A stretch of DNA of 63,152 nt, the filler included, from Octopus bimaculoides (taxonomy: Eukaryota): assembly GCF_001194135.2 (NCBI RefSeq). It is 6 parts of 6 records of this genome, joined end to end, with 100 filler letters (N's around TTAATTAATTAA, not from the genome) between each part and the next. Parts side by side here need not be neighbours in the genome. Positions count along the whole stretch, not along the records: positions 39,371 to 55,394 come from NC_068991.1; 5 more parts are not named here. The stretch is one strand, 5' to 3'. The notes beneath the pieces were generated by a model. The model ran no database searches. It was not told the DNA's origin and saw only the letters and a list, made by a program, of their open reading frames with translations. This document shows, piece by piece, positions 1-63,152 of the stretch. The position numbers and the translations under genes are program-made. How positions within the stretch are numbered: the first letter of the stretch is position 1; every line of letters starts with the position of its first letter.

Positions 1-1785
<1,785 letters not shown>

Positions 1786-2427
1786 GCTAGTATTCATACA
1801 TAACAGGCGTATTAATGCAAAGTAAAACTTATGAAGCATTGCAAAGTATTAACTCAATATAAAAAAATATATTAGCTCAATATAAATTTATTTGTGAGTA
1901 TAAAAGGCGCTTGAAAAAATATTTTTGAAGAATATAAAAAGTTTTTAAAGACTTCTGATTTTCTATTATATGAAAAGATATTAAATTTCAATAAAATTTT
2001 AGCTGATGCGAAGGAAGCGTTGTGAAAATTTATATTCCTATTAAAATAGAGGTAAATTATATTTCATTAAATAAAAATATAAACAAAATCACTCAAAAGT
2101 TTTCAAGTCTGAACGAGGAAATAGAAATATAATGAAAACTTTGATTTATTACCTTAAATCGGGAGAAAAATAGGACAAAATGTATGACAAACATTTGGAG
2201 AATGAAGGAAGCACAAACGGCCAAGAGGTGTAAATAAGTTAAACCGATTCTACGAAATTGAAATAATAAAGTTTATATGAGATTCCTTAAGCAATACATG
2301 GGAAAAGCAAAGGAATCAGTGACACTAGAAACCAATTATATTAGAAAATAAAGGGTATTGATTAAATATAATTTATTAGTACGGTTTATTCCGAATCGAA
2401 AAACCTAAGATAGTTCAAAGAAATATT

Positions 2428-2820
2428 CTTTTCTACTCTAGGCACAAGGCTCGAAATTTTTTTTTTGGGGGGGGGGTCAGTCGATTAGATCGACCCCAGT
2501 ACGAAACTGGTACTTAATTTATCGACCCCGAAAGGATGAAAGGCAAAGTCGACCTCGGCGGAATTTGAACTCAGAACACAAAGACAGACGAAATACCGCT
2601 AAGCATTTCGTCCGGTGTGCTAACGTTTCGTATTTCTTTATTGCCCACAAAGGGCTAAACAAAGAGGGGACAAACAAGGACAGACAAAGGAATTAAGTCG
2701 ATTACATCGACCCCAGTGCGTAACTGGTACTTAATTTATCAACCTTGAAAGAAGGATGAAAGGCAAAGTTGACCTGGGCGGAATTTGAACTCAGAACGTA
2801 ACAGCAGACGAAATACCGCC
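2428..2820 (-). mobile_element. Head-to-tail pair of Meta/MESC-type tRNA-derived SINEs (2428-2630, 2631-2820)
   Basis: Both carry GAGTTCAAATTCC (B box) plus GTCGAC/AACTTTGCCTTTCATCC..GGTCGATAAATTAAGTACCAG; the pair is flanked by the 17-bp direct repeat TAGTTCAAAGAAATATT. Confidence 0.8.
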
Positions 2821-3049
2821 TTAGTTCAAAGAAATATTACGAGCTGTATGGTTATATAATATTATCGGTTAAATTTAGAGTTAGTTTATAAAAGTAGACC
2901 TGGTTGTGTGTTTAAGAAGTTCGGTTTGCAGTGATGTAGCTTTGGGTTCAGTCCCACTGCACAACACCTTGAGCAAGAGTCTTCTTATAGGGAGAGAGAA
3001 TTTGATAAACATGAAATCCATGAAAACACAAGTGAAAAGCTGGTGGAAG

Positions 3050-3480
3050 TTGGGTACGCTTATGTATCATATTTACTGTACATACATCATTGAAAGGCAA
3101 TTTACTACAGTACATGTCCAGAGATAGCTTTTCTCGTGGATGCAATGTATTGAAAAACACAATATATATTACAGGGAGAAGAAAATCCTTACAGTAGCAG
3201 CTAGAGTGATTGCCAGGTAGGTTTCGATTACGTTGGGCTTTATCGATTGCATGTACTTACAACCAGAGACATATTTAGTCGAGATATGCAATTTCCAATA
3301 CGAAGGAAATAATGACAAAAGCATTCACTGGTATTGCGCACATCGCCCGTTTGAATAAAAAATCCATTATATGCAATATAAACAGTATTAAATTACAATG
3401 GCCATCGATATATTTTTCATACTATCCCCTCTGACGAGCACTGTCTTAGATTATCCTTTAACTCCTGTGCAAAACCGACA
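3050..3480 (+). mobile_element. Decayed Penelope-like 3' end
   Basis: LRWALSIACTYN...RLNKKS resembles the GIY-YIG C-terminal tail; it is followed by CTGACGA-GCAC..GTGC-AAAA. Confidence 0.5.
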
Positions 3481-3509
3481 AACAAAATGTTTAACGGTAT
3501 TTTGTCTGT

Positions 3510-3630
3510 ATTTATGTTCTGAGTTCAAACTCCGCCGAAGTCGACTTTGCCTTTCTTCATCCTTACGGAGTCGATAAAATAAGTCCCAGTTGAACACTAG
3601 GATATCGAAGTAAGCGACTTAGATTCCACC
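3510..3630 (+). mobile_element. Meta/MESC-type SINE fragment
   Basis: GAGTTCAAACTCCGCCGAAGTCGACTTTGCCTTTC..CATCCTTACGGAGTCGATAAAATAAGT. Other copies: 29935-30140(-), 37620-37820(-), 38850-39065(-), 50700-50825(-), 51511-51610(-). Confidence 0.75.
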
Positions 3631-4143
3631 CCAGAATTGAACAATCACCTAAAACGGTTAGCATAGGTGAGGCACATGGTGCCATGTCCTATTTGTTCTC
3701 GGATGGCGGTTTGCTTAAAAGGAAAAATATATTCAATATATCACAATATATTTATGATAACAACAATAATAACAACAACAACAACGTCTGTTCAAATAAT
3801 ATTTACTTCAGACAACAACTAATTTATTGGCAGATCCAAAAAGTAACTGAGTTCAAGAACTTTTAATAGCAAGGAATATTATTTATTTGCAAGATTGTTA
3901 AAAATTCGAGTCTGTTTTACCAAAAGACGTTTGCAGACAACATGATGCGAGGAATTTTTTTAAAAAGACAAGACAAATAATATCAGAAGAGTTAACTGTT
4001 ATTTTTGGGTGACAAATAAGTATAAATTCCATTCTTTAGATTAACTGAAATCAAAATCTGATTTGTTACAAACGAAAATTAATAACCATTTTAGAATAGC
4101 AACAATTTTGGAACTGCTTCCGACGTTCTTTATATCGAAGATA

Positions 4144-4513
4144 ATGAAGGCGCTTGGCTTAATGAAGGCGCGTGGCTTAGTGAAGTGAAGGCACGTGGCT
4201 TAGTGGTTAGGGGCATTTGGCTCATGATCGTAAGGTCGTGAGTTCGATTCCTGGAGGCGAGTAGTGTCCTTGAGCAAGACATTTTATTTCACGTTGCTCC
4301 AGTCCACTCAGCTGGCAAAAATGAGTAGTACCTGTATTTCAAAGGGCTGACCTTGTCACATTCTATGTCACGCCGAATCTCTCTGAGAACTACGTTATGG
4401 GTACACGTGTCTGTGGAGTGCTCAGCCACTTGCATGTTAATTTCAAGAGCAAGCTGTTCTGTTGATCGTATCAGCTGACACCCCCGTCGTCGTAACCGAT
4501 GGAGTGCTCCTTC
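4144..4513 (+). mobile_element. tRNA-derived SINE with a 14-bp target-site duplication
   Basis: A box TGGCTTAGTGG, B box GTTCGATTCC, TSD TTATATCGAAGATA (4130-4143 and 4514-4527). Related copies at 21355-21600(+) and 43184-43500(+). Confidence 0.85.
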
Positions 4514-4615
4514 TTATATCGAAGATATATCAGTATATGTTGTGTGTTGTGCGCATGTGTGCCTTTGCGTGCGTATGTATATGTGCGCACATGTATGTGT
4601 TTGGGTGTGTACGGT

Positions 4616-4649
<34 letters not shown>

Positions 4650-4655
4650 GATATA

Positions 4656-5616
4656 CGAGCTGGTACCTAAGTTTAATATCATCTCCCTCGGAGTAGTCAC
4701 CTTACGCAGCACTACACCAGTTCCAGCGTTTATTCTGCCACTCTTGAAATCTGATCTGAATGTCGTTTTCCGTAAGCGATTCAAGGACCTTCAGCGATTT
4801 GCTCTTGATCTCGACATCGGTGTTAAAATGGCAACCTTTGAGCTGCATTTTCATCTTGTGGAAGATATGGAAGCCCACAAGTGCTAAATCTGGCAAATAG
4901 GGCGGGTGCGTGAGCGATACCATGTTGTTTTTGGAGAGAAACTCACGAATGAGGAGAGGTTAGTGACAAGGTACATTATTGTTGTGAAGAATCTAATTCT
5001 TCGCTCTCCGTGGATCTTGTTGCTTTCGCGGGATGTCCTCCCTCAAACGCTTCAAAACGTCATTGATTGTCCTCAGACGATCCTCATTCACAAGCTGATG
5101 AATTTTTCCAGCATTTCCGAGGGTGACGCTTTGGAAGGTCTTCCAGATCGCTCATCGTCTTCCAGGAACGTTCTTCCGCTTTTGCCCGTGCCACTCGAAA
5201 CATTGCGTACGAGTTATTGCCTCTGTAGCAGACTTCCGAAGTTTCATGCAAAATTTCACGTTGGCTCTTTGTTCCATCTTCCTGTCCATGACAAAAATTG
5301 TAGACTACAGCATACAAGGGGTCACAAAAACACAAATTTCACAACTTGTGAAGTAAACCCAGCAATGTCACTCAGTACACTGCCTCATGAAGGTCACTGC
5401 TAGCTCTCACTGCGCACGCAACCATATGCTGCCATCCGTTGGTGCACTACAGAAATAGTCTGGGATCTTTTGCTATTGAGAGAAACAGTGACTATGTTGA
5501 GAAGTAGGGATGTGATCCACAGAGGACCAGCTTCATTTTGATGTATGGCACATGTTCCTGTGTTGATAATTATACCTGTCCTAAACAAAATGGCATTACT
5601 TTTTGACTCACCCGCG
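4656..5616 (-). mobile_element. Defective mariner (Tc1/mariner) element
   Basis: C-terminus HPPYLPDLA..FHIFHKMKMQLKGCHF...QEWQNKRWNWC; N-terminus MEQRANVKFCMKL. TA-flanked, with TIR CGCGGGTGAGTCAAAAAGTAATGCC at 5592-5616; the other TIR is decayed and the element is internally deleted. Confidence 0.9.
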
Positions 5617-5734
5617 TATAATATAATATATATAATATAATATGACATAAAGAGAGGAGGTATAAGATGAAAAATTTTATTTCACCAATTGACATCCGTC
5701 CAAACGATCGTTTCGCAGTCTATCATATAAAAAT

Positions 5735-6009
5735 GATTTATTTTATTGTATAATAGATACATAAATAAATAAATGAATAAATAATAAAGTATTTTCCTCG
5801 CCTGTATTAATATATATAACGCAAATTATATAATCATAAAAATAATTTATTTTACTGTACAATAAATAAGTAATAAATTATTTTACTTGCCTGTGTTAAT
5901 GTATATAATATGAATTATATAATTCAGTTGTATAATTTATAAATCAATACAGGTATAAAGACTTGCTCATCAAGTCAATTAATATCGTATTTTACTCTTC
6001 TTTCATGTG

Positions 6010-6061
<52 letters not shown>

Positions 6062-6250
6062 GAGGCGATGAAAGAATGGTAAGGTAAGTGGATATTCATT
6101 GACCTGAAGAGCAAGTCTTTATATCTATATTAATTTATAAATTATACAACTGAATTATATAATTCATATTATATACATAAATAGAGGCAAGTGAAATAAT
6201 TTATTACCTATTTGTGTAATTATTTATTTATTATACAATAAGATAAATTG
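5735..6250. repeat. AT-rich long inverted repeat (foldback-like)
   Basis: 5860-5987 closely matches the reverse complement of 6093-6225; the spacer contains (GT)n, and the left arm has an internal tandem duplication. Confidence 0.75.
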
Positions 6251-7282
6251 TTTTTTTATGATAAAGACTGCAAATCGGTTGTATGGATGTCAATTGGTGA
6301 AATAAATTTTTTCACCTTATACCTCTTCTCATTAAATTTTTTATACACTCCTAATGATGTAATCATTACTAATTGGATTTACTGGATTTCAGCAGCATCG
6401 GACTCTACATCACATCCCTTTCTTTTGTTTTGGTTTGCTGTGTGGTCTGTAACCTGATCCGTTACTTTAAGGAGCTTTTTTATGAGTAATACCGGATTAG
6501 TTAAATTCATATATTGTCCTTTAAATATCTCTCTCACTCTTTCTCTCTCCCACTCTCGCTCCCTTTATCTATCTATCTCTCTCTCTCTCTCTCTCTCTTT
6601 CTCTCCCGCTCTCTTTCTCTTTCTCTCCCGCTCTCTCTCACTCTCTTTCTATCTCTCTCTCTCTCTNNNNNNNNNNNNNNNNNNNNNNNNNNNNNNNNNN
6701 NNNNNNNNNNNNNNNNNNNNNNNNNNNNNNNNNNNNNNNNNNNNNNNNNNNNNNNNNNNNNNNNNATATATATTGCATTGAAACTGCAGATGATGGTTTG
6801 TCTCGTGGCTCGAATTTCATGCTTCTGCGATCTCCAAGCGAGAATGCAAAGATAGCAATACGTGAAACTCGAATCTTGAGACACACTCTCAGTTTCAGTT
6901 TCAGTATAAAAAACTCTCTACAACATGTATTGAGCACTCCTTTCCCATTCATTTGACATAGAGCAACATATGCACACACATACATGCACGTACACATATA
7001 TATATATATATAATACAAGGAATATATATACATGTATACACACATATATGTACATACTTACATCTACATGTGTATATATATGCATATCAGGGTACAGGAC
7101 GTTAGAACAATAAACTACAGACAACGGAACGAACACATAGGAAAACGGAAAGCCACTTGGAATATCCCTTCATCAGCTGTCTCTATTCTATCTAGACGTT
7201 TCGAAGATACATAGGTATATATACAAATACATATATATATATGTATGTATACATATGTATATATATGTATACCTCCAAACCT

Positions 7283-7382
7283 NNNNNNNNNNNNNNNNNN
7301 NNNNNNNNNNNNNNNNNNNNNNNNNNTTAATTAATTAANNNNNNNNNNNNNNNNNNNNNNNNNNNNNNNNNNNNNNNNNNNN
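7283..7382. other. Artificial 100-nt assembly spacer N44-TTAATTAATTAA-N44
   Basis: Same structure at 27740-27839, 39271-39370, 55395-55494 and 60001-60100; the 12-mer has stop codons in all six frames. Confidence 0.92.
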
Positions 7383-7739
7383 TGGATAATATCCATAGAT
7401 TCAGTCACGCTTGGGATTTCAACCGTAAAGCGTAATAACGGCTGCTTCTGATTGGATCCTATGGAGGAGGTGCCTCATGACGACCCCAGGGATAATGGTT
7501 AGCAAGGATGATTAGATGGATGAATAATTTTATGCAAGTCTTGTGTATTTTATCAGAAATAATGATTTATGCGCAGATTCAAAGAGGAGTGATACAGAAA
7601 CAATTGTAACAAATGTTAAACCTAAGTTATACCGATACATTCATATTCATCCATTTTACTTTTATCTTTTATCTTTTACGGGTTTCAGCCAGACACGGCG
7701 GCCATGCTGGAGCACCGCCTCTCAGCGGGTTTAGGGTTG

Positions 7740-8330
7740 TTTTCTGTGCTGTTTCCGGTGAAGTAGTGAGTTGGACAGAGCTGCTCCTTTTTATACCTCT
7801 TATTGCGATGTGGGCTCATCTGAGATCTCAGATAGAAATTTTGTCCAGACGCTCTTTGAAGATCTCCACATGCACCCCTCGCAAATCTCTGAGGTTGTTT
7901 GGTAAGATGTTCAATAGTTGTGGACCCTTGAAACCCAAGCTGTTACAATACTGGATCTTTACTCTAGATGGAGGAGATAGAATCTTTGGTATTATGCAGT
8001 GCCGTCCAGTTCAGTGGTTGGTATAGCTTTCAATTCGCAAATTAGGAACTGGACCTCCAAAAATCTTCCATATCTTTTACGCAGTCTCCCTAGGGAATCG
8101 ATCTTCAGCTCTTCCAGCCTTTCCCAGTAGCTTATCTGTTTCACCAAGTCAATCTTCTTTGTGTAATAGTGCTGGACTGTCTCAAGTTACGCCACTAGTT
8201 TGACACTCTGCGGTGACCACAGTCGGGATCAGCAATCTGGACGACTGAGAACGAAAGTTCCCCATAGAAATAGCATGGTAGCCTTTTTCCTTGTTCTGAA
8301 TGAATTACTCTGTAAAAATACATACCAAAT
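7740..8330 (-). mobile_element. CR1/L2-group LINE 3' fragment
   Basis: LWSPQSVKL..LETVQHYYTKKI...SYWERLEELKI.SL.RLRKRY, and GPQLLNILPNNLRDL..V.IFKERLD. Confidence 0.8.
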
Positions 8331-8568
8331 CAGCTTATCAGTAAAAGGTACAGGGATTTCAGGCCCCAGTAGATTCTATTTTATGGAATCACAACATAAA
8401 ATGCCAGATCTTAAAATCTCGATATTAAGGAATTCCTATCAAACGCTGCATAAGAAATATGCAAAGAGTTTACCAAATTAAAATGCATTTGCTTATGTGT
8501 GTGTGCGTGCGTACGTGCGTGTATATATATATATATGCATATATATAAATATATATATATATATATGC

Positions 8569-8602
<34 letters not shown>

Positions 8603-9072
8603 GCATATATATAAATATGTATACACACATATATGTATGTGTATGTGTATATATATATATATATATAAACATACATACACCACAAACAACATCAACAATT
8701 ACTACTACTACTGCTACTGCTGCTGCTGCTATTACCTATAACTAAGTTTATAGCTACAGTCACACGCCATGGTGATTTATGTTCATGACTTTTGATTAAA
8801 TCGAACGCGTGACTCCAATTTCCTAACTTATAGATCGGGATACAGTGACAAAGATAGTGTTATCTCAGCACACACACACCCTACACCGCGCCATCTTCTT
8901 AAACCTATACTCCTTGGTACACTTCATTCACATTCACTCCACCATACCCACGTTTTTATATTTAATAGCATAAATGATGATGATGATGGTGGTGATGATA
9001 ATGATGATGATAATAATAATATAACATCGCAAATTGATGTAGTTCAAAGTGTAAAGAGGTGACTGATATGAG

Positions 9073-9122
<50 letters not shown>

Positions 9123-9509
9123 GTGCATGCGCGTGTGTGTGTGTGCGAGAGAGAAAGAAAGAAAGAAAGAAAGAAAAAAGAGTATGTGTATGCTTGCATG
9201 TGTGTGTGTGTGATGGCGCTACATGTACATATACATTATGTATGTGTGTATATATATATATATATAATATATACTTTTGTTATTTACACCACCTGTCCTC
9301 GTCTGTTGTTATTTTTTGTATATTCTCCCATATATATATATATACTCATACATAATGTGTGCGTACGTGTGTGACGCGATGTACATGTAAGTGTGTGGTG
9401 GTGTGTGTATACGACGAGGTAGAAGAAGGAATCACCGATTCTCATTCCATTTACATTAATAGATTTATGGTAATTCACGATTATATACATCCGTGAACAC
9501 ACACACACA

Positions 9510-9563
<54 letters not shown>

Positions 9564-9615
9564 CATATATACATATTTATTCACGCAGGTATACATACAC
9601 ACAGAGCCACTGCAT

Positions 9616-9662
<47 letters not shown>

Positions 9663-10322
9663 TATACACACATACTCGAATAAATATATATGTATATATA
9701 CACGTATAATATATATGAACTATGGAATATATCGGTATACATTATATTTGTGAAACATAAATGCATATATTGTATAATAAATATTTATGCTTATATGTGT
9801 GTGTGTGTGTGTGTGTATACACATACATGTATATATGTATATGTATGCATATATATATATATATGTGTATGTGTGTGTGTGTGTGTGTGTGTGTATTTAT
9901 ACATATATATAATAATATATAATATATATAATAATTATTATTATATATATGTATATATAAGCAACGCTGGTTATAATGATGATGATGATGGTGGTGGTGG
10001 TGGTGGTGGTGATGATGATCGCCTGATATTAAGCAAAGAAAACACAAGCATCCCAAGCGAGATGGAACGGAGAAGTGTGTCTTTCAATTTTATCTAACAT
10101 CATTAAATGATGGAGTAAATTGTATCGAAAGATATGAGTCTTGATAGCAGCCATGGAATAGGATATCTGTTATAATAGAATCAAACTACACACACACACA
10201 CACAGAGAGGCACATACACGCACACACGTATGTATGTAGGAATATAACACTAAAGTGATGTAATACAATAGAAATCGACCATTTATAAAATCAAAACGTG
10301 TCACATAAGAAAATTAAATGAG

Positions 10323-10364
10323 ATGACGATAAATAATAATAATAATAATAGTAATAATAATAAC

Positions 10365-10395
<31 letters not shown>

Positions 10396-11100
10396 GTAAT
10401 GATAATAATAATAATAGTGGTAATAATAATGATAATAATAACAGTGGTAATGGTATTAACAATAATAGTGTAGTAATGATAGTGGTTAATGTTCATGATG
10501 ATAATAATAATAATAATAATAATAATAATCAATGAAAAATACAAATAGGAATGGAAACAGTAGTAGTAGTAGTAGTGGTGGTAGTAGTAGTAAAGTGGTG
10601 GTGGTGGCGGCGGTTACTTTTGTCATGACGACAACGATGACGACAACGATGACAACGATGGAGGAAGAAGGAGGAGGAGGAGGAGGTACAAATCTTATTT
10701 CGTTAATTTCGGAACATTTATAAAAGAGGAACCAAAGATGATCCATGATAAATATTCTTTAGAAGAGGAAATTCAATTTTCCGATTTTTTTTCTTCTTCA
10801 CTTTGTTTGCCTCTCTTAGTTGAGCATTGCCATCATCATCATCATCATCATCATCACTATTATTATCATCATCATCATCATCATCACCACCGCCATTATT
10901 CCCATCATCATCATCATCACTTTCACAACTACTATCACCACCATCATCATCATCATCACTATTATCATCATTATCACCACCACCATCGCCATTATTCCCA
11001 TCATCATCACCATCATCACTATTATCAACACCATCATCATCATCATCGCCATCATCACCATCATCATCATCATCACTATTATTATCATCCTCATCATTAT
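10323..11100. repeat. Compound trinucleotide microsatellites (AAT, AGT, GGA, CAT)n
   Basis: Read directly. Similar tracts at 16360-16520, 16915-17310, 24730-24960, 42160-42300 and 52078-52212; di- and tetranucleotide tracts occur throughout. Confidence 0.95.
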
Positions 11101-11381
11101 TATACTGTGTCTATTTCCCTTCCTCTTCATTGTATCACCGTGAATATTTACCCCATTTTTTTTGTTTTTGTTATATAGTTATTTATTTTTTATCATTTCA
11201 TTATATGTAGACCCCCCACCCCCACCCCCAACATGTTGTGTCTGTTTTTGTACTGTCACCCTCATCCTTTGCCCTGGTGGCCAATAAATGAAATCACCAT
11301 CATCATCATCATCATCATCATCATCGGTGTTGTTGTTCTTCTTCTGATCCTTGCATTACAGTAAATGATATAGATAAATCA

Positions 11382-11414
<33 letters not shown>

Positions 11415-12195
11415 NNNNNNNNNNNNNNNNNNNNNNNNNNNNNNNNNNNNNNNNNNNNNNNNNNNNNNNNNNNNNNNNNNNNNNNNNNNNNNNNNNNNNN
11501 NNNNNNNNNNNNNNNNNNNNNNNNNNNNNNNNNNNNNNNNNNNNNNNNNNNNNNNNNNNNNNNNNNNNNNNNNNNNNNNNNNNNNNNNNNNNNNNNNNNN
11601 NNNNNNNNNNNNNNNNNNNNNNNNNNNNNNNNNNNNNNNNNNNNNNNNNNNNNNNNNNNNNNNNNNNNNNNNNNNNNNNNNNNNNNNNNNNNNNNNNNNN
11701 NNNNNNNNNNNNNNNNNNNNNNNNNNNNNNNNNNNNNNNNNNNNNNNNNNNNNNNNNNNNNNNNNNNNNNNNNNNNNNNNNNNNNNNNNNNNNNNNNNNN
11801 NNNNNNNNNNNNNNNNNNNNNNNNNNNNNNNNNNNNNNNNNNNNNNNNNNNNNNNNNNNNNNNNNNNNNNNNNNNNNNNNNNNNNNNNNNNNNNNNNNNN
11901 NNNNNNNNNNNNNNNNNNNNNNNNNNNNNNNNNNNNNNNNNNNNNNNNNNNNNNNNNNNNNNNNNNNNNNNNNNNNNNNNNNNNNNNNNNNNNNNNNNNN
12001 NNNNNNNNNNNNNNNNNNNNNNNNNNNNNNNNNNNNNNNNNNNNNNNNNNNNNNNNNNNNNNNNNNNNNNNNNNNNNNNNNNNNNNNNNNNNNNNNNNNN
12101 NNNNNNNNNNNNNNNNNNNNNNNNNNNNNNNNNNNNNNNNNNNNNNNNNNNNNNNNNNNNNNNNNNNNNNNACACACAAACACACATATATACGC

Positions 12196-12235
<40 letters not shown>

Positions 12236-12699
12236 TTACACACCCGTATATACCTGTATACACGTGTGTGTGTGTGCTATGTGTCTATGTTCAAAAGATT
12301 AATTAACAACAATTTAGTTGGCTTTTAATTAATTTTCTCGTAACTAAGCGAGCAGTTCCGAAAATTAAGTATTATTACGTTATTTAATAAGGGAAATCTA
12401 TTGTTTAATTAGGAAAAATATATTGTTTAATTAGTATAATATATTGTTAATAATATTTTAACAATATTGTTTCTATGGTAACACTTTACAATAGAAACAA
12501 TATACTTTTGTCTTTACCTTCCTCTTCTCCCATTCTTTTGTCATCATCGTCATCATCATAATCGTCATCACCACCTCAACCACCATCACTATCAACATTA
12601 TCATCATCATCCTCATAATCACCACTACCACATCACGTCAGTCATCATCACCATCACCATCACCACAATAACAACCATCATATCCTGTTTTCCAAAAAC

Positions 12700-13370
12700 T
12701 GTTCATAATCTGACATTGCCATTGAAACATTGATTCCGAGGGATATAATAAATGGTCATCAAATACATAAAAGACTTATTATAGCACACACGTATATATA
12801 GCACGCAAAAAGTCGAGAACGATGCATATAGAAAGCGTGGAAAACGAAAAAAAAAATCATCAGAAACAAGTAAAAAAGGTAAGAGCTATCTAGCTAAGAC
12901 CTTAAATTATAAGGCTGGGGAAAATATTGACAAGTTAATAAGGTATAGGCGTAATTTTTCAGTTCTTTAAAATGAACTTAAACATATATTTACAACTGCT
13001 GAAAATTTCAGATCTACGGTTCACTAGTGAGTTCGGGATCTTAGACTTGAAAAAGGACCTGCGCTCTTTCAGCTAAGCATAGCTTACATTATTTGATCCA
13101 CTAACATAAGGTGTGGATTTTTCAATTATTTTCCACTTAATCACATGTGGTACTGCATTAGATTCCAAACTCCATACGTGGATAGCCAATTTAGTAGATT
13201 TGCTTTTGTCCTTATTTCTGATGCCTTTTTTCTTTTTTCATTTTATTAACCTTCCATACTTTCTATATGCTGTCTTCTCGGTTTTTCGCGTTTCTTCTCT
13301 CATTCAATTTTTAGTTCGTTAAGTTAAGTGATTTGTGCCTGATGACCGTGTTGGAATGTTACACATGTTA
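12700..13370 (-). mobile_element. Penelope-like GIY-YIG C-terminal fragment
   Basis: KSTKLAIHVWSLE....HVIKWKIIEKSTPY...LKER......NSLVNRRSEIFSSCKY. Confidence 0.8.
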
Positions 13371-13727
13371 TAATTTATTATTTGGCATGCTTTCAGCATA
13401 AAAAAAACTATTAGTAGCACATAAAAAACACATACTGTGTGTATTAAATAATATTTATCTCTCCAGATGGAGTACATTTTTTGTTGATCTTACCATCACG
13501 GAACAGTACATTATATATATANNNNNNNNNNNNNNNNNNNNNNNNNNNNNNNNNNNNNNNNNNNNNNNNNNNNNNNNNNNNNNNNNNNNNNNNNNNNNNN
13601 NNNNNNNNNNNNNNNNNNNNNNNNNNNNNNNNNNNNNNNNNNNNNNNNNNNNNNNNNNNNNNNNNNNNNNNNNNNNNNNNNNNNNNNNNNNNNNNNNNNN
13701 NNNNNNNNNNNNNNNNNNNNNNNNNNN

Positions 13728-13783
<56 letters not shown>

Positions 13784-14442
13784 GCACATACATACATATA
13801 TGCATATGTATACACACACACACATATATATATACATATATATATATGAACGAGTGTTTGTGTAGGTATGTATTTCTAGCATGTGTTTCTGTATACACAC
13901 ACACATACGCACACACACACACACAAACACACGCGCGCACACATCATATATTTCATTTTTATCTACTTTTTTTTCTTTTGTCCATTATATAATTTCACGA
14001 AACTTGACTCTTTAACAGCTAACTCCTGTACATTTAGGCCGGGTGTACGGGTATCTATGTATGGCGGGGGGAAGGAGTCGGGTGTTTGAGTGACATGTTA
14101 ACTAATGCAGGTATTCAGGGTGAGTACCCGGAATAGCTTCGCTCATAGGGATTGTGGTCTTCGCAGAAAAAAAACCTATTGTGTCTCTGTCACGATGTGT
14201 TGTTTTTGTTATTTAATAACAGACCAGGCTGGAGTGGTCATGTGAAGGGGGAGGGAGAAGAAAAGTGACAGGAGTGTTTTTAATGGTGGTCGGGGGTGGG
14301 GGTTATTGTCTCACTGAATTGACAGCTTCACGTCTCAAAACCGAATATGTCTTCTGGATACTGATACCTCCGACCTCCACATTCACTCACACCATTTTCC
14401 CCCTCCCCTCTCTCCTCCACTTTCTCTCTTTTAATATACATA

Positions 14443-15219
14443 GGCGCAGGAGAGGCTACGTGGTAAGTAGCTTGCTTACCAACCACATGGTTCTAGGTTC
14501 AATTCCACTGCGTGGCACCTTGGGCAAGTGTCTTATACTATAGCCTCGGGCCGACCAAAGCCTTGTGAGTGGATTTGGCAGACGGAAACTGAAAGAAGTC
14601 CGTCGTATATATGTATANNNNNNNNNNNNNNNNNNNNNNNNNNNNNNNNNNNNNNNNNNNNNNNNNNNNNNNNNNNNNNNNNNNNNNNNNNNNNNNNNNN
14701 NNNNNNNNNNNNNNNNNNNNNNNNNNNNNNNNNNNNNNNNNNNNNNNNNNNNNNNNNNNNNNNNNNNNNNNNNNNNNNNNNNNNNNNNNNNNNNNNNNNN
14801 NNNNNNNNNNNNNNNNNNNNNNNNNNNNNNNNNNNNNNNNNNNNNNNNNNNNNNNNNNNNNNNNNNNNNNNNNNNNNNNNNNNNNNNNNNNNNNNNNNNN
14901 NNNNNNNNNNNNNNNNNNNNNNNNNNNNNNNNNNNNNNNNNNNNNNNNNNNNNNNNNNNNNNNNNNNNNNNNNNNGTGTGTGTGTGTATGTGTGTGTATA
15001 TGTTTGTACCTGTGTTTGTCCCCCAACATCGCTTGACAACCGATGCTGGTGTGTTTACGTTCCCGTAACTTAGCGGTTCGGCAAAAAGAAACCGATAGAA
15101 TAAGTACTAGGCTTCCAAAGAATAAGTCCTGGGGTCGATTTTCTCGACTAAAAAAGGCGGTGCTCCAGCATGGCCGCAGTCAAATGACTGAAACAAGTAA
15201 AAGAGTAAAGAATAAAGAG
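14443..15219 (+). mobile_element. CORE-type tRNA-derived SINE with an internal microsatellite (partly gap)
   Basis: tRNA-like head, CORE-like CACCTTGGGCAAGTG, internal (TA/TG)n, and tail GGTGCTCCAGCATGGCCGCAGT...GAAACAAGTAAAAGAG. Confidence 0.85.
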
Positions 15220-15748
15220 TATACGTATACACATACACACACACACACATATATATACAGACACACTCACACACACACACACGCACACACATATATAGAC
15301 ACATTCACACACAAACACACACGCATATACAAACACACTCACTCACACACATACTCGTATATCTTAATATTTGTTTTCATCATGTCAACTTGTATATAAA
15401 TAGAATCTAATATCAGCCAGAAGAATTACTCAATACATTTTAGTAGAGTATATGTGTATTGAACTATTACTTGCAAACGTAATGTATATGTACTAGCATA
15501 CCCGTCTCATAAAAAATGCCGACGGCATTATTAATGATAGAAAATGGCACATCAACACAAATAAATATCAGCGACCTAGTAAACATATGTATATACACAG
15601 AATTGAAGCACTTGAAGAATCAGATACGATTGTAACGTCTCGGTTGAAAATATCACCCACATAATGCATGTGTGTTTGAGTATATATACACACACACATA
15701 AACACGCATATGTACATATAAACACACACACATACATATAAAAACACA

Positions 15749-15792
<44 letters not shown>

Positions 15793-17399
15793 NNNNNNNN
15801 NNNNNNNNNNNNNNNNNNNNNNNNNNNNNNNNNNNNNNNNNNNNNNNNNNNNNNNNNNNNNNNNNNNNNNNNNNNNNNNNNNNNNNNNNNNNNNNNNNNN
15901 NNNNNNNNNNNNNNNNNNNNNNNNNNNNNNNNNNNNNNNNNNNNNNNNNNNNNNNNNNNNNNNNNNNNNNNNNNNNNNNNNNNNNNNNNNNNNNNNNNNN
16001 NNNNNNNNNNNNNNNNNNNNNNNNNNNNNNNNNNNNNNNNNNNNNNNNNNNNNNNNNNNNNNNNNNNNNNNNNNNNNNNNNNNNNNNNNNNNNNNNNNNN
16101 NNNNNNNNNNNNNNNNNNNNNNNNNNNNNNNNNNNNNNNNNNNNNNNNNNNNNNNNNNNNNNNNNNNNNNNNNNNNNNNNNNNNNNNNNNNNNNNNNNNN
16201 NNNNNNNNNNNNNNNNNNNNNNNNNNNNNNNNNNNNNNNNNNNNNNNNNNNNNNNNNNNNNNNNNNNNNNNNNNNNNNNNNNNNNNNNNNNNNNNNNNNN
16301 NNNNNNNNNNNNNNNNNNNNNNNNNNNNNNNNNNNNNNNNNNNNNNNNNNNNNNNNNNNGACAATGTCGATGATGATGACGAGGAGGACGAGGAGGATGA
16401 GGAGGTTGCGGTGGTGGTGGTGGGGTGCAAGCGATGATGATTTCGTTGACGACGACGACGATAACAAACAACGTTGACGATGATGATGATCATCATGATA
16501 AATAGGAGGAGGAGGAGGAGGAGGAGGTAGGAATGGAAAACTAGAAGATGAGGTGTGAAATGATAAGAATATACGAGTCTAAGGTGTGTATTGTCCCACA
16601 CCCACCCGCCACACCCCGATGTCTGTCAGCTGATTCCTAAATACGGGTAGAGTTTAGTGATTTAACCTTCAATTGGGGGTGGGTGAAGGAACAGAGAAGC
16701 ACATTTGGGGGGAGGGCGTCAATGGATGTATTTGTATCAGTTTGCCATAAAGATATATATGTGTGTATAAGTGTGTATGTGTGTGTGTGTATGTATGTGT
16801 ATGTGTACACGCGCGTCTGTGTTTCCGTGTATGCAAGTGTTTGCAAGCTACGGTCATTTGTTAAGCGAGAAAGAAAGCCTGCTCTAAACAAACGGGTAGG
16901 TGTGATATTACAGCGGTGATGATGATGATGATGATGACGATGATGATGATGATGACGATGATGACGATGACGATGATGACGACGATGATGATGCTGATGA
17001 TGTAAACAATGACGATGCGGAGGAGGATGTTGATCATAGTCATGATCAAGTTCATGATGATGACGACGCCAACAGCGATGACCATAATGATGATGATGAG
17101 GAGGAGGAGGACGATGACAACGCCGATGACGGCAACGAGGACAATGATGATACTGGTGATGATGATGACGATGATGACAATGATGATGCTGGTGATAATG
17201 ATTACTATGGTGGCGGTAGTGGTGATGATGATGATAATGATATCGGTGATGATGATAATGATGGTGGTGATTATGGTGGTGGGGAGTTGTATTTGTGTGG
17301 TGTGGCGGTGATGACGTGTAAAGCCTAACAAGACCTCCTTCGACAATATAGTCACTCAAATCTCTCTATCAATACCTAAAGTTCCAAGATAATTCTCTG

Positions 17400-17830
17400 C
17401 CCCCCAAATTTTAATGTGTCTTCAGAAAAACACTAAACTGTCCAAAAAAATACGCATCGCCAGTCTGACGAACTTCAATAAAGAAACAAAAAAACAGCAG
17501 TTGGTACTGAAACGGCATATATTGGGCAAACGAGAACATCTTCCAGACCGGGTGCACACAGCACATACTCTTTCAAATCCAAACTGAGATTCAGATCAAC
17601 ATAATTGTCTTAATACATTTGGAAACTCAAAAGTAGAAGCGTTAACAATGTTTTAATAACATGGAGTATAAACAAAACGGCTTTATTATGCGTAAATGAA
17701 GCATATAAATGTAACCTTTGTATTGCAGAAAAATACCAAATGGTTGATAATATCTTAAATAGAAGACATGAAACATCACTACATATACAGATAATATTTT
17801 TAGCAGAGGTATTTAAAATTTGATAAGTAT
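17400..17830 (+). mobile_element. Penelope-like GIY-YIG fragment
   Basis: IIGQTRT and YIWKLKSR....LITWSINK......YKCNLCIAEKYQM. Confidence 0.75.
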
Positions 17831-18051
17831 TGATAATATAATCTAATAATATACTATCTAGGAAACCGACCAAATTCACTCAAAGGGCTTTGGTCGGGCC
17901 GGAGCTATAATAGAAGACTCTTGCCCAAGGTGCCATACAGTGGGACTGAACCTGGAACCATGTGGTTGAAAAACAAACTTCTTTCCACATAGACATACAG
18001 ATATATAGATTTATATACAGATACATACAAACATGCACACATATATTCATA

Positions 18052-18260
18052 CAAGGGTGTAGTTCCTGACTTTAAGGGTATCGCGAAAAGCCTGTTTAGA
18101 GGCCCGACCTTCCCTGCTCTTTTACAGGGCTTAGAAAAACTGAAGGACCGCTGCAATAAGTGTGTGAATCTGAGGGGAGGGGAAACTGTTGGATAAAATC
18201 ATAATTAACCGATCCTCTTTGATTTTCTTTTATCTAAACCCTGGAACTTTTCAGTATACA
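18052..18260 (+). mobile_element. Internally deleted mariner (about 210 bp)
   Basis: GLEKLKDRCNKCVNLRGG..VG* (mariner C-terminus) between imperfect TIRs ..AGTTCCTGACTTTA and TAAACCCTGGAACT.. Confidence 0.7.
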
Positions 18261-19037
18261 TGCATGCATACGTACAGGCACATAAATATATATATATGTA
18301 TAAACATATATATGTGTATGTATATATATATATGTGTGTATATATATATGTGTATATATGTATATGTATGCATATATATATGTATATATATGCATATATA
18401 TATGTATATATATGCATATATATATATGTATATATATGCATATATATATGTATATATATGCATATATATANNNNNNNNNNNNNNNNNNNNNNNNNNNNNN
18501 NNNNNNNNNNNNNNNNNNNNNNNNNNNNNNNNNNNNNNNNNNNNNNNNNNNNNNNNNNNNNNNNNNNNNNNNNNNNNNNNNNNNNNNNNNNNNNNNNNNN
18601 NNNNNNNNNNNNNNNNNNNNNNNNNNNNNNNNNNNNNNNNNNNNNNNNNNNNNNNNNNNNNNNNNNNNNNNNNNNNNNNNNNNNNNNNNNNNNNNNNNNN
18701 NNNNNNNNNNNNNNNNNNNNNNNNNNNNNNNNNNNNNNNNNNNNNNNNNNNNNNNNNNNNNNNNNNNNNNNNNNNNNNNNNNNNNNNNNNNNNNNNNNNN
18801 NNNNNNNNNNNNNNNNNNNNNNNNNNNNNNNNNNNNNNNNNNNNNNNNNNNNNNNNNNNNNNNNNNNNNNNNNNNNNNNNNNNNNNNNNNNNNNNNNNNN
18901 NNNNNNNNNNNNNNNNNNNNNNNNNNNNNNNNNNNNNNNNNNNNNNNNNNNNNNNNNNNNNNNNNNNNNNNNNNNNNNNNNNNNNNNNNNNNNNNNNNNN
19001 NNNNNNNNNNNNNNNNNNNNNNNNNNNNNNNNNNNNN

Positions 19038-19072
<35 letters not shown>

Positions 19073-19547
19073 GGTTATCTAATCTCTCGTGTTAAATACA
19101 GATACGCTGAATCGAATGCGGGCTGCCAAACATTTACTCAGGTTTCGGAAACTATCGTAACATATTACTACAACTACCACATCCTCCACCACCACCATTT
19201 ACTATCATTATCATTATTATTATCATTATTGCTGTTGTTGTTATTATTATTATTATTATTATTGTTATTATTCCGATAATATAAACAAACACCAATGGCT
19301 ACAGCAACAACGAGTAAGACACATCGCATGTGTGAATAGCCATTATTTTGTTAAGCTGTACGAATGGCCGACCAGGAGGTTATGCATCCACGAGACTATT
19401 AACCTGTTTAACGAAAGCCGTCTTAGATGTCGACTTCTAGTCACGGACTTAACTACCAGCATTTGCTGGTCACTGTCCATCAAGTTACGCTCTTCCCTCT
19501 GTTCCCCTCCTCTCGCTCTCATACACACTTACACACACACAAATACA

Positions 19548-19591
<44 letters not shown>

Positions 19592-19600
19592 AATGTAGAT

Positions 19601-19635
<35 letters not shown>

Positions 19636-19976
19636 CACACACACACACACAAACAAACACACACACACACATATATATATATATAGNNNNNNNNNNNNNN
19701 NNNNNNNNNNNNNNNNNNNNNNNNNNNNNNNNNNNNNNNNNNNNNNNNNNNNNNNNNNNNNNNNNNNNNNNNNNNNNNNNNNNNNNNNNNNNNNNNNNNN
19801 NNNNNNNNNNNNNNNNNNNNNNNNNNNNNNNNNNNNNNNNNNNNNNNNNNNNNNNNNNNNNNNNNNNNNNNNNNNNNNNNNNNNNNNNNNNNNNNNNNNN
19901 NNNNNNNNNNNNNNNNNNNNNNNNNNNNNNNNNNNNNNNNNNNNNNNNNNNNNNNNNNNNNNNNNNNNNNNNNNNN

Positions 19977-20044
<68 letters not shown>

Positions 20045-20454
20045 CATGCATACGCAGTACACGCATGCATCCATATTCATAGACGCATGCGTGTACACAC
20101 ATACACGTTTCTCTACACACGTGCTTTAGCAACCAAAGTAGCGATAAAACCATTGATATTCAAGGTGAGATATTTTTAATAAATCGGGTGGCCATTCGGG
20201 TGGCTTTAACTAAAATGATTAACTGTTTATCACGTCTGGAGAGACGTAAATACGCGGTGTGATGATGGTTAATACTTGGGTAGAAACAGGGTGCGTGTCT
20301 GTGACAATAGCGAACAGATGTTAGTTATGTCTGAGAAGGATTACTGATTAATGAGGGGAGGCGGGTGTGTATTCCGGGTGGATACGGGATGGATATATCG
20401 GAAGGGTACAAGTGTAGTATGTTTATACTGACAGTTGTTATAAAAGTGATGTAG

Positions 20455-20650
20455 AGTGGCGAGCCGGCAGAATCGTTAGCACGCTGGACAAAATACTTAG
20501 CGATATTTCGCCCGTCTTCATGTTTTGAGTTCAAATTCCGCTGGGGTCGATCTTGCCTTTTATCCTTCCGGGTGTCGATAAAATAAGTTTCTGTTGGTTA
20601 TTGGGGTTAATGTAATCGACTTACCCACTCTCCCGACATTGGTGTGTTCT
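20455..20650 (+). mobile_element. Meta/MESC-type SINE, near full length
   Basis: Head GGCGAGCCGGCAGAATCGTTAGC, B box and Meta-like core; CpGs largely retained. Confidence 0.8.
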
Positions 20651-20835
20651 TGTGTGAAAAATTGATAGATAGACAGATTCTATTTACATATGTAAGCATA
20701 GCTGTGTGGTTAAAAACTCGCTTTACAGCCGCATGGTTCCCGATTCAGTCCAAACTTGGACAAGTTCCTTTTACTGTTGTCTTGAATCAATCAACGCCTG
20801 CAGGTAAACTTGGTATACGTGTGTGTGTATGTGTA

Positions 20836-20879
<44 letters not shown>

Positions 20880-21070
20880 CGTGCACTCAGNNNNNNNNNN
20901 TGTGTGTGTGTGTGTGTGTGAGAGAGAGCGTGCACTCAGTGATATACAAAAATAGATACGGAAAATGACAACCAACGTTACCAATTGTGCATAAGTTCGG
21001 GCATACATACAGACCTAGAGACAGACGAATGCACTCAGGACATATAATAGATAGACACAGAAACACGTAT

Positions 21071-21110
<40 letters not shown>

Positions 21111-22934
21111 NNNNNNNNNNNNNNNNNNNNNNNNNNNNNNNNNNNNNNNNNNNNNNNNNNNNNNNNNNNNNNNNNNNNNNNNNNNNNNNNNNNNNNNNNN
21201 NNNNNNNNNNATATATATGTATATGTATATATGCGTGTGTGCTTGTATATACTAAAACGTAACACATGTACTTACACACACATACACAGACGTACACATA
21301 CACACATGGGTAAATAATACCGAACTTGCATATGTATGTAGGTTTTATGTGTATGTATGTGGTTAGGGTCTTCGGCTAACGATCATGAAGTCGTTAGTTC
21401 GATTTCCGACTCCAGTCCACCCGACTGGCCATAATAAATAGTACCTGTATTTCAAAGGGTCAGCCTTGTCACATTGTGTTACGTTGAATCTCCTTGAGGA
21501 CTACGTTAAGAGTAAATGTGTCTGTGGAGTACTCAGCTACTTACACGTTAACTTCGCGATCAATTGGAACCCTCGTCGTCGTACCTGACGGAGTACCAGT
21601 TTATGTATGTACGTATGTAGATACACGTATTTTCTGTTTTACTTACTTCACTCACAAAAGGCATTGTTTGCCCCGGGGCTATAATAAAAGAAACTTGCTC
21701 AAGATGTCGCGTGCGTAGTGAACCCAGAACCACGAAGCTGCAAAGCGACCCCCTTAACCACACAGCCATGCCTGTGCATTAAATGTGGGAATTACTTTAA
21801 AAAAGGTAATTAGATCGGAGTTTCCTTCGTCAGAAATAACAAATAAAACACGACATATTCCTTTAAACACGATATTAATTTGGATACTTTACGATTTAAC
21901 TAGCAACATCACCACCACCGCCAACAACCATTACCAGCACCACCACCGCCATTAATTTTATTTTCGATTTCTTTTTTTACTTTTTGAATATTTTTTACTT
22001 AATTTTATTGTAAGGTAATAAATATATTTTCTTTTGAAAATTAGTATTAATTTCATCATTTTGTATAAGCATCAAGAAATTCGCTAAAATACTATAATTA
22101 CTACATACGTGCCATACTTTGTCATATTACCCATGGTGGCAAAAATATACGTCCAAAGTTACCCATGATATGACGGATAACACTCTAGTTTCTATCTAAT
22201 AATTACCTATATATTTTTTAAATTATTACCTCTAATTATCTATGTAAATAATATGGTGTATATATTGCTCCTAATAATTATGTATTATTCATAATTACCA
22301 GTGATGTTTTTAATGATCACCTCTAATTATCTCCGTAAATAATCTGGCAATATTAAATAAAATAAAACGATATATATTACGTTTAATAATTATGAACAAC
22401 TTAGAGTTTTCATTACGAAAATGTTTAGCTATCTAGTTCACAAGAACTATCAAAGAGTCAAACGATCTTTATTAGTTCTTGAAGAGATTCCCAAGAGCCA
22501 ACTCAGTGCCATACCATATCAAATTCTTTGCTCTAAATGTCATTAAATCTTGCGGTTAGATTAGCTAAATCCTGAAAGAAACTCTTGAAGTTAGTCATTC
22601 AAGAACTCAATAAGAACGCCAGAATCATTATTTATTATTATTATCATTATTATAATTGTTGTTGTCGTTGTTTCGTTTTGAAACAAAGTAGAAACTACGT
22701 ACTTTTAGGAGGTCAAATGTAGACGTTGTGGTGTCCATGCTTTTCTTCAGAACATACACGGTCTATGTAAAGCGCAAAGGCTTCAGGTTGGATATGATGT
22801 GTCAATTTATTTCCGGTTCGATTGCGGGTCAACAAAAAACCTAAAACAAAATGGCTTCTTTGTCGTCTTTGTTTCACTTATTTTCTTTCACGCGTTGCGA
22901 ATGTTGACGCTGCATAACTCCTGATTGGGAGACT

Positions 22935-22973
<39 letters not shown>

Positions 22974-23549
22974 GGCTGGGAAGAGTCATTCTCATTTAGT
23001 GCCTTATTATTTAACACACGCGCTCTAAGAATAGCTCTTTCCGCGAAGTGGATTAACCTGCTAAAGTAGCAAACCAAAGTAGCAAACAAAAACCAAGACA
23101 TGAAAAATTAAACAGTGAAAACAACATTAAGGGCCGTTAAGCCGAACGCGATGAGATACTGAACGCTGTGATGTGACGAACCTGAGCGGAGAGACAGTAA
23201 CACGACAGGCTTTTTTCAGTTTCCGTCTACCAAATCCACTCACAAGGCTTTGGTCGACCCGAAGCTATAGCAGAAGACACTTGCCCAAGGTGCCACGTAG
23301 TGTGATTGAACCCAGAACCATGTGGCTGGGAAGCAAGCTTCTTACCACACAACCACTCATATATGTATATATAATGTGTGTGTATTTACAAAGAAAAGTT
23401 GAAAGTGACTTCGAAATTTTGCGTAGGTCGGCTTGATCACATCATCTGATGAAGGCTGTAACTTCAAAGTTACAACCAATCTTTTCCGTGTAAAAATGAA
23501 AGTTGGTACTCTACCTAAATGGATTGAGTTCGGGATTGTCACAATGAGG

Positions 23550-23995
23550 AGGGGTGGTCGTTGTAGAGTAGGATGGTCGTGATAGGGAGGGTTGGTCCCA
23601 TCAGAAGGATGGGATCACCGCAGAACGGCATGTTCATTGTAGGACAGCAGAAGAGGATTGTCGCAACAGGACGGGATGGTCACAACGGGATAGGATGATC
23701 GCAGTAAGACAAAGTGGTCATAGTTGGTAGCGATGGTCACAGTCGGACGAGTTGATTACAAGACAGGATGGTCCTACAGAACAAGTTCCTGTTGCGATTA
23801 ACAGTATGATTATAGTCGGTGTGGGTGGTCACAAAGGAAGGGACAGCCACAAGAAGTCGGGATCATCGTAGGGGAAGAGGGTTATCATAGTTGCAGGGAG
23901 GGTCATTGTAGGATGGGATGGTCACGGTAGGGTGGGATTGTCACAGCAGAAGCAGATCATCGTAACATGACGGGTTGGTCACAAAAGGCACGGTG
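23550..23995 (+). repeat. Degenerate minisatellite, about 19-nt period
   Basis: More than 20 units resembling GGATGGTCACAGTAGGACG, e.g. ggatggtcacaacgggata, ggatgatcgcagtaagaca, cgatggtcacagtcggacg. Confidence 0.75.
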
Positions 23996-26900
23996 TCCGT
24001 TGGCCACACATAAACATAAATAACAGCAGGAGGTGGCAGAAGGATTCTGAAGGAAATGGAGACGAAAATCGTTGAAAAGTTGAAGGGTGGGATGGCAGGG
24101 GTGGAGGGTGTGTGTGTGTGTGTGTGNNNNNNNNNNNNNNNNNNNNNNNNNNNNNNNNNNNNNNNNNNNNNNNNNNNNNNNNNNNNNNNNNNNNNNNNNN
24201 NNNNNNNNNNNNNNNNNNNNNNNNNNNNNNNNNNNNNNNNNNNNNNNNNNNNNNNNNNNNNNNNNNNNNNNNNNNNNNNNNNNNNNNNNNNNNNNNNNNN
24301 NNNNNNNNNNNNNNNNNNNNNNNNNNNNNNNNNNNNNNNNNNNNNNNNNNNNNNNNNNNNNNNNNNNNNNNNNNNNNNNNNNNNNNNNNNNNNNNNNNNN
24401 NNNNNNNNNNNNNNNNNNNNNNNNNNNNNNNNNNNNNNNNNNNNNNNNNNNNNNNNNNNNNNNNNNNNNNNNNNNNNNNNNNNNNNNNNNNNNNNNNNNN
24501 NNNNNNNNNNNNNNNNNNNNNNNNNNNNNNNNNNNNNNNNNNNNNNNNNNNNNNNNNNNNNNNNNNNNNNNNNNNNNNNNNNNNNNNNNNNNNNNNNNNN
24601 NNNNNNNNNNNNNNNNNNNNNNNNNNNNNNNNNNNNNNNNNNNNNNNNNNNNNNNNNNNNNNNNNNNNNNNNNNNNNNNNNNNNNNNNNNNNNNNNNNNN
24701 NNNNNNNNNNNNNNNNNNNNNNNNNNNNNGTGTTGGTGGTAATGGTAGTGGTTTTAGAGATGGTGGTGGTGGTGGTGGTGGTGGGTGGGTTAGGTTTGAG
24801 GTGATTGATGGTGGAGGATGCGAGTGTTGGTGGTGTGCTGGTTACAGTGGTGATGTGGATAGTGTTGGTGGTAGTGGTGATGATGTTGGTTAACAATCGC
24901 GACTGTATTGGCAGTAGTTGGAAGTGGTCTAAGCAGTAACGTTGTTAGTGTTTGTACAAGTGTTGATATTAGTGGTAGCCATATGTTCTTGTTGTGTAGC
25001 CCCAAGTCAGCATTGGTCCAGAAGACCTATCATTTTATTGATTCCATTCATTGCACTGCGGCCATGCTGAGGCACAGATAAATGATCAGAGCGGTCTATA
25101 TTGTTACAGACGTACGGTAGCTCCACCTAGTAGAAGACTACTGTTCATTTCGTCTAGACTGTTCATTGGCAGCCCAGTCAAGATGGTATTTTCTTCTTCC
25201 CCTACTCTTGTTTTTGCACACATCTACAAAATGACTTTCTAAACTGAAACTCCATTATGCAGTTGAGGAGTACATTTTCATTGCACATCTTACGTGGTGT
25301 TCTCACTACATGAATAAATGAAGTTTGTACAAAACGTACGTACTGCTATAACCTATTGAATATTTGTTGCTATTCTTGAAATTATATCTATATATATATA
25401 TATATATATTCTTTTTTTCTCATATTCTTTTACTTGTTTCAGCCATTTGACTTCAGCCATGCTGGAGCGCCGGCTTTAGTCAACCCCATGACTTACACTA
25501 TCGTTGTCTTTTGCCGAACCGCTAAGTTACGGGGACTTGAACACACAAGCNNNNNNNNNNNNNNNNNNNNNNNNNNNNNNNNNNNNNNNNNNNNNNNNNN
25601 NNNNNNNNNNNNNNNNNNNNNNNNNNNNNNNNNNNNNNNNNNNNNNNNNNNNNNNNNNNNNNNNNNNNNNNNNNNNNNNNNNNNNNNNNNNNNNNNNNNN
25701 NNNNNNNNNNNNNNNNNNNNNNNNNNNNNNNNNNNNNNNNNNNNNNNNNNNNNNNNNNNNNNNNNNNNNNNNNNNNNNNNNNNNNNNNNNNNNNNNNNNN
25801 NNNNNNNNNNNNNNNNNNNNNNNNNNNNNNNNNNNNNNNNNNNNNNNNNNNNNNNNNNNNNNNNNNNNNNNNNNNNNNNNNNNNNNNNNNNNNNNNNNNN
25901 NNNNNNNNNNNNNNNNNNNNNNNNNNNNNNNNNNNNNNNNNNNNNNNNNNNNNNNNNNNNNNNNNNNNNNNNNNNNNNNNNNNNNNNNNNNNNNNNNNNN
26001 NNNNNNNNNNNNNNNNNNNNNNNNNNNNNNNNNNNNNNNNNNNNNNNNNNNNNNNNNNNNNNNNNNNNNNNNNNNNNNNNNNNNNNNNNNNNNNNNNNNN
26101 NNNNNNNNNNNNNNNNNNNNNNNNNNNNNNNNNNNNNNNNNNNNNNNNNNNNNNNNNNNNNNNNNNNNNNNNNNNNNNNNNNNNNNNNNNNNNNNNNNNN
26201 NNNNNNNNNNNNNNNNNNNNNNNNNNNNNNNNNNNNNNNNNNNNNNNNNNNNNNNNNNNNNNNNNNNNNNNNNNNNNNNNNNTCTCTCTCTCTCTCTCTG
26301 TCTGTAAGAAGGGGAAAGGAAGTGGAAGGAAGTGGAAGGAAGTGTCGTCTGCTAATAAACTAAGGTGAAAGCTATCGTCTGCTAAATGGAAGAAGCAGTT
26401 TACAAACTCATCAATTTGTATCGTTATAACGGAATGGTTGTCGACTAATGGGACAACATATGTACTTGTATCTGTACTTACTTACATTACCCATACACAC
26501 ATGCACACACACACACACACACACATGTGTGTGTGTGTACGTGTATAGGTAGACAGATATACACACACAAGCATAAACACCCACACGTGTATATATATAT
26601 ACGTACATGTGTGTGTGTGTGCGTGCGTGTGTGTATCATGTATATAAATATTTGTGTGCCAGTGTCTAGGTCTGCGTTAACGTATGATATATTTGTGTGT
26701 AAACATGGTTGTGTGGATAAAATGTTCGTTTCGCAACGAGGCAGTCTCGAGTTCAATCTCACTCTACGGCAATCTGGGCAAGTGTCTGTTGCTATGATCC
26801 CAATCGACAAAATGAATATGGTAAACGAAAAGTGCCTGAGAGTCCGACATGAATGTGTGTGTCTTTGTATTTGTCTCTCGCGCTTGACAAACAGTGTTTG

Positions 26901-27049
26901 CGCGCTAGTAACATAGTGCTTTCGCAAAAAAGGTTCGCTGCAGTAAGAAGCAGATTAAAAATAGATATTGGGGCCGATTTCATTGATTAAGATATTCGAG
27001 ACAGTGATCTAGACATGACTGCATTTTAAAAACTAAACATTTTACATTT

Positions 27050-27300
27050 AGGGAAAAAATTATGGCGAAAGAATTAATTTGTTGCAGCCGTGATTTCATA
27101 TATCGGATTAACACCCAACATGCTCAAAAGAGGAGTTCATCAACAACCACGTACGTTCAGTAACTAAAACAGAAAATCTGGCACATCACAATTCCGCCAG
27201 TTTTGGAATTCAAAATCAGCCAGCCAATCCTTTAATATAAAGTGGAAAATTCTATCTTGCATTAAGAATAAAAAGTATTTTCAGCTTTGCATCTTAGAAT
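27050..27300 (+). mobile_element. Decayed Penelope-like GIY-YIG fragment
   Basis: FWNSKSASQSFNIKWKILS. Confidence 0.5.
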
Positions 27301-27698
27301 CCTTAGAAATTATATTCGCAAATTCTAACTATGTCGAACCAGTTTCACAGTAGTACCGACGAAGATTCTTTGAAGGTCATCTGGTAGCGACGAATTCTAG
27401 AAAACCCCGAAGTCTTCAAGAACAGCCCGTTCTTTTCTATTAATGCAATGTTACTAACTTAATATACAAAAGAGTCTACAGATTCGAAAGAGTTTTCTAA
27501 GATTGTGGCTTATTCAGCTTCTCTACTCGTAACAGATGTATTTAGCCTTGGGAATTTTGACCAATACAAACAAATATCTCCTGCCACTTTATGAAAGTCA
27601 TGTAGAACTGTAGTAGCTTCTGATATTTTACAAAGGGAGTCACGTCATCAACATAATCAGCATCTGTCATTATTGTGGATGGATGCCATGAAAAGGTG

Positions 27699-27739
<41 letters not shown>

Positions 27740-27884
27740 NNNNNNNNNNNNNNNNNNNNNNNNNNNNNNNNNNNNNNNNNNNNTTAATTAATTAANNNNN
27801 NNNNNNNNNNNNNNNNNNNNNNNNNNNNNNNNNNNNNNNATATATATATGTGTGTGTGTGTGTGCGTGTGTGTGTGTGTATAGA

Positions 27885-27918
<34 letters not shown>

Positions 27919-27931
27919 TATATATATAGTA

Positions 27932-28051
27932 CTGGTTTTAAAATCAAGGAGTGGAGTCACTGAAATGTTCTTCGCGTTGGTCATATATTCACTTAAGAAA
28001 TGAATGATACCAGAGTAAAAGTATAATATACATACATATATATATATATAC

Positions 28052-28096
<45 letters not shown>

Positions 28097-28284
28097 CATA
28101 CATACATATATACATACATACATACATACATATATACATACATATATACATACATACATACAAACATACATATATATATATATATATCATATTTACAATT
28201 GTATCATCCATTTCCAGGTGTATTTGCCGTATCTCCAGCACGAAGACCGTTTCAGCGACTCCACTGTTTGATTTTAAATACAAG
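27932..28284. mobile_element. TA-flanked MITE with about 45-bp TIRs around a microsatellite
   Basis: Left CTGGTTTTAAAATCAAGGAGTGGAGTCACTGAAATGTTCTTCG versus right reverse complement CTTGTATTTAAAATCAAACAGTGGAGTCGCTGAAACGGTCTTCG; TA on both sides. Confidence 0.75.
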
Positions 28285-28973
28285 TACTGCTTCTGTATGT
28301 CCCTTTTTCCTGAACTGACAAGTTACGTAAACGAGAAGAAGCCAATGCCGTGTTTCAAATTGAGAAACAAATTGATACACACAGGAGTAAACTCACAGAG
28401 AAGCGCGCGCACGCACACACAAATGCATGCACTTGTATACATGCATTTATGTTTGTGCGTACGTATGTAAGTATATATGCATTTTTTTATGTATGTATAG
28501 ATGTATGCATGTGTGTATGTATGTATGTGTGTATGTTTGTGTGCATGTGCGTATGTGTTTTGGTGTATGTGTGTACACATTTGTGTATGTATGCATATAT
28601 GTATGTTTGTATATGTATGTATGTGTGTGTATGTATGTATGTATGTATGTATGTATATATGTGTCCGTGTGTGTATAAATGTATGTATATGTGTGAGTGT
28701 ATCATAGGCTTTTTGCACACTTTCCCCTTACCAAAATCATTCGCAACGTATTGGTCAGCCCAGCATTATAGTTGGAAGCAATTATACGTAGTGGTATTGA
28801 ACAAGTAAAAGAATAAAAGAATAACATATCGCAATCACATCGTGGGTGACTCATTTTAGCCATTCAAAAGACTCCCACATTGTAAATCATTTTTCTTTCG
28901 CTGTCCCCATACGATCACTACTCAAACAAGAACAAAAATGAAATCTTCCATATCATAGAAAGTCAGTACTAAC

Positions 28974-29122
28974 GCGACAAAAAGATAGCTGGATTGAAGA
29001 TACTAATTCTGAATATATCTTTGGCCTTTTCAACCAGTGGATTATTTGGATCCTTCTGTGAGTCCACCATAATCCCAAATCCTGTGGCAGCTATGACATC
29101 CATTGTATAGGCTGAGAACGAT
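28974..29122 (-). CDS. CYP3A: CYP3A-like exon (equivalent to exon 7), 149 nt
   Basis: ttttAG|A TCG TTC...TTG TCG C|GTTAGT; translates SFSAYTMDVIAATGFGIMVDSQKDPNNPLVEKAKDIF. Confidence 0.93.
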
Positions 29123-32100
29123 CTAAAATAAATAAAAACAAGANNNNNNNNNNNNNNNNNNNNNNNNNNNNNNNNNNNNNNNNNNNNNNNNNNNNNNNNN
29201 NNNNNNNNNNNNNNNNNNNNNNNNNNNNNNNNNNNNNNNNNNNNNNNNNNNNNNNNNNNNNNNNNNNNNNNNNNNNNNNNNNNNNNNNNNNNNNNNNNNN
29301 NNNNNNNNNNNNNNNNNNNNNNNNNNNNNNNNNNNNNNNNNNNNNNNNNNNNNNNNAAAGGCACAACAACTGAACGTTTAAGAGATGGAACCAGTGTTTC
29401 AATGATACTTTATTTATCGACGGCGAAATTAGGAGAAGTAAAGTCGACCTCGACAGAATTTGAAATCAGTATGTCTACGCAGAGGAAATAACGTGTACCT
29501 GAATGTCAGCTCGCCGTATTAACAACAACAACAACAATAATAATAATAATAATAATAATGATAATAATAATAATAATAACTGTAATTGTAAGGACCCTAA
29601 TATTAGGCTTGCTAATTAAGTAAGCTAATTTAAGAGATAGCAAAACAAGCTGTAATATAAAATGCTCAATATGAGCACACTTACTTAGTCCTATAGTTTA
29701 AAAGCAATAGCATGTTTAAATTAAATGGCAATTGTCTAATTTCCTAATTGCTTGAATTATAGAAAATTTCTATACCTTTTCCCCTTTCTATATTTATTAT
29801 GACAACAAGATATCCATTTGATTTTCTTATATCACTTTCCTTATATTTTCATTATATATTACAGAAACTTAGCCTTAAGTTATTGTAAAATATTTCTCGT
29901 GGAGTACTGACAACCAACGTTCTAATAATTCTTTCTAATTTGTGGCACTAAGCCAGCAATTTTTGGTGTAAGGAGCAAGTTGATTACATCGATTCCTGTA
30001 CTTGACAGTTGCTTATTTTATCGACCCTGAAAGGAAAAGTCGACCTCGTCGGATTTGAACTCAGAACGTAAAAAGCCGGAATAAATACCTCTAAGCATTT
30101 TATTCGACGATCAAAAGATTTTGTCAGCTTACCAGCTTCCTTTCATTTAATGTTGAAAGAAATTAAAAATTCAAAAAGAATGGTTGAATATTCTTACATA
30201 CCTTTTAACTTCTTGGCCTGTTCCACTTTCTGCCATCTTCCCTATGTTTTCTATCAACGTGTCAGCACATGTTTGAATCATTGAGTTCATCTACAAGAAA
30301 GTGAACCGCTTTTTAGAAAACAATCTAAGCAAGAATAAATATTTTATTATCAATATCTCAGATGTCATTTGAACAAACACGTCAACCTTTGACTCAAGGC
30401 CACGCAGTCTTCTTGCTCTTAATTTCCTATCACATCTACATTGTCTCCGATTCTCTGATTTGTTCAACTGGACTCTTCCCTGTCCGATACTCACTTTAAA
30501 CAACCCTGACAGGCCCAACACTAACGAACTAAGCTCAAAGCTTCCTAATACAGAATGTCATTCCTCTAAAGTTATCTATCTATCTAACCATGTTTTATCA
30601 TTTGTAGTCAGCACATCAGGGCTGCGAAGTCTATGTGTATAACTCTTTCCTCTAATCCAAAGTTTTAAACAACAATGAGGGTTTATTGAGAGTTTGATAC
30701 TTAGGTTAATATTAACCCCAGGGCAGCTCTTATCTATTAGACCCGTGCTCACATTCTAGCCATATATTTTATATTTTCTATAGACGAATACATTTAACTT
30801 AATATTACTTTATCGATGTGTTCTCACTATTTTTAAGTTGTTAAATTATAAAATGAGTAAGATTTTAGCAGCTATATCTAGCAGAACGGGCACAGCGCAT
30901 ATCACAATTGTCTTGTCCGTTAAGGTCGCTGATGAATATGGGGAAATAATACAGCCAATGAGACTTGTAGAAACATGGTATATCTTTCAATATTGTAAAA
31001 ACAAAAAGAAAATTAATCTCTAGGGATGAAACAGTCTGAAAATATAATCACTCTTGAAATAAATATTGTATATTTATATATTTCTTGTCACGGAAAAGGA
31101 GCTAGCTCCAGTTTTCCTGGAGTATTATAGGTATATTCATCCATTATGTAGACTAATCTTGAAGAGAAATTAAAGACACGTGACCTAATTGCTAGAGCAA
31201 TCCACTCACGTTCTTGCGATCGTAGTTTCGATTTCCGGACTACCCACCCTGTCATTGAACAAAACACTTCAATACACATTAATCTAGTCTATTCCGTGCT
31301 GAGTAATCCTGCGACGAACTGGAGACCCGTTCAGTGGGGAATGTTAGGGTCTCAGCCACTTGTACGCCATCGAAACTGGGTAACTGGTCCTTTGAGTTCC
31401 ATGTCTCTTGAAAGGAAAACCAGTTTAGTGTGGGGACGTTAAAGGGTGTCTCGATTAGGTATTGTCATAATAACAGTTGGAAACAAGAAGAGAATTAGAT
31501 CATTTATTCCATGTTAGCCTAAATTGTGTTTCACTACATCGTCTTCCCATTGTCTTGGGAACGTTCCCAGTGGCCTTAATCGATCTCTTGGATGTCCCAC
31601 TCCGATTGCACGGGTCCACCTGTCGTCTGTGAACTTTGCGACATGACCGACCAACAGAACTTGTGCATTTGGTGTTCTGCTATCACGTCATTCATTCTTC
31701 TCGGTTCTAGAATTTCTCCATTTTGGATACTCCTATCAATGATCTTTCTGTGGCCCTTTGAGTCGTAACCACTCCATATTCTTCCCTTTTCATGGGAGCC
31801 CACTTCAGCTTCTATAGAAACGAAAATGTTATATTTTCACGATTGTTCAAATACAGATCCATTACTTCAAAATATTTGTCCTTTTACTCTTTTTGTTTCC
31901 TGCTTTAACTTGTTTCAGTCCTATTGCGGCCAAGTTGGGGCACGGCCTTGAGGGGGGTTTCGTCTAATAAAATGACTAATGATAAGGGAGATATTCTAAA
32001 CAATATAAAATGGTATCCAGAAATTATTAGTGAATATTGAAATGTTTGGTAGAAATAATTATGTGGCGAGAAACAAGGAGAAGAAAAAAGAGGAACAGAT

Positions 32101-32757
32101 CGACAGAATATTTTCACAGTCACACAAACACACACACACACACACACACGTATATAGCTATGTATGTATGTATGTATGTATGTATGTATGTATGAGTATA
32201 TGTAAGGTTATTAGTGACGGGATCAGCTTTACTACCACAAAGGGGTGTTTAAATACATCTTAAAGTGAATATCATATTAGAACGCCGAATATTGACATTA
32301 AACTTGAGAGGCCCTCTTGTATATGTGCATACTTCATAGAAGCACAGCCATAAATCGTGGACGACGATAATCATCTAGTATGAGCACCACACGTGATTTC
32401 AGTTTCCCGGACCTCTTCAGAAGCAGGTGCCCGGTTCCTGCACTCCAGCCAAATCACAAAATGCATAGAATTTCATTGTCTTCTTATCCACTGATATCGC
32501 AAATGGCGAGCAGGCTTATTAAAAATTATTATTAGCGATGGTAACAGTCTTAGAACCAAAAGGCAGTCTTTGTAACCAACTTAACGTGGGACTATTGTTA
32601 GGACACCGAATACTGTGGAATTTGTTAGGGGTATAGTACTTTGTTTATATATATATANNNNNNNNNNNNNNNNNNNNNNNNNNNNNNNNNNNNNNNNNNN
32701 NNNNNNNNNNNNNNNNNNNNNNNNNNNNNNNNNNNNNNNNNNNNNNNNNNNNNNNNN

Positions 32758-32791
<34 letters not shown>

Positions 32792-33300
32792 AATTCAAGT
32801 AAAGGTATAATAACGAACGTGAGGAGTTGCACAGGAAATGTATTAGATAGACGCTCGGTGAGAGGAGAATGACTGAGGTTTTGAGCACAGCTCTTCGTCG
32901 GAAAGGAGAAATGGAAAATTCCAAGGAAGGAAAAGGAAAAGAAATAGCCAGTAACACACGCCTAGTTACGTTGCTGGAGTATATATAAATATATATATAT
33001 ATATGTATGCATGTATGTATTTATGTATGTATGTGTATGTATAATATACATTCGCTAATTCGCAATTTTCAGCCTAAAGGCAGAAATATATACGTCACTA
33101 AGGTGAACACAGAGCACTAATCAGCACCAGGATTGCTAGAAATAAGTATCAAAACAACTCAATAGCCACAGAAACACTATTTTAATGAGCTCATTGAGAT
33201 AGTGTTTCTGTGGCTATTGAGTTGTGTTGACTCTTATTTCTAGCAATACTGGTGATGATTAGTTTCCTTTAATGACGAATATATTTGATACAAACATACA

Positions 33301-33350
<50 letters not shown>

Positions 33351-34728
33351 NNNNNNNNNNAAGTTTTGGTTCGTATTATGACCGCATCATCATTTATTAG
33401 ATTGATTTATCAGAGATAATATCTAGAAATGCATACTTACCGCTCTCATTTGATGAGAGCTATAAGTCGGAGCTAGTATAGTTCGTAGATATTTCCAATG
33501 ATCATCTTTGGCACCCGGAATTCCAAGATTACTGATTTCATCTCCTAGAAACGGCTGAAGAACGATAAGGGTAAGATTCCGATTTGATATAAATTCTAAT
33601 GGTGTTTTTTTCGATATTTTCTTCATTAGATATTGTACACATACACACATACAGACACTTACACATAAAACCATACCCACACACACGGATGAATGTACAA
33701 ACACACATAATTCATATATAGCATTTATATAAACTATTGAAAAGGTTGCAAGACGCAACAAAAATTTTAGAAAAATAAAGAAGGAAATAAGTGGAACTTT
33801 TACCGGTGAGTGTGTTAGATTTTAAGGCACTAAAAGAAAATNNNNNNNNNNNNNNNNNNNNNNNNNNNNNNNNNNNNNNNNNNNNNNNNNNNNNNNNNNN
33901 NNNNNNNNNNNNNNNNNNNNNNNNNNNNNNNNNNNNNNNNNNNNNNNNNNNNNNNNNNNNNNNNNNNNNNNNNNNNNNNNNNNNNNNNNNNNNNNNNNNN
34001 NNNNNNNNNNNNNNNNNNNNNNNNNNNNNNNNNNNNNNNNNNNNNNNNNNNNNNNNNNNNNNNNNNNNNNNNNNNNNNNNNNNNNNNNNNNNNNNNNNNN
34101 NNNNNNNNNNNNNNNNNNNNNNNNNNNNNNNNNNNNNNNNNNNNNNNNNNNNNNNNNNNNNNNNNNNNNNNNNNNNNNNNNNNNNNNNNNNNNNNNNNNN
34201 NNNNNNNNNNNNNNNNNNNNNNNNNNNNNNNNNNNNNNNNNNNNNNNNNNNNNNNNNNNNNNNNNNNNNNNNNNNNNNNNNNNNNNNNNNNNNNNNNNNN
34301 NNNNNNNNNNNNNNNNNNNNNNNNNNNNNNNNNNNNNNNNNNNNNNNNNNNNNNNNNNNNNNNNNNNNNNNNNNNNNNNNNNNNNNNNNNNNNNNNNNNN
34401 NNNNNNNNNNNNNNNNNNNNNNNNNNNNNNNNNNNNNNNNNNNNNNNNNNNNNNNNNNNNNNNNNNNNNNNNNNNNNNNNNNNNNNNNNNNNNNNNNNNN
34501 NNNNNNNNNNNNNNNNNNNNNNNNNNNNNNNNNNNNNNNNNNNNNNNNNNNNNNNNNNNNNNNNNNNNNNNNNNNNNNNNNNNNNNNNNNNNNNNNNNNN
34601 NNNNNNNNNNNNNNNNNNNNNNNNNNNNNNNNNNNNNNNNNNNNNNNNNNNNNNNNNNNNNNNNNNNNNNNNNNNNNNNNNNNNNNNNNNNNNNNNNNNN
34701 NNNNNNNNNNNNNNNNNNNNNNNNNNNN

Positions 34729-34776
<48 letters not shown>

Positions 34777-35307
34777 TGTATATATAGAGTAGAAGTAGCC
34801 ATTCTGTGTCTGATTTTCGCTTATGCCATTTACTACGTTTTTTTAACTCCATGTGTGTATATATACATAGGTATGTGTGTGTATGTATGCATGTATTAGA
34901 TACATAAAATACATAATATATGACTTACAGATCGGTTGGTAAAATTTGAAAATTTTTTAATTAAAACTTCTTGGATAAATTCTGGATCGGACACAACAAG
35001 ATTTGGGTTTACTCCAAAAAATATCCTGTGAACAATGTTTAGAAAGAAAATAAAGAAGCTATACGTATTTAGACAATATTTGAAGGCAATGTTAAAAAAT
35101 AATGTTGCTATTTACCGAGTAAACTTAAAGACTAAAGATCCGAGGTGCTAAAGCTTCAACTATCATATTGTATTTTAAGAATGTATTGACGAACACATGA
35201 TGCATATTTAGGAATGCTGTAGGTTCTGGGTCCATCAACGATTTAACGAATTGTAAACAGATTGTGTGGACACACACACACGCACACATACATTTCTCTC
35301 TCTCTCT

Positions 35308-35354
<47 letters not shown>

Positions 35355-35664
35355 TATATATATATATATATATAATACAAATAATATGTGAGTATATGCA
35401 TATATACGTACATGTATGTACATACCTACAACTACATATATATATATATATATATAGATGCATATCTGGTACAGGACGTCACAAAAAAACGTGGACAAAA
35501 TGAAAAACGGGAACATACATATAAATTTATATAAATAAGGATAAGATCGATATTTAAAATACCTATCTTATCAAGTGGCCAGCATGGGAATAAAAACCAT
35601 CAAAGGTAATAATTATTTAAAATTATAATTATCTCTTAGATAGCCTAAATTATAATTATAATTA

Positions 35665-35701
<37 letters not shown>

Positions 35702-35843
35702 NNNNNNNNNNNNNNNNNNNNNNNNNNNNNNNNNNNNNNNNNNNNNNNNNNNNNNNNNNNNNNNNNNNNNNNNNNNNNNNNNNNNNNNNNNNNNNNNNNN
35801 NNNNNNNNNNNNNNNNNNNNNNNNNNNNNNNNNNNNNNNNNNN

Positions 35844-35907
<64 letters not shown>

Positions 35908-36211
35908 GGTAATTAAATTCGTAATATGTGTTTTCTGGAGATTTAAATGTGTAAATAACCAATTCTTCGAATATGTACATACTTTCCAATCTAAGTGTCA
36001 GTGATATATAGAATTTTGACTATATGAATCTAATTATTTCATATCTGCCTTCTTTGGAAGAATTACCCTATCTCAATTGAATATATGAATAAATTCTAAC
36101 TTTTACCTATAAATTTCACCCATTTCAGTTAACCGAATTATGAATAGATCATTCTTACCCATATATATCACCATAAACTTCTCTCCAGTATTTGAACACA
36201 GAAGTGAATCC
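28974..36211 (-). CDS. CYP3A: Partial clan-3 (CYP3A-like) cytochrome P450; join of exons 36211-36159, 35025-34929, 33554-33441, 30290-30202, 29122-28974 (equivalent to CYP3A4 exons 3-7)
   Basis: All five exons have AG/GT boundaries and splice into one open frame of 502 nt: GFTSVFKYWREVYGDIYG-IFFGVNPNLVVSDPEFIQEVLIKKFSNFTNRS-PFLGDEISNLGIPGAKDDHWKYLRTILAPTYSSHQMRA-MNSMIQTCADTLIENIGKMAESGTGQEVKR-SFSAYTMDVIAATGFGIMVDSQKDPNNPLVEKAKDIFRISIFNPAIFLS. It contains the C-helix WxxxR and the clan-3 'YTMDVIA.TGFG' and 'DP..P.V' motifs. Exon sizes 53/97/114/89/149 compare with 53/100/114/89/149 in human CYP3A4 (recalled). The symbol is family-level only. Confidence 0.93.
30202..30290 (-). CDS. CYP3A: CYP3A-like exon (equivalent to exon 6), 89 nt
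   Basis: ttgtAG|ATG AAC TCA...GTT AAA AG|GTATGT; translates MNSMIQTCADTLIENIGKMAESGTGQEVK. Confidence 0.9.
31500..31800 (-). mobile_element. RTE LINE 3' fragment
   Basis: QRATERSLIGVS.. and VGHVAKFTDDRWTRAI...PRD...P.G..PRQWEDDVVK. Confidence 0.75.
32780..32990 (-). mobile_element. Penelope-like 3' tail with a decayed hammerhead
   Basis: Minus strand CCGACGA-A-GAGC(tgt)GCTC-AAAA-CCTC at 32871-32902 within a pyrimidine-rich tail. Confidence 0.5.
33117..33262. repeat. 146-bp spacerless palindrome
   Basis: 73-nt arms with about 7 mismatches, centred on GAG|CTC at 33189/33190. Confidence 0.9.
33441..33554 (-). CDS. CYP3A: CYP3A-like exon (equivalent to exon 5), 114 nt
   Basis: ttcAG|CCG TTT...ATG AGA GCG|GTAAGT; contains WKYLR (WxxxR). 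Confidence 0.93.
34929..35025 (-). CDS. CYP3A: CYP3A-like exon (equivalent to exon 4), 97 nt
   Basis: cacAG|G ATA TTT...AAC CGA TCT|GTAAGT; translates IFFGVNPNLVVSDPEFIQEVLIKKFSNFTNRS. Confidence 0.93.
36159..36211 (-). CDS. CYP3A: CYP3A-like exon (equivalent to CYP3A4 exon 3), 53 nt
   Basis: ttcAG|GGA TTC ACT...ATA TAT GG|GTAAGA; translates GFTSVFKYWREVYGDIYG. Confidence 0.88.
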
Positions 36212-36605
36212 CTGAAATATTAAAATACAAAGAATTAATTTTCATTACAATAATTGTTCAGCTTTAAGTGTCGTAACAATCAAAATTCATAAGAATGTCT
36301 TTAACTGAGACATGTGCATAGTTAAAGTTATTTGACCCCATTTCAACCGGAGATAAGCAGACAAGATCAAAAACATTCCAACCGTGACGAACTACTACTT
36401 TATTCGTTCAGGCATTGGACTTCATTCCACAATTTGTCCCTCCATATTTAAAAGGAATTTCGTTAGTTGTTTTCTCTTATTTTATTCACATATTCTATAA
36501 GCATACACACACATTAGCACAAACACGTATACATAGAAACACATTCACACACACGCACCCACACACACACACACATATGTATATACATTTATATGTTATA
36601 TATGA

Positions 36606-36652
<47 letters not shown>

Positions 36653-37878
36653 CATACATTAGATTTAATTAATGATGTTTGAAATAGATAGAGTGTGTAT
36701 GCTGTTTACAAATGTACAAATAGATTAAGATTACTCAGATGAAGTTTAGAGCACCACATAGATGATCATCTGAAGAAATTTCTGTAATTACTTTATAGCA
36801 TTTGTTCCTACGTACGTTTCATCATAGTGGTTGTTTTAGAACACTGCATCAGATGTTCCAGATGCAGATATCAGTCTTCTGTATCATAATGCAATGAAGT
36901 GTTGCTTGATGCTCTGTTGCACTTAAGTATCCATTTCCAATTGAATGCTGAACCATATATACGAATGCGTAGATGTGTCTGTTTGTGTTTGTGTGTGTGC
37001 GTGTGTGTGTGTGTTTATTTGACTATTTGTGTTTGTGTTTATTCCACCACCAACAACAACAACAGCATCACTACCTTGCGGTTCTTCATAAGTGAAACAA
37101 TGGAATAAGTAAGAGACTTATGAAAATAAGTACTGGGTGAGGAGTGATTTCTCCACTAACTCTTCAAAGCGATACTCAATTATGACCGCAGTCGAAGGAC
37201 CGAAACACTTAAAATCATAGATCCATAGCTATATAGTATGTTTTACCAATTCCAGGGGGTCGAAACACAATTTTTGTTTTCCCTTTTTTATCTTCTGTTA
37301 CATGTTTCAGTAACTGAACTGCTGCCATATATAGACAACGAGTTTCCACACTGTTTCCGTGAACGTAATCCACTTACAAGGCGTTAGTCGGCCCAGTGCT
37401 ATTGTCGAAAATACTTGTCCAATGTGTTGTGCCATGACACTGACCACGAAACCACAGTTGAAAGGAGTTTATTAGCCACGCAGCCATACCTGCGCCTTTT
37501 CACATAAGTAGGCCAACTGGACATCAGTGACAACTGGGAAATCTCTCCAAGTCTTGCAGCCGCATGAGCAACAATTATGAAAAAGCTTAATCAAGGATGG
37601 GGTAAATTGCAGAATGGTTTCTGATTTAGACACAAAGTCAGTAAATTTGAGAAGAGGGGTAACTTGATATTATCAACCCCTGTACTGGACCGGTAGTTTA
37701 TTTTAAAGACCCTGGATTGACGAAAAGCAAAGTTGTGCTCAGCGGAATTTCATCTCACAACGCAAAGAACAGGAACAAATGTAGTAAAGAAATTTTCAGC
37801 CACTCTAACGTTTCTGCTGCCAGATTGTTGCGTTTAAAATTATAATTTTTAATTTAGACACGAATCCATCAGTTTTGC

Positions 37879-38230
37879 CTTTAGTCGAGCAAATCGACCC
37901 CAGGACTTATTCTTTGTAAGCCTAGTACTTATTCTATCGGTCTCTCTGGGTGAACCGCTAAGTTACGGAAACGTAAACACACCAGCATCGGTTGTCAAGC
38001 GATATTAGGGGGACAAACACAGACGCACAAACATATATACACACATACATATACATAGATATATACGACGGGCTTCTTTCAGTTTCCGTCTACCAAATCC
38101 ACTCACAAGGCTTTGGTCGGCCCGAGGCTATAGTAGAAGACACCCGCCCAAGGTGCCACACAGTGGAACTGAAATTGGAGTCACGTGATTGGGAAACAAG
38201 CTCCTTACCACGCAGCTATGCCTGCGCCTA
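37879..38230 (-). mobile_element. CORE-type SINE, near complete
   Basis: Reverse complement of the 51100 family; CpGs retained. Confidence 0.85.
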
Positions 38231-39063
38231 CATGNNNNNNNNNNNNNNNNNNNNNNNNNNNNNNNNNNNNNNNNNNNNNNNNNNNNNNNNNNNNNNNNNN
38301 NNNNNNNNNNNNNNNNNNNNNNNNNNNNNNNNNNNNNNNNNNNNNNNNNNNNNNNNNNNNNNNNNNNNNNNNNNNNNNNNNNNNNNNNNNNNNNNNNNNN
38401 NNNNNNNNNNNNNNNNNNNNNNNNNNNNNNNNNNNNNNNNNNNNNNNNNNNNNNNNNNNNNNNNNNNNNNNNNNNNNNNNNNNNNNNNNNNNNNNNNNNN
38501 NNNNNNNNNNNNNNNNNNNNNAAGTTTCTTCTCCCAAACCTAATAAATTAACAAAATGAAATAAAATAAAAAAGAGCGCAACACCAACGTCCTCTCCACG
38601 GTTAACCGGAGATGATTTTAAAGATTAGAATATCTGAATAAATTCGATTGATCTCACAATCGAGAATACTAAAAATGAACCCGACCGCTCTCAGAAATTA
38701 AGTATAAAAACAGGAAAATGAATCCAGAATCCTTATCCGGTACCGGATCGATCCCCAAATCTAATCAGTCCGTGCCAGTCACGAGGCCAAACATCCATGA
38801 AACAAACAAACACGACGCTAAGGCAGAAATAATAATAATAATAATAATTTTTTCAATCTTTGGTAGAATCCCAGCAATTTCGAGCGCAGTGGTTAAGTCG
38901 AGTACATCGATCCCACTGGTCAACAGGTAATTATTTCATAGACCCCAAACCGATGACAGGCAAAGTCAATCTTGGCGCAGTTTGAACTCACAACACGTAG
39001 GTGTGGGTGAAATAACGCTAAGCATTACGTGCAACGTGCTAACAATTCTGTCAGCTCACCGCC

Positions 39064-39113
<50 letters not shown>

Positions 39114-39130
39114 CCTGCTCTATATTTAAG

Positions 39131-39240
39131 ACACTTGATGAAGGCTGGAGGATATATCAGCTGAATCGTTGTGTTAACAACAAACAAGATGAGGACAAAT
39201 ACCCGTCAAATGTAAATAATGTAAATAATAATAATAGCCC
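39131..39240 (+). mobile_element. Penelope-like 3' end with a decayed type I hammerhead (39131-39174)
   Basis: ACAC-TTGATGA-A-GGCTG..CAGCT-GAAT-CGTT-GTGT, followed by the tail GATGAGGACAAATACCCGTCAAATGTAAATAAT, which recurs at 51067-51098 (+) and 50843-50900 (-). Confidence 0.65.
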
Positions 39241-39373
39241 GCAGATGTCCAGTGCCGATGGAGGTTAAAGNNNNNNNNNNNNNNNNNNNNNNNNNNNNNN
39301 NNNNNNNNNNNNNNTTAATTAATTAANNNNNNNNNNNNNNNNNNNNNNNNNNNNNNNNNNNNNNNNNNNNATA

Positions 39374-39424
<51 letters not shown>

Positions 39425-40145
39425 GTGTGTATGTGTGTGTATATTTTTGCGTGTCTGTGTTTGTCCCCCCAAAATCGCTTGACAACCGATGGTGGTGTGT
39501 TTGCATCCCTGTAACTTAGCAGTTTGGCAAAAGAGACTGATAAAATAAGTACTAGGCTTACAAAGAATAAGTCCTGGGGTCGATTTGCTCGACTAAAGGT
39601 GGTGCTCCAGCATGGCCACAGTCAAATGACTGAAACAAGTAAAAGAGTAAAGAGAGTATATTCCTTTCTCAGATTCATGCACTAACTGAAGTGGTCACTC
39701 AGTTTTTCTACGTCCTGTAAAAGAACACAGAATGTTGGGCCTTCAGCCAGGCCTCTTGTGATACTCTTAAAGCCAGGAATTTTTCAGCACCCATTAGCAT
39801 GTGGCCACAAGTTAACGTAGACACCCTCTTAGCCCTCACACATTTGACTCAGCAGAACACTGAGGATGTGGTAGCTAGGGTGATGGGAAAGACAGGGTTG
39901 TACTACCTATTAACTGGTGTCCATTTCAACCAAAATGTCTTGCTCAAGGATATAATATAGCACTTCATCCGGGAATCACACACACAAGCTAATGATCAGG
40001 AGACTATCAGCCCTAACCATTAGGTCAGATGCCTATTCACATGATTTAATTCTTTCATTACCAGATTTCTGTCAAAATGCACTGGTTTTGTTTCAGAGAA
40101 TTTAGAAAATACTGAAGAATTTTGTAAAATAACTGTCATCATTAA

Positions 40146-40375
40146 GCAGATGTAAGGTGGCAAACTGGCAGAACCATTAGCAAGTTGGAAAAAATGTTTA
40201 GTGGCATTTCACATGTCTTTACATTCTGAGTTCAAATTCCACCAAGGTCGACTCTGCCTTTCATTCTTTCAGGGTTTATAAAATAAGCACCAGTTGAGCA
40301 CTGGGGTCGATGTAATTGACTTAACTGCCTCGCCTTAAACTTGCTGGCCTTGTGCCAAAATTTGAAACCATTATT
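40146..40375 (+). mobile_element. Meta/MESC-type SINE, CpG-decayed
   Basis: Same architecture as the 20455 copy, with most CpG converted to TpG/CpA. Confidence 0.8.
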
Positions 40376-41769
40376 AAGTAGGTGTTTGGAATATAAATTA
40401 ACATGAAATTCTGATGGAAAATTTTAATTTAGATCACTTTAAAACCTGAAGTTTGTGTCATAAAACCAGAGACAGTCCCTGGCAGGGTGATCTCAAAATA
40501 GCTAAGGGGGCCTATAGCTGCTATTTCTAGCTGGTTAAACACAGCATAGAAGCTTTCTCATTAGCTCAGTTTTACATATACTCACTTAGGTTCAGCTCAC
40601 CACTGACACATTTACACGTATTATCAGAATCCATTCTGTTCCATCACTGTCCGTCCCATGTTTGATATTTTTTTTTTGAGGCTACAAGAGTGTTACATTA
40701 TCCAAGTGTTCTCCCCTTATTTTTAAGATGTTAAAGTAGCATGTGATTGAAAATAGGACTTGCCCTCACCTATTTCCAAAGCAAAGTAATATTTCCACAC
40801 AGCCAGACATGTTTTTGCAGCATACTGGAAATGACGGCTACTCCTTCATTTACAGCTATCATGTGACATACACAGACATACAACAACACATATTTTCTCT
40901 TTCTTTTATCTTTTACTCGTTTTAGTTATTGGACTGCAGCCATGCAGGGGCACTGCCTTGAAGAATTTTTAGTTGAACAATTGACCCCAGTACTTATTTT
41001 TTCAAGACAAACTTATAGGGACATAAACAAACCAACACCAGTTACCCAGTGGTGGTGACACACACACACACACACACACACACACAAGTACACAATGGGC
41101 TTCTTTCAATATCTGTCTACCAAACCCACTCACAAAGCTTTGGTCAGCCCAAAGCAATAATAGAAGACACTTGCCAAAGGTGCCATGTAGTGGAACTGAA
41201 CCCAGAACCATGTGGATGGGAAGCAACCTTCTCACCACACACCTACACTTATGCTTACAGACACACACACACACACCTGGCTTCTTTCAATCTCCACCTG
41301 CCAAATGCACTAACAATCCTTTGGTGGGCCCAGNNNNNNNNNNNNAGCCCAAAGCAATAATAGAAGACACTTGCCAAAGGTGCCATGTAGTGGAACTGAA
41401 CCCAGAACCATGTGGATGGGAAGCAACCTTCTCACCACACACCCACACTTATGCTTACACACACACACACACACACACACCTGGCTTCTTTCAATCTCCA
41501 CCTGCCAAATGCACTAACAATCCTTTGGTGGGCCCAGGATTACAGCAGAAGACACTCGCCTAAGGTGCCACAAAATGGGACTGAACTTGAAACGATGTAG
41601 TTGGCGAGCAAACTTCTTAACCACACAGCCATGCCTGCATCTCATTGTCAACATCTATGAATAATTACTGGAAGACTAACAAGGTCATTAGAGTTTAGAA
41701 TGAATAATTTTCTCTTACTCTCCCTCCAACACCAGTGTATATATATATATCTGCGTGTTACCGCTACCC

Positions 41770-41803
<34 letters not shown>

Positions 41804-43981
41804 TCCCCTGAAGAATGAATTGAATCTGGCTATCTGGAGCACAATTGTCGTAATCAAGGAAGCCAGCCACATCCAGCTCATCAGATGGGATTCTTTACAC
41901 AAGGAACGAAATTCATGTGATAAATACTTGCCATATGTGGACCTAGCTAACAAGTAATAAATAATGAGTCAGCTTTTGGTCTGTCTCAGGGGGTGCGGTG
42001 GTGGTGGAGGACTGGGTGGAGTGGCATGGAAAGTGACAGGAGGAGGACAAGGCAAAACAGAAGAGAAGGGAGGCAGATTGTTCCCCCCAAAAAACACACA
42101 CACACATACAAGTATACAGAACAAAGACTAGAAAGAACTAATATCAAAGTAGTATCAAATGATGGTGACGATAATGATGACGATAATGATTGCAATAATG
42201 ATGATAATGGCAGTGATGGTGATGATATTATTAACGATGGTGATGGTAGTGGTGGCGATGATCATGACATTGGTGATGATGGTGATGGTGATGTTTTTGA
42301 ACATTTTGAAAGAAGAGAAACAAAAATCATTAATGTTCTCAAATTAATTGGTTGTAATATATGTCCACATGATGGTGGTGGGGGGGATTATTTACATGTC
42401 CTTAATGTAACCCTCTTTGGTTTCTTAATTTCACAAAAGACACCAGGCAGATGGCTGCGTTGACAGGGTAGCGGAGAACCACAACACTCAACCTGCTAGA
42501 AATAGCAGCCACACACCCAACTCAACAATTTTCTCTTGTCGATGATAGAAAGGACCCAAAGAAAAGTAGTCTTAGATAACACTAAAAAAAAAAGAAAAGG
42601 TAGTTCTAAGAAAAAAATAAGATAAAAAAGATGGTAGGGTCACATTTGGATTGCCGCTTGATCGTAAATCTTTCTGACTTAGAATGACCTGGATTAAGCA
42701 AAAATAACTGAAACCTTTCAAGGTAGTGAGAGCCCTTGCATGTTATGGCTGCAGTCCAATGACTGGAGCAAGCAAAAGACGCAAGCCTACAACCAGCGTT
42801 TTGAGGTTTTATTCAATAGTATTGGACCGAAAATAGCCAAATGTAAACACATTTTGCAAAATGAAGCATGTTCGCTTCCCAGCCACAGAGTTCCAAGTTC
42901 AGTCCCACTGCATGGCACCTTGAGCAAGTGCCTTCTACTGAAGCACCAGGCCAACTAAAGCCTTGGGAGTGGATTTGGAAGATGGAAACTGAAAGAAGCC
43001 CATTGTATAATGTGCGTGTGTGTGTGTGTGTGTGTGCCTGCATGCATGTGTATGTGTGTCTTTTTCTTGGCAAGGTGTGATAGTTGTAAATGATTGACAC
43101 TGCCATACATGTGCATTTCCAATATTCTGCAAAAATGTCTGGCCGGGGGAAATATTACTTTGGAGACAGATAAGTGTTGGTGAAGGTGCACGGCTTAGTG
43201 GTTAAAGGTATTCGGCTCATGATCGTAAGGTTATGAGTTCGATTCCTGGTGGTACATTGTATCCTTGAGCAAGATACTTCATCTCACATTGCTCCAGTCC
43301 ACTCAGCTGGCAAAAGTGAGTTGTACCTGTAATTCTAAAGGGCCAGCCTTGTCACATTCTGTGTCATACTGAATCACTCTGAGAACTACATTAAGGGCAC
43401 ATGTGTCTGTGGAGTGCTCAGCCACTTGCCCATTAAATTTCACTAGCAGGCTGTTCCGTTGGTCAGATCAACTGGAACCTTTTTCGTTATAATCAATGAA
43501 GCGCGAGTAAGTGTTAGTGACAAGAAGGGTATCTGGCTATACAAAATCTGCCACAATAAATTCTGTCTGACCCATGCAAGCATGGGAAAGTGGACATAAA
43601 GTGATGATGCACTATAAGAATTTAAGTAATATAGCAAATTTAACAAAGTAGGAATAATGTTTAAGTTAAGGCATGTTAATTAAGCAGTAATTATGTTGTA
43701 TTGTCAATTAGGCAGTAAGTTCAGTAGTAACTAATTAACTGTAAATAATGCATTTCTACAGAAGCAAGTAATTTTTTAAATCCAGAATATGCTTTTTAGG
43801 AATGAAACTTACAGAAAGCTAAACATTTTATTATGAGTGGGAATATGGAGAAGTAGGAAAGGAAAAACCCAACATACGTACAGCTATGAGGTCAACAAAC
43901 AGGAAGGAAGTCAGATTCCAGATCTGCCATGACCAAGCAGTCCTTTTGATCAAAGGACATCTTATTTATTTATTTATTTTT

Positions 43982-44190
43982 TTGCCCACAGGGGGCCAAA
44001 CATAGAGTGGACAAACAAGGACAGATAAAGGGATTAAGTCGATTACATCGACCCCAGTGCGTAACTGGTACTTTATTTATCGACCCCGAAAGGATGAAAG
44101 GCAAAGTCGACCTCGGCAGAATTTGAACTCAGAATGTAGCGGCAGATGAAATACCGCTAGGCATTTCGCCCGGCGTGCTAATGTTTCTTG
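43982..44190 (-). mobile_element. Meta/MESC-type SINE with a Tx1-like tail
   Basis: Matches 2631-2820, including the tail GCCCACA.GGG.C.AAACA.AGAG.GGACAAACAAGG. Confidence 0.8.
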
Positions 44191-44274
44191 GCAACGGCCC
44201 AGCATCCTGTTCAGTGGGGAGTGTTGCAAACTGGGTAACGCTCAAGCCTTAAGAGTCCCCTTTTTTTTATAATT

Positions 44275-46020
44275 AGAAGTGTGAAAATACATGGCCTAGA
44301 GGTTAGGGTGTTGCACTCACATTAATAAGACTAAGGATTTTGATTCATGGACTGGGTTCTGCACTGTGTTCTTTAGCAAAACAACTCATTTTTACATTAC
44401 TCCAGTCCATTCAGTTGTGAGTTCCATCAACAGCTGTGAAGATTATCCTCCGCTGTTCAGGCAGCTTATCTAAGGGTGTAAGTGTGAAATGGTTGGCATT
44501 AGGAAGGGCAAACCAGCTGTGAAAGCTATTTCAAAACAGACCTCACCAGCGCTGGTACCACATGAAAAGCACCCAATCCGCTTCATAAAATGGCTGGCAT
44601 TAGGAAAGACATCTAGCCATATAAACCATGCCAAAACAGGCCTCACTGATGCTGGTGCCACGTGAAAAGTACCTAGTCCACTTCATATCCAGCTGTAAAA
44701 AACATGCCAAAACAGACAGTAGAGCTTATTGTCGTCCTCTGGATTGCTAGCACCTATCAAACCATTCAACCCATGCCAGGATGGAAGATAATTATGAAAT
44801 GATTAAGGAATACACTGGCCACAAGGCATTGCCTAGCAGTTGGGGTGTTGCACTGATAATTGTAAGATTATGGTATTGATTCACAGGGTGAGTTGTGCAC
44901 TTTGTCCTTAAGCAAAACACTTCATTTTTACACTGCTCCAGTTCATTCAGTTGTGAGTTCCATCCACAGCTGGGAAGACTATATAAGGATGGAAATGTAA
45001 TCTCAAGCCATTTATATGCCATGGAAACTAGGTGAAGCACCAACCTCATGACACCTTATGCGACCTTTTTATAATTCGAAGTGTGAAGATGTGTAGGCTA
45101 GAGTGTTGCACTTGCAGTTGTAAGATTGGGGTTTTGATTCCCAGACCGGTCAGTATGTTGCATTCTTGAGCAAAACACTTTGTTTCAAGTTACTCTGCTC
45201 CAACCCACTCAGCTGTAAATTTATTCCACCAATAGTTGGGACATTAAGTTTGTGACAGATGAGTGTCCCGTTCTGCAGAGGAGTGTTATAATCTCAGAAA
45301 CTTATATGCCATGGAAACTAGGTAAAACCCCAGTCTTACAAGTCCTAGGGCTCATGATAAAGTTAAGTGTAATTGGAAGCTACTCCCAACAAGATAATGA
45401 GCAACCAGCAACAGAACTGGCCTCAAGCAACCACTCAACCCTTTACTCTGATTACTCTGCCAAATGTAATGCTTATTTATTCGCCTGACTGGCCTTCATG
45501 CCGGTGGCACGTAAAAGCACCCACTACACACTCTGAGTGGTTGGCGTTAGGAAGGGCATCCAGATGTAGAAACTCTGCCAAATCAGATTGGAGCCTGGTG
45601 TAGCCACCTGGTTCACCAGTCCTCAATCAAATTGTCCTACCCATGCTAGCATGGAAAGCGGACGTTAAACGACAATGATGAGGAGGGGGAGGAAATGATA
45701 AGGGACCAGGAGATGTGGTGATTTGCTGTTCTTGATAAGACATGTCAAGCTAAATAAAATTTCTGTCTTCTACACATACAGGCTTGTTCTTTCAGTTGCC
45801 GGTGCCACTTAAAAAGCGCCTATCCTGGTGCTGCAGAAATGCACTTGTGCCAGTGGTACATAAAAAGCACCCAACACACTCTGCAAAGTGGCTGGTGTCA
45901 GGAAGGGCATTCAGCCATAAAACCATGTCACATCAGACAATTGGAGTCTGGACAGCTACCTGCTAACCAGCTCCATGTCAAACTGCCCAACCCATGCCAG
46001 CATACAGAGTGAACAATGAT
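44275..46020 (+). mobile_element. Cluster of decayed tRNA-head SINEs (about 44275-44470, 44810-45068, 45070-45357) and RTE-tail SINEs (44480-44800, 45490-45680, 45790-46020)
   Basis: Repeated GGTGTTGCACT..CTT.AGCAAAACACTT..CTCCAGT units, and GGTTGGCGTTAGGAAGGGCATCCAG...CCCATGCTAGCATGGAAAGCGGACGTTAAACGA units. Confidence 0.7.
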
Positions 46021-46724
46021 TATTATTATTATTATTTTCAGTTAATCATGGCTTATCTCATAGCTTTGAAATTTCAATGTTGTGATTGCTTACTTTTAGA
46101 ATAATATTGTAGGATAGGTGAGAGAGGCTGGATCTGACTGGTTTGAACATAAAACAGCTAGAATATTTGGGATGGATATGTCCAGTTTAAATGCTTAAGA
46201 GTTAATATGTTGGGAGCTATAAAAGAAAAAGAAAGAAAAATAAAATCGAAGGACGAGTAGCCCTAAGGATCACAAATCATAAAACAATTACTACAAGATT
46301 TATAAGAATTGTGATCATATTTATCTGGAGAAACAAAAGAGCAGAAAAAAATTCTACAAGACAGAAGTTCGAGGAATGAAACTACAAGATGAGGTGGGGA
46401 ACAACAGTGACAAGATGAGAATTAGAAGAGAGATTATCATTATCGTCATTTTCAAGTTCACTTTTCAATGCTAGCAGGGGTCAGATGGAATTGAAGCAGA
46501 ATTTCTGCAGCTGGATGCCCTTCCTGTCACCAACACTCACTTGTTTCCATATAAAGTAATACTTTTCCATGGTTGGACAGGTTTTTCACAGAAGATTGGA
46601 AATGAAAGAAACCACTTGAATGACAGTAAAGCTTATTTACAACTTTTTCAAAAATATCATGTGATGTCAAGACAAGGAATCAGAAGCACACACACACACA
46701 CACACACATATTTACATATATATA

Positions 46725-47165
46725 AATGGGATTCTTTCAGTTTCCATTTACCAAATCCACTCACAAGGTTTTGGTTGACCTGAGGCATTAACAGAAGGCC
46801 AGTGTCTTGAAAACTGGACCTCAATGTACTAGTTTTGGCCAACATCTGTCCAATGTCAAACCCTAAGTCCTTGGCATAGTCAGGTTAAATATGACGTGAT
46901 TTTGTCCATCATACCAAGAATCCAATTTGTTCAGCTCCCGTTGTACATTCTTAACATAATCCCAGATTAAAACATCACAATCCAACATGGATAGAACAAA
47001 TATGCATGCTTTAGCCAGGTCCATTGTTTGGTACCAAGATTCTAAAATAACAGGAAGGATTTTGCTATTAGTGCTCAACATCCTTTCAAGTTTGGGATAA
47101 ATGGATAAGTGAAATCCATGCCTAAGGTGGCACGCAGTGGGATTGAACATGAAACCATGTTGTTA
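46725..47165 (-). mobile_element. CORE-type SINE split by the EXT1 fragment
   Basis: The head ends ...CCACCTTAGGCA at about 47121, and the body resumes ...CCTTCTGTTAATGCCTCAGGTCAACCAAAACCTTGTGAGTGGATTTGG at about 46802. Confidence 0.72.
46803..47120 (-). pseudogene. EXT1: Exostosin-1 (EXT1/tout-velu) pseudogene fragment, intronless and frameshifted
   Basis: Translates HGFHLSIYP...SKILPVILESWYQTMDLAKACIFVLSMLDCDVLIWDYVKNVQRELNKLDSWYDGQNHVIFNL /frameshift/ DYAKDLGFDIGQMLAKTS. Human EXT1 (recalled): NGFKVYVYP...[89 protein letters not shown]. An approximately 19-nt deletion removes YSGTWP. Confidence 0.88.
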
Positions 47166-48089
47166 AAAAGATGAGTCATATAATTTTCCTGAACTGGAAA
47201 AACAAGAGAAAAGGGCAATTTTGCTACTTTTTTCTATAAATACTTCCGATGTCTTGGTGTTTGGAGAGGGGTTGTCACACAATATAATAGCGAAAACATG
47301 ACCAATGTTAGAGACTCACTTTTGATCTCAAGGAGAGAAAGAAGACCACTCTAGACATTACATAAGTATTTCAAACAAGGAGTGGATAAGGAGCTTAAAA
47401 ACATGACAGAAGTTATATCATCCTCATCATTATTGTTTTAATATCCATTTTCTATGCTTACATGGGCCAGATGGAGTTTGTGGCAGATTTTCTGTGGTCG
47501 GTGCCCTTCCTGTTGGCAACCCCCACCTGTTTCCAAGCAAGTTGATATTTTCCCATTGCTGGACTTGATTTTGCAGAATATCAAAAATTAATGACACTGC
47601 TTGTATGACAGTGACATTCATTTATAATGATCACACAATCTCAAAACAAGGACACACACACACACATACACAATGGGCTTCTTTCAGTTTCCATCTACCA
47701 AATCCACATACAAAGCTTTGGCCAGCCTTGGGCTACAGTACAAGACACTCGCACAAGGTGCAACACAGTGGGACTGAAACCCGAAACTTCTCAACTACAC
47801 AGCCATACCAGTGCCTATAAGCCACCCCGATAAGCCAGCACCTATAGCCACCCCTGTATCTACTTCAATGACCTGGAGAACAGGTATATGGTATATTGTT
47901 AAACCAACTGACAGATTAAGTCTGCCATCAAAGAACTCACATTTATATAGATTCCAGCAACTAAATTTCATTAATGTGGCTTTGGTTATCCTGAAGTTAT
48001 GGTAGAAGATAGTTTCCTAAAGTGCTGTGCAGTGGCATTCAACACAAAACCTCATAGTGGTGGAGAAAACTTTTCCACTAATAAAACCA

Positions 48090-48684
48090 TGCTTACACCC
48101 TGAAAGCCGAGTACCATGTGAGGATGCGTGTGCTTACTCAGGTGCTGCAGCTGGCCAAAACTGTGTAGCCTTCTGTATCTGACAGACAAAGCCCCTAACA
48201 TCCAACACATCAAACCAAAGTTTGCAATGGCATCATTGTGAATCAATATATATGAAAAGGTTCCTTTAGCTACTTGAAGAATGTGGTGTCTTTGGCAGCT
48301 CCTTGGTGTCTCTCTGCGTGACCAAATCTCAAACAATAACATCCAAGAACAATGCCAAAAGCAGCTGACCATTGAAGACCAAGTCCAGCAGCACAGGCTA
48401 CAGTGGTTTAGCCAGGATGTACACTGGAAGACAACTACACAAACATTTGTGATGGCAGCAACCCACACCACTAGAGAATCTAGCACAGCATGCCAAAGAA
48501 GAAGACATGGATGAAAAAGTTGAGGAAGACCTGATGTCACAATGCCTTGACCTGAAGCTTGTTAAAGCCAGTATTATTGATCGGAAAGCATGGAATAACA
48601 TCACCAGAGTCTGTCAACCAGCAGCACCCACAGTAGCATATTGGTGGAGAGGAGAGCCTCCCCCTCCGGTCACCAACTAGGGAT
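48090..48684 (+). mobile_element. RTE LINE 3' fragment; its tail is duplicated at 49392-49548
   Basis: CLWQLLGVSLRDQISNNNIQEQC..QLTIEDQVQQHRLQWF. Confidence 0.75.
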
Positions 48685-48839
48685 TTAACCCTTTTGATAC
48701 CAACCTGGCTGAAACCACCTCTGGCTGAAACCACCTCAGGCTCTGTAGTACAAATGTCTTATTTTCATAAGTTTTGAATTAAAAACTTCCACCAAACCTT
48801 AGTCACAGTTTATGTTCCTAATACTAGCTTAATGATAAC

Positions 48840-49189
48840 TATGTGCAGCTACTGTTTATACGTCGTTCAGAGATTTATTATTGTTTGTTTACACTTTTTT
48901 GAGATCAGTGAATTTTCGTCACTGCAAAAAAAGATATAAGTATTTGCATTGGGACCCCTTCGCATTGAAGATCGGTGATTGTTGTATGCTGACGAAGGGT
49001 AAATACCCAGAAACCCGGGTCCGTGCGTATCAGATCAACGATGGGAAGGATGACTTCCCTTTGCAAATGCCGACAGGGCACAGAAAGTGCGTCAACAACC
49101 AGCTGGAGGAGATGTTCTCCTGGGGCTACAAGCTACAGTAGCATCCACCCTTAGCGGTTAGCCGCATTTAAGTGGCAAATATACTTCAC
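48840..49189 (+). mobile_element. 350-bp hammerhead-containing non-coding insertion (retrozyme-like or Penelope solo-LTR-like)
   Basis: Flanked by the direct repeat GATAAC (48834-48839 and 49190-49195). It interrupts a TTAA MITE and is richer in GC and CpG than its surroundings. Confidence 0.7.
48983..49027 (+). ncRNA. Type I hammerhead ribozyme motif (minimal, palindromic stem III)
   Basis: TGTATG-CTGACGA-A-GGGT(aaat)ACCC-A-GAAA-CCCGGG-TC-CGTGCG. Core CUGANGA and GAAA are intact, the cleavage triplet is GUC (cut after 49021), and stem I is 6 bp (Watson-Crick plus G.U). The base of stem II is an A.A mismatch. Confidence 0.78.
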
Positions 49190-50115
49190 GATAACAATGT
49201 TATTTTACTAAATTCTTAAACATTTTTAAAATTAATTGAAAGAAACACAGAGCATCTCAAAATAAATACAATAACGAAAGGGTTAAGAAAAAGAAGAGAC
49301 TAAAAGAATGTTGTTAGCTTTCTTAACAGTAGCTGAAGGAACTTCAGTATCTTGTCAACGATCAACCCAAGGTCTTTCTGTTCTAAAAAACAAATTGAGG
49401 AAGACCCAAAGTCACAATGCTTCGACCTCAAACTTGCTAAGGCCAGTGCCACAAATTGAAAAGCATGGAGTTCTATCATCACCAGAATCTGTCATCCAGC
49501 AGCATATTGGTTGAGAGGATAGACTTCCCCTCTGGTAACCAGCTAGGCACTTTAGAAGAAGAGACTCAACGAATGCCATTAGCTTTCTTAACTGTAGTTT
49601 ATGGAAATTCAGTATCTTCTCAATGATCACGCCATGATATTTCTGTTCTAAATTAGCTTTTCAAGATATGGACTGACATTTGATAAGAATGCATGGCCTT
49701 ACATTTGATAAGAAAAAAAAAGAAGTAAATTTATTTTAATGTCTAGTCAGATGGAAGCGGAGTAGTGTCCTTGAACTTTCCAAGGAATCAAAGACAAATG
49801 GTTGGGTGGAGGACAGAGGAGGAAGAAGCTTCAACTGCTGCAATTCATCAATATATTGAACATAAATATTTGGAACAGAGCGGAATCGGTTAAAGTGATC
49901 CAAGGACCATCCAGGTGGTGTGGTGGTAGTAAGTTTGGTGACAGAATTAAGACAATGGTCAGTAAAGAGTGCAGCACATGGATTTCAGCATCACTTAAGG
50001 TTTGTTCACATTGCTTGTAGGCACAGATAGGGCTGTATGGTTTAGAAGTCTGTTTCCCAACCACATGGTTTCAAGTTCAATCCCATTCCATGGCACACTG
50101 GGCAGATTTCTTTAA

Positions 50116-50328
50116 CGCTTTAGCATTCAAACCAGCCATATCCAGACCAAATATTCTACTTGTTTTATGCCAAAATAAGCCATATCCAACCTCTCATACC
50201 TAACCTACAATTTCATTCTAAAAGAATAAACAATCACATCTTGAAGCTACAAAATAACACATGATTAATTCAAAACAATATGAATTAGTAGACATTATAT
50301 TTGACAGAATAATCTGACTGCTAAAGGT
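50116..50328. mobile_element. piggyBac-type (TTAA) MITE inserted in a CORE-SINE
   Basis: TTAA|CGCTTTAGCA...TGCTAAAGGT|TTAA; a partial inverted relative lies at 46030-46202. Confidence 0.75.
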
Positions 50329-51099
50329 TTAACTAAAGCCCCAGAACAACCAAAGCCTTGTAAGTGGGTTCGGTAGACAGAAACTGAAAGACTTGTGTAT
50401 CTGTGTGTGTGTGTGTGTGTGCGCACGTGCACACGCGTGCATGAGTTCACATGTCTGAGAATGTGTGCATGTGATAGTGTTCACGTGTGAGACTACATGC
50501 GTGCAAGTGTGAATGTGAGAGTGAGAGAAAAGCAGACACAGGTACACACGTACAAACGCTTTGGCATCTTTCAGTTTTTGTCTACCAAATACACTCACAG
50601 GGCTTTGGTCAGCCTACGTAGAGTAGAAGATACCTGCCCAAGGTACAAGACAGTGGGATGTAAGTTTTTTAACCACACAGCCTTGCCTATAATAATAATG
50701 GTTTCAGATTGTGGCACAAGGCTAACGGATTTGAGGGAGGGAATAAGGGGATTACATCAATCCCAGTATTCAAATGGAACTTATTTTGATCAACCCCAAA
50801 AGAATGAAAGGCAAAGTCAAACTTGCAGTTCTATATTTAAGAGATGAGGAATTATGTACATTATTTATATTATTTACATTATTTACATTTGACGGACAAA
50901 TTATTTTCCTTCAGACTGTTTCCAAAGTTTTATGTTCGTTTCTCTATTATTAATTTTACTCACGTCTCTATCTTAATAGAAACTAATGGATAAAGAAATC
51001 AAGCTACATAAACAAACGGCAGCAAAACCGTTCAGAAATTAAATCACACTAACATATTTTTATAATATGAGGACAAATATCCGTCAAATGTAAATAATA

Positions 51100-51262
51100 G
51101 GCGTAGGTGTGGCTGTGTGGTAAGTAGCTTGCTTACAAACCACATGGTTCCAGGTTCAGTCCCACTGCGTGGTACCTTGTGCAAGTGTCTTCTACTATAG
51201 CCTCGGGCCGACCAAAGCCTTGTGAGTGGATTTGGTAGACGGAAACTGAAAGAAGCCCGTCG

Positions 51263-51295
<33 letters not shown>

Positions 51296-51500
51296 GTATA
51301 TGTTTGTGTGTCTGTGTTTGTCCTCCCACCTCCAACATCGCTTGACAACCGGTGCTGGTGTGTTTACGTCCCCATAACTTAGCGGTTCGGCAAAAGAGAC
51401 CGATAGGCTTACAAAGAATAAGTCCTGGGGGTCGATTTGCTTAACTAAAGGTGGTGCTCCAGCATGGCTACAGTCAAGTGACTGAAACAAATAAAAGAAT
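51100..51500 (+). mobile_element. CORE-type SINE, complete copy
   Basis: Same head, core, microsatellite and tail layout. Partial copies at 17870-17990(-), 23200-23360(-), 25430-25550(-), 26700-27030(+), 39400-39655(+), 41000-41640(-), 42870-43010(+), 47650-47820(-), 50560-50690(-), 55170-55395(+), 55500-55670(-). Confidence 0.88.
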
Positions 51501-51867
51501 AAATATAAATAAAGTCAACCTTGGCAAAATTTGAACTGAATGTAAAGACAGATGAAATACCGCTAAGCATTTTGCCCGGCATGCTAATGACTCTGGCAGC
51601 TCACTGCCTTAAAAGTAATTTTAGAAGGTATTTTGCATGATGCTTTTACCAAACTAATGCTTTGAAGCAAAATCATCACAAGAGCACTCAGAGAGTGCAA
51701 ATCTCCACCAAGGCAACACCAACGTCCTCTCAACGATTAACGGGAGATAATTGTTAATTCTCAGATTCTGGACTCATTCTTCAACAATATAGCGTTGCTA
51801 ATCATTAATAAAACCCCTAGTAGAATGTTCAACTTGCGGCATAAATAATAATAATAATACTGCTTTC

Positions 51868-52077
51868 CACTGAAGGAACAAAGCCTAAAATTTCAGGGAA
51901 GGGGACTAGTCAGTTACATCGGCCCCAGTGTTTCACTGGTACTTAATTTATTGACCCCGAAAGGATGAAAGGCAAAGTCAACCTTGGCAGAATTTGAACT
52001 CAGAACATAGCAAAAAGGTGAAATACCACTAAGCATTTAGCCCAGTGAGCTAACGATTCTGCAAGCTTGCTGCCTTA
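51868..52077 (-). mobile_element. Meta/MESC-type SINE, CpG-decayed
   Basis: Collinear with 2428-2630. Confidence 0.8.
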
Positions 52078-52140
52078 ATAATAATAATAATAAAAATAAT
52101 AGTAGTAGTAGTAGTAGTAATAATAATAATAATAATAATG

Positions 52141-52176
<36 letters not shown>

Positions 52177-52212
52177 GTAATAGTAGTAGTAATAATAATA
52201 ATAATAATAATA

Positions 52213-52462
52213 GAAGTTCAAAAGATAGTGCTCATGGGAACTGCCCATATCCTACGTAAAATACTGTCTATGTGATCTCAAATTTTAAAGCAAACATAAT
52301 TTTCTTATGGTTTCTTAAACATTCACTAGAACAAAACTGTACAAATCCAAATATATGGTACCCTAGGCATAACACCTACATGAACTTCTAACTTGTCTCT
52401 TGAAGTCTCTGGGTGAGACTTGGATCCAACTTGTACAAATGCAAAATAAAAGTCAAACATAA
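52213..52462 (+). mobile_element. R4/Dong-clade LINE 3' end inserted in (TAA)n
   Basis: EVQKIVLMGTAHILRKILSM* followed by a 3' UTR; (TAA)n on both sides. Confidence 0.85.
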
Positions 52463-52522
<60 letters not shown>

Positions 52523-52524
<2 letters not shown>

Positions 52525-53040
52525 TCCTGCAAACTGGTACAGATACCATCCTGAGCTAGTTGTTGAGGGCAAAAATGCCATCATCCTCTGGGATTTTCCA
52601 GTCAACTGACATAATGATCCAGGTTAATAAACCAGACATAATTATTAGAGGCTGGGAAGAAAATACTTGTAGACTAATAGATGTAAGTTTCCCAACTGAT
52701 AAAAATATATCTATAAGGGAATTTGTCAAACTTAGTAAATATAAATACCTGGAAATTGAAATTAAAACTGTCCCTATTATTGTAGTTGCTCTTGGTATGA
52801 TAAAAAAAAAAAAATGGATGTCCGAAATATCTAGACAACATCTTGGAAGAACCATATCACAAAGAAATGCAAAAGATTGTGCTGACAATAATTATATGCT
52901 TCCTTAGAAAAACCCTATCAATTTAGATATTTGTGTTGCATTATATGAAAGTATCTCTGAACTGCCCTCCCCAAGCTTTCGGTCATATTTCAACATCTCT
53001 TAACCTTCACTTGTCCTAGGGTGCTGGATGTGTCTTGGCT
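52523..53040 (+). mobile_element. R4/Dong-clade LINE restriction-like endonuclease fragment
   Basis: NKPDIIIR....TCRLIDVSFPTDKNISIREFVKLSKYKYLEIEI..VPIIVVALGMIKK, then frameshifted EMQKIVL...LRKTLSI*. Confidence 0.88.
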
Positions 53041-53055
53041 AGTGATTGCATCAGT

Positions 53056-53435
53056 GGAGGCGCAATGGCCCAGTGGTTATGGCAGCTGACTCGCGGTCAT
53101 AGGATCACGGTTTCGATTCCCAGACCGGGCATTGCGAGTGTTTATTGAGCGAAAACACCTAAAGCTCCACGAGGCTCCGGCAGGGGATGGTGGCGAACTC
53201 TGCTGTACTCCTTCACCACAACTTTCTCTCACTCTTACTTCCTGTTTCTGTTGTACCTGTAATTCAAAGGGTCAGCCTTGTCACACTGTGTCACGCTGAA
53301 TATCCTCGAGAACTACGTTAAGGATACACGTGTCTGTGAAGTGCTCAGCCACTTGCACGTTAATTTTACGAGCAGGCTGTTCCGTTGATCGGATCAACTG
53401 GAACCCTCGACGTCGTAAGCGACGGAGTGCCAACA
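53056..53435 (+). mobile_element. tRNA-derived SINE, long-head variant
   Basis: Head GGAGGCGCAATGGCCCAGTGG...TTTCGATTCCC; the 3' body is shared with the 4144 family. Confidence 0.85.
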
Positions 53436-53957
53436 NNNNNNNNNNNNNNNNNNNNNNNNNNNNNNNNNNNNNNNNNNNNNNNNNNNNNNNNNNNNNNNNN
53501 NNNNNNNNNNNNNNNNNNNNNNNNNNNNNNNNNNNNNNNNNNNNNNNNNNNNNNNNNNNNNNNNNNNNNNNNNNNNNNNNNNNNNNNNNNNNNNNNNNNN
53601 NNNNNNNNNNNNNNNNNNNNNNNNNNNNNNNNNNNNNNNNNNNNNNNNNNNNNNNNNNNNNNNNNNNNNNNNNNNNNNNNNNNNNNNNNNNNNNNNNNNN
53701 NNNNNNNNNNNNNNNNNNNNNNNNNNNNNNNNNNNNNNNNNNNNNNNNNNNNNNNNNNNNNNNNNNNNNNNNNNNNNNNNNNNNNNNNNNNNNNNNNNNN
53801 NNNNNNNNNNNNNNNNNNNNNNNNNNNNNNNNNNNNNNNNNNNNNNNNNNNNNNNNNNNNNNNNNNNNNNNNNNNNNNNNNNNNNNNNNNNNNNNNNNNN
53901 NNNNNNNNNNNNNNNNNNNNNNNNNNNNNNNNNNNNNNNNNNNNNNNNNNNNNNNNN

Positions 53958-54290
53958 CACGCTCAAAATGGTGTATTTTACGTGCCACCTGCACAGGAGC
54001 CAGTTCAGCGGCACTGGCAGCGATCTTGCTTGCATGTCTTTACACATACCATCCGGCACAAGTGCCAGGGAGGCGATGCTGGGTACAGGTGCCATGACGA
54101 TTTCGCTTTCGCTTGCCCCAACAGGTCTTCGCAAGCCGAGTTTCGTGTCCGATGAAGGAGATGACGTTGGCATGGGTGCCAGTCGTCGAATCTAATTTGA
54201 TTTCGATTTCACTTGCCTCAACAGGTCTTCGCAAGCGGAGTTTAGTGTCCAATGAAGGAAGATATGCATAAGTGGGCTGGCTGAGGCCTT
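53958..54290 (-). mobile_element. RTE-tail SINE-related repeat with an internal tandem duplication
   Basis: Contains the reverse complement of GGTGGCACGTAAAA seen at 45505; a 61-nt unit is duplicated at 54097-54158 and 54199-54259. Confidence 0.55.
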
Positions 54291-55669
54291 AGATTTAGGT
54301 CTCATTTGGCTTGCCGGGTCTTCTCATGTGACATATACACAATTTAGTTTTGTCCTTTTACGTTCAGAGTTCAAATTCTTTTCCTCTTAACAGGAATTGA
54401 TAAAATAAATACCAAATACTAGGGTCAAGGAAAGAAATACTATTGTTGCTATGACTGTATCCTCCTCCTGCCCCACTTCCCCCACAACACCCAGTCATGT
54501 GCTTATGTTAGAAATAATTGTTATTTAACATAAAGAGCAGAAGCAGTAACTATTGACTTGTAAAAAAGCCTCCTTGTAATAGTGTGGTGGGGATGTTCAG
54601 CTGGTGAACTTTGATAGTTTGGTAACTAAGCAACAATCAAAGGATAAGCTCCAATATAAGGGACAGCCCTGGGTGGAAGGAACTACATGAAAGGGTTAAG
54701 CAACAAGGGAATGAAAGGGGACATAGTAGGAATAATAAGACATGGAAGACTAACTGCTTTAGGTAGTCTGGGACAATAATGGTAACTGTTACAGTGATAG
54801 GAGAGACAGCGGCCCTTTGCTGTTTTATCTTCAGTGGAGTCCACTATAGTGCTAACATTCAGGACAAACACCTCGTGAGTAAATTTGGTAACAGAAACTG
54901 AAAGAAGCCCGGATGATTTGTTTATGACGATCAAATGTTTCTGTAGACATAGGCTCACTACTGCCATCAGATCGACATTACCTGTACAGGTGCAACTGGG
55001 TGCCGCATGTCAGATATCGAAATGATTGTAGAGCAACGTGAAATGAAGTGCTTTGCTCAAGAACACAACACAATGCCCAGTCTGGGAATCGAACCTACGA
55101 TCTTGCAATCGTGAGTGCAATATCCTAACCACTTAGCCATGCGCCTTTAGATAGATAGACAGATAGAGATAGGTGCAGGCATGGCTGTGTGGTAAGAAGC
55201 TTGCTTCCAAACCACAGGGTTCCAGGTTCAGTCCCACTGCATGGCACCTTGAGCAAGTGTCTTCTATATAGCCTTGGGCCAATCAAAACCTTGTGAGTGG
55301 ATTTGGTAGACGGAAACTGAAAGAAGCTCGTCGTATATATATGAGTGTGTGTGTGTGTGTGTACATATTTATGTGTGTATGTCTTAGTGTCTGTNNNNNN
55401 NNNNNNNNNNNNNNNNNNNNNNNNNNNNNNNNNNNNNNTTAATTAATTAANNNNNNNNNNNNNNNNNNNNNNNNNNNNNNNNNNNNNNNNNNNNTATATA
55501 TATATATACGACGGGCTTCTTTCAGTTTCCGTCTACCAAATCCACTCACAAGGCTTTGGTCGGCCCGAGGCTATAGTAGAAGACACTTGCCCAAGGTGCC
55601 ACGCAATGGGACTGAACCCGGAACCATGTGGTTGGTGAGCAAGCTACTTACCACACAGCCACTCCTGTG

Positions 55670-55843
55670 CCTTTTGACAATGTATTGAAAAGTTGTGGCT
55701 CTTTGAACATTAAGTTGTTCCAGTGTCAGGATTTTGCTATGGACGAAATTTGTTGGATCTTTGGTACCATGCTATACCATCCAGTCCAGTGATTGGTGTA
55801 GCTTCTAACCCCAAAGTTGCGTGCTAGATCTTCCAAGATCTTC

Positions 55844-55850
<7 letters not shown>
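55670..55850 (-). mobile_element. CR1/L2-group LINE fragment
   Basis: WKILEDLARNFGVRSYTN..TG...VPKI and NLMFKEPQLFNTL. Confidence 0.6.
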
Positions 55851-55911
<61 letters not shown>

Positions 55912-56638
55912 GCGCGGAAATATATAGTTCAATCAGAGGTGGAAGGGCAGCATTCATAATCATTTCAGGGCCTTTGAGTCTGGGTGTAGTGAAAGAAACG
56001 TAGTTATCCTTGGATCAGAGACTACCAGGTCGAGTCCAGTGAAACTCTCAAATGACAAAGTTATAGTGTTATAGCTGACGGTGGATTAAGTCTTCCATAT
56101 TCGCTGAAAAATAGACTGGATGGTCATGGTTGAAATAGTTGTGGTTTTAGATTTACTCAAGCAAGTCTGACCTAGGGGTAAACATTGATAACAGAAAAAA
56201 CAAAAACATGAAAGATTGTAATGTTTCGTTTCATGTAGTTGGAATTGATTTAAAAGTCAGTGTTAGAATATGGACATAAAATGTTTCGGCGAAGATAAAG
56301 GTTACAAACAGAGTCATCGCCTCATTCATGGCTTCTTCTTGTTGTCGGTGTCTGTGTTGTTATTATTACAGCTGCTCTCGTCTTCTCCTCTTTTGTAATT
56401 CGTGACATTAAAATTTGGCATTTCATCCTCTCGGCTGGACTTCACAGACTAAGGAGCCAAACTGCTTTAACTGTTCCATGAAATCAACCTCTTAATGTAG
56501 TTTTCTTTATATATATATATTTTTTCAGTGTGCGGTATTAACTGATAACTACTTTGTATTTCTTTTGCTCAATAACAAATCAAAGAAGGAATGACGTAAA
56601 TTTCTTAAATATCAATGTAGAAAAGCAAATTCTATCTA

Positions 56639-56679
<41 letters not shown>

Positions 56680-56834
56680 ATACACATGATACATAAATAT
56701 AAGTATATATACATATATACATCGATAATATAAGGATGGAACGTAAGGTGAATGACACACGAACAATAATTCGATACTGAATATGTATTGATATACACAT
56801 ATATGTATATCTGTGTGTACATGCATACATATAC

Positions 56835-56882
<48 letters not shown>

Positions 56883-57483
56883 ATATATATATANNNNNNN
56901 NNNNNNNNNNNNNNNNNNNNNNNNNNNNNNNNNNNNNNNNNNNNNNNNNNNNNNNNNNNNNNNNNNNNNNNNNNNNNNNNNNNNNNNNNNNNNNNNNNNN
57001 NNNNNNNNNNNNNNNNNNNNNNNNNNNNNNNNNNNNNNNNNNNNNNNNNNNNNNNNNNNNNNNNNNNNNNNNNNNNNNNNNNNNNNNNNNNNNNNNNNNN
57101 NNNNNNNNNNNNNNNNNNNNNNNNNNNNNNNNNNNNNNNNNNNNNNNNNNNNNNNNNNNNNNNNNNNNNNNNNNNNNNNNNNNNNNNNNNNNNNNNNNNN
57201 NNNNNNNNNNNNNNNNNNNNNNNNNNNNNNNNNNNNNNNNNNNNNNNNNNNNNNNNNNNNNNNNNNNNNNNNNNNNNNNNNNNNNNNNNNNNNNNNNNNN
57301 NNNNNNNNNNNNNNNNNNNNNNNNNNNNNNGTAATTTCAGGTTTGCGTTTGGGCTTCTGTCGTGTGAATAAATAATTGAAAAATTTTGGAGTCAGAAAGA
57401 AGGAGTACGGCTAGACATTTATTTTCAATCACTACAATTGTTTCTACGCAACGTAGTTCTCCAGGCGTGCAGGTACTTGAATA

Positions 57484-57707
57484 CGCAATCGTTTCTCCGC
57501 ATTATAAGATCTCGTAGAGTTTCCTCAAGTAGTATGTAAATATTAACTCTGTAAGTTCAAATTTACGGATTCAGTGGCTACTACTAACTTCAGGCCACGA
57601 CAGACAGAGAGGATGCTCTTGAAGCCGAGAATTTCAACTTAAAGAGACAGTATTTACATACTACTTGAGGAAACACAACTAGATCTCATAATGAAAGGAA
57701 GCGGTTG
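57484..57707. mobile_element. TA-flanked MITE-like inverted repeat
   Basis: Perfect 24-bp inverted repeat (57519-57542 and 57651-57674) within imperfect arms of about 57 bp. Confidence 0.7.
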
Positions 57708-57719
57708 TANNNNNNNNNN

Positions 57720-57787
<68 letters not shown>

Positions 57788-58177
57788 CCCTCCTAAAAAT
57801 AACAAACTAGACAACTAGACAATCACTAATACATGGACTTGTTTCAACCAAGAGCAACGTCCCACACGTATCGGTTTCGGAGTCTGTAAACATGACCTAA
57901 AATATCCTGGTGGATGAGACTATTCAGTTTGACATGGCCTGGGCTTAATACTGCAATATCTCTATTTATCTAGGTTGCTAATATTAGGTTATAGAAATAC
58001 GCCAATCAGTAAAGTATGTAAGATATGATATCCAGAACAGATCATTAGTTTAGTATAGATTTGACAATTAGTGTGTGAAAGGAAATATGTAACACACTAA
58101 CAAGAATATGAATTCACTCTTACATTAATTGTAGTTTTGTTCCGATATGATAATTCCTTACTTTAGTTTAATTCTTT

Positions 58178-58216
<39 letters not shown>

Positions 58217-58715
58217 CCTTTATTCCTATGTCAGCTATGAGCCAGCAGACCTATGATCAAAAACGTTCCAGCTGGAACCATATCTTTTTATCAGTGAAGC
58301 TAAGAATATATTTCTTATGTGTCCTTTCTTAAGACGATAAAGTGTGATTCAGAGAAAATGTATGTCATATATCTAGCAGTGCAAATGATTGCATTGTTTC
58401 CAGTCGACAAGGGAGCCTATACGTAGTCACTCAAACTGGTAAAAGCAATACCCAATTTTCCGCAAAATTACATCTTACTGCTTTAAAAAACACAAGATAA
58501 TGTAGTTCTAGATACACTGCGTCAGAAATAGAAATCAAGGAATCGTCGCAGCTGTAATATCTGGGCTTACACTGCTCTAAGCATTCCAGCAATGACCATC
58601 CTGCTTTTATACAATATACATTGGGTCTAAACAAAAGCAAGTACCTCTCTTTGCCAATCGCTTAGACTTTAGATTTATACTTACTTTATATGAGCCAATT
58701 AGAAAACCTCTACGT

Positions 58716-58991
58716 CAGTGGTTTCCAAAGTGGGCAGTACTGCCCCCTGGGGTGGTGGAATGATCCAGGGGTGCTTTGAAGAAAAATGGGGTGATAATGG
58801 GGAGAGCAATGGGTGTAAAAATAAAACAAATAAAATGAAGGCTAATCAGGTTACGTTTTACTTGTGAAATACTGCTGTTTTGAACTTACAGCAGAAAAAG
58901 GTCCATGTCTGTGATGGGGAGTGGAAGGGGCACTAGGGATGTGGCCTCAGAACCAAGGGGGCAACAGCCTGAAAGAATTTGGGAACTACTG
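58716..58991. mobile_element. hAT (Charlie-like) MITE
   Basis: TIRs CAGTGGTTTCCAAA and TTTGGGAACTACTG; 8-bp TSD CTCTACGT/CTCTACAT. Confidence 0.85.
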
Positions 58992-59156
58992 CTCTACATG
59001 GTATACCGGTTTGCTAAAGAAAGAGTCAACTGTCCCTCAGATAACATCCTTTTAAGAAAAGACACATTGGGTAATGTAATTCTAGACATGCAACAAGGTG
59101 AGTGGTAATGATCACAGCATGAATGCTTTTGATCATAACTCTGTTCGATCAGGATG

Positions 59157-59544
59157 TTGTTGTTGGCACTCCGTTGCTTACGACGTCGAGGGTTCCAGTT
59201 GATCCGATCAACGGAACAGCCTGCTCGTGAAATTAACGTGCAAATGGCTGAGCACTCCACAGACACGTGTACCCTTAACGTAGTTCTTGGGGATATTCAG
59301 CGTGACACAGAGTGTGACAAGGCTGACCCTTTGAATTACAGGCACAACAGAAACAGGAAGTAAGAGTGAGAGAAAGTTGTGGTGAAAGAGTACAGCAGGG
59401 TTCGCCACCATCCCCTGCCGGAGCCTCGTGGAGCTTTAGGTGATTTCGCTCAATAAACACTCACAACGCCCGGTCTGGGAATCGAAACCACGATCCTATG
59501 ACCGCGAATCCGCTGCCCTAACCACTGGGCCATTGTGCCTCCAC
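59157..59544 (-). mobile_element. tRNA-derived SINE, long-head variant, with an 11-bp TSD
   Basis: Close reverse-complement match to 53056-53435; TSD CGATCAGGATG at 59146-59156 and 59545-59555. Confidence 0.88.
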
Positions 59545-59924
59545 CGATCAGGATGACATAGAAGTAAATAGCAGCAACATATTTATGCTACAAATCAAAT
59601 ACGGAAGTAAAAGAAACATGATGACTACGAAACATCAAGTCAAAAGAGAGGCATTGGTTTAAGTGCTAGTATGAACGAAAACCATTCAAACTTGTTTTGC
59701 TCTTTGTTGCCGTGTTTTGCTGATTTTGATATCGATTGTTTTTTGTACTAATATCAGTCACAAATATGGAAGCTATCATTTATCATACACACCTACTCAT
59801 TCTCACAAATGTATGTAAGTACTCACAGACATGCGAAAACCGACACACTCATTAACACAAGTAATATATATGTATGATAACGTGTATGACTACGTGTATG
59901 TCGGTTTGTGATTATTCACATATA

Positions 59925-59972
<48 letters not shown>

Positions 59973-60109
59973 GATATATATATATATATATATATATATA
60001 NNNNNNNNNNNNNNNNNNNNNNNNNNNNNNNNNNNNNNNNNNNNTTAATTAATTAANNNNNNNNNNNNNNNNNNNNNNNNNNNNNNNNNNNNNNNNNNNN
60101 AGTAAAACT

Positions 60110-62000
60110 TCAAAAAGTTAACGAGTGCTTGGCCGAAGACGAACGTGTCTGTCTTCAATCCTATTAGCCTTGTCTACAAGACAATCTTTTTTGACAAAGC
60201 CACCCGACAGATGAAAACTGCCTGTTCTTTCTGGCCAAAAGAAAGATGGACTTAAATGATGGTCGAGTGATAATATATGATAGTGGCGATGTATGCGTTC
60301 GCCAATTTTGCCCGACGTTTCAGGATATCTTTCTGTTGGAGTACTTCTAATCGAGATTGGTGTCAGCGCATCACCTAGTTCCAGTTATTTACCACTGGGA
60401 AGTCTGAACCAAAATAGACCCCTATCAATTTATCAGGCCGGCCGTCCACCGCTTTACTACGCTATTGGACGTCATAGACCAGCCCCACTACGTGCTGATC
60501 TACGGAATTTTTGGTTGGTCTTTGCTCTTGACACCGCCTCATAATTCCATAGAGCTGTGCCGATTATCTCAATAAGCTTACTGTTAGATACTATGACAGT
60601 GGCATCATTCGCGTAGCGCCGACACAATTCTTTCATATCTTAGTTCGCACCGGATGCCTCTCACTGTCTCTAGTTTCTGCAGTAGTGGCTCAAAAGTCAC
60701 TGCATACAGAAGAGACGAGACAGAGTGTATGATACTGATCGGTTCTCATATGTGGCTATTCACTCTAATCAACGAGTAGATGTCGCTGTACATTGTGTTA
60801 TACACTGCTGCAACTCAGCCGCGGAAGTCGAGAAGAAAACCGGCTGCGGTGTCAACGTCCACCTTATCGAATGCTTCTGATTTATCTGCGTTTATCAGAG
60901 TCCTAGTCTTGCCAGGTTGCCTACCTACCACCTCTATGCGGTATCGGATATAAAAGCAAAGTTCATTGAACAGATCATCCAAACCAGGTGATTTCCTTTC
61001 GTGCAACGAACAATTACTTCCCGCATTNNNNNNNNNNNNNNNNNNNNNNNNNNNNNNNNNNNNNNNNNNNNNNNNNAGAGTTGTGGCAGACTGTCGAAGG
61101 AGGCATTGAAATCCAACCAGCGTTCTGGCCCACCATTCGTTCCAGTCAGCTGATCGAAATGTTGCCGAAAAACCTTACACATCTGCTTGGTGTTGATTAA
61201 CAAGTGCCTATTATAGTCTATCAAAGACCGAATTGTAACTTTGCGGCCACATTGCACCTCTACCACTCGGACCCGTCGAACAACTTTAAAAATTGGCTGA
61301 AGGTCAATCTGGCCAGGAACACGTTAATTACAATGCCATTCCTAAGCGCCTGTTCTAAGATTATAAGCCTCCTTCTATTTAGTTTTCTTTATTGTTGCTG
61401 TCATACTGAACTCTATCGATTCTATTCTAATTGTTCTTTTCCAATTAACGAATCCAGTCTCCGTTAGCTTGGAGTGTTGAAATCGATGCGTTGCGCTACC
61501 AGTAATCCAATCTCTGCCAACGAAGACTACTTGATCGTAGAAATCACAAATTTTTAAATGTGGATAAAATGTGGATAACCTATGCTATCCTCATCTGCTA
61601 GTCTACAGAATATTCTGTCTCGATACGATCTGGATGGACAAAAGCAATATGTCTATGTCCACGTTAGCAGATTAAGGAAATTCAGTGGATACCTGTAGAC
61701 AGTTGGAAACATTTGAGCAAGTCAGCGACGCTTTTACCTATCAGTCCCCACCCACGCACAATCCATACATGCATTAAATATGATATTCTTGTCACTCACA
61801 ACACTACAAAGTGGAACTTTCTGAGGTAAACTTCCTGACACCTGCAGAAATTCGGCTGTTCCGACCCTGTCGGAATACATGCTGCTATTAGTCTTAAGGG
61901 AACCTCTTTGCTACAGTTCTCATCCAAGAACACCAACTCACCGTTTGGTTGCAAGAAGAAGGCCCGTATTGTGAGATCCTGACCCTCCTGAACCAGCCCT
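60110..62000 (-). mobile_element. Heavily decayed L1/Tx1 ORF2 (endonuclease and RT remnants)
   Basis: GELVFLD..LRLIAACIPTG (endonuclease), YRDRIFCR, KSPGLDDL, LINADKSEAFDKVD, FEPLLQKL. It is collinear with the copy at 1-770. Confidence 0.75.
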
Positions 62001-62049
62001 TTCTTCCTATTCCGGATGACATGGAAATTAATACATTTAGTACGCCTCA

Positions 62050-63152
62050 AAATAGTGTATGAAGGTATGTAAATCAGAAACTCTGGACTCTCTGATTGCC
62101 ACCACATCTATATTTAGTGTCTTGTTTCCAAGGGACCCAAAACCACGTGATTTTACGCTGCCTATTCTGAATAAGGCTATATTCGACAGAAGTGGAAGAC
62201 GAGAAAGGACCACCAACCTAATTCCCTTAGAGGGGCATCTGTTGTGGCTGTTTCCACAAGCAGTTCCACAAAGTTCTTTTTATTGATATACCACCCAAAG
62301 TTTCTTATTCCGTCACGATATTTGCTTTTTGTTTTGTTTTTTATAGCATTATGTTTTGAGATGTTTGGGTAATTTTTGTGTGTTGGTTTGCTATTTGTAG
62401 ATGTGATGAAATCATTCTGAGTAATGTCTCGGTGTTGACGTATATGTTTCATTAATTCTATGTTGTTTGTATTTAAAGCAGCATAATTTGCTTCTTAGCA
62501 GTTGTCCTTGGTTTTGGTGTATAATGAGTTTCGCTGTATTTGTGATGATGGTTGTGGTGATTGTGATGGTGATGTTGTTAGTATTGGAGTTGTTGTTGGA
62601 GATGGGTTTTCTTCCGTCCGCTGGCCCCACCCAGCTTTTTCTGTTGGCATGATTTTTCTCTTTCCTGTTTTTCTTTTTATTGTTTGTTACTTTTTGCCAT
62701 TTATCTTTTTTTTNNNNNNNNNNTTTTTTTTCCTCCATCGCCCTTCGCCACATGACGTCTGAATAGTTCTAAGAGGGAGAGGCACTGTCACAAAGAGGAC
62801 CGCTACTAACTAGCAGATGTTTACCTCTGAGGGCACACCGACAATCTTTATCCTTACTACCCTACGGCCAAAGTAGATTGGTATGAATACCAGTTCGTCC
62901 TTCCTTGGTGTCGTTGTGGAGTGCTTCCTTGCTTCATTCGGTAATATCACCCCTTCCCTGTTCTATTTTCCTCCTCAGCGACATACGTTTTGGTGGCCCA
63001 GGTCAGTCTGAGATACTTTTCTATTTGCTGTTCTGATGCATTTTCGGATTTTTATTCCTATTGTTCTGTAGGAATTTTTCAAATTAGTTTCCTGCAGTAT
63101 AGATTCTGGGGATCTAGTTCAAAACGGGGGCACCAGTATTTTCTTAACGAAA
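62050..63152 (-). mobile_element. Possible decayed ORF1/5' region of the same Tx1 element
   Basis: Lies directly upstream of the endonuclease remnant; the peptide FIPIYFGRRVVRIKIVGVP is only weakly ORF1-like. Confidence 0.35.

What the first reader, a model, noticed from the sequence alone, without database searches (positions are those of the whole stretch)
46725..47165. EXT1 gene fragment captured inside a SINE
Seen: about 318 bp encoding roughly 105 residues of the EXT1 N-terminal glycosyltransferase domain lies between the head (..CCACCTTAGGCA) and the continuation (..CCTTCT..GCCTCAGGTCAACC) of one CORE-type SINE, in the same orientation, with no obvious TSD. It has a frameshifting deletion and substitutions R>W, P>L and R>C, which are typical of CpG deamination. 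Inference: a chimera made by RT template switching between SINE RNA and EXT1 mRNA, or by templated break repair. If the chimera was amplified, SINEs would be ferrying host-gene pieces.
Basis: partly seen in the sequence, partly recalled or inferred. Interest (0 to 1): 0.75.

Follow-up and report, generated by a model that had tools for sequence, protein, structure and literature searches.

The report
Decayed EXT1 gene piece inside SINE
A dead, roughly 320-base piece of the EXT1 (exostosin-1) coding sequence really does sit inside one copy of an octopus-type short interspersed repeat, most likely as filler DNA picked up when a chromosome break in that repeat was repaired; it is a genuine curiosity, probably not a new way of moving genes.

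Summary
On the minus strand, 321 nt (47118 to 46798) separate two halves of one tRNA-derived, CORE-type SINE copy. The halves align colinearly with eight other copies in the piece, and exactly 5 nt of the SINE (AGTGT) are missing at the insertion point. At least 311 nt of the insert encode an exostosin fragment. It matches human EXT1 (E=3.7e-17) far better than EXT2 (1e-4).

The fragment is a pseudogene. It has a frameshifting deletion of about 19 nt, three smaller deletions, a stop codon, and 7 of about 35 family-invariant residues replaced, several by CpG-type transitions. Its CpG count is 2 against 11.5 expected.

The insert has no target-site duplication, poly(A) tail or terminal inverted repeats. 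No other EXT1 sequence lies within 7 kb. Its last 11 nt look like an inverted copy of the SINE target site (shuffle P about 0.007), but other readings of that junction exist.

Best reading, at 0.6: an EXT1 cDNA, mRNA or DNA fragment was captured during break repair in an already resident SINE. Reverse-transcriptase template switching remains possible, at about 0.2.

Amplification of the chimera could not be tested. The octopus EXT1 parent gene could not be retrieved with these tools.

The parts
47119..47165 (-). SINE head remnant: B-box region up to the start of the CORE motif, ending ...CACCTTAGGCA. The A-box part of the head is missing or unrecognisable.
   Evidence: 38/44 identical to the consensus of 7 other copies in the piece. 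Upstream of 47165 there is no resemblance to the A-box region.
46809..47118 (-). EXT1-derived pseudogene fragment. Frame A runs 47117-46881 and frame B 46884-46807. An approximately 19-nt frameshifting deletion lies at 46881-46884, and the frame A stop is at 46865-46863.
   Evidence: PDB EXT1 E=3.7e-17 against EXT2 1.3e-4. Pfam PF03016 E=2.3e-5. 118 exostosin hits. 45-50% identity to 116 full-length EXT1 proteins, and 28 of 45 invariant columns kept. CpG 2 observed against 11.5 expected.
46798..46808 (-). 11 nt, AAGACACTGGC. Possibly an inverted copy of the SINE target site GCAAGTGTCTT (10/11), that is, templated filler. Alternatively it is the decayed end of the EXT1 piece.
   Evidence: Shuffle test: a 10/11 or better match of either insert end to the 30-nt target region, in either orientation, in 0.7% of 20,000 trials. 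Alternative parses are recorded in note 2.
46727..46797 (-). The SINE resumes here: rest of the CORE domain and body (CTTCTGTTAATGCCTCAGGTCAACCAAAACCTTGTGAGTGGATTTGGTAAATGGAAACTGAAAGAATCCCAT).
   Evidence: 60/72 identical to the local consensus. BLAST matches to other copies stop at 46797-46799.
46431..46726 (-). Internal (TA)n(TG)n microsatellite and the long 3' part of the SINE, ending in a GAT/GATAAT-type tail.
   Evidence: Colinear with the neighbouring copy at 47400-47720, 67% identity over 405 aligned nt.
47166..47175 (-). Candidate target-site duplication of the whole SINE, 5' copy (CTCATCTTTT in SINE sense).
   Evidence: Direct repeat family D1, 9/10 identical to 46410-46419. About 3% expected by chance. 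It may instead be decayed SINE head.
46410..46419 (-). Candidate target-site duplication of the whole SINE, 3' copy (CTCATCTTGT). A third copy lies at 46384-46393.
47400..47830 (-). Uninterrupted neighbouring copy of the same long SINE subfamily, same orientation. Used as the comparator that shows what the interrupted copy looked like.

Best explanation
A CORE-type, tRNA-derived SINE copy was already resident at this locus. It is 5'-truncated or decayed at its head.

A chromosome break then occurred inside its CORE motif (CTTGGGCA/AGTGT/CTTCT). The break was sealed by end joining, and the repair incorporated a roughly 310-nt internal piece of EXT1 coding sequence as filler. That piece was most plausibly a cDNA or RNA-templated copy of EXT1 mRNA, and less likely genomic DNA.

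Five SINE bases were lost. Possibly a short stretch was copied in inverted orientation from the target site before ligation, which is the signature of synthesis-dependent or polymerase-theta-type end joining.

The piece has no function. It has since decayed as neutral, methylated DNA.

Shown: the anatomy, the EXT1 identity and the decay.
Inferred: the order of events, the repair pathway and the RNA origin of the filler.
For: 1. The two SINE parts are one element. They are colinear with the consensus and lack exactly 5 nt. They diverge similarly from the consensus, at 86% and 83% identity. They are colinear over about 400 nt with the neighbouring copy. A candidate 9/10 target-site duplication brackets the whole element.
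2. The insert has none of the marks of retrotransposition or transposition. It has no target-site duplication, poly(A), mRNA 3' end or terminal inverted repeats. It is an internal stretch of coding sequence, matching positions 87-201 of the 720-residue EXT1 chain 7sch_A.
3. Its features match experimentally observed capture of partial mRNA copies at breaks. One example is 310 nt of Inadl mRNA, with no poly(A), short microhomologies and small deletions (PMC4516963).
4. An 11-nt inverted copy of the target sits at the 3' junction (10/11, shuffle P about 0.007). Snap-back or templated inserts of this kind are described for alternative end joining (PMC2943611 and PMC4912351, listed).
5. This SINE family fills roughly a tenth of the piece. 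A random break landing in one is unremarkable.
6. No further EXT1 sequence lies within 7 kb on either side. So this is not a gene or a long pseudogene invaded by a SINE.
Against: - The donor EXT1 sequence of this species could not be obtained. Junction microhomology, exact insert ends and RNA versus DNA origin are therefore untested.
- The inverted 11-mer was noticed after the fact. It has two alternative parses: a 3-nt GCC duplication with a 6-nt deletion, or EXT1 reading on as D-T-G-L-L-L-M, corresponding to the family's DVSLPLF after a 9-nt deletion.
- The insert is not demonstrably younger than the SINE. The rough divergences are about 9% for the insert (from 7 of 35 invariant residues lost) and 14-17% for the SINE, with overlapping error. 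Simultaneous arrival is not excluded.
- No orthologous 'SINE without insert' allele was available.
Confidence: 0.6

Rival explanations
1. Template switching by a LINE reverse transcriptase during the retrotransposition that created this very SINE copy. The enzyme copied SINE RNA from the 3' end and jumped to EXT1 mRNA inside the CORE region. It copied about 310 nt, then jumped back to the SINE RNA 5 nt upstream of where it left. This gives a tripartite chimera inserted in one step.
For: - SINE and EXT1 share the same sense orientation.
- A candidate target-site duplication brackets the whole composite.
- The ages of insert and SINE are not distinguishable.
- Double template jumps by LINE reverse transcriptases are documented (PMC2104539 and bioRxiv 10.1101/2025.02.02.635956, both listed).
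- A return close to the departure point is physically conceivable, because the nascent cDNA stays paired to the SINE RNA.
Against: - Known chimeric retrocopies replace the 5' partner. They do not nest a foreign piece inside one template.
- A return to within 5 nt needs special pleading.
- Same-sense orientation has a 50% chance expectation.
- An inverted target copy at the junction, if real, needs a strand switch that this model does not provide.
Confidence: 0.2
2. Replication-based template switching (MMBIR or fork-stalling type). A stalled fork in the SINE copied about 310 nt of genomic EXT1 DNA and returned. On this reading the donor is DNA, possibly on the same chromosome.
For: - It gives the same anatomy as break repair: a small deletion, no target-site duplication, and possibly a short inverted templated stretch.
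- Templated insertions of this type are described (PMC8421209, listed).
Against: - No EXT1 exon lies within 7 kb.
- A purely exonic 310-nt template is a small target in a genome that is mostly non-coding.
Confidence: 0.1
3. The chimera is one member of a SINE subfamily that carries the EXT1 piece and has been amplified. On this reading SINEs transduce host coding sequence.
For: None directly. It simply cannot be excluded, because no cephalopod genome was searchable with these tools.
Against: - The piece holds one copy of the insert against about 10 SINE copies in 16 kb.
- This copy lacks the A-box region needed for Pol III transcription.
- The 1.84-billion-protein library holds nothing more than 58% identical to the fragment. 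The window's own ORFs are absent from that collection too, so this last point is weak.
Confidence: 0.05
4. Assembly artefact, or capture by a DNA transposon (Helitron or Pack-type).
For: The piece is a gapped scaffold with runs of N elsewhere.
Against: - Both junctions lie within 321 nt of each other in unique sequence.
- The fragment is a decayed pseudogene, not a mis-joined live exon.
- There are no terminal inverted repeats, no target-site duplication and no Helitron-type ends.
Confidence: 0.03

Closest known systems
Capture of partial mRNA/cDNA or other DNA at double-strand breaks (RT-product-mediated break repair, Ono et al. 2015, PMC4516963; templated sequence insertions)
   Same: The insert is an internal piece of a messenger, about 300 nt long, with no poly(A) and no target-site duplication. 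A few target bases are lost, and junction overlap of up to 3 nt (GCA) is possible.
   Different: This case is natural, ancient and fixed in a cephalopod assembly rather than induced. The donor was not identified, so neither reverse transcription (missing introns) nor microhomology could be shown.
Chimeric retrocopies made by LINE reverse-transcriptase template switching (U6-L1 type; tripartite chimeras, PMC2104539)
   Same: Copies of different RNAs are fused in the same sense. There may be one target-site duplication around the whole unit.
   Different: Here the foreign piece is nested inside one SINE, which resumes 5 nt from the interruption. Described chimeras are end-to-end fusions, and none is reported to have SINE on both sides.
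Synthesis-dependent microhomology-mediated / polymerase-theta end joining with templated inserts (PMC2943611, PMC4912351)
   Same: A short insert copied in reverse complement from sequence at the break.
   Different: It is only 11 nt, has one mismatch and has alternative parses. It is combined with a long foreign filler.
Processed pseudogene (LINE-mediated retrocopy of an mRNA)
   Same: Intron-free coding sequence decaying neutrally outside its gene.
   Different: The fragment has no 3' UTR, poly(A) tail or target-site duplication. It covers only about 107 of about 740 codons, from the middle of the N-terminal domain.
CORE-SINEs, of which OR1 of octopus is a listed member (PMC4824008)
   Same: The host element has a tRNA-like head, and the motif CCTTGGGCAAGT followed by ...AGCCTC.GG resembles the CORE of MIR. 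That comparison is from my memory of the MIR consensus. The element is highly repeated in the piece.
   Different: Identity with OR1 was not tested, because no reference sequence was available. Copies here have an internal (TG)n tract and at least two different 3' parts.

Membership tests
Exostosin-1 (EXT1) coding sequence, GT47 N-terminal domain | Significant similarity to the exostosin GT47 domain | tested here: met
   PDB EXT1 E=3.7e-17. 118 hits in the representative library, best 6.6e-18. Pfam PF03016 E=2.3e-5 at 24.3 bits, below the 33.4-bit cut-off, as expected for a third of a domain that has decayed.
Exostosin-1 (EXT1) coding sequence, GT47 N-terminal domain | Closer to EXT1 than to EXT2 or other exostosins | tested here: met
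   65.8 bits to EXT1 against 25.4 bits to EXT2. Named library relatives are exostosin-1 or exostosin-1-like.
Exostosin-1 (EXT1) coding sequence, GT47 N-terminal domain | Intact reading frame and conserved residues (a live gene or exon) | tested here: not met
   There is a frameshift, a stop codon and four deletions. 17 of 45 columns that are at least 95% conserved are lost. No neighbouring EXT1 exons.
CORE-type tRNA-derived SINE | Dispersed multicopy element with a shared head and central domain | tested here: met
   About 10 copies in 16 kb, 74-94% identical to their consensus.
CORE-type tRNA-derived SINE | tRNA-related head with A and B boxes | tested here: inconclusive
   The consensus shows TGGCTGTGTGGTAAG and GGTTCCAGGTTCAGTCC, read by eye as A-box-like and B-box-like. 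ARAGORN and Rfam call nothing. The interrupted copy lacks the A-box part.
CORE-type tRNA-derived SINE | CORE central domain shared with MIR and OR1 | not testable with these tools
   No reference CORE, MIR or OR1 sequence is available in the tools. The resemblance (CCTTGGGCAAGT...) is recalled from memory. OR1 of octopus is listed as a CORE-SINE in PMC4824008.
Filler DNA / templated insertion at a repaired double-strand break | No target-site duplication and no poly(A) at the insert; small loss of target sequence | tested here: met
   5 nt (AGTGT) are lost, with no duplication and no A-run.
Filler DNA / templated insertion at a repaired double-strand break | Microhomology between the donor and the break ends | not testable with these tools
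   The donor EXT1 of this species could not be retrieved. The left junction is ambiguous over up to 3 nt (GCA).
Filler DNA / templated insertion at a repaired double-strand break | The target pre-existed without the insert | not testable with these tools
   This needs orthologous loci of other octopods. No cephalopod genome is held in the searchable collections.
Chimeric retrocopy by reverse-transcriptase template switching | Parts in the same sense; one target-site duplication and one 3' tail for the whole unit | tested here: inconclusive
   Same sense is confirmed. The candidate 9/10 duplication at 47166-47175 and 46410-46419 has about a 3% chance expectation and could be SINE head sequence.
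Chimeric retrocopy by reverse-transcriptase template switching | End-to-end order: 5' partner RNA, then the 3' part of the LINE or SINE | tested here: not met
   The foreign piece is nested, and the same SINE continues on both sides with a 5-nt gap.
Processed pseudogene | mRNA 3' end with poly(A), flanked by a target-site duplication | tested here: not met
   The insert ends inside the coding sequence at ...SSFQ, with no A-run and no duplication.

The most novel reading that the evidence does not exclude
The EXT1 piece entered a transcriptionally active SINE source copy or its RNA. The chimera was then retrotransposed, so a SINE subfamily in octopods carries and spreads a host exon-sized coding fragment. 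The locus seen here would be one 5'-truncated daughter.

A related reading concerns the ends of the piece. Both ends coincide, within 1-4 nt, with intron positions seen in EXT1 genes of other animals. So the piece might be one or more whole spliced exons, which would point to an RNA-level recombination route.
Probability: 0.06. Interest if true: 0.7.

Novelty: new member of a known kind. Interest (0 to 1): 0.27.

Why it matters
As it stands, this is a clean natural example of a gene fragment fossilised inside a repeat. It shows that break-repair capture of coding sequence, well documented in mouse zygotes and cultured cells, also leaves traces in a cephalopod germline.

It would matter more in two cases:
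- The parent gene shows that the piece spans spliced introns. That would be evidence for RNA-templated repair in the octopus germline.
- The same junctions recur at other loci. That would mean SINE-mediated spread of host exons, a route to exon shuffling.

Neither is shown here.

Tried and rejected
**1. Finding the parental octopus EXT1.**
- Three word-index protein searches were run: the fragment itself (no hit), a full-length EXT1 (top 120 hits with no mollusc named), and the fragment with family-invariant motifs restored (best 58%).
- One exhaustive representative search was run (best 58% identity).
- Contigs of the five most fragment-like relatives were fetched (L001-L005). None is cephalopod. 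They have no octopus SINE and show nucleotide similarity only in short conserved stretches.

**2. Finding this locus in other assemblies.** Exact look-up of five window ORFs found nothing on record. The collection therefore cannot speak to amplification or to read support.

**3. Flanking EXT1 exons.** tblastn with 118 exostosins against 39371-55394 found nothing outside 46800-47150 at E<0.05.

**4. Other readings considered and rejected.**
- Transposon capture: no terminal inverted repeats, duplications or Helitron-type ends.
- Splicing-based fusion through cryptic sites in the SINE CORE (CAA|GTGTCT ... CTATAG|CC, read from the consensus): the observed SINE break points do not match those sites.
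- Extension of EXT1 homology into the SINE head (FNPTAC resembling CFDxSxC; some tblastn alignments run to 47147-47267): the DNA there is 86% identical to the SINE consensus, so the protein resemblance is chance.

**5. tRNA and Rfam scans of the piece.** Nothing found.

**6. Not attempted.** I did not scan the viral, metagenome or prokaryote-genome collections for the junctions, because they do not hold cephalopod genomes.

Full report
**What is there**

Read on the minus strand, the region is a SINE whose sequence is interrupted once.
- The head runs from about 47165 and ends ...CCCACTGCGTGCCACCTTAGGCA at 47119.
- The element resumes at 46797 with CTTCTGTTAATGCCTCAGGTCAACCAAAACCTTGTGAGTGGATTTGGTAAATGGAAACTGAAAGAATCCCAT.
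- It then continues through a (TA)n(TG)n tract and a roughly 250-nt 3' part, to a GAT/GATAAT-type tail near 46431.

About ten copies of the same head and body module lie in the 16-kb piece. I aligned seven of them with the interrupted copy, replacing the insert by five Ns. The two parts fall exactly in register with the consensus ...CACCTTGGGCA-AGTGT-CTTCTACTATAGCC..., so five SINE bases and no more are missing.
- Head and body are 86% (38/44) and 83% (60/72) identical to that consensus.
- BLAST matches from other copies stop at 46797-46799.
- An uninterrupted copy of the same long subfamily lies 235 bp away at 47400-47830, in the same orientation. It is colinear with the interrupted copy over about 400 nt at 67% identity.
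- A 10-nt direct repeat, 9/10 identical, brackets the whole element at 47166-47175 and 46410-46419. It is a candidate target-site duplication, but it could be decayed head sequence.

I therefore treat the two SINE parts as one old insertion. The refuting condition 'two different insertions' is not met.

**The insert**

The 321 nt between the SINE parts (47118-46798) translate on the SINE's own strand in two frames.
- Frame A: GFHLSIYPKLERMLSTNSKILPVILESWYQTMDLAKACIFVLSMLDCDVLIWDYVKNVQRELNKLDSWYDGQNHVIFNL.
- Frame B: PDYAKDLGFDIGQMLAKTSTLRSSFQ.

Joined, the two frames give these matches:
- Human exostosin-1 at E=3.7e-17, against exostosin-2 at 1.3e-4.
- 118 exostosins in an exhaustive search of 1.84 billion representatives.
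- Pfam Exostosin_GT47 at E=2.3e-5, below Pfam's own cut-off. That is unsurprising for one third of a domain that has decayed.

So the best hit is exostosin, specifically the EXT1 type.

**The fragment is a pseudogene**
- Where every relative reads [11 protein letters not shown], it reads FNL/PDY, with the two frames overlapping. This is a deletion of about 19 nt that shifts the frame and leads to a stop at 46865-46863.
- It also lacks the DT of LDTLDRD, the A of GQAMLAK, and two residues after YP.
- Of 45 columns at least 95% conserved among 116 full-length EXT1 proteins, it keeps 28. Of the roughly 35 such columns that are not deleted, 7 are substituted.
Each is one CpG transition from the conserved R, P and R. 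R>Q (CAA) and E>K fit the same pattern.
- The insert has 2 CpG where 11.5 are expected. The SINE is as depleted (2 against 14.8). The whole piece has 226 against 628.
- The fragment is 45-50% identical to EXT1 proteins that are on average 67% identical to one another in this region. So it is equally far from all of them, as expected for neutral decay.

**Surroundings**

tblastn with all 118 exostosin relatives finds no other EXT1-like stretch in 39371-55394. This is neither a gene nor a long retrocopy into which a SINE jumped.
- The insert is single-copy in the piece, and both junctions are unique.
- The insert has no target-site duplication, no A-run and no terminal inverted repeats.

**The junctions**

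*Left junction (SINE sense).* It reads ...CACCTTAGGCA|TGGATTTCAC. Up to three bases (GCA) could belong to either partner, since relatives often have H or N before GF.

*Right junction.* It reads ...AGTTTTC|AAGACACTGGC|CTTCTGTT.
- The 11 nt AAGACACTGGC are the reverse complement of GCcAGTGTCTT, which is 10/11 identical to the SINE target GCAAGTGTCTT.
- This stretch spans the five 'missing' bases plus three retained on each side.
- In 20,000 shuffles of the two insert ends, a match this good to the 30-nt target region, in either orientation, occurred in 0.7%.
- I read this as probable templated filler copied from the opposite strand of the target. That is a known by-product of synthesis-dependent or polymerase-theta end joining (PMC2943611, PMC4912351).

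This reading was found after the fact, and two other parses exist (note 2):
- a 6-nt deletion with a 3-nt GCC duplication;
- EXT1 reading on as DTGLLLM, corresponding to the family's DVSLPLF after a 9-nt deletion, and overlapping the SINE by CTTC.

Only the parental sequence can decide between them.

**Mechanism**

The simplest account has three steps.
1. A resident SINE suffered a break in its CORE motif.
2. End joining sealed the break and took up an EXT1-derived fragment as filler.
3. Five bases were lost, and possibly 11 were copied in inverted orientation.

This matches what is seen when breaks are made experimentally in mouse zygotes. There, internal pieces of mRNAs are captured (for example 310 nt of Inadl), without poly(A) or target-site duplication and often with 1-5 nt of microhomology (PMC4516963). 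SINEs of this family occupy roughly a tenth of the piece, so a break inside one needs no special explanation.

Whether the filler was cDNA, RNA-templated or genomic DNA is not shown. That it is coding sequence cannot be used as an argument, because only coding filler would have been noticed.

Template switching by a reverse transcriptase during the SINE's own insertion is not excluded.
- In its favour: the orientation is the same, a duplication may bracket the whole unit, and my rough ages overlap (about 9% divergence for the insert against 14-17% for the SINE).
- Against it: it needs two or three jumps with a return to the same RNA within 5 nt. Described chimeric retrocopies are end-to-end fusions, not nested ones (PMC2104539).

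I give it about 0.2.

**Amplification**

I could not test amplification. The searchable DNA collections hold no cephalopod genome. The protein collection does not contain even this window's own ORFs. Nothing more than 58% identical to the fragment exists among the representatives. The copy seen here lacks the A-box part of the head, so it is not itself a plausible source gene.

**The parent gene**

All attempts to retrieve octopus EXT1 failed. Contigs of the most fragment-like relatives are not cephalopod.

They did show one thing worth recording. In other animals this part of EXT1 is split by introns at varying places, and both ends of the octopus fragment fall within 1-4 nt of such places.
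- An acceptor lies just before NGFYVYVYP in L001.
- A donor lies inside the R codon of NYR|PGFD in L003.
- The three loci examined each have different intron positions. With about eight known positions in 480 nt, coincidence is quite possible.

**Comparison with what is known, and verdict**

- The host element is a CORE-type SINE by motif, recalled from memory. OR1 of octopus is listed as a CORE-SINE in PMC4824008.
- The insert is EXT1-derived.
- The event belongs with filler-DNA or templated insertions at repaired breaks.

It is a real feature, and a tidy natural example of a known kind of event in a new lineage. It has no sign of function or spread. Interest is modest unless the orthologue test or a genome-wide junction search shows otherwise.

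Noticed in passing
window 46863-47150 (-): A 95-codon ORF starts at an ATG inside the SINE head and reads in frame into the EXT1 fragment (MFNPTACHLRHGFHLS...). The SINE-encoded FNPTAC mimics EXT1's CFDxSxC motif, so some tblastn alignments run into the SINE. The DNA there is 86% SINE consensus, so this is chance.
   Followed up: yes
L001 10060-10070; L003 615-630; L002 2255-2270 and 2538-2545: EXT1 genes of other, unidentified animals have introns at lineage-specific positions in this region. Both ends of the octopus fragment lie within 1-4 nt of two of them: an acceptor before NGFYVYVYP and a donor inside the R codon of NYR|PGFD. This may be coincidence, or a hint that the fragment is one or more whole exons.
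   Followed up: partly
window 47400-47830 (-): A second copy of the same long SINE subfamily lies only 235 bp upstream of the interrupted copy, in the same orientation and 67% identical to it. It also lacks about 20 nt of the head relative to other copies.
   Followed up: partly
window ~48300-48690 (+), and 49290-49650: Broken reading frames here read LGVSLRDQISN..., GRP..., and ...EEDLMSQCLDLKLVKASIIDRKAWNNIT. From memory, they resemble the C-terminal end of an RTE-like LINE ORF2. Part of the stretch is repeated about 900 bp downstream (48514-48681 against 49389-49547 at 74%; 49291-49387 against 49556-49652 at 82%).
   Followed up: no
window 41058-41631: Two SINE head and body modules in tandem (41072-41445 against 41257-41631, 78% over 398 nt), with a short run of N between them. 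This may be a real tandem duplication or a scaffolding join.
   Followed up: no
window 41993-42463 (+), tandem repeat 42215-42289: A 156-codon ORF rich in Asp and Gly arises from a 21-bp tandem repeat (GATGGTGATGGTAGTGGTGAC, 3.6 copies). It is probably not a gene.
   Followed up: no
window ~53400-53900; 52076-52212; 52459-52522: An assembly gap (a run of N of about 500 nt) and two long trinucleotide arrays: (TAA)n with 46 copies and (ATA)n with 22 copies.
   Followed up: no
window 39371-55394: The whole piece is strongly CpG-depleted (226 observed against 628 expected) and is a mosaic of repeats. No convincing protein-coding gene was seen among ORFs of 85 codons or more.
   Followed up: partly
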